Source: Pyrinomonadaceae bacterium
Lineage (GTDB): Bacteria > Acidobacteriota > Blastocatellia > Pyrinomonadales > Pyrinomonadaceae
Length of the DNA stretch: 24,000 nt
Assembly: GCA_041394795.1 (NCBI GenBank)
Contig: JAWKHN010000007.1
Span: 184,254 to 208,253, forward strand
Direction of reading: 5' to 3'
A program made the translations under genes and the position numbers. Shown piece by piece: positions 1-24,000 of the stretch. Within the stretch, counting starts at the first letter, position 1, and each line of letters begins with the position of its first letter. A model generated the notes under the pieces. The model made no database searches. It saw only the letters and a program-made list of their open reading frames with translations, and was not told where the DNA came from.

Positions 1-1357
1 TCGACGCAGAATCGCGGAATTTCTCCGAATCGATAATGTCTCGCAGGAAGATCGTCTCGCGATCCTTGTTCGGCACCTCGATACCGACATACGCCTTGCC
101 GGGAATCCTCTCGATTCTGATCGACTCGGCACGAAGCGCGAGGCATAGATCGTCAACAAGCCCCGTTACACGCGAATACTTCACGCCGGGATCGGGCTTG
201 AATTCATAAGTCGTTACAACCGGGCCGAGACCGATGTTTTTTACTTGCCCGGTTACATTGAACTCGCGGGTTTTCTCGGTCAGTTCCTTTGCGATTTCAA
301 GAAGTTCGTCTTCCTTCTGTTCGATCTTCTTTGAGGGCTTTGTCAAGAACTCTATCGACGGCAATTGATACTTGTCGTAGTTGACGGGCGGGGGCGGGGC
401 CGGTTCCTCAAAATCTTCGATGATTCCAGGAGATTTGAGATCACCCGTATGCTTTTCGGGACTGATCGGAATCGCCGGCAATTCGGTCTGCGTCTTCGAA
501 CTTCCGAGTCCGGCACCTGCCGCAACCGCTTTTCCAAGACCGATATCAACGGGAATAACCTTCTGCGGCGCCTCGTCTTTCGGCGCCTCTCCGGTGATGA
601 TCTTCGGAGGTTCCGCGGGTGCAAGTTCCTCATCGGGTTCGATTTCCTTGCCAGTTGAAGTCTTTGCGGCCGTCGAGCGAGCTTCGGCGGTCGATTTCAC
701 TTCTTTTCCGCCAACTACGATCTTCGGTGTTTTGCCCGTACCGTTTCCAACCACGAGTTCCTTTTCATGCTCGGCCTTCATCTCCTTGTATTTAGAAGAC
801 CATTCACCCGAACGCACACGGAAATTCGCCCATCCCATCGAAAGGCTTTCAAGGAAAGACTTGTACGATAGATTTGTCAAAAGCACGAGCGATGTTAGGA
901 ACAACGCCGCAAAAAGAATCCCGGCACCGACGTAATTCAAAAACGAAGCGAAAACTTCGGAGAAAAAAGCTCCGGTCAAACCGCCGTAAAACCCAAAAAT
1001 CGCAAGCAGCGACGACCCGCTCAACACAAAAAGCAACGTTCCAAGGATTCTGACCGGCGGGGTGTAGAGCGTTTTGGAAAGCAGGAATCTCAAACCGACC
1101 ACAAACATGATCACCGGAAAACTGTACGCAAGAACACCGAAACCCTGGAAGAGGAGATCGGCGGCAATCGATCCAACGACTCCGATCCAGTTGCTCGCGG
1201 ATTTTGTGCTCGCGGTGCTAAGCGATGGATCCATCGGATCCGAAGTTACGAGGCACAGCAGCGTCAAAACTCCGAGCGCGAAAAAGATGATCGCGGTGAT
1301 TTCGTTTGAATGCGATCTTCCAGATGTGTTTTTGGGTTTAGTAGTTCGGGTTGCCAT
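1..1357 (-). CDS. ftsK: DNA translocase FtsK/SpoIIIE, N-terminal ~452 aa. The gene continues past the left window edge.
   Basis: The ATG is at 1357 (reverse complement of cat at 1355-1357). Translation begins MATRTTKPKNTSGRSHSNEITAIIFFALGVLTLLCLVTSDPMDPSLS...NWIGVVGSIAADLLFQGFGVLAYSFPVIMFVVGLRFL, which is the typical FtsK 4-TM N-domain. At the left edge the same frame reads ...RIERIPGKAYVGIEVPNKDRETIFLRDIIDSEKF, the start of the FtsK motor domain. The frame is open to the window edge, which explains its absence from the ORF track. The plus-strand ORFs at 365-935 and 1074-1400 are antisense artefacts. Confidence 0.9.
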   Translation of the reverse strand, partial: MATRTTKPKNTSGRSHSNEITAIIFFALGVLTLLCLVTSDPMDPSLSTASTKSASNWIGVVGSIAADLLFQGFGVLAYSFPVIMFVVGLRFLLSKTLYTPPVRILGTLLFVLSGSSLLAIFGFYGGLTGAFFSEVFASFLNYVGAGILFAALFLTSLVLLTNLSYKSFLESLSMGWANFRVRSGEWSSKYKEMKAEHEKELVVGNGTGKTPKIVVGGKEVKSTAEARSTAAKTSTGKEIEPDEELAPAEPPKIITGEAPKDEAPQKVIPVDIGLGKAVAAGAGLGSSKTQTELPAIPISPEKHTGDLKSPGIIEDFEEPAPPPPVNYDKYQLPSIEFLTKPSKKIEQKEDELLEIAKELTEKTREFNVTGQVKNIGLGPVVTTYEFKPDPGVKYSRVTGLVDDLCLALRAESIRIERIPGKAYVGIEVPNKDRETIFLRDIIDSEKFRDSAS

Positions 1358-1506
1358 GGACAAGGGTTTGGAGGCTAAAAAACACCGATATGATACATGA
1401 AAGTGGCTAAAAATCGAAGGAATTTAACGGAATTCGCGAACCCCGGCGGTTTGAACTGTTTTGATTCTGCCGGCAAAAAAACGGTGATCGAACCCCTCTT
1501 TCCTTT

Positions 1507-2605
1507 CTAGGCCCCTTTCCTAAAGACAAGAAATTCCTTAATAAACGCATCAATGTCACCATTTAATACGCCATCGACATCGGATTGTTCGAGCTTCGTC
1601 CTCGTATCCTTAACCAACCGATATGGATGAAGGACGTAATTTCTGATTTGCGAACCAAACGAAATGTCCTGTTTGTTTTCTTCCAACTCATTGGCTTCGG
1701 CGCGTCTTTTTTCGAGTTCCAGCTCATAGAGCCGCGATCTTAAGACCTGCATCGCGACCTGTCTGTTTTGAATCTGCGACCTTTGATTCTGGCATGTAAC
1801 GACGATTCCCGACGGTAGATGGGTGATGCGAACCGCCGAATCGGTGGTGTTTACATGCTGTCCGCCGGCACCCGTTGAACGATAGGTATCGATCCGGAGA
1901 TCCTTTTCGTTGATCTCGACCTCTATGTCGTCATCAATCTCCGGCGAAACAAAAAATGAAGCGAACGACGTCTCGCGGCTTCCACCGGAATTGAAGGGCG
2001 AAATCCGAACCAGCCGATGCACGCCGGCCTCCGCGGCCAGATATCCGTAGGCATTTTCTCCTTCCACTCTGAAAGTCGCGGATTTTACTCCCGCTTCGCT
2101 TCCTGTTTGTTCATCGAGAATCTCAACCTTGAAACCCTTTCTGTCGGCCCAGCGAATATACATCCGCATAAGCATTTCCGCCCAATCCTGCGCGTCGGTG
2201 CCGCCGGCGCCGGCTTGAATCGAACAAATCGCGTTGTTCGAATCGTTTTCACCCGATAGCAATGCGGCGGTTTCGGCTTCTTCGACATCACCGTTCAAAT
2301 TCGAGAGAAGTTCTTCGAGCTCCTGCGCCGAATCGTTGTCGTCGGGCGCGAACTCAAAAAGAACTTCTGCGTCGGAAAGCGCTGTCTCAAACCTCGTTTG
2401 CTGATCGAGGGATTTTTCGATTCTGCTTCTTTTTTGTACTACCTTTTGGGCGGACTTCTGATCGTTCCAAAATTCGGGTTGGCTGATTTCCTTTTCTAGT
2501 TCGGCCAGCTCGCTCTCACGTGCCGGAACGTCAAAGAAACCTCCCGAGCTGCGAGACCTTATCCTGCAGCAACTGATATTGGTTTTGTAATTCGGCTAGT
2601 TCCAT
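1507..2605 (-). CDS. prfB: Peptide chain release factor 2, 365 aa, made by a programmed +1 ribosomal frameshift. Frame 0 spans 2605..2534 and the +1 frame spans 2532..1507.
   Basis: The 263-aa ORF carries SPFNSGGSRETSFASFFVSPE and the GGQ motif (STGAGGQHVNTTDSAVRITHLPSG). Upstream, ATG at 2605 encodes MELAELQNQYQLLQDKVSQLGRFL (24 codons) followed by an in-frame TGA at 2533-2531. The +1 frame starting at GAC (2532-2530) reads DVPARESELAELEKEISQPEFWNDQKSAQK... and runs directly into the 263-aa ORF. 2532-1507+1 = 1026 nt, so it is in frame. Confidence 0.93.
2530..2545 (-). promoter_or_regulatory. RF2 autoregulatory +1 frameshift site: SD-like GGGAGG, 3-nt spacer, then CTT TGA C.
   Basis: The minus strand reads GGGAGG TTT CTT TGA C (reverse complement of 2545..2530). 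This matches the canonical E. coli-type prfB slippery site (CUU UGA C) with an internal Shine-Dalgarno-like stimulator. Confidence 0.9.
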
Positions 2606-2675
2606 TGTTGAGTGTGCTAACTCCTCACCGCACTTCGTTTGTGAGAACAAGCGCGGATTAGATATTCAAAGCATT

Positions 2676-4328
2676 CTACAGGATAACAGGCTTGACCGCC
2701 TCATCGCCAAGCGGAGGTTTTGGGAATCTGCGCAAAAGGAACGGGAGCGATAGGACGGTCAACACGAGCGAGAACCAAGCGATCCACTCCCCGAATCTTA
2801 CAAACGGAGTGATTTCGCCCGTAGATTTTCGCACCGGCCAAACTCGAACCGCCTCGCTATAGCTTTTGGCGGTATCCGAAACAGCGCCAAATTCATCGAT
2901 ATAGCCGGTGATTCCGACATTCGTGACCCTCAGCAAGGGACGTCTGGTTTCCGCCGCCCGAAAAGCCGCGCTCGCGAGATGCTGACGCAGAACCGGCGTC
3001 GGGCCGAGATAGCCATCGTTTGTCATCTCAACCAGCAAATCCGCACCGTTTTTTACGAACTCCCTTGAAAGCGAAGCAAAATGTGATTCAAAACAAATCA
3101 TGATGCCCGCCTTCGCGTTTCCAAAAGGAAGCAGATCGTATTCTTCCCCAAACGAAAACCTGCCGACCATCGGCGGGATCAATTCCTGCGCGAATTCGGG
3201 CAGAGGAACGAATTCCCCAAAAGGCAGTAGATGAATCTTGTCATACTGCGCGAGTTTCTTGCCTCCCTTTGAAACCAATACGGCGGAGTTGAAATACCCG
3301 TATTCGCGTCTTCTATCGGGCTCGGCGGAATTAAACAATACCGATACGTCGTTGTTCCGTGCAAAATCGTTGATGAACGTTTGGAACTGTAGATCTTCTT
3401 CGTATTGAAAATTCATCGGAGATTCGGGAAAGACAAGCGTGACGGGTTTATCCACCGGAAACTTTCCCGAGGCGCGGGCATCCCGTATCGCCTTTTTCCC
3501 GATCTCGGCCTGCCTTGCTCGGAGCTCCCCCCATTTTCTCATGTTGAGACCGCTCATGGGGATGTTTGGCTGAAGCGCTACAACCACCGATTCGGTGTCA
3601 TGAAAATTCTTGAATTCTTCCGTATTTCCGCCAGGGCCGAGCATGAAAGCGATTCCGGATATCGCCGCAATCGGAAAAAATCCAAGCGCGGCGAATGCGA
3701 TCGAAGGTGCGGATTCAGACTTGCGTTTAAGGAACGCGGCAATCGGCCAAGCCAGGCCGGCATTGACGGTCATAACCAGAAAACTGACAAAATTAACCCC
3801 GCCCAATGCCCCAAGTCGTACCAACGGGCCGAAAGCCTGCGAGTATCCGACCGTATTCCAGCTATTGCCGGTTAAATTCAAACGCAGAAACTCAAGCGCT
3901 ACCCAAATAAACGGCAAAAACCAAACCGCCGTTATGCCGTATCTGCGCACCGCCAAACCAAACAAAGCGACGGCAAAACCAAAGAATATCGACACGACGG
4001 ACGTCGCGATCAGCAATAGAAAATACGTCAGGATCACCGGAAACCCGGCGTAAGTGATCGGCGCGAATGTTAGCCACCAAACCGATAGGCTAAAGAAACA
4101 AACCCCAAACAACCAACCGGCTAGAAAAGAACGGACGAACGAAAACGGTTCATCCAAAATCGCCAGAATCAGCGGAATGAATGCGACAAACGCCAGCACC
4201 GAAATCTCCCATCCGGGAAATGCCGCAGCCAGCAACAACCCGCTAAGCAGCGAACAGCCGGCGAGCCGCCAGCCGGGTAATGAGCCCCGAATCGTTTTCC
4301 AGCACTTTGAAACAAATCCCACTTCCAT
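2676..4328 (-). CDS. lnt: Apolipoprotein N-acyltransferase: polytopic N-terminal membrane domain plus a C-terminal CN-hydrolase domain.
   Basis: This is a 550-aa ORF. About 7 hydrophobic helices occur in the first ~230 aa. A nitrilase/CN-hydrolase-like domain follows (VVALQPNIP..., LVFPESP, HLLPFGEFVP, AGIMICFESHF, TNDGYLG), then a final TM helix (WIAWFSLVLTVLSLPFLL). Confidence 0.85.
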   Translation of the reverse strand: MEVGFVSKCWKTIRGSLPGWRLAGCSLLSGLLLAAAFPGWEISVLAFVAFIPLILAILDEPFSFVRSFLAGWLFGVCFFSLSVWWLTFAPITYAGFPVILTYFLLLIATSVVSIFFGFAVALFGLAVRRYGITAVWFLPFIWVALEFLRLNLTGNSWNTVGYSQAFGPLVRLGALGGVNFVSFLVMTVNAGLAWPIAAFLKRKSESAPSIAFAALGFFPIAAISGIAFMLGPGGNTEEFKNFHDTESVVVALQPNIPMSGLNMRKWGELRARQAEIGKKAIRDARASGKFPVDKPVTLVFPESPMNFQYEEDLQFQTFINDFARNNDVSVLFNSAEPDRRREYGYFNSAVLVSKGGKKLAQYDKIHLLPFGEFVPLPEFAQELIPPMVGRFSFGEEYDLLPFGNAKAGIMICFESHFASLSREFVKNGADLLVEMTNDGYLGPTPVLRQHLASAAFRAAETRRPLLRVTNVGITGYIDEFGAVSDTAKSYSEAVRVWPVRKSTGEITPFVRFGEWIAWFSLVLTVLSLPFLLRRFPKPPLGDEAVKPVIL

Positions 4329-4821
4329 TTCTCCAGTTTTGCTATTCTACTATGGAGACACGGAAAATCACGTCGCCTGAGATCCTTGGGCGCAAATGAT
4401 CACGCAACTCTTTGACAAATTGAACGATTCGGTCAGATTGACCGCAGCGATGTTTTTGAAAGACGTGTTTGTTGTCACAAAGACAAATTTTGTCACCCCC
4501 CTGCTAACGATTTTTGTCAGAAACCTCTTTGCGCGACCCGTATGGCGGTCAAACTGAATGCAGCGCCTGATTACGCGATCTACGGTTCGTTTCATGCTGA
4601 CCGTTTTCGTGTCAACCAGACCGAATAACGCGCGATACGCGTGAAGCCTTTGTTTTATGGGGTTTAAAAGAGGGAGAGCCCGGTCTGTCTGACCAGGCTC
4701 ACATTCGGAAGGACAACTGAAGGAACGCTCGGAAGGTGGTCGAACGCAGTGGCAAACCACGCTCGGTGTAGGTTGGCGGCGGGGTCTTGATTAACTTCAT
4801 CAAGCTAGCCGTGATTCTCTA

Positions 4822-4839
4822 ATGCATCTCACGTGCCAA
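4822..4839 (-). promoter_or_regulatory. Candidate sigma-54 (RpoN) -24/-12 promoter firing leftward, toward lnt.
   Basis: The minus strand reads TTGGCACGTGAGATGCAT (reverse complement of 4839..4822). Against the consensus YTGGCACG-N4-TTGCW, the GG-to-GC register is exact (12 nt). The only core mismatch is A for the first T of TTGC. An IHF-consensus-like AATCAATAGATTG (WATCAANNNNTTR, reverse complement of 4877-4889) lies ~40-50 bp upstream. Confidence 0.4.
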
Positions 4840-4910
4840 AAACCGCCAAATTCACGAGGAATCAAAGAAATTTTTTCAATCTATTGATTTTATTGGGTTT
4901 ATTGTGACGA

Positions 4911-4943
4911 TAAAAAATGCCGTCGACCTCTGGCCGACGGCAT
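4911..4943 (-). terminator. Rho-independent terminator downstream of the TPR protein gene.
   Basis: A 9-bp stem atgccgtcg (4917-4925) pairs with cgacggcat (4935-4943) around a 9-nt loop. On the minus strand a T6 run follows (reverse complement of aaaaaa at 4912-4917). It lies 40 nt after the stop at 4984. Confidence 0.7.
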
Positions 4944-4983
4944 TGCTTCTCTTTTGGTCTATACCGAACTCCCTCGGCTTACA

Positions 4984-6729
4984 CTATTTGGGACATCTTT
5001 CGACTTGCCTGTCCAACCCAATCGCGTTCGCATCCTCGGAATTGATCGCCAACGCCGATCTCGCGTAGGTCTGCGCCTGCTGGCAATCACCCTTTCCGAG
5101 ATAGATTCGACCGAGGATTACATGCGCCTCGATCAGTTGGTTGTTCCAAAACAGCGCCGTCTTCAATGTCGATACCGCTTGCTCGATATCACCCCTTCGG
5201 AAGTGAATCTTCCCAAGAAGCAAATAGCTTTCGGCACTCATCGGTTCCTGAACCAGGATTCTGCGAAGTACCGTCATCGCCTCGTCGTCCTTTCCAAGTC
5301 TGTAAAGCTCGGATGCGTTTCGGAGCAACGTCTCGGTTTCGTTTTCCGGAGCCTTTACGTGTGCCTCTGCCCTGTTTCTGATAAGTAATACGCTTACAAA
5401 CTCGCGGCGTGTCGGCTGATCGACGCGAAGCGCGATGTCTTCCAGTGAATTCTTTTTCCAGGAAGTTTCAAGGTTTGCGTATCTGTTGTCGGCTGTTAGA
5501 AAACGCCGCGCCTGATTATCGAAATCGACCGCGGATTCATCGCCCAGCTTTTCAAGACATTTGGCGAGCAGAAAATGAGCCTCACCATCACGTGGATTCG
5601 AGGCCAGCACCGGTCTAAAGGCTACCGCGGCCTCCTTGAAATTGTCGTTAAGCATCAACGCAAAACCATAGTTGAAACTTGCAACCGAACTTCCCTGTTC
5701 GGCTTCGGATGCCTTTCGCAAAAACTCCATCCCATCGATCAGGAACTTCGCGGCCTTCTTGTCGTCCTTCTTTGTGTTTCTTGATGCCTCGACCGCGATC
5801 GCGCCAACGGTGTTTGAAACACTCGTCATTTTTAACTCGTCAGCCAAAGGTCCAAGCACCGCCAACGCCTGTTCGTAATCTTTTTGCTTCCAGTAGATGA
5901 CGCCTGAATAGAAAGCTCCCTCGGCGTAATGCGGATCATCGGCCGGAATCTGCGCGAAATATGCGAGTGCTTCGCTGTTGCTTCCGCGATTGTAGTTGTA
6001 GTGCCCGAGTTCGAGCGCCGCGTCGCCAAAGACTTCGCCGTTTCTTTCATCGGCGTAAATCCTAAGTGCGTTTTTGAAGTAGTTTTCGCGCGCTTCGTCG
6101 GTCGAACTCGTAAGGAGGCCTTTGATATAAGCTTCAAACGCCCGGGCGGGAACCTTGTTGGCGGCTTCGATAAATTGGTTTTGGGAAAACGGCAATGCCT
6201 TGTCCCTTTGGTAAAGGATTTGATATGCCAATTGACCCTGAATTGTTTGAAGATTCCCAAGCGCGTCGTAGAGATCGATCTCCCGCGTTTTTCGCGAGCC
6301 GTCGGAAAACTCCTCGCTCAAAAACCTTCCCTCATTTACCCTAATAAGCTTTGCATTGATCGTGATCTTAGCAGCGACATCCTCGCCCGCCGGGATTATG
6401 TTGTATTTTCCAGCAACCAGAAGCGTGGCTCCCGCTTCCCGCGCGATTTTTATTGAGGTGGCAAGCGACGGCAAAACGCTCAAAGGTATCCGCATTCGCT
6501 GCTGCGTAATCTTGCGTTCTTCATTTGAGATCACGGTTAGCCCCGGAACCTTCATCAGATCGGTCAACGCGTTCGCAACGCTCTCGCCAACCCAGTTGAA
6601 CTCGTTCTTGGTGCTTGAGTTTTCAAACGGAAGGATCATCACCGTGTCCGAAACTTTTGAATCGGTGGTTTGCGCCGAAACGACTAAACAAGATGACAGC
6701 AAGATCAGGAGAGCCAAATACTTCTTCAT
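4984..6729 (-). CDS. Secreted protein with a TolB-N-like N-terminal domain and multiple TPR repeats (581 aa).
   Basis: I place the start at ATG 6729 (MKKYLALLILLSSCLVVSAQ, a clear signal peptide). The 67 extra codons in the ORF track run up to within a few nt of the tRNA-Glu gene and its terminator, so I treat them as spurious. The N-terminal segment VMILPFENSSTKNEFNWVGESVANALTDLMKVPGLTVISNEE resembles the TolB-N/FlgO-like module often fused to TPR arrays. The C-terminal two-thirds has repeated A/Y/G-patterned 34-aa TPR-like units, for example AESYLLLGKIHFRRGDIEQAVSTLKTALFWNNQLIEAHVILGRIYLGKGDCQQA. Confidence 0.8.
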   Translation of the reverse strand: MKKYLALLILLSSCLVVSAQTTDSKVSDTVMILPFENSSTKNEFNWVGESVANALTDLMKVPGLTVISNEERKITQQRMRIPLSVLPSLATSIKIAREAGATLLVAGKYNIIPAGEDVAAKITINAKLIRVNEGRFLSEEFSDGSRKTREIDLYDALGNLQTIQGQLAYQILYQRDKALPFSQNQFIEAANKVPARAFEAYIKGLLTSSTDEARENYFKNALRIYADERNGEVFGDAALELGHYNYNRGSNSEALAYFAQIPADDPHYAEGAFYSGVIYWKQKDYEQALAVLGPLADELKMTSVSNTVGAIAVEASRNTKKDDKKAAKFLIDGMEFLRKASEAEQGSSVASFNYGFALMLNDNFKEAAVAFRPVLASNPRDGEAHFLLAKCLEKLGDESAVDFDNQARRFLTADNRYANLETSWKKNSLEDIALRVDQPTRREFVSVLLIRNRAEAHVKAPENETETLLRNASELYRLGKDDEAMTVLRRILVQEPMSAESYLLLGKIHFRRGDIEQAVSTLKTALFWNNQLIEAHVILGRIYLGKGDCQQAQTYARSALAINSEDANAIGLDRQVERCPK

Positions 6730-6876
6730 AACAAAAATTAAACGGCAAAATCGTTGTTTGGATCCACAAAAACGACGAGGTTCATGCGCGGCTTCGCGAC
6801 GAATCGAACAGTACCGCCCAAAGTTCATTTGGATGTAACCCGCTCTAAACGGGTTACCCGCAAAAACAGCTGATTT

Positions 6877-6909
6877 AAAATACAAAATCCGCTCGAAAAC
6901 CAAGCGGAT
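6877..6909 (-). terminator. Rho-independent terminator following tRNA-Glu.
   Basis: On the minus strand, stem ATCCGCT/AGCGGAT (6903-6909 pairs with 6887-6893) encloses a 9-nt loop. TTTGTATTTT follows immediately (reverse complement of 6877-6886). It sits 29 nt downstream of the tRNA 3' end. Confidence 0.6.
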
Positions 6910-6937
6910 ATCATAACACTGCGGAAACAATATGTAA

Positions 6938-7012
6938 TGGCGACCCGTACGGGACTCGAACCCGTGTTGCCGCCGTGAAAGGGCGGTGTCCTAACCACTA
7001 GACGAACGGGTC
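6938..7012 (-). tRNA. tRNA-Glu, anticodon UUC, with CCA encoded.
   Basis: The reverse complement is GACCCGUUCGUCUAGUGGUUAGGACACCGCCCUUUCACGGCGGCAACACGGGUUCGAGUCCCGUACGGGUCGCCA. The acceptor stem is GACCCGU/ACGGGUC. The anticodon stem is CCGCC/GGCGG with loop CUUUCAC. The T-arm is ACGGG-UUCGAGU-CCCGU. The sequence is collinear with E. coli tRNA-Glu (UCGUCUAG...GGACACCGCCCUUUCACGGCGG). Confidence 0.93.
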
Positions 7013-7078
7013 GCACTAAACTGTCATCACTGACAAAACTTACTTTTCAAATTCGTTTCCCTCAGAAAACGAACCGTT

Positions 7079-7107
7079 AGAATAGCGCAACGCACCAAGG
7101 CTGTCAA
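7079..7107 (-). promoter_or_regulatory. Candidate sigma-70 promoter for tRNA-Glu.
   Basis: The minus strand reads TTGACA (reverse complement of 7102-7107), a 17-nt spacer, then TATTCT (reverse complement of 7079-7084). It lies ~60 nt upstream of the mature tRNA 5' end, which implies an RNase P-processed leader. Confidence 0.4.
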
Positions 7108-7538
7108 TCCCAGATCAACAACATTTCAGACCGTATTTGGCGTTAAAAAAACGGCTCGCACAACCGCCGATTTTGGCGTTTCGACGGAGCGATCGGAGGG
7201 GAGACTTTGCCTCGCAGTGTGAGCAAGCGGGCCGTCTATGGCGACGATTCCACGCCAGGTCCTTTGAATCCCCCGAAACCTTGCTCAGCGATTGATTTTT
7301 GGCACCTTTGGGTAGTCTCGCGCGTCTGAGATGTACATTTCAAAAGACTCAAACCCAAACGGTTCTTGTTCGGATTCGGTTTCTTCTCTATTATTCAGAG
7401 ATACCAAATCAGGCTGCTGAAACGTCTAGGCGTACGGACGTTTGTCCATGCTTGGAGACCAAGCAACGAGTTTTCCAGTCTCCAAAATCGGATTGGCAGC
7501 ATCCATCGCAAAAGCCAAGAGATCATCTGGATCAGAAC

Positions 7539-10244
7539 ATGAGCAATTTAAAAAGAGTTTTTTTGATCGACAGCATGTCGCACATTTTCAGGGCGTTTTT
7601 CGCTCCCATGGGGATGCGTCAGGAGCCGTTAAGAAATAGCAGCGGGCAGATTACCCAAGCCGTCTTTGTGTTTACAAACATGCTTCGAAAGTTGATCGCG
7701 GATGAAAACCCGGATTATGTCGCCGCCATTTTCGACACTCCGGAGCCGACCTTCAGACACGAGGCATTTGAGGATTACAAAGCCAACCGCGAGGAAATGC
7801 CGGAGGATCTCGCGACTCAGCTTCCCTATATCGAGAGGGTTTGCGAAGCGCTCAACATACCGATTCTGCGGATGCCCGGTTATGAAGCCGATGACATCAT
7901 CGGAACGCTCGCCAAACAATGCGAGAAAGAGAAACTTCAAGCGGTTATCGTTTCGAACGACAAGGATCTCTGCCAACTCGTCAAGGATCCGTACGTGATC
8001 TGCATGCGGCAAAATTCGCAGAACATTCGTCGCAAAACGCCGGTACCGCCGGTCGAATGGTGCGACGAGGCGTGGGTTTTAAAGAAGTTCGAGCTCCCTC
8101 CCGACAAAATAATCGACTATCTCGGCTTGATGGGAGACTCGATCGACAACATCCCGGGAGCACCCGGAATTGGCGCCAAGGGCGCCCTCAAAATCATTCA
8201 GGAATTCGGCTCCGCCGAGGAAGCGATGGCCAACGCCGAAAAGGTAAAGCACAAAACCTATCGGGAAAGCCTTCTCAACAATCAGGACATCATCCGGCAG
8301 TCGGTCGAATTGGCGACGATCCACACTCAGGTGCCGGTTGAACTCGATCTTGATCTGCTCAAGCTCGAAGAACCCAACCGGCAAAAGGCCTACGAGCTTT
8401 TCCGCGAGCTTGAGTTCAACACGCTGACGCGCGAATTCGCGGATGCGGCGCCGCTTTTTGACAGCAGCGACGAAGTTTCGGGTTCGACAGGCAGGACGTA
8501 CAACATCATCAAAACCCGTCCTGATTTGGACAAACTGGTTCGGCGCCTTTTTGAAGTCGATAAATGGAGCTTTCACTGCGATCTTGATGGCGAGGCGTTT
8601 TCGGGCTCATACACGACGCCTGAGCCGGTCGGATTGGCGATAAGCTTTGCGCCCGGGGTTTCAACATACATCGATCTGAAGAATTTCGAAGGCGGCAAAG
8701 AGGAGGCTCTTGGCCCGTTGGGCGACATTCTTGCAAACGGATTTCTTGAGAAAACGACATACGACTATAAATGCTCGCTGGCGTCGCTTTCGCGTTTGGG
8801 AATTCATCCCGAAGCGGTTGCCGACGATCTATTGATCGCCGCATATCTCATCGATTCCGGACGTCGAAATTATGAGCTTCGAACTCTTGCCCAACAGTTT
8901 CTCGAACAGGAAATCTCCCCCGAAATTCCGAACGGTTGGAGCGAATCACAATATCGAACGGCGGAGAACGCAGATTTTTCGTTTCAACTGACACCGATCC
9001 TTCGAGGGCAAATCGAAACCGACGATCTTTCCCGAGTTTACGATGAAATCGAAATGCCGTTGATTCCGATCCTATGTGATATGGAAATGCTCGGAATGAA
9101 GGTCGATAAAAGCGTTTTGAAGGAAACCTCCGAGTTTTTGAGCGTAAAGCTCGCGGCGCTGTCGAAATCGATTTTCGAACTCGCTGGACAGGAATTCAAC
9201 ATCAATTCCCCAAAGCAGGTTGGGGAAGTGCTTCAGGATCTGAATATCGAAACGAAGTACAAAACTCCGACCGGCAAAATATCGACCAGCAAGGACGCGC
9301 TGTTTGAGATCGGCCAAACATATCCGATCGCGAATGAAATCGTTGAATACCGCGAACTAGACAAACTGAAATCAACCTACGCGGATTCGCTGCCGCAATT
9401 GATTCGCGAAGACGGCCGTATCCACGGCACTCTGAATCAAACGGTTGCTGCAACGGGGCGACTGAGTTCGACCGATCCCAATCTGCAGAACATCCCGATA
9501 AGAACCGAAATCGGCAAGCAGATTCGAAAGGCGTTTATTGCCGATGAAGGAAAAATCCTGGTTTCGGCCGACTATTCGCAGTTGGAGTTGCGGATCATCG
9601 CCCACATTACGGGCGACGAAGTGATGCGCGAGGCTTTCAAAAACAACGAGGACATCCACTCCAAAACCGCTCAATTGGTATTTGGCGCGACTTCAGAGGA
9701 GGAGCTCAAGGAAAAACGCCGGTTGGCGAAGATCGTGAATTTTGGAATCGCCTATGCCGTCGAGGCGTTTGGGCTTTCGCAAAGAGTCGGTATTTCGAGG
9801 ACGGAAGCAAAGGAAGTGATCGCCGAGTATTTTCGTACCTACAAGGGAATCAAGAAATATATGGACGAAACCCCTGAAGTCGCACGCGAACAGGGCTATG
9901 TTTCGACGCTTTACGGACGACGGAGATATCTGCCTTCGATCACCGAAAGAAACTTCGCTCTTCGTGCGAGGGCCGAACGCGAAGCGATCAACATGCCGAT
10001 TCAGGGAACGGCGAGCGATATCGTAAAGATCGCGATGCTGCGTGTCGATAAGGCGCTGAAAAAGGAGAAACTCGAGGCGCGGATGTTGATGCAGGTCCAT
10101 GACGAATTGCTTATCGAGGCGCCGATTGAAGAGCTGGAGAAGGTTCGCGATTTGCTCGTCAGGGAAATGGAAGCGGCGGCGACGCTTGAAGTTCCCTTGA
10201 TCGCAGAAACGGGTTCGGGGCAAAACTGGATGGAATTGAAATAG
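7539..10244 (+). CDS. polA: DNA polymerase I (901 aa): 5'-3' exonuclease, 3'-5' exo-like domain and family A polymerase domain.
   Basis: I place the start at ATG 7539 (MSNLKRVFLIDSMSHIFRAFFA, the typical PolI 5'-nuclease N-terminus). The 80 upstream codons in the ORF track are non-homologous. Polymerase motifs are present: A (VSADYSQLELRIIAH), B (RRLAKIVNFGIAYAVEAFGLS) and C (LMQVHDELLIEAP). Confidence 0.93.
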   Translation: MSNLKRVFLIDSMSHIFRAFFAPMGMRQEPLRNSSGQITQAVFVFTNMLRKLIADENPDYVAAIFDTPEPTFRHEAFEDYKANREEMPEDLATQLPYIERVCEALNIPILRMPGYEADDIIGTLAKQCEKEKLQAVIVSNDKDLCQLVKDPYVICMRQNSQNIRRKTPVPPVEWCDEAWVLKKFELPPDKIIDYLGLMGDSIDNIPGAPGIGAKGALKIIQEFGSAEEAMANAEKVKHKTYRESLLNNQDIIRQSVELATIHTQVPVELDLDLLKLEEPNRQKAYELFRELEFNTLTREFADAAPLFDSSDEVSGSTGRTYNIIKTRPDLDKLVRRLFEVDKWSFHCDLDGEAFSGSYTTPEPVGLAISFAPGVSTYIDLKNFEGGKEEALGPLGDILANGFLEKTTYDYKCSLASLSRLGIHPEAVADDLLIAAYLIDSGRRNYELRTLAQQFLEQEISPEIPNGWSESQYRTAENADFSFQLTPILRGQIETDDLSRVYDEIEMPLIPILCDMEMLGMKVDKSVLKETSEFLSVKLAALSKSIFELAGQEFNINSPKQVGEVLQDLNIETKYKTPTGKISTSKDALFEIGQTYPIANEIVEYRELDKLKSTYADSLPQLIREDGRIHGTLNQTVAATGRLSSTDPNLQNIPIRTEIGKQIRKAFIADEGKILVSADYSQLELRIIAHITGDEVMREAFKNNEDIHSKTAQLVFGATSEEELKEKRRLAKIVNFGIAYAVEAFGLSQRVGISRTEAKEVIAEYFRTYKGIKKYMDETPEVAREQGYVSTLYGRRRYLPSITERNFALRARAEREAINMPIQGTASDIVKIAMLRVDKALKKEKLEARMLMQVHDELLIEAPIEELEKVRDLLVREMEAAATLEVPLIAETGSGQNWMELK

Positions 10245-10267
10245 TTTTTTCCCAATATTCTTTTTGG

Positions 10268-10298
10268 AGCCGGATTTGAATCATCCGGCTTTTTTTTT
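10268..10298 (+). terminator. Rho-independent terminator of polA.
   Basis: Stem agccggat (10268-10275) pairs with atccggct (10283-10290) around a 7-nt loop, followed by T8 (10291-10298). Confidence 0.8.
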
Positions 10299-10362
10299 GG
10301 TTTTCGGAATAATCTCATTCGGTTTTCGAATTGATGACATTGTGAAACTAAACGGATTGACT

Positions 10363-10869
10363 ATGTACAAGGCAAACGCAACGCTGCTCGAGCTACTGAT
10401 AGCGGAGTTTTCTCGGATTCCGACCTTGCTTGCGCTTCTAACCGACGAGATTTATTTGGAGGGGACGGAAGAGATTTCATCGGTCGGAGTTCACATCAGG
10501 CACAATTTGGATTTTGGGGATGCGCTGATATATGGACTGGAAAACGGGATCGTTGATTATGCCGCCCGTCGCCGTGATCCGTTTACCGAAGGTTCTCGTG
10601 AGGTCGCGCTCAAGCGCACGGAAGAGTTGATTGGAAAATTGAGGCGGATGAGGGAAAGAGAACTTGGCTCGATCGCGGTGCGTTCGGAATTGATCGAAGG
10701 CGAGCATTTGATTTCGACAGCCGATCGCGAAATTGAGTTTGTCCTAAGCCATACGATCCATCATTACGCATTGATCGTCGAACGTCTGCGCGGCAAAGGC
10801 ATCGATCTGCCAAGAGATTTTGGCGTCTCGCATTCGACTCTGCGGTTCCGCCAAGCGACTTCCGGTTGA
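10363..10869 (+). CDS. DinB-superfamily (DinB/YfiT-like four-helix bundle) protein, 168 aa.
   Basis: I place the start at ATG 10363 (MYKANATLLELL...). The upstream part of the ORF-track ORF overlaps the polA terminator. Histidine-containing motifs VHIRHNLDF and LSHTIHHYALIVERL resemble the metal-binding His triad of DinB-like proteins. The call is based on motif resemblance only. Confidence 0.55.
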   Translation: MYKANATLLELLIAEFSRIPTLLALLTDEIYLEGTEEISSVGVHIRHNLDFGDALIYGLENGIVDYAARRRDPFTEGSREVALKRTEELIGKLRRMRERELGSIAVRSELIEGEHLISTADREIEFVLSHTIHHYALIVERLRGKGIDLPRDFGVSHSTLRFRQATSG

Positions 10870-10980
10870 GACAGCGAAAACCTCTTTTGGTTTTCATTCG
10901 AGGTTTATGAATTCCTGGCCGGATTTTCCAACCGCGAAATGCAGGATACATTTGGGAACAAACAACTTTAAGAGGAAATA

Positions 10981-11388
10981 ATGGAAGGAAAGGGATTGAA
11001 AGTTGCCAGTTGGGTGCTGGCGGTGGTTGCGTCGGTGATCTATGTGATCACGCTGTTTTTCAAGTTTACGGCCGCGCCTGAATCCGTGCGTTTGTTTACA
11101 AGACTCGCCGGGCCGGAAATGGAAGGACTTATGAGGGTCGGAACGGGAGTTATGGAACTCATCACATCGATCCTTCTGCTGATACCAAAATCGAGGCCGT
11201 TCGGGGCGTTGGTCTCGCTTGGTGTGATTTCGGGCGCGATTCTCAGTCACTTGTTCGTTTTGGGAATCGTGGTTGAAGATGACGGCGGCGCATTGTTTTT
11301 AATGGCGTGCATCATCTTCACCTGTTCGCCGGGGCTTTTGTTTTTGCACCGGAACAGTTTTCTAAGTCTTCTCAACAAGGGAACCTAA
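10981..11388 (+). CDS. DoxX-like small integral membrane protein (135 aa, 4 TM).
   Basis: A good SD precedes the start (aagAGGAaataATG). Four hydrophobic helices are present. The pattern FKFTAAPESVRLFTRLAGPE...GTGVMELITSILLLIPKSRPFGALVSLGVISGAILSHL is typical of the DoxX/DoxX-like family. Confidence 0.65.
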   Translation: MEGKGLKVASWVLAVVASVIYVITLFFKFTAAPESVRLFTRLAGPEMEGLMRVGTGVMELITSILLLIPKSRPFGALVSLGVISGAILSHLFVLGIVVEDDGGALFLMACIIFTCSPGLLFLHRNSFLSLLNKGT

Positions 11389-11445
11389 CCCTATTCGCTT
11401 GAGGCAAGGCCCCAAACCGTTGGCCTTTGAGTTAGACTTTACTGA

Positions 11446-13086
11446 ATGTCTTCACTGGCCGATTTTCTTGGAAAGGTATTGAGCCTCGATTTTGCCGGAA
11501 TCGAGACGCTTTCCGTTACCGCGATTTTCTTTTTATTCTTTTTCGCGACGTTTGTAACCGAAGACGGCGCCTGTCTTGCAGCCGGAGCATTGGCGGGACA
11601 GGGGCGAGTTTCGCTTTCACTCGCAATCTCCGCCTGCTTTTTCGGGATCGTTGTCGGCGACGTCGGACTATATGCGATCGGCAGGGTTTCGGGAACCGCC
11701 CTTCATTCGTCCAAACTCTTTCGACGATTCGTCTCGATTGAAGCGCTCGAAACCGCGTCCGACTGGCTCGAACAACGCGGAGCGACGGCGATATTTATCA
11801 GCCGCTTTGTAGCCGGGCTTCGTCTCCCGACATATCTCGCCGCTGGTTTCCTAAAGACCAACTTCCTAAAGTTTCTATTCTATTTCCTCGTCGCCGCCGC
11901 GGTTTGGACACCGGCGTTCGTTGGCGCGGCCGCCTACCTACAGAAGTTCGTTTCGCCAAAATACATACTTCTCTCGATACTCGCGCTGTATATCGCGCTT
12001 CATTTCGCTTTCAATCTATCGACCAGGCGTCGAAGGCGATTGTTGCTCGGGCGTTTGAAACGCATTTCGAATTGGGAATTCTGGCCGCTCGCGGTCTTTT
12101 ACGCTCCTGTCGTCATATATATCCTTCTTCTTGCCGTAAAGCACAGAAGCATCACCGTCTTTACCTGCGCCAATCCCTCAATTCCCGGGGGCGGTTTTGT
12201 CGGAGAATCCAAGGAAGAGATTTACAGGGGTCTTGAGGAAAATGGTGCGAACAGCGGTTTTATGCTTCAACGAGCGTTTCTCGAACCTGAAACGGATCCA
12301 GATAAACGGCTCACCCGCGCGAAGGAAGCGCTTGAATCGAATCGGCTTTCCTTCCCCTTGGTCGTAAAACCCGATGCCGGAGAACGCGGAAAAGGCGTGA
12401 AAATCGCGGGAAGTCTCGAAGAATTCGAAACCGTTGTGGTCTCGACCGAAAAGGCGCTGATAATACAGGAATTTGTTGACGGCCCCGAAATTTCGGTTTT
12501 TGCGGTTTCGAATCCGGAAACGGGCAAAACCGAAATTTTCTCAGCGACAAAAAAGTCGATGCCTTTCGTTATCGGAGATGGAATACGGACGCTTGAGGAT
12601 CTGATCCTCGACGATCCGCGTGCCGTCGCGATTGCCGGAAAGTACTTCGAGGCAAATGCCCAAAGGCTTCATGAAATCCCAAAACCCGGTGAAAAGGTAC
12701 GGCTCGTACAAATCGGGACGCATTCCCGCGGCGCCGTTTTTCTCGAAGGCGAGGAATTTGCGACGCCCGATGTCGAAAGCGCGATCGAAGGAATCGTCCG
12801 AAACTACGAGGGATTCTACTTTGGCAGATTTGATCTAAGGGCGGAAGACGAACAAGCGATCAAGGAAGGTCGATTCAAAATCATCGAACTCAACGGAGTA
12901 ACGAGCGAATCGACAAACATCTACGACCCTCGCTACGGCCTCTTGGATGCCTATTCGATACTTTTCAGGCAATGGTCAAAAGCCTTTGAGATCGGAGATA
13001 TCAATTACAAGGCCGGATGCTCGAAGACCCGTTTGCGCGATCTGTTTAAGCCGGTCGCAAGGACGACCCCGAAGAAGGGCTTGTAG
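11446..13086 (+). CDS. Fusion protein (546 aa): N-terminal DedA/VTT (SNARE-associated) membrane domain, polybasic linker, an extra TM helix, and a C-terminal ATP-grasp ligase domain.
   Basis: DedA signatures are FVTEDGACLAAGALAG, GDVGLYAIGRVSG and ISRFVAGLRLPTYLAAG (aa ~35-135). The linker is STRRRRRLLLGRLKR, and the extra TM helix is WPLAVFYAPVVIYILLLAV. ATP-grasp signatures are FPLVVKPDAGERGKGVKI, ALIIQEFVDGPEISVF and GRFDLRA...FKIIELNGVTSESTNIYDP. Confidence 0.8.
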   Translation: MSSLADFLGKVLSLDFAGIETLSVTAIFFLFFFATFVTEDGACLAAGALAGQGRVSLSLAISACFFGIVVGDVGLYAIGRVSGTALHSSKLFRRFVSIEALETASDWLEQRGATAIFISRFVAGLRLPTYLAAGFLKTNFLKFLFYFLVAAAVWTPAFVGAAAYLQKFVSPKYILLSILALYIALHFAFNLSTRRRRRLLLGRLKRISNWEFWPLAVFYAPVVIYILLLAVKHRSITVFTCANPSIPGGGFVGESKEEIYRGLEENGANSGFMLQRAFLEPETDPDKRLTRAKEALESNRLSFPLVVKPDAGERGKGVKIAGSLEEFETVVVSTEKALIIQEFVDGPEISVFAVSNPETGKTEIFSATKKSMPFVIGDGIRTLEDLILDDPRAVAIAGKYFEANAQRLHEIPKPGEKVRLVQIGTHSRGAVFLEGEEFATPDVESAIEGIVRNYEGFYFGRFDLRAEDEQAIKEGRFKIIELNGVTSESTNIYDPRYGLLDAYSILFRQWSKAFEIGDINYKAGCSKTRLRDLFKPVARTTPKKGL

Positions 13087-13188
13087 TCGGGGATACAATG
13101 GAGTTGTAGGAAAAAAATAATCGTTGGCTTTTCGTGAAGATCTCATACCCGCAAGTGGGCCTTCGGATTGAGAATTCGAGATTGGAAG

Positions 13189-13926
13189 ATGTGCATAATT
13201 TTTGTCGCGTATCAGATAAGACATGACTACCCGTTGGTGTTGATCGCCAATCGCGACGAGTTCTATTCGCGACCAACCGCCCCCGCCAAATATTGGACAG
13301 ATCATCCGTATATATATGCGGGCAGGGACCTTATCGGAAACGGCACGTGGCTTGGGGTGACAAACGGAGGGAGGTTTGCGGCGGTTACAAACCATAGAAA
13401 TCCCAAAATGCCAAAAGGCAGTTCAACCCGAGGTTATCTCGTCTCGGACTTTCTCGCTTCGAAAACCTCATGCGAGGACTATTTGGCTAAAGTCGAATCC
13501 GAGGCCGCAAAATACAGCGGTTTTAATCTTCTCGTCGGAGAGGTCTCAAACGACGAAGATGAACTTTGGTACTACTCGAATCGATTCGATGCCGAACCCC
13601 GCAAACTCCATCGCGGAATCTATGGTCTGAGCAACGCGTTTTTGGACACCCCTTGGCCAAAGGTGGAAAAGGGTAGAAGAAAATTCGAAGACTTGCTTTC
13701 CGACATGCATTTCTCGACGGATTCTTATTTCGAACTTCTTTCGAACGAGGAACGAGCGCATTGCGATGAACTTCCCGACACCGGAATCGGTCAAACCGCC
13801 GAACACGCGCTATCGTCAATATTTATTCGAACCCCGGAATACGGAACGCGATCTTCAACCGTGCTTACAATCGATTCGGATTTCATTCCAAGCCTTATCG
13901 AGAAGGTTCACGACTCGGCCGAATAG
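13189..13926 (+). CDS. NRDE-family (TANGO2/DUF833-like) protein, 245 aa.
   Basis: I place the start at ATG 13189, preceded by ggaag. The protein starts MCIIFVAY (Cys2, as in N-terminal-nucleophile-type folds). It contains the literal family signature LVLIANRDEFYSRPT, followed by GRDLIGNGTWLGVTNGGRFAAVTNHRN. Confidence 0.8.
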   Translation: MCIIFVAYQIRHDYPLVLIANRDEFYSRPTAPAKYWTDHPYIYAGRDLIGNGTWLGVTNGGRFAAVTNHRNPKMPKGSSTRGYLVSDFLASKTSCEDYLAKVESEAAKYSGFNLLVGEVSNDEDELWYYSNRFDAEPRKLHRGIYGLSNAFLDTPWPKVEKGRRKFEDLLSDMHFSTDSYFELLSNEERAHCDELPDTGIGQTAEHALSSIFIRTPEYGTRSSTVLTIDSDFIPSLIEKVHDSAE

Positions 13927-13954
13927 TTCCCGCTGGTTCCTTCAAAGCGGCCGC

Positions 13955-15805
13955 TTATTCCTGTTCCTCTGTGATCCCGGCGGCCTGCCTTTGCCGCTCA
14001 AAATGTCCGGCGATCTCGATCGCGGTCGTCGCGCCGACGATCGGTTTTAGGTCGTTTACGCTTGCCTTTGCGATTCTCTCGATCGAGCCAAACGTCTTGA
14101 GAAGCCTTCTTCGCCGAGTCGGTCCGACGCCGGGTATGAGTTCAAGCTCGGATGAAAAGTCGCGCATCTCTCGCCGTTTCCTATGATATTGAATCGCGAC
14201 CCGGTGCGTCTCGTCGCGAATTTCCTGAATCAGGCGAAACATCGGCGAGGTTGGGTCAAACTCAACCGGCTCTTCCTCTCGGCCGTAAACGATTAGGTGG
14301 GAAATCTCGCTGTGCCTTTTTGGCGGTTTTACAAGCCCGACCAACGGGATCGCGGCGAGTTCCAGGTCGCGCATCGCCGCCGCGGCGGCCGAAAGCTGTC
14401 CCTTTCCGCCATCGATAAAGATCAGGTTTGGCAATGCCTTGTTTTCTTCGAGCTTTCTTCTGTATCTTCTGAAAACCGCTTCGTTCATCGAACCGAAATC
14501 ATCCTGACCCTCGATCGTCTTGATTTTATAGCGCCGGTATTCGCTGCGGTTTGGTTTTCCGTTTTCGAACGCGACTATTCCGGCGACGTTTTCAGATCCC
14601 TGAATGTTTGAGATGTCGAAAGACTCTATTAACTTTGGAAGGTGCGGCAACTCGAGTGTTTCCTGCATGTCCTGCAAGAGCTTTTCTGTTTTTGGCTTTA
14701 AGACGCGGAACCTCTGTTCGTATGCCACCCGCGCGTTCATCTCGACGAGTTCGATCATTCGCTTTTTCTCGCCTTTTTGCGGCACCAAAATCTTCACCAC
14801 ACGACCCCGTCTTTCGGTAAGCGCCTTCTCAAGAGTTTTCCGATCGCCGAAATCCAGCGGCACACTGATCTCAAGAGGCACATAATCGGTCGAGTAGTAT
14901 TGCGACAACACCTCGCCGAGAAAATCCGCGACTTCGAAATCCTCTTCTTCGAGGTCTTCCCAAAAGAACTCGCGCCTTCCGATAACTTTGCCCTCGCGCA
15001 TCGTGAAGAGCTGAAGCGCGAGACTGTTTCCCTTTTTGTAAAAGCCAAAGATATCGACATCCCTCTCCGGCGATGTCGCCATCTTTTGGTTGGCCTCGAG
15101 TGCCAGGACAGTTTTGGAAAGATCCCTGTATTTCGCCGCGATCTCAAAATTCTCAATCTCGGCAAAATGCCACATCCTCGCCTCAAGCTCGGCCGCGAGT
15201 TCCTGATTCTTGCCATCCATCAAAAGAATCGCATCGCTTACCGCCTCTTTGTATTCGGCAGGACTGCACAGGCTTCTTACGCACGGACCGAGGCATCGTT
15301 TGAGATGGTATTCAAGACACGGCCGCTGCATCTTGCCGTCGAGTTCGAGCGTGCATGTCCGTAGCTGAAATGTACGATTGATCAGATTGAGAGTCCGTCT
15401 CGCGAGATTCGCCGGCAAAAAGGGTCCGTAGTATTTGGCGCCGTCTTTGAGGAGTTTTCTTGTGATCACAACCTTTGGATACTCTTCTTTTGTGATCTTC
15501 AAATGCGGATATTGCTTGTCGTCCTTTAGAAAGACGTTGTATCGCGGCTTGTGTTTCTTGACGAGGTTGGCCTCGAGTACGAGCGCCTCGACCTCGTTGT
15601 CAACAACGATGAATTCAAAGTCAGCGATACGCTCCATCAAACGACGCGTTTTGTAATCCTTGTGTTTCGTCGATTGGAAATACTGCCTGACCCTGTTGCG
15701 GAGGTTCTTCGCCTTGCCGATATAGATGATCCTGCCCTTCTCATTCTTGTGTATGTAAACACCGGGTTTCGCTGGAAGGTTCTTGAGTTTTTCGGCGAGT
15801 TCCAT
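13955..15805 (-). CDS. uvrC: Excinuclease ABC subunit C (616 aa).
   Basis: An N-terminal GIY-YIG domain is present (KPGVYIHKNEKGRIIYIGKAKNLRNRVRQYF). A UVR-domain region and an RNase H-like endonuclease region follow. The C-terminus carries (HhH)2: LELIPGVGPTRRRRLLKTFGSIERIAKASVNDL. Confidence 0.93.
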   Translation of the reverse strand: MELAEKLKNLPAKPGVYIHKNEKGRIIYIGKAKNLRNRVRQYFQSTKHKDYKTRRLMERIADFEFIVVDNEVEALVLEANLVKKHKPRYNVFLKDDKQYPHLKITKEEYPKVVITRKLLKDGAKYYGPFLPANLARRTLNLINRTFQLRTCTLELDGKMQRPCLEYHLKRCLGPCVRSLCSPAEYKEAVSDAILLMDGKNQELAAELEARMWHFAEIENFEIAAKYRDLSKTVLALEANQKMATSPERDVDIFGFYKKGNSLALQLFTMREGKVIGRREFFWEDLEEEDFEVADFLGEVLSQYYSTDYVPLEISVPLDFGDRKTLEKALTERRGRVVKILVPQKGEKKRMIELVEMNARVAYEQRFRVLKPKTEKLLQDMQETLELPHLPKLIESFDISNIQGSENVAGIVAFENGKPNRSEYRRYKIKTIEGQDDFGSMNEAVFRRYRRKLEENKALPNLIFIDGGKGQLSAAAAAMRDLELAAIPLVGLVKPPKRHSEISHLIVYGREEEPVEFDPTSPMFRLIQEIRDETHRVAIQYHRKRREMRDFSSELELIPGVGPTRRRRLLKTFGSIERIAKASVNDLKPIVGATTAIEIAGHFERQRQAAGITEEQE

Positions 15806-15851
15806 GGTTTCAATCTTACATTAACGGGATGGGATGTGTACGTCCGGAAGA

Positions 15852-15879
15852 GTTCCAAGTTCCATGTTCCAAGTTCCAG
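15852..15879. repeat. Tandem heptad array, 4 x GTTCCAN (GTTCCAA GTTCCAT GTTCCAA GTTCCAG).
   Basis: I read this directly from the sequence. It lies 47-74 nt upstream of the uvrC ATG and abuts copy 1 of the 171-bp repeat. GTTCCAAG recurs just after copy 1 (~16057), ATTCCAT just after copy 2, and GTTCCAA upstream of the Rad50-like gene (~17549). Confidence 0.9.
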
Positions 15880-16047
15880 AGTTGAGTCGACTTTAAGGGG
15901 TCGATCTTCTTCCAAAATCCGGAAATTCCTATTCGGACGCGTAGCGTCACGTAGATTTTAGCCGTGGATGGAGCGGCTTTGCGCGGAATCCACGGTAAAC
16001 GCAAAAACAACGTTCGCGCCGGGTACCGGCGCGGAGAAACGCCCGTA
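15877..16047. repeat. Copy 1 of a ~171-bp non-coding direct repeat.
   Basis: The stretch cagagttgagtc...ggcgcggagaaacgcccgta aligns without gaps to 16212-16382, with 11 mismatches in 171 nt (~94% identity). It contains conserved hairpins: gacgc-gta-gcgtc, ccgtggat...atccacgg, and cgcgccgg-gta-ccggcgcg. Confidence 0.9.
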
Positions 16048-16190
16048 TTTGCTGCGTTCCAAGCGCCAATGATTTGCAGGGATACTGTTTGCGGCTCGCA
16101 CCCGGGGGTTGCTACCCCTGGCTATTATCCCCTTGACGGCCGCGCGACAGAAGTGGAAATTCCGAACATTTTTACAACTTATTCCTTTGA

Positions 16191-16240
16191 ATCGACTTTT
16201 TGGAGTGCCCTCAGAGTTGAGTCCACTCTAAAAAGTCGAT
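16191..16240. repeat. Long inverted repeat or stem-loop: 17-bp stem including one G-T/G-U pair, with a 16-nt loop.
   Basis: The left arm atcgactttttggagtg (16191-16207) pairs with cactctaaaaagtcgat (16224-16240). The loop is ccctcagagttgagtc. The loop and right arm are the first 29 nt of repeat copy 2. The left arm is unique sequence that resembles gtcgactttaaggggtc in copy 1. Confidence 0.8.
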
Positions 16241-16382
16241 CTTCTTCCAAAATCCGGAAATTACTATTCGGACGCGTAGCGTCACGTAGATTTTAGCCGT
16301 GGTTGAAGCGGCTTTGCGCGGAATCCACTGTAAACATAAAAACAACGTTCGCGCCGGGTACCGGCGCGGAGAAACGCCCGTA
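16212..16382. repeat. Copy 2 of the ~171-bp non-coding direct repeat, offset 335 bp from copy 1.
   Basis: Evidence is as for copy 1. Weaker similarity (~60%) continues for ~30 nt past both copies: gcgttccaagcgccaatga-tttgcagg versus gcattccatcgcccatggtacttgctag. Confidence 0.9.
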
Positions 16383-16535
16383 ATTCTGGCATTCCATCGC
16401 CCATGGTACTTGCTAGCGGAGCTAACTCGCTCATTGAATTTTTGGTTTTCCAGCGTCTCCGGAGGATTTGCTTCATGAATCGTTTCCGGCATCGGCTTCC
16501 AGGTTGTAAAATTCGTTTTTGCTTTTGAGGATTTT

Positions 16536-17468
16536 ATGAAGACGATCATCACCGAATCGGTTCGCGAGGCCGCCGGAATACTGCGGCGTGGCGGGATCGT
16601 CGCGTTTCCGACCGAGACCGTGTACGGACTCGGAGCGCCGATTTTCAACCCCTCTTCGATTTCGCGAATCTTCGAAGCAAAGTCGCGCCCCGCCGACAAT
16701 CCTCTGATCGCGCACATCTCGGATCTGTCGCAGATCGAGGATCTCACAGAATTCCTGCCCGATTATGGAAAACGGATCATTGACGCGTTTTATCCGGGTC
16801 CTCTTACGATCGTCGTTCGAAAGAAACCGACGGTTCCCGATATCGCCACCGCGGGGCTCGATTCCGTGGGGATTCGAATGCCCGATCAAACTCTTGCCCG
16901 AGAACTAATCGAAGCCGCCGGTACGCCCTTGGTGGCGCCATCGGCAAACGTATCGGGAAAACCCTCGCCAACCACCTGGCAGGCGGTCCTCGAAGATTTG
17001 GACGGGCGAATCGATTGCATCTTAAAGGGCGAAACGACGAGGTACGGTCTCGAATCAACGGTCGTGGATTGTACCGGCGGGGCGCCCTCGATCCTGCGCC
17101 GAGGAGCGGTAACGTTTGAAGAACTGAAAACCGTGGTTCCGGAGATCACCGACGTCGCGGATAACGACCCCGACAAACCCAAAAGCCCCGGTCTCAAGCA
17201 TCGGCATTATTCCCCTTCGGCCGCAGTCGCCTTCTACACGCCGAATGCCGAAAAAAGCGAGTCTGCCTATATAGGCATCGCGGTTCCTTCATGCGAATTT
17301 AGGAAAGCAAAAATAGTAAACGATGCGGGGGAATACGCCCGCGTTCTTTATGAGTTTTTCCGTGAATGCGACCGTGATAAAATCGACAAAATTTACTGCG
17401 AGGAAATCCCTGAAACCGGAATCGGAGCAGCCGTGATGGATCGAATCCGGCGAGCGATCGCAAGATAG
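16536..17468 (+). CDS. tsaC: L-threonylcarbamoyladenylate synthase (Sua5/YwlC/TsaC family, long form with C-terminal Sua5 domain), 310 aa.
   Basis: Family motifs are present: GGIVAFPTETVYGLGA, EAKSRPADNPLIAHI, PGPLTIVV, VGIRMPD, APSANVSGKPSPT and STVVDCTG. The SD is tGAGGAttttATG. Confidence 0.9.
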   Translation: MKTIITESVREAAGILRRGGIVAFPTETVYGLGAPIFNPSSISRIFEAKSRPADNPLIAHISDLSQIEDLTEFLPDYGKRIIDAFYPGPLTIVVRKKPTVPDIATAGLDSVGIRMPDQTLARELIEAAGTPLVAPSANVSGKPSPTTWQAVLEDLDGRIDCILKGETTRYGLESTVVDCTGGAPSILRRGAVTFEELKTVVPEITDVADNDPDKPKSPGLKHRHYSPSAAVAFYTPNAEKSESAYIGIAVPSCEFRKAKIVNDAGEYARVLYEFFRECDRDKIDKIYCEEIPETGIGAAVMDRIRRAIAR

Positions 17469-17637
17469 TTGCGTGGCCCGTTTTTCATCCACCATCGCGA
17501 ACATCGAATCGGCGTGCAATTTTCACTCGCCTCATTGTTCCAACTAGAAAGACCTTTAATGCGTTCGAGAGCCGTTTGCCCCCATGGCGCTCCACGGCAT
17601 TGAGCGATTCTAAATTGAAGATTCCCGTTGATCCAAA

Positions 17638-20292
17638 GTGCACATCAAAAGCATAGAGCTCGAAAACATAAAGTCATACGCGAAAGCGAGATTCGATCTC
17701 GAACCCGGAACCACCGCCATCATGGGCGAAAACGGTGCCGGAAAAACGACGATCATCGAATCTGTGGCGTGGACGCTTTTCGATCTGCTCGATTACAAAA
17801 AAGAGGACTTTTTAAGGCGTGGCGCCAAGAAGGGCGTTGTGCGCGTCGAGTTTGAAAGCGGACTCGACGAACGCCTGTATGTCGTTCAAAGGGATACAAG
17901 AACCGGCTATTTTGTTTACGATCCGCGCCTCGATACGAGGATCGCCGACAAAAAGGAAGAGGTAACGCGATTTCTTTGGCAGCATCTCGGCGTCGAACCG
18001 GGTACAGATCTCGAATCGCTTTTCAGACGCGCCGTTGGTGTTCCCCAAGGCACATTCACGGCGATTTTTCTAGAATCTCCAACCGAAAGAAAGAAGGCCT
18101 TTGACAAGCTTTTGCGTGTCGAGGAATACCGTATCGGAGCGATGAAGCTCGGACAAACGGCGAAGTTCGTAGAGGAAAGCAGGATCGCCGAAGCGACCGC
18201 GATCGCCCGGCTTGAGGGAATGCTCTCCAACCTTCCTTCGCTTCTTGAAACACGAAAAACGCTCGAAGCCGGAATCAAAGGCCAGGAAAAGGAAGCGGAA
18301 CGATTCAAGGAATCGATCGCAGCGCTTTCTTCCGAACTCTCCAAACTCGAATCGAATCGGGCCGCTTTTGAAAAAGCGAACAGTGAGTTGAACGAAATAA
18401 AAGGCCATTTGAAGGTGCTCGAAACGCGTATCGAATCCACCGAGAAGGACGTCGAAGCCGCGACTCGCTCGGCAACAGTGGTCGAGGAGTCGAAAACGGC
18501 GTTTGAGGAGCACCAGAGCGCACTCGAAGAACTAAAAGCCGTTGAACAAAAGCTGATCGAGCGTTCAAAAAACTCAACCGAGATCGAGAGGTTGGAGCGG
18601 CTTGTAGTTGCGAATAAAACGGAAGCCAAATCCGTCGCGGAGCGGATGGAAAGGATTGAGACCGTCCGAAAGGATCTCGAGCGCCTCGCCCCTTTGGCCG
18701 CGGATCAGGAGCGAATGGAAACCCGCGCCGGAGAATTGAATCGACGGATTGCCGAGTTGAAGGGCGAAAGCAAAGTCATCGACGAGTACGAAGCTCAACG
18801 AAACTCGCTCCGAAGTTCGCTTCTTACTTTAAGAAAATCGGTTGCCGAAGCCGAAAGATCCGCAGCGGTCGCCGCTGAGGTACCGGCCCTCGCAAAAAGA
18901 TCCGACGATATCTCGGCGGAACTCGCACGAATCGAAGCCTCTCTGGAACGCGATCTCGAATTCCGCGAACAGATCAGAGGCGGGCTCTGCCCAGTCTTTT
19001 CCGAGAAATGCCTGAACCTCAAACCCGGAGACACGCTCGACGCATTCCTCGACAAGAAAACGCTGCAAAACGAATCCAACAAAAAGGCACTTGCCGGCGA
19101 AAAAGCCGAAGTATCAAAGCGGCTTCAGGAAGCGCGAAAAGCCGAAAAATCGGTTGCCGAACTCTCACATTTGCGAACTCGAGAAGACGAGATCACGAAA
19201 GAAGGAATGAGGATCAAGGAAGATCAGGAAAAACTCCTCAAACAACTCGAAGAACTACCAACGCTTTCCAAAGAACTCGAAACGCTTCAGAAGGAGATCG
19301 CCTCAATCGAAGATCCAAAATCCAAAATCATATCTCTGAATCAGGAACTCGAGCGTGGCGAATCGCTTGCCGCCCGAGCGACAGAACTGGAGAATGAAGC
19401 CAAGAATCTCTCCTCGGAACTTGAATCTAGAAATGAAGCATTTGCGGCGTTTGGCGAGATCGATAAAAGAAAATCGGAACTTGTAGAAACAAGGGACAGA
19501 ACCGCTGAAAAGTACCGCGATTATCTCCAAAACCAATCCGCCGCGGCGCGGCTCGACGAATTAAAGCGGTCGCTGGAAGCGCTTCATTCCGAACGATCAG
19601 AAAAGCGCGGCGCGCTTTTGGAGTCGGAAACCCACGCGGCAAAAGCGGCCGAACTATTTGATCAAACCCGATTTCTGCGAATCTCGGACGAGCACAAAAT
19701 CGGCGAGCTCAAACTCCGCGAGCTCGAAACCGAACTCAGGCTTTCACAAGGTCAGATTGAGGAAGTCTCGGCAAGCATTGCATCGCTTGAGGGTTCAAAA
19801 AAGGAACTCGTCCAGCATCAGAAGGAAAAGGATTCGCTTGACCGACTGTTCGAAACGATTTCTTTTATCCGCGAGACATTGAAATCGGCCGCGCCGAATG
19901 TCGCCAAAAATTATGTATTTCATGTTTCGGTCGAGGCCAACAATCTGTATCGCGAGATCACCGGGAACGCCGAAACCACGCTCCGTTGGAACGAGGAATA
20001 CGCTATCGAAATCGACGAGGGCGGTTACAGCCGCCCTTTTCTGAGCCTTTCCGGCGGGGAGCAGATGGCCGCCGCGCTGTCGGTGCGTCTGGCACTACTA
20101 AAGCAGCTTTCAGATGTTAGAATAGCCTTTTTTGACGAACCGACGACGAACATGGACGCCGAGCGACGCGAGAGATTGGCCGAGCAGATCAGCCGCATCA
20201 CTGAGAGTCGAACTTTTAACCAGCTTTTTGTCATCTCACACGACGACACTTTTGAGAGTTACGCCGATCACGTTGTCACCGTCGGCGAGTAG
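17638..20292 (+). CDS. Rad50/SbcC-like SMC-family ATPase (884 aa) with a long coiled coil and a central Cys hook.
   Basis: The start is GTG. The N-terminus MHIKSIELENIKSYAKARFDLEPGTTAIMGENGAGKTTIIESV carries Walker A. A Q-loop (VPQGTF) is present, followed by ~600 aa of heptad-rich E/K/L/A coiled coil. A mid-molecule GGLCPVFSEKCLN sits at aa 451-458. The C-terminal head has the signature LSGGEQMAAALSVRLAL, Walker B IAFFDEPTTNMD, and H-loop VISHDD. Confidence 0.85.
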   Translation: MHIKSIELENIKSYAKARFDLEPGTTAIMGENGAGKTTIIESVAWTLFDLLDYKKEDFLRRGAKKGVVRVEFESGLDERLYVVQRDTRTGYFVYDPRLDTRIADKKEEVTRFLWQHLGVEPGTDLESLFRRAVGVPQGTFTAIFLESPTERKKAFDKLLRVEEYRIGAMKLGQTAKFVEESRIAEATAIARLEGMLSNLPSLLETRKTLEAGIKGQEKEAERFKESIAALSSELSKLESNRAAFEKANSELNEIKGHLKVLETRIESTEKDVEAATRSATVVEESKTAFEEHQSALEELKAVEQKLIERSKNSTEIERLERLVVANKTEAKSVAERMERIETVRKDLERLAPLAADQERMETRAGELNRRIAELKGESKVIDEYEAQRNSLRSSLLTLRKSVAEAERSAAVAAEVPALAKRSDDISAELARIEASLERDLEFREQIRGGLCPVFSEKCLNLKPGDTLDAFLDKKTLQNESNKKALAGEKAEVSKRLQEARKAEKSVAELSHLRTREDEITKEGMRIKEDQEKLLKQLEELPTLSKELETLQKEIASIEDPKSKIISLNQELERGESLAARATELENEAKNLSSELESRNEAFAAFGEIDKRKSELVETRDRTAEKYRDYLQNQSAAARLDELKRSLEALHSERSEKRGALLESETHAAKAAELFDQTRFLRISDEHKIGELKLRELETELRLSQGQIEEVSASIASLEGSKKELVQHQKEKDSLDRLFETISFIRETLKSAAPNVAKNYVFHVSVEANNLYREITGNAETTLRWNEEYAIEIDEGGYSRPFLSLSGGEQMAAALSVRLALLKQLSDVRIAFFDEPTTNMDAERRERLAEQISRITESRTFNQLFVISHDDTFESYADHVVTVGE

Positions 20293-20295
20293 TTT

Positions 20296-20754
20296 ATGAA
20301 GAAAGTAACGATAGTATGCGACGGTTCCTCTATTGGAAACGGCACCGGAAACGCCCGCGCCGCCGCATGCGCAATTCTCGGCTACAAGGGGCATTGGAAG
20401 GCGGTAGCGGTTTTTCTTGGCAAGGCCACCAACCAGCAATCGGAAATCGCCGCTGCTGAGATCGGCCTCAAAAGCCTCTCCGAACCGTGCGAAGTGCGAC
20501 TTCTGAGCGACAGCCGTTATGTCGTCGAGACCATGCTCGGGAATTTCAAAAAGAAAACGAATCACAGTTGGTGGTCGGATCTCGAAGCCGCCGCGGCAGG
20601 GCACCGCATTGAGTGGGAGTGGGTCAAGGGGCATGACGGGCACAGCGTTCAGGAAGTCGCCGACGATATCGCCCGCCACACCGCCGAACAAAGAGGCATC
20701 GACCAGCATTTCATCGATGAAGCCGTGCTTGGTTTGGGAACGATTGAAATTTGA
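20296..20754 (+). CDS. rnhA: RNase HI-type ribonuclease H (152 aa).
   Basis: The ATG lies 3 nt after the stop of the Rad50-like gene. The sequence is collinear with E. coli RNase HI. The DEDD catalytic set looks intact: VCDGSS (D), NQQSEIAAAE (E), LLSDSRYV (D), and WEWVKGHDGHSVQEVADDIA (H and D). The basic-protrusion segment appears shortened (FKKKTNHSWWSDL). Confidence 0.85.
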   Translation: MKKVTIVCDGSSIGNGTGNARAAACAILGYKGHWKAVAVFLGKATNQQSEIAAAEIGLKSLSEPCEVRLLSDSRYVVETMLGNFKKKTNHSWWSDLEAAAAGHRIEWEWVKGHDGHSVQEVADDIARHTAEQRGIDQHFIDEAVLGLGTIEI

Positions 20755-22784
20755 TCATTTTCCGCAACATTTTCTACCGCCAATTATTCCGCCGCATAAT
20801 TATCGAAATACGCGCGCGCGGCGTGGTCGCATTTGGTTTGGTGCTGCTCGCAAGTTCGTTTTCCGGTGTCATTTCCGTTTCTGCTCAAAACCTTCAAACA
20901 ACGGGCTGGTCATGGCAAAATCCATTGCCTCAGGGCAATCCTTTGACCTCGATATATTTTGACGCCGACAAACGCGCCGGATTCGCGGTCGGCCAGGGCG
21001 GAACGATCCTTCGATCCGAAAACGGAGGCTTTAGCTGGACGAGGCAAATTCCGCCGACCGAATCCGCACTTAGCGATGTCGAGGCGATCGGCCCGCGGCA
21101 CGCCTTCGCGGTTGGCGCCAGAGGCACTATTCTCGAAACAACCGATGGCGGCAAGAAGTGGTTGCCGTTGGAAGTTGGGTTTAAGGATCATTTTTACGAT
21201 GCCGAGTTTTCGAAAGGAGATCAGAAGGTTGGATTTATCGTCGGAACTTATGGCTCGGTGATAAAGACAACGGACAGCGGAAAAACGTGGGTGCAACTCG
21301 ATAAACAGGTCGATTCGCATCTGACCAAGGTCGAGGTTTTGGATGCATCCCACGTGACGATTGTTGGAGATCTTGGCGTAGCGCTAACGACAAGCGATGG
21401 AGGCGCAACCTGGGAAAAATCTGAACCCTGCGGCACCGTCGATTTGTCCGGAGCCGGGTATGTGTCTCCGGATGAGATCCTCGTGAACGGGAAGGGCGGA
21501 TGTGTCGCCCGAACCTCGGACGGCGGCAAGACCTGGAAACGGATAGGAATCTACAGCACCGTCGATCTCCTTACGATGTCGATGACGGAAAACGGACGGG
21601 GCTACATGACCGATTCCAACGGCCGTGTCTGGATTTCGGGTGACGGCGGCTCGACGTGGCTTCCTTTCAATCTACGAACCAATCCCAAGATAACGTCGAT
21701 CTATTTTTGCGATGGAATGACCGGCTGGGGTGTCGGCGAAGACGGACTCATTCTCAGAACCGACGACGGTGGCCTCAACTGGCAACGGCTCTCGTTCGGA
21801 AGCCGCAATTCGGTCAATGATCTTTATTTTCAGGATGACGAATTCGGATGGGCAGTCGGGGCCAATGGAAAAATTTGGATCACCGATGATGCCGGCGGAA
21901 ACTGGCTGTCCGTATATTCTTCGACCAAGGCAAATCTAAACGCGGTAGATGCCGTAAGTTACGACCATGCTTTCGTTGTCGGAGATAAAGGAACCGTACT
22001 CCGCACAAACAACGGAGGGATCGCCTGGGGTCCCGGGATCAGCGGCACGAAAGCCGATCTGCTCAGCGTTTATTTTCTGGACAAAGACACCGGCTATGCC
22101 GTTGGCAGCGACGGCACGATTATCCGTACGCGGTTGGCGGGCGCGTATTGGGAGCGGCTCCCTTCCGGAACCGAATACTGGCTGGAAGACGTTATTTTTC
22201 TCAACAAGAACCGCGGCGTCGTTGTCGGTGATCGTGGTACGGTTCTGACAACCGATGACGGTGGCGACACTTGGTCGAAAGTGAAACTAAACATCACCGA
22301 TAATCTCTATTCGGTAGATTTTCTAGATGAGAAGGTCGGCTTTGCAGTCGGGGCGAAAGGAATCGTAATTCGCACCGTCGATGGCGGCGAGACGTGGCGG
22401 GATTTGGAATCGCCCTTCCGTTCCAACCTCTACTCCGTAAATGTTTACGGTTCAAAAATGGTAATGGCCGCGGGAGATCTGGGACGGGTTGCCGTCTCAT
22501 CCGACGGCGGCGAAACCTGGGAGGTACAACCCACAATCACCACCAACACCATAAATTCGGTGGTTTACAAAGGCGGCAGCAATCTCTGGATTGCTGGAAT
22601 CGGTGGCTCGATCCTAAAGCGAACCAGACCTCTTTCGACACTTTCATTCTCGGCGCCAAAAATACCGCCGATCCTCAGACCATCGTCGCGCAAGGACAAG
22701 CCGCGCAAACCAAGGGTTCCGATCGTCACAATTCCCGATGACGGCGACATTCCGGTCGCCCAACCTCCGGGGGAGAATCAATAG
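20751..22784 (+). CDS. Secreted BNR/Ycf48-like repeat protein, a probable double beta-propeller (~677 aa), with a Pro/Lys-rich C-terminal tail.
   Basis: There are 13 repeats of the xDGGxTW type: NGGFSW, DGGKKW, DSGKTW, DGGATW, DGGKTW, DGGSTW, DGGLNW, DAGGNW, NGGIAW, AGAYW, DGGDTW, DGGETW and DGGETW. The signal-like segment is RARGVVAFGLVLLASSFSGVISVSAQ. The start is uncertain: TTG 20751 overlaps the rnhA TGA, and the alternative is GTG 20823. The tail reads SSRKDKPRKPRVPIVTIPDDGDIPVAQPPGENQ. Confidence 0.8.
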   Translation: MIIFRNIFYRQLFRRIIIEIRARGVVAFGLVLLASSFSGVISVSAQNLQTTGWSWQNPLPQGNPLTSIYFDADKRAGFAVGQGGTILRSENGGFSWTRQIPPTESALSDVEAIGPRHAFAVGARGTILETTDGGKKWLPLEVGFKDHFYDAEFSKGDQKVGFIVGTYGSVIKTTDSGKTWVQLDKQVDSHLTKVEVLDASHVTIVGDLGVALTTSDGGATWEKSEPCGTVDLSGAGYVSPDEILVNGKGGCVARTSDGGKTWKRIGIYSTVDLLTMSMTENGRGYMTDSNGRVWISGDGGSTWLPFNLRTNPKITSIYFCDGMTGWGVGEDGLILRTDDGGLNWQRLSFGSRNSVNDLYFQDDEFGWAVGANGKIWITDDAGGNWLSVYSSTKANLNAVDAVSYDHAFVVGDKGTVLRTNNGGIAWGPGISGTKADLLSVYFLDKDTGYAVGSDGTIIRTRLAGAYWERLPSGTEYWLEDVIFLNKNRGVVVGDRGTVLTTDDGGDTWSKVKLNITDNLYSVDFLDEKVGFAVGAKGIVIRTVDGGETWRDLESPFRSNLYSVNVYGSKMVMAAGDLGRVAVSSDGGETWEVQPTITTNTINSVVYKGGSNLWIAGIGGSILKRTRPLSTLSFSAPKIPPILRPSSRKDKPRKPRVPIVTIPDDGDIPVAQPPGENQ

Positions 22785-22797
22785 CGCAAGCTCCAGG

Positions 22798-22832
22798 AAA
22801 AAAAACGGGTCTCCAATCGGAGACCCGTTTTT
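22798..22832. terminator. Bidirectional Rho-independent terminator between convergent genes.
   Basis: A8 (22798-22805) precedes a 10-bp stem acgggtctcc (22805-22814) pairing with ggagacccgt (22819-22828), with loop aatc. T5 (22828-22832) follows. A U-tract is therefore available on both strands. Confidence 0.8.
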
Positions 22833-22858
22833 CGCGTGTTCGAGAATGATCGTAAAGA

Positions 22859-23332
22859 TTAGTTCACGTCCTCGATCTGTTTCCAATGACCGACATTGAG
22901 TTCATACGCTTCTTTTGTGGCGGTCATTTTTTCGATCTTCTTTTCCATTTTTGACGGTTCGAGCATGTTGCCGTCGGCATCATCACGGACAAAAATCTTC
23001 GAGAGAAAATACTTGTCGCCGTACTTGTTGAATACAAGATGGCTGGCAGTTGGCTGAACCTTTTCCCTCACGACGTTTGTTTGAAACACCTTTGATTTCG
23101 ACAGATTGTTGTCGCTCGAAATCTCGAGGATATACTCGGAATCGGTATCGATGTTGGTTTGCCTGATCGTGTATTCCCCGGCAGGAAACCGCGTTTCATT
23201 GACAATAAACGAAAACGGCACCTTTGCCTTGAGTACCGAATTGTCCGGTATTTGCGCCGCTGCCGTAACTGTGAAACCAAGAACCATTGCGAATGCCGCA
23301 AGTAAAGTTATGTTATTAATGCGTTGTCTCAT
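22859..23332 (-). CDS. Secreted hypothetical protein (157 aa).
   Basis: SD GGAGG lies 9 nt upstream of ATG 23332. The signal peptide is MRQRINNITLLAAFAMVLGFTVTAAAQ. The mature part (KVPFSFIVNETRFPAGEYTIRQ...) looks beta-rich, and I do not recognise any motif in it. Confidence 0.7.
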   Translation of the reverse strand: MRQRINNITLLAAFAMVLGFTVTAAAQIPDNSVLKAKVPFSFIVNETRFPAGEYTIRQTNIDTDSEYILEISSDNNLSKSKVFQTNVVREKVQPTASHLVFNKYGDKYFLSKIFVRDDADGNMLEPSKMEKKIEKMTATKEAYELNVGHWKQIEDVN

Positions 23333-23430
23333 CTTCTTGAACCTCCGAAGTTCCTTTCATTTTGAAAACCGTCCTTCGAAATTCCGACCCGTGCAATTTG
23401 TACTCAGACCATGTGCGGGCCGCGGGATTC

Positions 23431-23664
23431 CTATAAAAGGAAGTCCCGTTTCCAACCCGAACGATAGGAAGCAACAGAATCCGCCAAGACTCCTGAATCG
23501 GTTTCGCTTGAATGCCCGGCATCAGAAATGGATCCCATCGAAGCTTCCGCACTCGCCTCGACCGTTGAAATCCAGCCATCAAATTCCGAACCGCCAACAT
23601 TTAGTGCGTCGGCTCGCACGCTACCGCTCTTACTTCCGATATTCATGTCTTGTTTGATCTCCAT
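23431..23664 (-). CDS. Small acidic Ser/Gly/Ala-rich hypothetical protein (77 aa). The call is tentative.
   Basis: SD AGGAG (reverse complement of 23673-23677) lies 8 nt upstream of ATG 23664. The sequence is MEIKQDMNIGSKSGSVRADALNVGGSEFDGWISTVEASAEASMGSISDAGHSSETDSGVLADSVASYRSGWKRDFLL. The longer 144-aa version in the ORF track would read through the candidate promoter and has an implausible composition. Confidence 0.4.
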   Translation of the reverse strand: MEIKQDMNIGSKSGSVRADALNVGGSEFDGWISTVEASAEASMGSISDAGHSSETDSGVLADSVASYRSGWKRDFLL

Positions 23665-23699
23665 CGTGCTTGCTCCTTTTTCGGACATTCCAACATAGT

Positions 23700-23715
23700 T
23701 CAATCCTTGTGCCAC
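23700..23715 (-). promoter_or_regulatory. Weak candidate sigma-54-type -24/-12 element upstream of the 77-aa ORF.
   Basis: The minus strand reads GTGGCACAAGGATTGA. The TGGCAC-N5-TTG register is correct, but the conserved -12 C is A (TTGA instead of TTGC). It ends ~35 nt upstream of ATG 23664. Confidence 0.25.
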
Positions 23716-24000
23716 AAATTCCCAGAATAGGCAGATGTTGCAAACAAAAGACTTATACGACTTCGAGCCTCGCCCAATGTTGCGCCCGGCGCCACGGTTG
23801 ATGTAGCGAAATTGCGCCCCAAACATTTTTGCCACAGTCTTTGGCATGACGCCCGATGCATCCAATGCCGTTTAAAACCCCAATCTGAGGCGGATATGCA
23901 ACGAACATCTCGTATCCGAACTAAGGCGCGGGATTTGCTTTGAAAGCGTTGCGTTTTTATCGTATTCAATACGGGATAGACTACTGCCTATGAGATTGCC

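Follow-up and report, generated by a model that had tools for sequence, protein, structure and literature searches.

The closest described relatives of the membrane half of the protein discussed here are the DedA proteins UptA/PA4029 (undecaprenyl phosphate), PetA (PE) and YqjA/YghB, which share with it the VTT domain, an acidic pair and the arginines of an R-x5-R motif. These are, however, single-domain proteins of about 200 aa, as opposed to the 546 aa of the fusion. DedA proteins of the COG0586 type are UndP flippases (PMC10127716), UptA-type proteins bind phospholipids too, and PE and PG are bound or transported by DedA proteins (bioRxiv 10.64898/2026.09.20.752871). In YqjA, residues E39, D51, R130 and R136 form the lipid-binding site and the N-terminal helices are periplasmic (bioRxiv 10.64898/2026.09.20.752871). 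Known DedA fusions include PAP2, rhodanese and disulfide oxidoreductase domains; ATP-grasp is not among the partners reported (PMC10127716).

The other half has the ATP-grasp fold, the catalytic lysine, the glycine-rich loop and the R-x-D and E-x-N motifs in common with the G-domain of CphA, CphA2, the D-Ala-D-Ala and D-Ala-D-Lac ligases and GshAB. All of these enzymes (CphA, Ddl-type, GshAB) lengthen their aminoacyl or peptidyl substrates at the carboxyl end. They are soluble enzymes with a complete N-terminal domain, whereas the fusion family has a membrane anchor instead, and the sequence likeness is confined to the central domain.

At the level of whole systems, MprF resembles the fusion in that a cytoplasmic headgroup-modifying synthase and a lipid-translocating domain are united in one membrane protein, and mprF genes often have a gene for a periplasmic hydrolase next to them, an arrangement comparable with the hydrolase-DedA-ligase long forms described below. 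The chemistry is different, since MprF uses aminoacyl-tRNA, a GNAT-like synthase domain and a flippase domain unrelated to DedA, while the fusion would use ATP via an acyl-phosphate. The preliminary description of this locus had drawn the MprF parallel; it holds as an analogy but does not extend to the domains, as neither LPG_synthase_TM nor aminoacyl-tRNA-dependent synthase domains appeared in the Pfam scan of the fusion, even at E<=1. MurT-GatD, the lipid II amidotransferase, is an ATP-dependent acyl-phosphate ligase that acts on a lipid-anchored carboxylate with a hydrolase-type partner, a pairing that resembles that of ligase and TANGO2 in the fusion family. MurT, however, has the Mur-ligase fold and GatD belongs to the class I glutaminases; both differ from the fusion in being soluble and in acting on an undecaprenyl-linked substrate. 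Finally, OlsB (PF13444) and OlsA (PF01553), which define aminolipid synthesis (PMC11631085), share gene clusters with the ligase family, and the fused OlsF shows that aminolipid pathways do fuse enzymes (PMC11631085). OlsB, OlsA and OlsF are acyl-ACP-dependent acyltransferases, as opposed to the ATP-dependent ligase family, and no ATP-grasp or DedA component of aminolipid synthesis is described in the literature searched.

The fusion gene and its product

Within the window (the whole 24-kb stretch of DNA that was analysed) the fusion is encoded as a single polypeptide (Table 1), as the preliminary description had stated, and all motifs quoted there are present in the translation: FVTEDG (aa 36-41), GD..LY.IGR (aa 71-80), RF..GLR.P (aa 120-128), RRRRR (aa 194-198), VVKPDAGERGKGV (aa 306-318), IIQEFV (aa 339-344), IIELNG (aa 479-484) and NIYDP (aa 491-495). 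A frameshift or misassembly as the origin of the fusion, which had been raised as an objection, is excluded because at least 120 full-length homologues exist (524-574 aa, 50-59% identity, mostly >90% coverage) and the VTT and ATP-grasp domains lie within one ORF at 84 of 85 genome loci. The AlphaFold2 model of the whole protein has a pLDDT of 86.4 and a pTM of 0.70. Residue conservation is given for an alignment of 82 relatives (A1) and for a set of standalone ligases (A2).

Table 1. Features of the fusion gene and its surroundings (positions in the window)
Feature	Position	Strand	Basis or remark
Terminator-like hairpin with T-run, directly after polA	10266..10292	+	10-pair stem, then TTTTTTTGG
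DinB_2-like gene, conserved upstream partner	10364..10869	+	listed as ORF 10264-10869; probable start ATG 10364
Small four-helix membrane protein, weakly DoxX/MauE-like, conserved partner	10981..11388	+	sub-cutoff Pfam
DedA(VTT)-ATP-grasp fusion gene, complete	11446..13086	+	single ATG-initiated ORF, 546 aa
DedA/VTT membrane domain, aa 1-193	11446..12024	+	Pfam VTT_dom, conserved residues, model helix pattern
Polybasic stretch (RRRRR...RLKR) and WEFWP...P hydrophobic helix, aa 194-235	12025..12150	+	conservation, hydropathy
ATP-grasp carboxylate-amine ligase region, aa 236-546	12151..13086	+	Foldseek, conserved catalytic residues
TANGO2/NRDE-family gene, putative Cys-Ntn hydrolase, most conserved partner	13189..13926	+	Pfam TANGO2 E 2.7e-72

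The DedA/VTT assignment of the N-terminal half, made earlier from its motifs, agrees with a Pfam VTT_dom match at aa 44-161 (E 1.5e-11) that exceeds the gathering score (45.3 vs 33.9 bits). The helix pattern of the model suggests that amphipathic helices at the N-terminus lead into a putative re-entrant hairpin 1, with TEDG at its tip (E39/D40), and a transmembrane helix; cytoplasmic helices would come next, then a second putative re-entrant hairpin (R120...R126) and finally a pair of transmembrane helices. E39, D72, R120 and R126 are found in 82/82 sequences of A1 and D40 in 81/82, and the R-x5-R spacing is kept; the acidic and arginine residues correspond to those of the YqjA lipid-binding site, the second acidic residue presumably matching D51. 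The DedA half is nearest to the COG0586/UptA-type subfamily, and its closest NCBIfam profiles are UptA and PRK10847, both far below cutoff. An identity as a UptA-type undecaprenyl-phosphate transporter is ruled out on score (profile NF052604, 42.1 bits vs an equivalog cutoff of 250).

The segment between the two halves (aa 194-235) is the hydropathy maximum of the whole protein, and its residues W210, E211, W213 and P221 are invariant in A1 (82/82). The model places short kinked helices at 215-218 and 220-233, and the anchor helix probably does not span the membrane. The same segment also starts the standalone ligases P0148, P0201, P0207, P0232, P0258 and P0261, and because these retain it, the extra helix is part of the ATP-grasp module. 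The 'RRRRR linker plus one more TM helix' noted earlier is the conserved membrane anchor of the ligase itself.

The C-terminal half had been called an ATP-grasp ligase from its motifs, and both profile and structure comparisons agree. Pfam RimK matches aa 290-346 (22.9 bits vs a cutoff of 21), six more ATP-grasp Pfam families match below cutoff, and the best 50 of 351 Foldseek matches in the PDB (E<=0.001) are all ATP-grasp ligases with a probability of 1.00. The top match is the G-domain of cyanophycin synthetase CphA1 (7wae, E 7.8e-9), followed by CphA2, Ddl and GshAB; D-Ala-D-Lac ligases are among the structural matches as well, and an archaeal pseudomurein ATP-grasp protein is among the nearest matches of the ligase. 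K308, G312-E313-R314-G315, Q341, E348, D463 and N483 are present in 82/82 and R461 and E481 in 81/82 sequences of A1, and the same catalytic residues are invariant across A2. By analogy with Ddl-type enzymes we take them to be the phosphate-binding Lys, the Gly-rich loop, the adenine/ribose Glu and the R-x-D and E-x-N motifs (Mg2+/acyl-phosphate). Judged by residue conservation, the ATP-grasp half is catalytically intact. Only about 70 aa separate the end of the anchor (~aa 235) from the Lys strand (aa 305-309), which, measured against the pre-ATP-grasp domain of ~100 aa in the full three-domain layout, suggests that the N-domain is reduced and lacks its full size.

Membership in the named ATP-grasp families (cyanophycin synthetase, RimK, Ddl, LysX, PylC, GshB-type) is ruled out, as the scores lie below the family-specific cutoffs. 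The NCBIfam values are 31.3 bits vs 850 for cyanophycin synthetase, 17.8 vs 143 for rimK_fam, 15-18 vs ~245 for Ddl and 14.7 vs 276 for LysX, and a PDB profile search gave a match for the central domain only, to Ddl (E 3e-7).

Spread of the family and its gene neighbours

The fusion had been regarded as unusual, a view that has to be abandoned. The ligase module is found in 875 clusters at 50% identity (E<=1e-30) from at least five phyla, and it occurs in four architectures, including standalone, DedA-fused and hydrolase-plus-DedA-fused forms, so a rare or unique architecture is ruled out. Where the ligase is unfused, a separate DedA gene is often present in the same operon. In the long forms an N-terminus that resembles a signal peptide precedes a GxSxG hydrolase domain, with DedA and then the ligase after it. 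The statement that this is not a characterised enzyme proved correct: homologues carry only the database names 'VTT domain-containing', 'DedA family', 'alpha/beta fold hydrolase' and 'carboxylate--amine ligase', and in the literature searched we found no description of a DedA-ATP-grasp fusion, of ornithine lipid with ATP-grasp, of TANGO2 with DinB or of a combined OlsB/ATP-grasp/DedA/TANGO2 system, and no aminolipid data for Blastocatellia or Chloracidobacterium. One protein, P0263, is a fusion of TANGO2 and the ligase in which both domains were confirmed; a search for a further fusion of this kind found none, and as a singleton it carries little weight, therefore it was set aside as Rosetta-stone evidence for a link between the two.

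Unbiased clustering of the neighbours over 166 ligase loci gave TANGO2 (113 loci), DinB-like (87), OlsB-like N-acyltransferase (85, counted within 5 kb of the ligase) and DoxX-like genes (77), followed by M48-like (40), OlsA-like (26) and separate VTT genes (16). All other families occur at 22 loci or fewer each and are unrelated; the next-ranked ones (glycogen debranching, HbpS/cupin, SMP-30, TonB receptor, dehydrogenases, ECF sigma factor, PhaR) were set aside as unrelated synteny. Neither mur, UndP, O-antigen nor other cell-wall families are enriched among the neighbours at these 166 loci. The acyltransferase neighbours align over their full length to OlsB (E 4e-38 to 1e-39) and OlsA (E 4e-39). 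Among loci with full flanks, OlsB is present at 25 of 31 VTT-fused and at all 17 ABH+VTT-fused loci, and the DinB-like gene at 30 of the 31.

The gene order varies. In the cultured Arenicella chitinivorans it is DinB-TANGO2-ligase-OlsB-OlsA, and at three loci (L104, L126, L157) DoxX, DinB, DedA, TANGO2 and ligase follow one another as separate genes. At L087, L090 and L091 the DinB-TANGO2-ligase triad occurs without OlsB or DedA, beside assimilatory sulfite reductase; these loci represent one lineage (50-53% mutual identity). In Coraliomargarita the block reads pgsA-pgpA-DinB-TANGO2-ABH_VTT_ligase, with no OlsB in 7 kb. In view of the triad loci and the Coraliomargarita locus, the substrate may not be an aminolipid in every case.

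The window itself contains neither OlsB nor OlsA, so this linkage holds for the family (85/166 and 26/166 loci) but not for the 24 kb analysed. The DinB-like gene matches Pfam DinB_2 below cutoff (E 5e-4) and the cluster-specific HMM at E 3e-69, the DoxX-like gene matches DoxX_2 (E 1e-3) and MauE (E 3e-3), both below cutoff, and the TANGO2-family protein begins MC...ANRDE and is followed by uvrC. The hairpin after polA, a consensus match only, separates polA from the block that runs from the DinB-like gene to TANGO2. It alone looks convincing among the terminator-like sites in 10100-14100, whose count does not exceed that of shuffles, and the promoter scan of the same interval gave no sigma-70-like promoter.

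Proposed function and competing explanations

An ATP-dependent ligation coupled to a membrane lipid or carrier lipid had been suggested from the fusion. The membrane-lipid part is supported independently by the OlsB-like genes within 5 kb at 85/166 loci and by the OlsA-like, TANGO2 and separate DedA genes nearby; as to the kind of lipid, the evidence speaks for an OlsB-type amino-acid lipid, or for a phospholipid in one lineage, rather than for a polyprenyl-phosphate carrier. From gene context and inference we tentatively read the gene as coding for an active, membrane-embedded bifunctional enzyme of an amino-acid-lipid pathway, a reading to which we give slightly less than an even chance.

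We infer the reaction direction (lipid as carboxylate donor versus nucleophile), the substrate and the product as follows. The N-terminus of the DedA half would be periplasmic and its C-terminus cytoplasmic, and the polybasic stretch and the monotopic anchor would hold the ligase at the cytoplasmic face of the membrane. There the ligase would use ATP to phosphorylate a carboxylate, which it would then join to an amine of a lipid headgroup. The likeliest carboxylate would be the free alpha-carboxylate of an N-acyl amino acid made by OlsB, and the product an N-acyl-dipeptide or amide lipid; we propose this because every one of the nearest structural relatives lengthens an N-blocked aminoacyl substrate at its carboxyl end. 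The role of the DedA half may be to bring the headgroup of the lipid to the active site, or else to flip the product to the outer leaflet, and TANGO2, for which a Cys-Ntn hydrolase activity on fatty-acid derivatives has been proposed (PMC13044924), may hydrolyse or transfer the corresponding fatty-amide bond, in remodelling or amine supply.

It is conceivable, although we would rather lean against it, that the clusters encode an undescribed multi-phylum system of lipid-headgroup modification that turns OlsB/OlsA aminolipids into a new class of N-acyl-dipeptide or amide lipids and exports them. The parts of such a system would be the anchored ATP-grasp ligase, a DedA flippase, a TANGO2-type Cys-Ntn amidase and the DinB-like and DoxX-like proteins, with a periplasmic hydrolase in some lineages.

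Other explanations have to be weighed against the amino-acid-lipid reading. It is unlikely, but deserves attention, that the ATP-grasp domain activates a soluble amino acid and transfers it to PG or PE, much as MprF does, forming an ester with a hydroxyl or an amide with an amine in the manner of VanA-type ligases; DedA would then flip the product and, in the long forms, the periplasmic alpha/beta-hydrolase would remove the added group, compare the aminoacyl-PG hydrolases beside mprF. The Coraliomargarita block with pgsA and pgpA and without OlsB fits this, and so do the domain order of the long forms, whose hydrolase, DedA and ligase would span three compartments given that the N-terminal helices of YqjA are periplasmic, the D-Ala-D-Lac ligases among the structural matches, and the binding or transport of PE and PG by DedA proteins. 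However, a single pgsA/pgpA-linked locus was seen as against OlsB linkage at 85/166, ester formation is uncommon among ATP-grasp enzymes, and the Pfam scan revealed no MprF-type domain. We consider it quite improbable that the protein is a carrier-lipid enzyme whose ligase modifies the carboxylate of an envelope precursor linked to undecaprenyl-(pyro)phosphate (it might, for instance, add an amino acid to the lipid II stem peptide or amidate it) while DedA flips or recycles the carrier. UptA, an UndP transporter, is indeed the top NCBIfam match of the DedA half, COG0586-type DedAs are UndP flippases (PMC10127716), Ddl and an archaeal pseudomurein ATP-grasp protein are among the nearest ligase matches and a secreted M48-like protein is often encoded nearby; yet the match to UptA reaches 42 bits where the cutoff is 250, UptA-type proteins bind phospholipids too, and no cell-wall gene family is enriched nearby, whereas OlsB and OlsA are.

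An equally improbable explanation is that the DinB-like/TANGO2/ATP-grasp triad is a soluble pathway for making or recycling a small peptide or a low-molecular-weight thiol-type metabolite, membrane anchoring and DedA fusion serving for localisation or export only. The hydrophobic anchor is conserved even in the standalone ligases, and DedA, OlsB and OlsA recur as partners across several phyla, both of which argue against a soluble pathway; on the other side there are the triads without OlsB or DedA beside sulfite reductase (L087, L090, L091), although, these loci being one lineage, the adjacency may be plain synteny, the frequent association of DinB-superfamily and DoxX proteins with thiols, and the glutathione-synthetase part of GshAB among the structural matches. 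Least probable of all, in our opinion, is a different route of N-acylation in which the ATP-grasp domain would activate a free (3-hydroxy) fatty acid as acyl-phosphate and condense it with an amino acid, modelled on the synthesis of N-acyl-histidine in Legionella. Here there is the precedent of an ATP-grasp enzyme (PF13535) that makes acyl-histidines via an acyl-phosphate (PMC11631085), and anchoring would suit a fatty-acid substrate, but such an activity would duplicate the co-encoded OlsB-like N-acyltransferase, PF13535 scores 14.5 bits against a cutoff of 27, and the nearest structural relatives act on aminoacyl carboxylates.

Aminolipids, for instance those based on ornithine, lysine, glycine or glutamine, occur widely, with enzymes of several headgroup elaborations and a transporter that takes these lipids across the inner membrane still to be found. 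The family described here offers candidates: its ligase may be an ATP-dependent headgroup enzyme, and the DedA domain fused to it a flippase. The role of DedA proteins in lipid transport is debated, and a DedA domain covalently tied to an enzyme of a lipid pathway is a natural handle on substrate specificity. TANGO2 is a human disease gene (TANGO2 deficiency disorder) whose function is disputed, the protein being regarded as a haem chaperone, an acyl-CoA binder or a Cys-Ntn hydrolase of fatty-acid derivatives. As the most conserved neighbour of the ligase, clustered with N-acyl-amino-acid synthases, it may have N-acyl amino-acid-type amides as candidate substrates. If the headgroup system is real, it would provide the first native-substrate clue for the TANGO2 family from bacterial clusters. 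Cultured carriers of the ligase are Arenicella chitinivorans, Coraliomargarita sp. W4R53 and Saltatorellus ferox.

The fusion protein and its conserved residues

The DedA-ligase gene of the window is one ORF of 546 aa, and its translation contains all motifs quoted in the preliminary description, which had proposed a single-polypeptide fusion. Both halves score above their Pfam cutoffs, VTT_dom at aa 44-161 (45.3 bits vs 33.9, E 1.5e-11) and a RimK-type ATP-grasp domain at aa 290-346 (22.9 bits vs 21), with six further ATP-grasp families slightly under cutoff. The top NCBIfam matches are UptA, of the DedA type, with 42 bits where 250 are required, and cyanophycin synthetase with 31 against 850, so the protein falls outside every named equivalog. 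An AlphaFold2 model based on an alignment of 82 sequences is confident (pLDDT 86.4, pTM 0.70), and the 50 Foldseek matches listed from the PDB (of 351 at E<=0.001) are without exception ATP-grasp ligases, led by the G-domain of CphA1 (E 7.8e-9) and followed by CphA2, Ddl/VanA-type and GshAB; the C-terminal half has a ligase fold. As the sequence-only match to solved structures is weak and confined to the central domain, the ligase is a divergent ATP-grasp family.

Conservation was counted over the 82-member alignment. E39, D72, R120 and R126 of the DedA half are present in 82/82 sequences and D40 in 81/82; in the ATP-grasp half K308, G312-E313-R314-G315, Q341, E348, D463 and N483 occur in 82/82, R461 and E481 in 81/82. 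The conserved DedA residues appear to correspond to the acidic pair and the R-x5-R arginines that make the lipid-binding site of YqjA and UptA (bioRxiv 10.64898/2026.09.20.752871). A frameshift or assembly error, a pseudo-enzyme and a recent foreign insertion were all dismissed, given the full-length homologues, the conserved residues, a GC content resembling the remainder of the window, and the fact that VTT and ATP-grasp share an ORF in 84/85 loci.

Distribution, architectures and gene neighbourhoods

The best 120 homologues listed are themselves full-length proteins of 524-574 aa, with 50-59% identity. When one genome was scanned for each species, 292 species had relatives, and the top 80 all belong to Blastocatellia-type Acidobacteriota (Pyrinomonadaceae, Chloracidobacterium, Aridibacter), a few evidently mislabelled MAGs among them. 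Used as query in an exhaustive phmmer run, the ligase half (aa 226-546) gave 2378 representatives of 50%-identity clusters at E<=1e-3 and 875 at E<=1e-30. The family is larger and more modular than first suggested, and the architecture can no longer be called unusual: the best 150 representatives comprise alpha/beta-hydrolase+VTT+ligase (63, about 800-930 aa), VTT+ligase (59), hydrolase+ligase (6) and ligase alone (22, about 320-390 aa, fragments among them). By source label, fused forms come from Acidobacteriota, Planctomycetota (Saltatorellus ferox), Verrucomicrobiota (Coraliomargarita sp. W4R53, Opitutaceae) and KSB1, standalone ligases from Pseudomonadota (Arenicella chitinivorans, named 'carboxylate--amine ligase').

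Neighbourhoods were compared in two ways. HMMs made from cluster members were run on 172 sequences, comprising the window, 84 loci from genomes and lookups, and 87 loci from metagenomes and lookups that had been seeded with standalone ligases; in addition, all neighbours within 5 kb were clustered without seed HMMs in 166 loci, many of them truncated. The latter gave TANGO2 in 113/166 loci, DinB-like proteins in 87, OlsB-like in 85, DoxX-like in 77, M48-like in 40, OlsA-like in 26 and a separate VTT/DedA gene in 16; the remaining families, in at most 22 loci each, are unrelated. With full flanks (at least 4.5 kb on either side), the VTT-fused loci (n=31) contain DinB in 30, DoxX-like in 28, TANGO2 in 27 and OlsB in 25, the hydrolase+VTT-fused loci (n=17) OlsB in 17 and OlsA in 15, and the standalone loci (n=12) DinB in 11, TANGO2 in 9, OlsB and DoxX-like in 8 each and a separate VTT gene in 7. 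The acyltransferases align over their whole length with OlsB (E about 1e-38 to 1e-39) and OlsA (E about 4e-39) but stay under the equivalog cutoffs.

Three arrangements recur: OlsB-OlsA-DinB-TANGO2-[hydrolase-DedA-ligase] (e.g. L069, L084); DinB-DoxX-[DedA-ligase]-TANGO2 with OlsB convergent, in the window's clade; and OlsB divergent, followed by separate genes DoxX-DinB-DedA-TANGO2-ligase (e.g. L104, L126, L157). The cultured Arenicella has DinB-TANGO2-ligase-OlsB-OlsA. Where no fusion exists, DedA and the ligase share an operon, a classic signature of a functional link. The separate DedA gene of Arenicella chitinivorans lies some 4 kb 3' of the ligase cluster and may be unrelated to it.

The window reads polA, hairpin, DinB_2-like, small DoxX/MauE-like membrane protein, DedA-ligase, TANGO2 and convergent uvrC. 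Its TANGO2 begins with MC...ANRDE, the expected catalytic signature. No conserved linkage of lnt or tRNA-Glu(UUC) to the ligase cluster was found.

Coordinates of features in the window and in selected loci (L numbers) carrying the ligase family
Feature	Sequence	Position	Strand	Remarks
lnt	window	2676-4328	-	apolipoprotein N-acyltransferase, ordinary housekeeping gene
tRNA-Glu(UUC)	window	6938-7012	-	ordinary housekeeping gene
Terminator-like hairpin	window	10266-10292		strong, directly after polA
DinB-like ORF	window	from TTG 10264		ATG 10364 (MYKANATLL), 3' of hairpin, likelier start
DedA-ligase	window	11446-13086	+	
TANGO2	window	from ATG 13189		most likely start (MCIIF), not TTG 13168
Direct repeat	window	15877-16061/16212-16396		185 nt, 91% identical, spacing 335 nt
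Inverted repeat	window	16191-16213/16218-16240		23 nt
M48-like gene	L069	7708-8361		
Separate DedA/VTT gene	L089 (Arenicella chitinivorans)	11935-12528		in surE-pcm-(DedA)-nlpD-rpoS-type block
NIR_SIR and DUF934	L087	8177-10304		directly 3' of standalone ligase
NIR_SIR and DUF934	L090	8188-10357		directly 3' of standalone ligase
NIR_SIR and DUF934	L091	8111-10247		directly 3' of standalone ligase
DinB-TANGO2-hydrolase/DedA/ligase block	L172 (Coraliomargarita sp. W4R53)	4478-9580		directly 3' of pgsA (CDP-alcohol phosphatidyltransferase) and pgpA

Membrane anchor and predicted topology

The preliminary description saw a linker plus one more TM helix between the two halves. The basic stretch and the hydrophobic helix do exist, but they are part of the ligase module: the basic stretch, W-E-F-W-P motif and helix that come after RRRRR in the fusion protein are also how standalone ligases start, and W210, E211, W213 and P221 are invariant in the 82-member alignment, so this segment is the ligase's own membrane anchor. 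In YqjA the N-terminal helices are periplasmic and the region near residue 100 is cytoplasmic (bioRxiv 10.64898/2026.09.20.752871). Mapped onto the model helices, this orientation would place the N-terminus outside, with hairpin 1 dipping in from the outer side and hairpin 2 from the inner side, and the final DedA TM helix would end on the cytoplasmic side, as would the polybasic stretch. ATP-grasp enzymes require ATP, and therefore the following helix, kinked at P221 and with basic residues on either side, is probably monotopic or re-entrant. In the long forms DedA is preceded by an N-terminus resembling a signal peptide and by a hydrolase domain with a GxSxG motif, and no TM segment lies in between; such proteins would have their hydrolase in the periplasm, their transporter in the membrane and their ligase in the cytoplasm.

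A putative role in aminolipid synthesis

The enzymes closest to the ligase in structure all take an aminoacyl substrate with a blocked N-terminus, activate its carboxyl end and add an amine. An OlsB product fits this description exactly and is retained in the membrane; the pair OlsB (PF13444) and OlsA (PF01553) defines the synthesis of amide-linked aminolipids (PMC11631085). TANGO2 is, from its crystal structure, a proposed Cys-Ntn hydrolase acting on fatty-acid derivatives (PMC13044924), and DedA proteins transport or scramble lipids, UndP and PE included (PMC10127716; bioRxiv 10.64898/2026.09.20.752871). Going beyond domains and context, we infer from these points and the OlsB/OlsA linkage that the ligase might extend or amidate an aminolipid headgroup at the cytoplasmic membrane face, that DedA would present the lipid or flip it, and that TANGO2 would act on the related amide. 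We favour this reading tentatively; the window itself, where no OlsB or OlsA was found within 24 kb, counts against it.

An MprF-like aminoacylation of phospholipid, which echoes the analogy drawn in the preliminary description, is unlikely, even if it allows for a possible periplasmic 'eraser' domain and the Coraliomargarita locus ties the DinB-TANGO2-ligase triad to phosphatidylglycerol synthesis (pgsA-pgpA) instead of OlsB/OlsA. We consider a soluble thiol or peptide pathway improbable; it would suit the gammaproteobacterial lineage that has DinB, TANGO2 and ligase only, adjoining assimilatory sulfite reductase (NIR_SIR). This adjacency could hint at a sulfur link, given the frequent association of the DinB and DoxX families with thiols, or may be plain synteny, as the three loci represent one lineage. 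Coupling to a carrier lipid agrees with the DedA half being closest to the UndP-flippase subfamily (NCBIfam; PMC10127716), yet cell-wall genes are not enriched among the ligase neighbours, and there is little chance that it is correct. Activation of a fatty acid, on the model of acyl-histidine synthesis in Legionella (PMC11631085), would duplicate the role of OlsB and seems the least probable.

Within the literature library searched, no description was found tying together DedA, this ATP-grasp family, OlsB or TANGO2, and a DedA survey gives fusions with PAP2, rhodanese and oxidoreductase only (PMC10127716), which bears out the earlier view that the fusion is uncharacterised. Both domains are of known kinds; what is new is that an ATP-grasp family with a membrane anchor sits within clusters of lipid genes and is joined to a DedA transporter, and a new lipid product is plausible for it.

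One homologue (P0263, 722 aa, 30 kb ENA contig) combines a complete TANGO2 domain at aa 1-263 (E 8e-66) with a ligase further downstream at aa 402-702; no second such fusion was found, so this one could be genuine or could stem from faulty assembly or annotation. The direct and inverted repeats of the window, between uvrC and sua5, have no Rfam match at E<=0.1. The M48-like neighbour, often 3' of the ligase gene, is small and secreted and shows a weak zinc-peptidase motif of the M48/SprT type.

What the first reader, a model, noticed from the sequence alone, without database searches (positions are those of the whole stretch)
15877..16382. Two ~171-bp, ~94%-identical non-coding direct repeats 335 bp apart in the uvrC-tsaC divergent spacer
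15877-16047 and 16212-16382 align without gaps, with 11 mismatches. Weaker similarity continues for ~30 nt beyond both copies. All six reading frames across the repeats are short or overlapping, with no SD, so the repeats appear non-coding.

Each copy keeps three hairpins: gacgc-gta-gcgtc, an 8-bp ccgtggat/atccacgg stem that is degraded in copy 2, and a GC-rich cgcgccgg-gta-ccggcgcg stem. On the minus strand the GC-rich stem is followed by AACGUUGUUUUU.

The 164-bp segment between the copies is unique. It has its own ccggggg-ttgcta-cccctgg hairpin and a TTGACG-N17-GAAATT promoter-like element (16133-16161) pointing into copy 2.

Possible explanations are a pair of paralogous sRNA genes, a dispersed MITE/REP-like element lacking terminal inverted repeats, or a duplicated regulatory module shared by the divergent uvrC and tsaC promoters. 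I cannot match it to any RNA family from memory.
Basis: seen in the sequence. Interest (0 to 1): 0.65.

Follow-up and report, generated by a model that had tools for sequence, protein, structure and literature searches.

The report
Hybrid MITE carrying REP-like hairpin unit
The two repeats are neighbouring copies of a small gene-less mobile DNA element found at about 130 places in this genome, built from a hairpin unit common in related bacteria capped with the ends of a widespread transposon, so they are selfish DNA and probably not a pair of RNA genes.

Summary
In detail: 15877-16061 and 16212-16396 align without gaps at 91%.

The repeats are not a local oddity. They belong to a dispersed family ("family A") with 134 loci in the 4.34-Mb genome: 29 full, 42 left arm plus centre, 63 fragments.

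The full element is a 342-bp foldback. It has 23-bp terminal inverted repeats (TGAGTCCACTCTAAAAAGTCGAT) and 4-5-bp target-site duplications, and it inserts into AGTTCCA heptad repeats.

In the window, element 1 is complete (15883-16213, duplication GAGT). It inserted directly next to element 2 (16218-16404), which has no right end. The "unique" inter-copy segment is element 1's degenerate right arm.

The same 21-nt end brackets a 2.2-kb IS1182-like transposon in distant phyla. That transposon also makes 4-bp duplications inside heptad runs. No such transposase is present in this assembly.

The interior (hairpins H1-H2-H3) matches multi-copy units in congeners that lack this end and flank IS200/RAYT-like Y1 transposase genes.

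Best reading: a MITE that captured a REP-like unit. There is no Rfam match and no orientation bias.

Earlier scan notes on other Blastocatellia genomes describe the Y1-linked units and heptamer palindromes. The IS1182-type ends are new here.

The parts
13955..15805 (-). uvrC (616 aa), left neighbour
   Evidence: NCBIfam TIGR00194 uvrC, 605 bits
15842..15882 (.). One unit of the ~43-bp AGTTCCA-heptad repeat (GTCCGGAAGAGTTCCAAGTTCCATGTTCCAAGTTCCAGAGT). This is the insertion target. Its last 4 nt (GAGT, 15879-15882) are the left target-site duplication of element 1.
   Evidence: 310 BLAST matches of 15806-15880 in the genome. 43-bp tandem array at C2:223829-224079. AGTTCCA occurs 1736 times against about 530 expected. 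TSD shown.
15883..16213 (+). Element 1: complete family-A MITE (331 bp), made of left TIR, left arm (H1, H2), centre (H3), degenerate inverted right arm and right TIR.
   Evidence: nhmmer match to HMM positions 1-342 at C7:200136-200466. Flanked by GAGT on both sides.
15883..15905 (+). Left terminal inverted repeat of element 1 (TGAGTCGACTTTAAGGGGTCGAT, a diverged copy of the consensus TGAGTCCACTCTAAAAAGTCGAT)
   Evidence: Alignments. 238 occurrences of the terminus in the genome at <=4 mismatches.
15936..15948 (+). Hairpin H1 of element 1 (GACGC-GTA-GCGTC)
   Evidence: Compensatory variants among copies (pair CG 44 / GC 22; GC 61 / AT 4) and between species
15962..15995 (+). Hairpin H2 of element 1 (TAG + CCGTGGAT - 18-nt near-invariant loop GGAGCGGCTTTGCGCGGA - ATCCACGG). 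This is the REP-like core.
   Evidence: Pair 87-108 is GC in 41 copies and AT in 26; the loop is nearly invariant. Conserved in congeners.
16015..16033 (+). Hairpin H3 of element 1 (CGCGCCGG-GTA-CCGGCGCG). On the minus strand it is followed by a T-run and looks like a terminator.
   Evidence: The counterpart in G005 and G006 units is GCGCCGC-GTCA-GCGGCGC / GTCGC-GTCA-GCGAC.
16085..16190 (-). Degenerate right arm of element 1, an inverted copy of the left arm.
   Evidence: Global alignment of the reverse-complemented right arm to the left arm, 80 of 130 identical. Family consensus is a foldback.
16191..16213 (-). Right terminal inverted repeat of element 1 (ATCGACTTTTTGGAGTGCCCTCA)
   Evidence: Inverted repeat I1. 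Terminus list (C7:200444-200466).
16214..16217 (.). Right target-site duplication GAGT of element 1. It directly abuts element 2.
   Evidence: C7 200136-200466, TSD 4, GAGT
16218..16404 (+). Element 2: one-ended family-A copy (left TIR 16218-16240, H1 16271-16283, H2 16297-16330, H3 16350-16368). It matches HMM positions 1-189 and has no right arm, no right TIR and no TSD.
   Evidence: nhmmer C7:200471-200657, HMM 1-189. No right terminus within 900 bp.
16405..16535 (.). Unique native DNA upstream of tsaC
   Evidence: 16397-16535 has no second match in the genome
16536..17468 (+). tsaC/Sua5-type L-threonylcarbamoyladenylate synthase (310 aa), right neighbour
   Evidence: NCBIfam TIGR00057, 210 bits

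Best explanation
The two repeats are adjacent insertions of a non-autonomous transposon (a MITE, 'family A').

Anatomy. The full element is a 342-bp foldback. It has 23-bp terminal inverted repeats. Two inverted arms of about 120 bp each carry hairpins H1 and H2. A centre of about 100 bp carries the GC-rich hairpin H3.

Mobilisation. The element is moved in trans by a DDE transposase of an IS1182-like clade that recognises the conserved end TGAGTCCACTCTAAAAAGTCG. This transposase cuts and pastes into GAAG(T)/GAGT sites inside heptad microsatellites and leaves a 4-5-bp duplication. The ends, the duplications and the target habit are shown; that this transposase moves the element is inferred.

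Origin of the cargo. The H1-H2-H3 unit is not transposon-derived. It is homologous to REP-like units that, in the same genus, lie next to heptad repeats and flank small Y1 (IS200/RAYT-like) transposase genes. Family A is therefore a chimera of a REP-like unit and IS-type ends.

History at this locus (inferred). A one-ended copy (element 2) occupied the uvrC-tsaC spacer, where relatives also carry a native unit. A complete element (element 1) then inserted at the GAGT immediately to its left. This produced the 335-bp-spaced direct repeat and widened the spacer to 730 bp.

Function. The elements are most likely selfish DNA. Any effect on uvrC or tsaC expression would be a by-product.
For: Dispersed family:
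- 51 BLAST matches and 134 non-overlapping nhmmer loci.

TIRs and TSDs:
- TIR pairs are listed.
- TSDs occur in unrelated contexts: GGAC, GTTC, GGAGC, GAGCC, GTCC, GGATT, GGTC, ACGCC, ATTC, plus a recurrent GAAGT.
- Element 1 in the window is flanked by GAGT on both sides.
- The flanks of many copies rebuild the uninterrupted unit GTTCCAGAAGTTCCAAG, which occurs 157 times in the genome and serves as a paralogous empty site.

Link of the end to a transposase:
- The exact 21-mer end occurs in 21 stretches from distant phyla, and the sequence diverges right after it.
- In a Saprospiraceae MAG it bounds a 2201-bp IS with a 655-aa DUF772 / IS1182-like transposase and 4-bp TSDs (TTTC, GAAG) inside heptad runs.
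- Diverged transposases of the clade (33-37% identity) are bracketed by related ends.

Interior is a Y1-linked unit:
- Covariance model R1 (H1+H2) finds multi-copy homologs in G006, G003, G012, G007 and G325, which lack the terminus.
- These units flank a Y1 gene in inverted orientation in G005 and lie beside Y1 genes in G006, G012 and G007.
- This genome's own Y1 gene at C6:184556-185008 is followed by two H1-H2-like units.
- In G006 the unit abuts species-specific heptads and has no TIR.

Locus history:
- The closest relative (L147) has one diverged unit, same orientation, no TIR, in the same spacer.
- The spacer is only 97-157 bp in G006 and G011.

Selfish rather than functional:
- No orientation bias (++ 17 vs -- 16), and copies are enriched in convergent spacers.
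- No Rfam family matches.
Against: - No homolog of the cognate transposase was found in this assembly. The assembly is 91% complete in 31 contigs. The partner is therefore inferred from other phyla.
- About 31 copies, including window element 2, have only the left end and no TSD. Only about 3-4 mirror-image copies exist. Simple cut-and-paste plus random decay does not explain this asymmetry.
- Ten of 17 full copies show no exact TSD. Many of these have inverted heptad flanks instead.
- Stems diverge half as much as non-stem positions, and compensatory pairs separate subfamilies. The hairpins are therefore under some constraint that 'pure junk' would not predict.
- Expression was not testable.
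Confidence: 0.8

Rival explanations
1. The elements are REP/REPIN-type (or IS200-derived PATE-type) repeats. They would be moved as single-stranded DNA by one of the genome's Y1 transposases, and the 'TIR' would be just part of the unit.
For: - The H1-H2-H3 unit flanks Y1 genes in congeners in the inverted arrangement and follows this genome's own Y1 gene.
- H2 is preceded by (G)TAG, as in GTAG-tagged REPs.
- The full element is a doublet of inverted units, like a REPIN.
- The roughly 31 one-ended copies have a constant left flank (RRAGT), a fairly defined right end (...GCGGCCACY) and no TSD, as Y1 transposition would give.
Against: - Complete elements, and sibling families with other interiors (family B, 419 bp), have 4-5-bp TSDs, which Y1 enzymes do not make.
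- The 21-nt end is the end of a DDE transposon in other phyla.
- Congeners with the unit lack that end.
- The Y1 proteins fail the curated RAYT model: 22 bits against a cutoff of 80.
Confidence: 0.12
2. Each unit is a small-RNA gene or a cis-regulatory RNA or terminator module that the host keeps, and the two window copies are paralogous functional genes.
For: - Hairpins are conserved with compensatory changes within the genome and between species.
- The H2 loop is nearly invariant.
- H3 plus a T-run looks like an intrinsic terminator on the minus strand.
- A unit sits in the same uvrC-tsaC spacer in several relatives.
Against: - No Rfam hit, Acido-type motifs included, even at E<=10.
- No consensus promoter.
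- No strand bias relative to flanking genes, and copies occur in all spacer types.
- Many copies are truncated, nested or interrupted by other elements.
- G006 and G011 lack the unit at this locus.
- The compensatory changes mark a few subfamily-founding events. Constraint on hairpin recognition by a transposase explains them equally well.
Confidence: 0.06
3. The repeat is a recent local tandem duplication of spacer DNA with no mobility.
For: The two copies lie in direct orientation 335 bp apart and are 91% identical.
Against: - More than 130 related loci lie on 20 or more contigs, and several are closer to copy 1 than copy 2 is: C10:4016 is 93% identical against 91%.
- Element 1 has its own TIRs and TSD.
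- Copy 2 lacks the right half.
Confidence: 0.01

Closest known systems
Bacterial MITEs derived from DDE insertion sequences (e.g. Correia/NEMIS elements of Neisseria, MITEAba12, Nezha of cyanobacteria)
   Same: Small (about 340 bp) and non-coding. Terminal inverted repeats identical to those of an autonomous IS. Short target-site duplications. Tens to hundreds of mostly intergenic copies. Foldback potential. Several sibling families share one terminus.
   Different: The interior is not a deletion remnant of the parent IS. It is a REP-like three-hairpin unit native to the host lineage. No autonomous partner is present in the assembly. Insertion is aimed at heptad microsatellites. Many copies are one-ended.
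IS1182 family insertion sequences (ISfinder; e.g. IS1272 of staphylococci, PMC5678879)
   Same: The transposase that accompanies the terminus has the DUF772 N-domain plus a DDE_Tnp_1-type core, and its best NCBIfam hit is IS1182. The family is described as heterogeneous and structure- or repeat-seeking in its targets.
   Different: The score is far below the curated cutoff (68 against 270 bits). The proteins are longer (540-655 aa). This clade makes 4-5-bp TSDs in heptad runs, whereas IS1272 replaces stem-loops without a TSD (PMC5678879). The terminus sequence was not found anywhere in the searchable literature.
REP / BIME / REPIN sequences with their RAYT (Y1) transposases (Nunvar 2010 PMC2817692; Bertels & Rainey 2011 PMC3116915; GTAG-tagged REPs PMC3733652)
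   Same: GC-rich imperfect palindromes with a 5' (G)TAG tag. Units flank a small Y1 transposase gene in inverted orientation. Sequences are homogeneous within a genome and diverge between species. The doublet (REPIN-like) organisation matches, as does the intergenic, high-copy distribution.
   Different: The unit is larger and composite (three hairpins, about 150 nt). The Y1 proteins pass the IS200 model and not the RAYT model, and there are 3-21 of them per genome. In this genome the units are capped by DDE-type TIRs and show TSDs.
Modular intergenic repeats such as pneumococcal BOX elements or enterobacterial ERIC/IRU
   Same: Modular build, strong hairpins and an intergenic location. They are often mistaken for sRNA genes.
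   Different: Those have no demonstrated TIR/TSD pair tied to an identifiable transposase clade and no Y1-linked unit. There is no sequence similarity.

Membership tests
MITE (non-autonomous DDE transposon) | Terminal inverted repeats | tested here: met
   23-bp TIR TGAGTCCACTCTAAAAAGTCGAT / ATCGACTTTTTAGAGTGGACTCA. 76 +/- pairs in the genome. Window 15883-15905 and 16191-16213.
MITE (non-autonomous DDE transposon) | Target-site duplication flanking complete copies | tested here: met
   4-5-bp TSDs in diverse contexts. GAGT around window element 1. However, 10 of 17 full family-A copies lack an exact TSD.
MITE (non-autonomous DDE transposon) | Small, no coding capacity, multi-copy | tested here: met
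   342-bp consensus. Only short overlapping ORFs. 134 loci, 25 kb in all.
MITE (non-autonomous DDE transposon) | An autonomous IS with the same ends exists | tested here: met
   2201-bp IS with the identical 21-nt end and a 655-aa transposase in a Saprospiraceae MAG. Related ends occur around diverged homologs.
MITE (non-autonomous DDE transposon) | Cognate transposase present in the same genome | tested here: not met
   No match to the 655-aa transposase at E<=0.01 in the 91%-complete assembly. The rve and DDE_Tnp_1 genes present have other ends.
IS1182 family (for the partner transposase) | Passes the curated IS1182 transposase model (NF033551) | tested here: not met
   68 bits against a cutoff of 270. 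Pfam gives only DUF772; homologs add DDE_Tnp_1, and distant ones DDE_Tnp_1_6. Hence 'IS1182-like', not a member.
REP/REPIN-RAYT system | Units flank a Y1 transposase gene in inverted orientation | tested here: met
   G005:C88 Y1 gene at 8191-8535 has units at 7802-8051 (+) and 8649-9290 (-). Partial in this genome: units lie only downstream of C6:184556-185008.
REP/REPIN-RAYT system | The Y1 protein is a RAYT (NF047646) | tested here: not met
   22 and 21 bits against a cutoff of 80. The IS200 model scores 82 and 81 bits against a cutoff of 55.
REP/REPIN-RAYT system | GTAG/CGTC-tagged GC-rich palindrome | tested here: met
   (G/C/T)TAG immediately 5' of the H2 stem, and GTAG in the H1 loop/stem, conserved across species
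REP/REPIN-RAYT system | Insertion without target-site duplication | tested here: not met
   Complete copies have 4-5-bp TSDs. Only the one-ended copies lack them.
Any Rfam RNA family (incl. Acido-1, Acido-Lenti-1) | Covariance-model match | tested here: not met
   No relevant hit even at E<=10 on 15700-16600. Only a tRNA elsewhere in the window at gathering threshold.
sRNA gene | Own promoter, terminator and a discrete transcript | not testable with these tools
   No consensus sigma-70 promoter, and a terminator-like H3 only on the minus strand.

The most novel reading that the evidence does not exclude
Two unrelated transposition systems share one piece of non-coding DNA. A REP-like three-hairpin unit is maintained vertically in this acidobacterial genus by IS200/RAYT-like Y1 transposases, always next to heptad microsatellites. 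In one species it was capped by the ends of a cross-phylum IS1182-like DDE transposon that homes to those same heptads, giving a burst of about 130 copies. The roughly 31 one-ended copies, including window element 2 at a locus where relatives carry a native unit, would arise by recombination or gene conversion between MITE arms and resident units. The DDE end would thus spread through the native repeat population without transposition.
Probability: 0.3. Interest if true: 0.6.

Novelty: new variant of a known kind. Interest (0 to 1): 0.42.

Why it matters
- For annotation: a hairpin-rich, perfectly duplicated spacer next to DNA-repair and tRNA-modification genes is selfish DNA, not an sRNA pair or a shared regulatory module. 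About 0.6% of this genome is the same element.
- For mobile-DNA biology: the work defines an apparently undescribed IS1182-like clade. Its 21-nt end is identical from Acidobacteriota to Bacteroidota and Patescibacteria, and it homes to heptad microsatellites with 4-5-bp duplications.
- It also shows a MITE whose cargo is a Y1-associated REP-like unit. If the two systems really interact, this is a tractable natural case of one transposon hijacking another's repeat population.

Tried and rejected
1. Parent IS at C2:218385-220510. A transposase gene sits between the two halves of a family-A copy. However, the 1.8-kb insert has its own inverted ends (AGGCYGTMTCAAAASTC) and a frameshifted transposase of about 560 aa, and it replaces the top of hairpin H3. 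It is an unrelated nested IS.
2. The only long TIR pair (C10:90956-93646, 2691 bp) encloses a host PlsC-like acyltransferase, not a transposase.
3. rve-type genes. A 1406-bp IS3-like element in 3 copies has ends TGTAGTGGTCTAATAAAACC..., unlike the MITE TIR. The other rve and DDE_Tnp_1 loci have no MITE terminus nearby.
4. Masked bases. The 5,028 N lie at a contig end after an rRNA-promoter-like region and are irrelevant.
5. Rfam scans found nothing.
6. Full-text search for the terminus sequence found 0 papers.
7. tblastn of the transposase against plasmids gave only weak haloarchaeal 'transposase' hits, which were uninformative.
8. A TSD search for one-ended copies, assuming an alternative right end at ...GCGGCCACY, found none.
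9. Clustering all TIR pairs into families by BLAST collapsed into one component, because subterminal sequence is shared. Size classes and HMMs were used instead.
Full report
OBSERVATION

The repeat is real. The repeat finder reports 15877-16061 and 16212-16396 as a 185-nt gap-free direct repeat at 91% identity, 335 bp apart. It also reports a 23-nt inverted repeat at 16191-16213 / 16218-16240. The flanking genes are uvrC (13955-15805, minus strand) and a Sua5/TsaC-type gene (16536-17468, plus strand). Only short, overlapping ORFs cross the repeats.

NOT A LOCAL DUPLICATION

The unit gives 51 BLAST matches in the window's own genome (4.34 Mb, 31 contigs, 91% complete), in both orientations. Several copies are closer to copy 1 than copy 2 is.

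A longer query showed that the supposedly unique inter-copy segment is repeated too, in 27-60 copies.

A two-round nhmmer census gives 134 non-overlapping loci, 25 kb in total:
- 29 full-length copies
- 42 copies with left arm plus centre only
- 63 fragments

ANATOMY

The family consensus is 342 nt and is a foldback:
- Positions 1-118 and 218-342 are inverted copies of each other.
- Each arm starts with the terminus TGAGTCCACTCTAAAAAGTCGAT and carries H1 (GACGC-GTA-GCGTC) and H2 (TAG + CCGTGGGT - 18 nt - ACCCACGG).
- The centre (119-217) holds H3 (CGCGCCGG-GTA-CCGGCGCG) and a weaker GCCAC/GTGGC hairpin.

Layout in the window:
- Element 1 spans 15883-16213.
- Its right arm is decayed, with 80 of 130 positions matching the left arm.
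- Element 2 spans 16218-16404. It matches HMM positions 1-189 only.
- The 139 bp that follow (16397-16535) have no other match in the genome.

EVIDENCE FOR TRANSPOSITION

The terminus occurs 238 times in the genome at <=4 mismatches and forms 76 +/- pairs. The size classes are about 343-348 bp, 417-422 bp (a sibling 'family B', about 36 very similar copies with a different interior) and about 440 bp.

Pairs in unrelated contexts carry 4-5-bp direct duplications: GGAC, GTTC, GGAGC, GAGCC, GTCC, GGATT, GGTC, ACGCC and ATTC.

Many insertions lie in a heptad repeat. The flanks ...AGTTCCAGAAGT | element | GAAGTTCCAAGT... rebuild the uninterrupted unit GTTCCAGAAGTTCCAAG, which occurs 157 times in the genome. 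These are paralogous empty sites with GAAGT as the duplication.

Window element 1 is flanked by GAGT (15879-15882 and 16214-16217), and its right duplication abuts element 2's terminus. So element 1 inserted beside a pre-existing element 2. This also explains two other features:

The full + one-ended tandem recurs at C15:14210/14564, C17:74417/74774, C3:25213/24971 and C4:98633/98988.

WHOSE ENDS ARE THESE?

No gene next to a terminus in this genome encodes a transposase. The candidates all failed:
- The C2 transposase is a separate IS nested in hairpin H3.
- The 2.7-kb terminus pair encloses a host acyltransferase.
- An IS3-like element has different ends.

The terminus is essentially private to this genome among relatives. 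It gives 178 matches here against 0-1 in each of 300 class-mates. At a looser setting it gives 230 matches here against 0-1 in each of 21 congeners.

In the species-representative collection, the exact 21-mer occurs in 21 stretches from distant phyla. These include Saprospiraceae, Chitinophagales, Bacteroides/Muribaculum, Victivallales, Paceibacterota and others. Many lie at contig ends, and similarity stops right after the terminus. By my arithmetic, about 0.3 exact matches would be expected by chance in 596 Gb.

In the Saprospiraceae MAG:
- The terminus bounds a 2201-bp IS present in at least 5 copies.
- Its 655-aa ORF has a DUF772 domain, and its best NCBIfam hit is IS1182, below the curated cutoff.
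- The other end is ...CCTTTTTAGGGCGGACTCA.
- Its 4-bp duplications (TTTC, GAAG) lie inside direct runs of heptad-like repeats.

Homologs at 27-37% identity are mostly unnamed 540-600-aa proteins with DUF772 and sometimes DDE_Tnp_1, on IS-sized contigs. Three that I fetched are bracketed by related ends (TGAGCCCACTCCGAAAA..., TGAGCGCACTCCGAAAAGTG...). One of them has a TAAT duplication in a TTCATAA run.

The terminus, the duplication length and the target type all tie the window's elements to this IS1182-like clade. No homolog of the transposase is present in this assembly.

WHERE THE INTERIOR COMES FROM

Among the 71 full and left+centre copies:
- Stems diverge half as much as other positions (8% against 17%).
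- The H2 loop is nearly invariant.
- A few stem pairs differ between subfamilies by double, compensating changes: H1 pair CG 44 / GC 22, H1 pair GC 61 / AT 4, and H2 pair GC 41 / AT 26.

These are few events inherited by many copies. They show constraint on the hairpins in the lineages that multiplied, not proof of an RNA function.

A covariance model of H1+H2 (R1) finds multi-copy homologs in G006 (at least 23), G003 (19), G012 (17), G007 (14) and another genus, G325 (7). All of these lack the terminus. H1 covaries between species, and the H2 stem with its (G)TAG tag is conserved.

Every genome of the genus has 3-21 small Y1_Tnp genes. The units lie beside some of them:
- In G005 one Y1 gene is flanked on both sides, in inverted orientation, by H1-H2-H3 units with H3 nearest the gene.
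- This genome's own Y1 gene at C6:184556-185008 is followed by two related H1-H2 units.

In G006 the unit directly abuts that species' own heptad repeats and has no TIR.

These Y1 proteins pass NCBI's IS200 model and fail its RAYT model. I therefore describe the unit as REP-like and Y1-associated, not as a RAYT system.

THE LOCUS IN RELATIVES

The uvrC-tsaC spacer is 97 bp in G006 and 157 bp in G011. It is 399-709 bp in four other congeners:
- G018 and G012 each carry a three-hairpin unit in the same orientation.
- G004 has two direct copies of a ~150-bp unit plus its own heptad repeats.

The closest metagenomic relative (92% UvrC N-terminal identity) has a 326-bp spacer with one diverged unit, same orientation, no terminus.

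A resident unit at this locus therefore probably predates the MITE ends. This fits the idea that one-ended copies such as element 2 are native units that acquired the left end by recombination with a neighbouring MITE arm. That step is inference.

FUNCTION

- Copies lie between genes; median overlap with crudely called genes is 0.
- They are over-represented in convergent spacers: 24 of 71 (34%) against 17% of all spacers.
- They show no orientation preference in tandem spacers: 17 against 16.
- There is no Rfam match, including at E<=10, and no consensus promoter.
- H3 plus a T-run is terminator-like on the minus strand, but the lack of strand bias argues against selection for that role.

UNEXPLAINED

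About 31 copies have only the left end and no duplication. Only about 3-4 mirror-image copies exist. Random loss of one palindrome arm would be symmetric.

About half of the full copies have inverted rather than direct heptad flanks. This may reflect insertion into heptad palindromes, as noted by earlier follow-ups on other Blastocatellia genomes.

COMPARISON AND VERDICT

In kind this is a bacterial MITE. It meets the TIR, TSD, size, copy-number and shared-ends-with-an-IS criteria. It fails only the test for a partner in the same genome.

It differs from ordinary MITEs in three ways:
- Its cargo is a host-lineage REP-like unit.
- It homes to heptad microsatellites.
- It has a large one-ended population.

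The partner clade is IS1182-like but not a curated member. It behaves differently from IS1272, which replaces stem-loops without duplications (PMC5678879). That behaviour is seen here only for the unrelated IS nested in H3 at C2.

The REP/REPIN-RAYT comparison holds for the unit's form and gene association. It does not hold for the enzyme class by the curated model, nor for the insertion signature of complete copies.

I rate this a new variant of a known kind, of moderate interest.

Noticed in passing
window 15842-15882; genome C2:223829-224079, C17:29430-29780: A second, very abundant repeat class: ~43-bp units GTCCGGAAGAGTTCCAAGTTCCAAGTTCCAGAAGTTCCAAG built from AGTTCCA heptads. They occur singly, in tandem arrays (period 43) and as inverted arrays. 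AGTTCCA occurs 1736 times against about 530 expected. Congeners have analogous but different heptads (AGTCAGR in G004; GGTTCAA/GGTCTGA in G006). The unit's start, TCCGGAAGAGTTCC, resembles the left end of the hairpin unit (ATCCGGAATTTCC).
   Followed up: partly
genome, e.g. C4:2235-2653, C4:56514-56932, C6:163648-164066: Family B: about 36 copies of a 417-422-bp MITE with the same 23-bp termini but a different interior. It holds four copies of a CCCCTGCCGGCTTGTCCGGCAGG-type hairpin, and most consensus positions are shared by at least 90% of copies, so it looks recently active. Classes of about 348 bp and about 440 bp also exist, as do A/B chimeras.
   Followed up: partly
genome C2:218571-220371: A 1.8-kb IS1182/IS5-like IS (ends AGGCCGTATCAAAACTC... 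/ ...GACTTTTGAGACAGCCT, frameshifted DUF772+DDE transposase of about 560 aa) sits inside a family-A copy exactly at hairpin H3. The 11 central nucleotides CCGGGTACCGG are missing and there is no clear TSD. This resembles the stem-loop-replacing transposition described for IS1272 (PMC5678879). A possible intact relative (557-aa ORF, same Pfam DDE region) lies at C24:~16743-17408.
   Followed up: partly
genome C14:4900, C2:301430, C16:70488, C12:51494, C6:45025, C18:36812: Another short element or IS end, GAGGYTGTCTCATAAG..., interrupts several family-A copies. Repeat elements nest in one another frequently in this genome.
   Followed up: no
genome C17:28011-28463 and 28464-28790: A second Y1 (IS200/RAYT-like) gene is followed by nine tandem 36-bp units, AAGTCCCCGCCGCTAGCGCGGCTACGCCGG (hairpin GCCGC-TAGC-GCGGC). 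This is a separate REP-like family. The Y1 gene at C6:184556-185008 is followed by 9-mer TTCCGTGGR repeats derived from the H2 stem.
   Followed up: partly
loci L085-L105 (genome contigs): The exact terminus also bounds tiny MITEs in other phyla: a 65-bp element in a Muribaculum MAG (two termini plus 19 nt, L092:3763-3827) and elements of about 100 bp in a Chitinophagales MAG (L088, L091, L103).
   Followed up: partly
congener loci L068 (G001) and L071 (G013): In two congeners the uvrC-tsaC spacer (895 and 1127 bp) holds an extra ORF on the opposite strand that looks like a response-regulator receiver domain. I judged this by eye and did not test it.
   Followed up: no
genome C11:84281, C20:30902, C3:264389: Three near-identical copies of an IS3-like element (shared length 1231-1406 bp, 369-aa rve ORF; ends TGTAGTGGTCTAATAAAACCGGACAC / TGACATGGTCAAGTAATTCCGGACAC). 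It is unrelated to the finding.
   Followed up: partly
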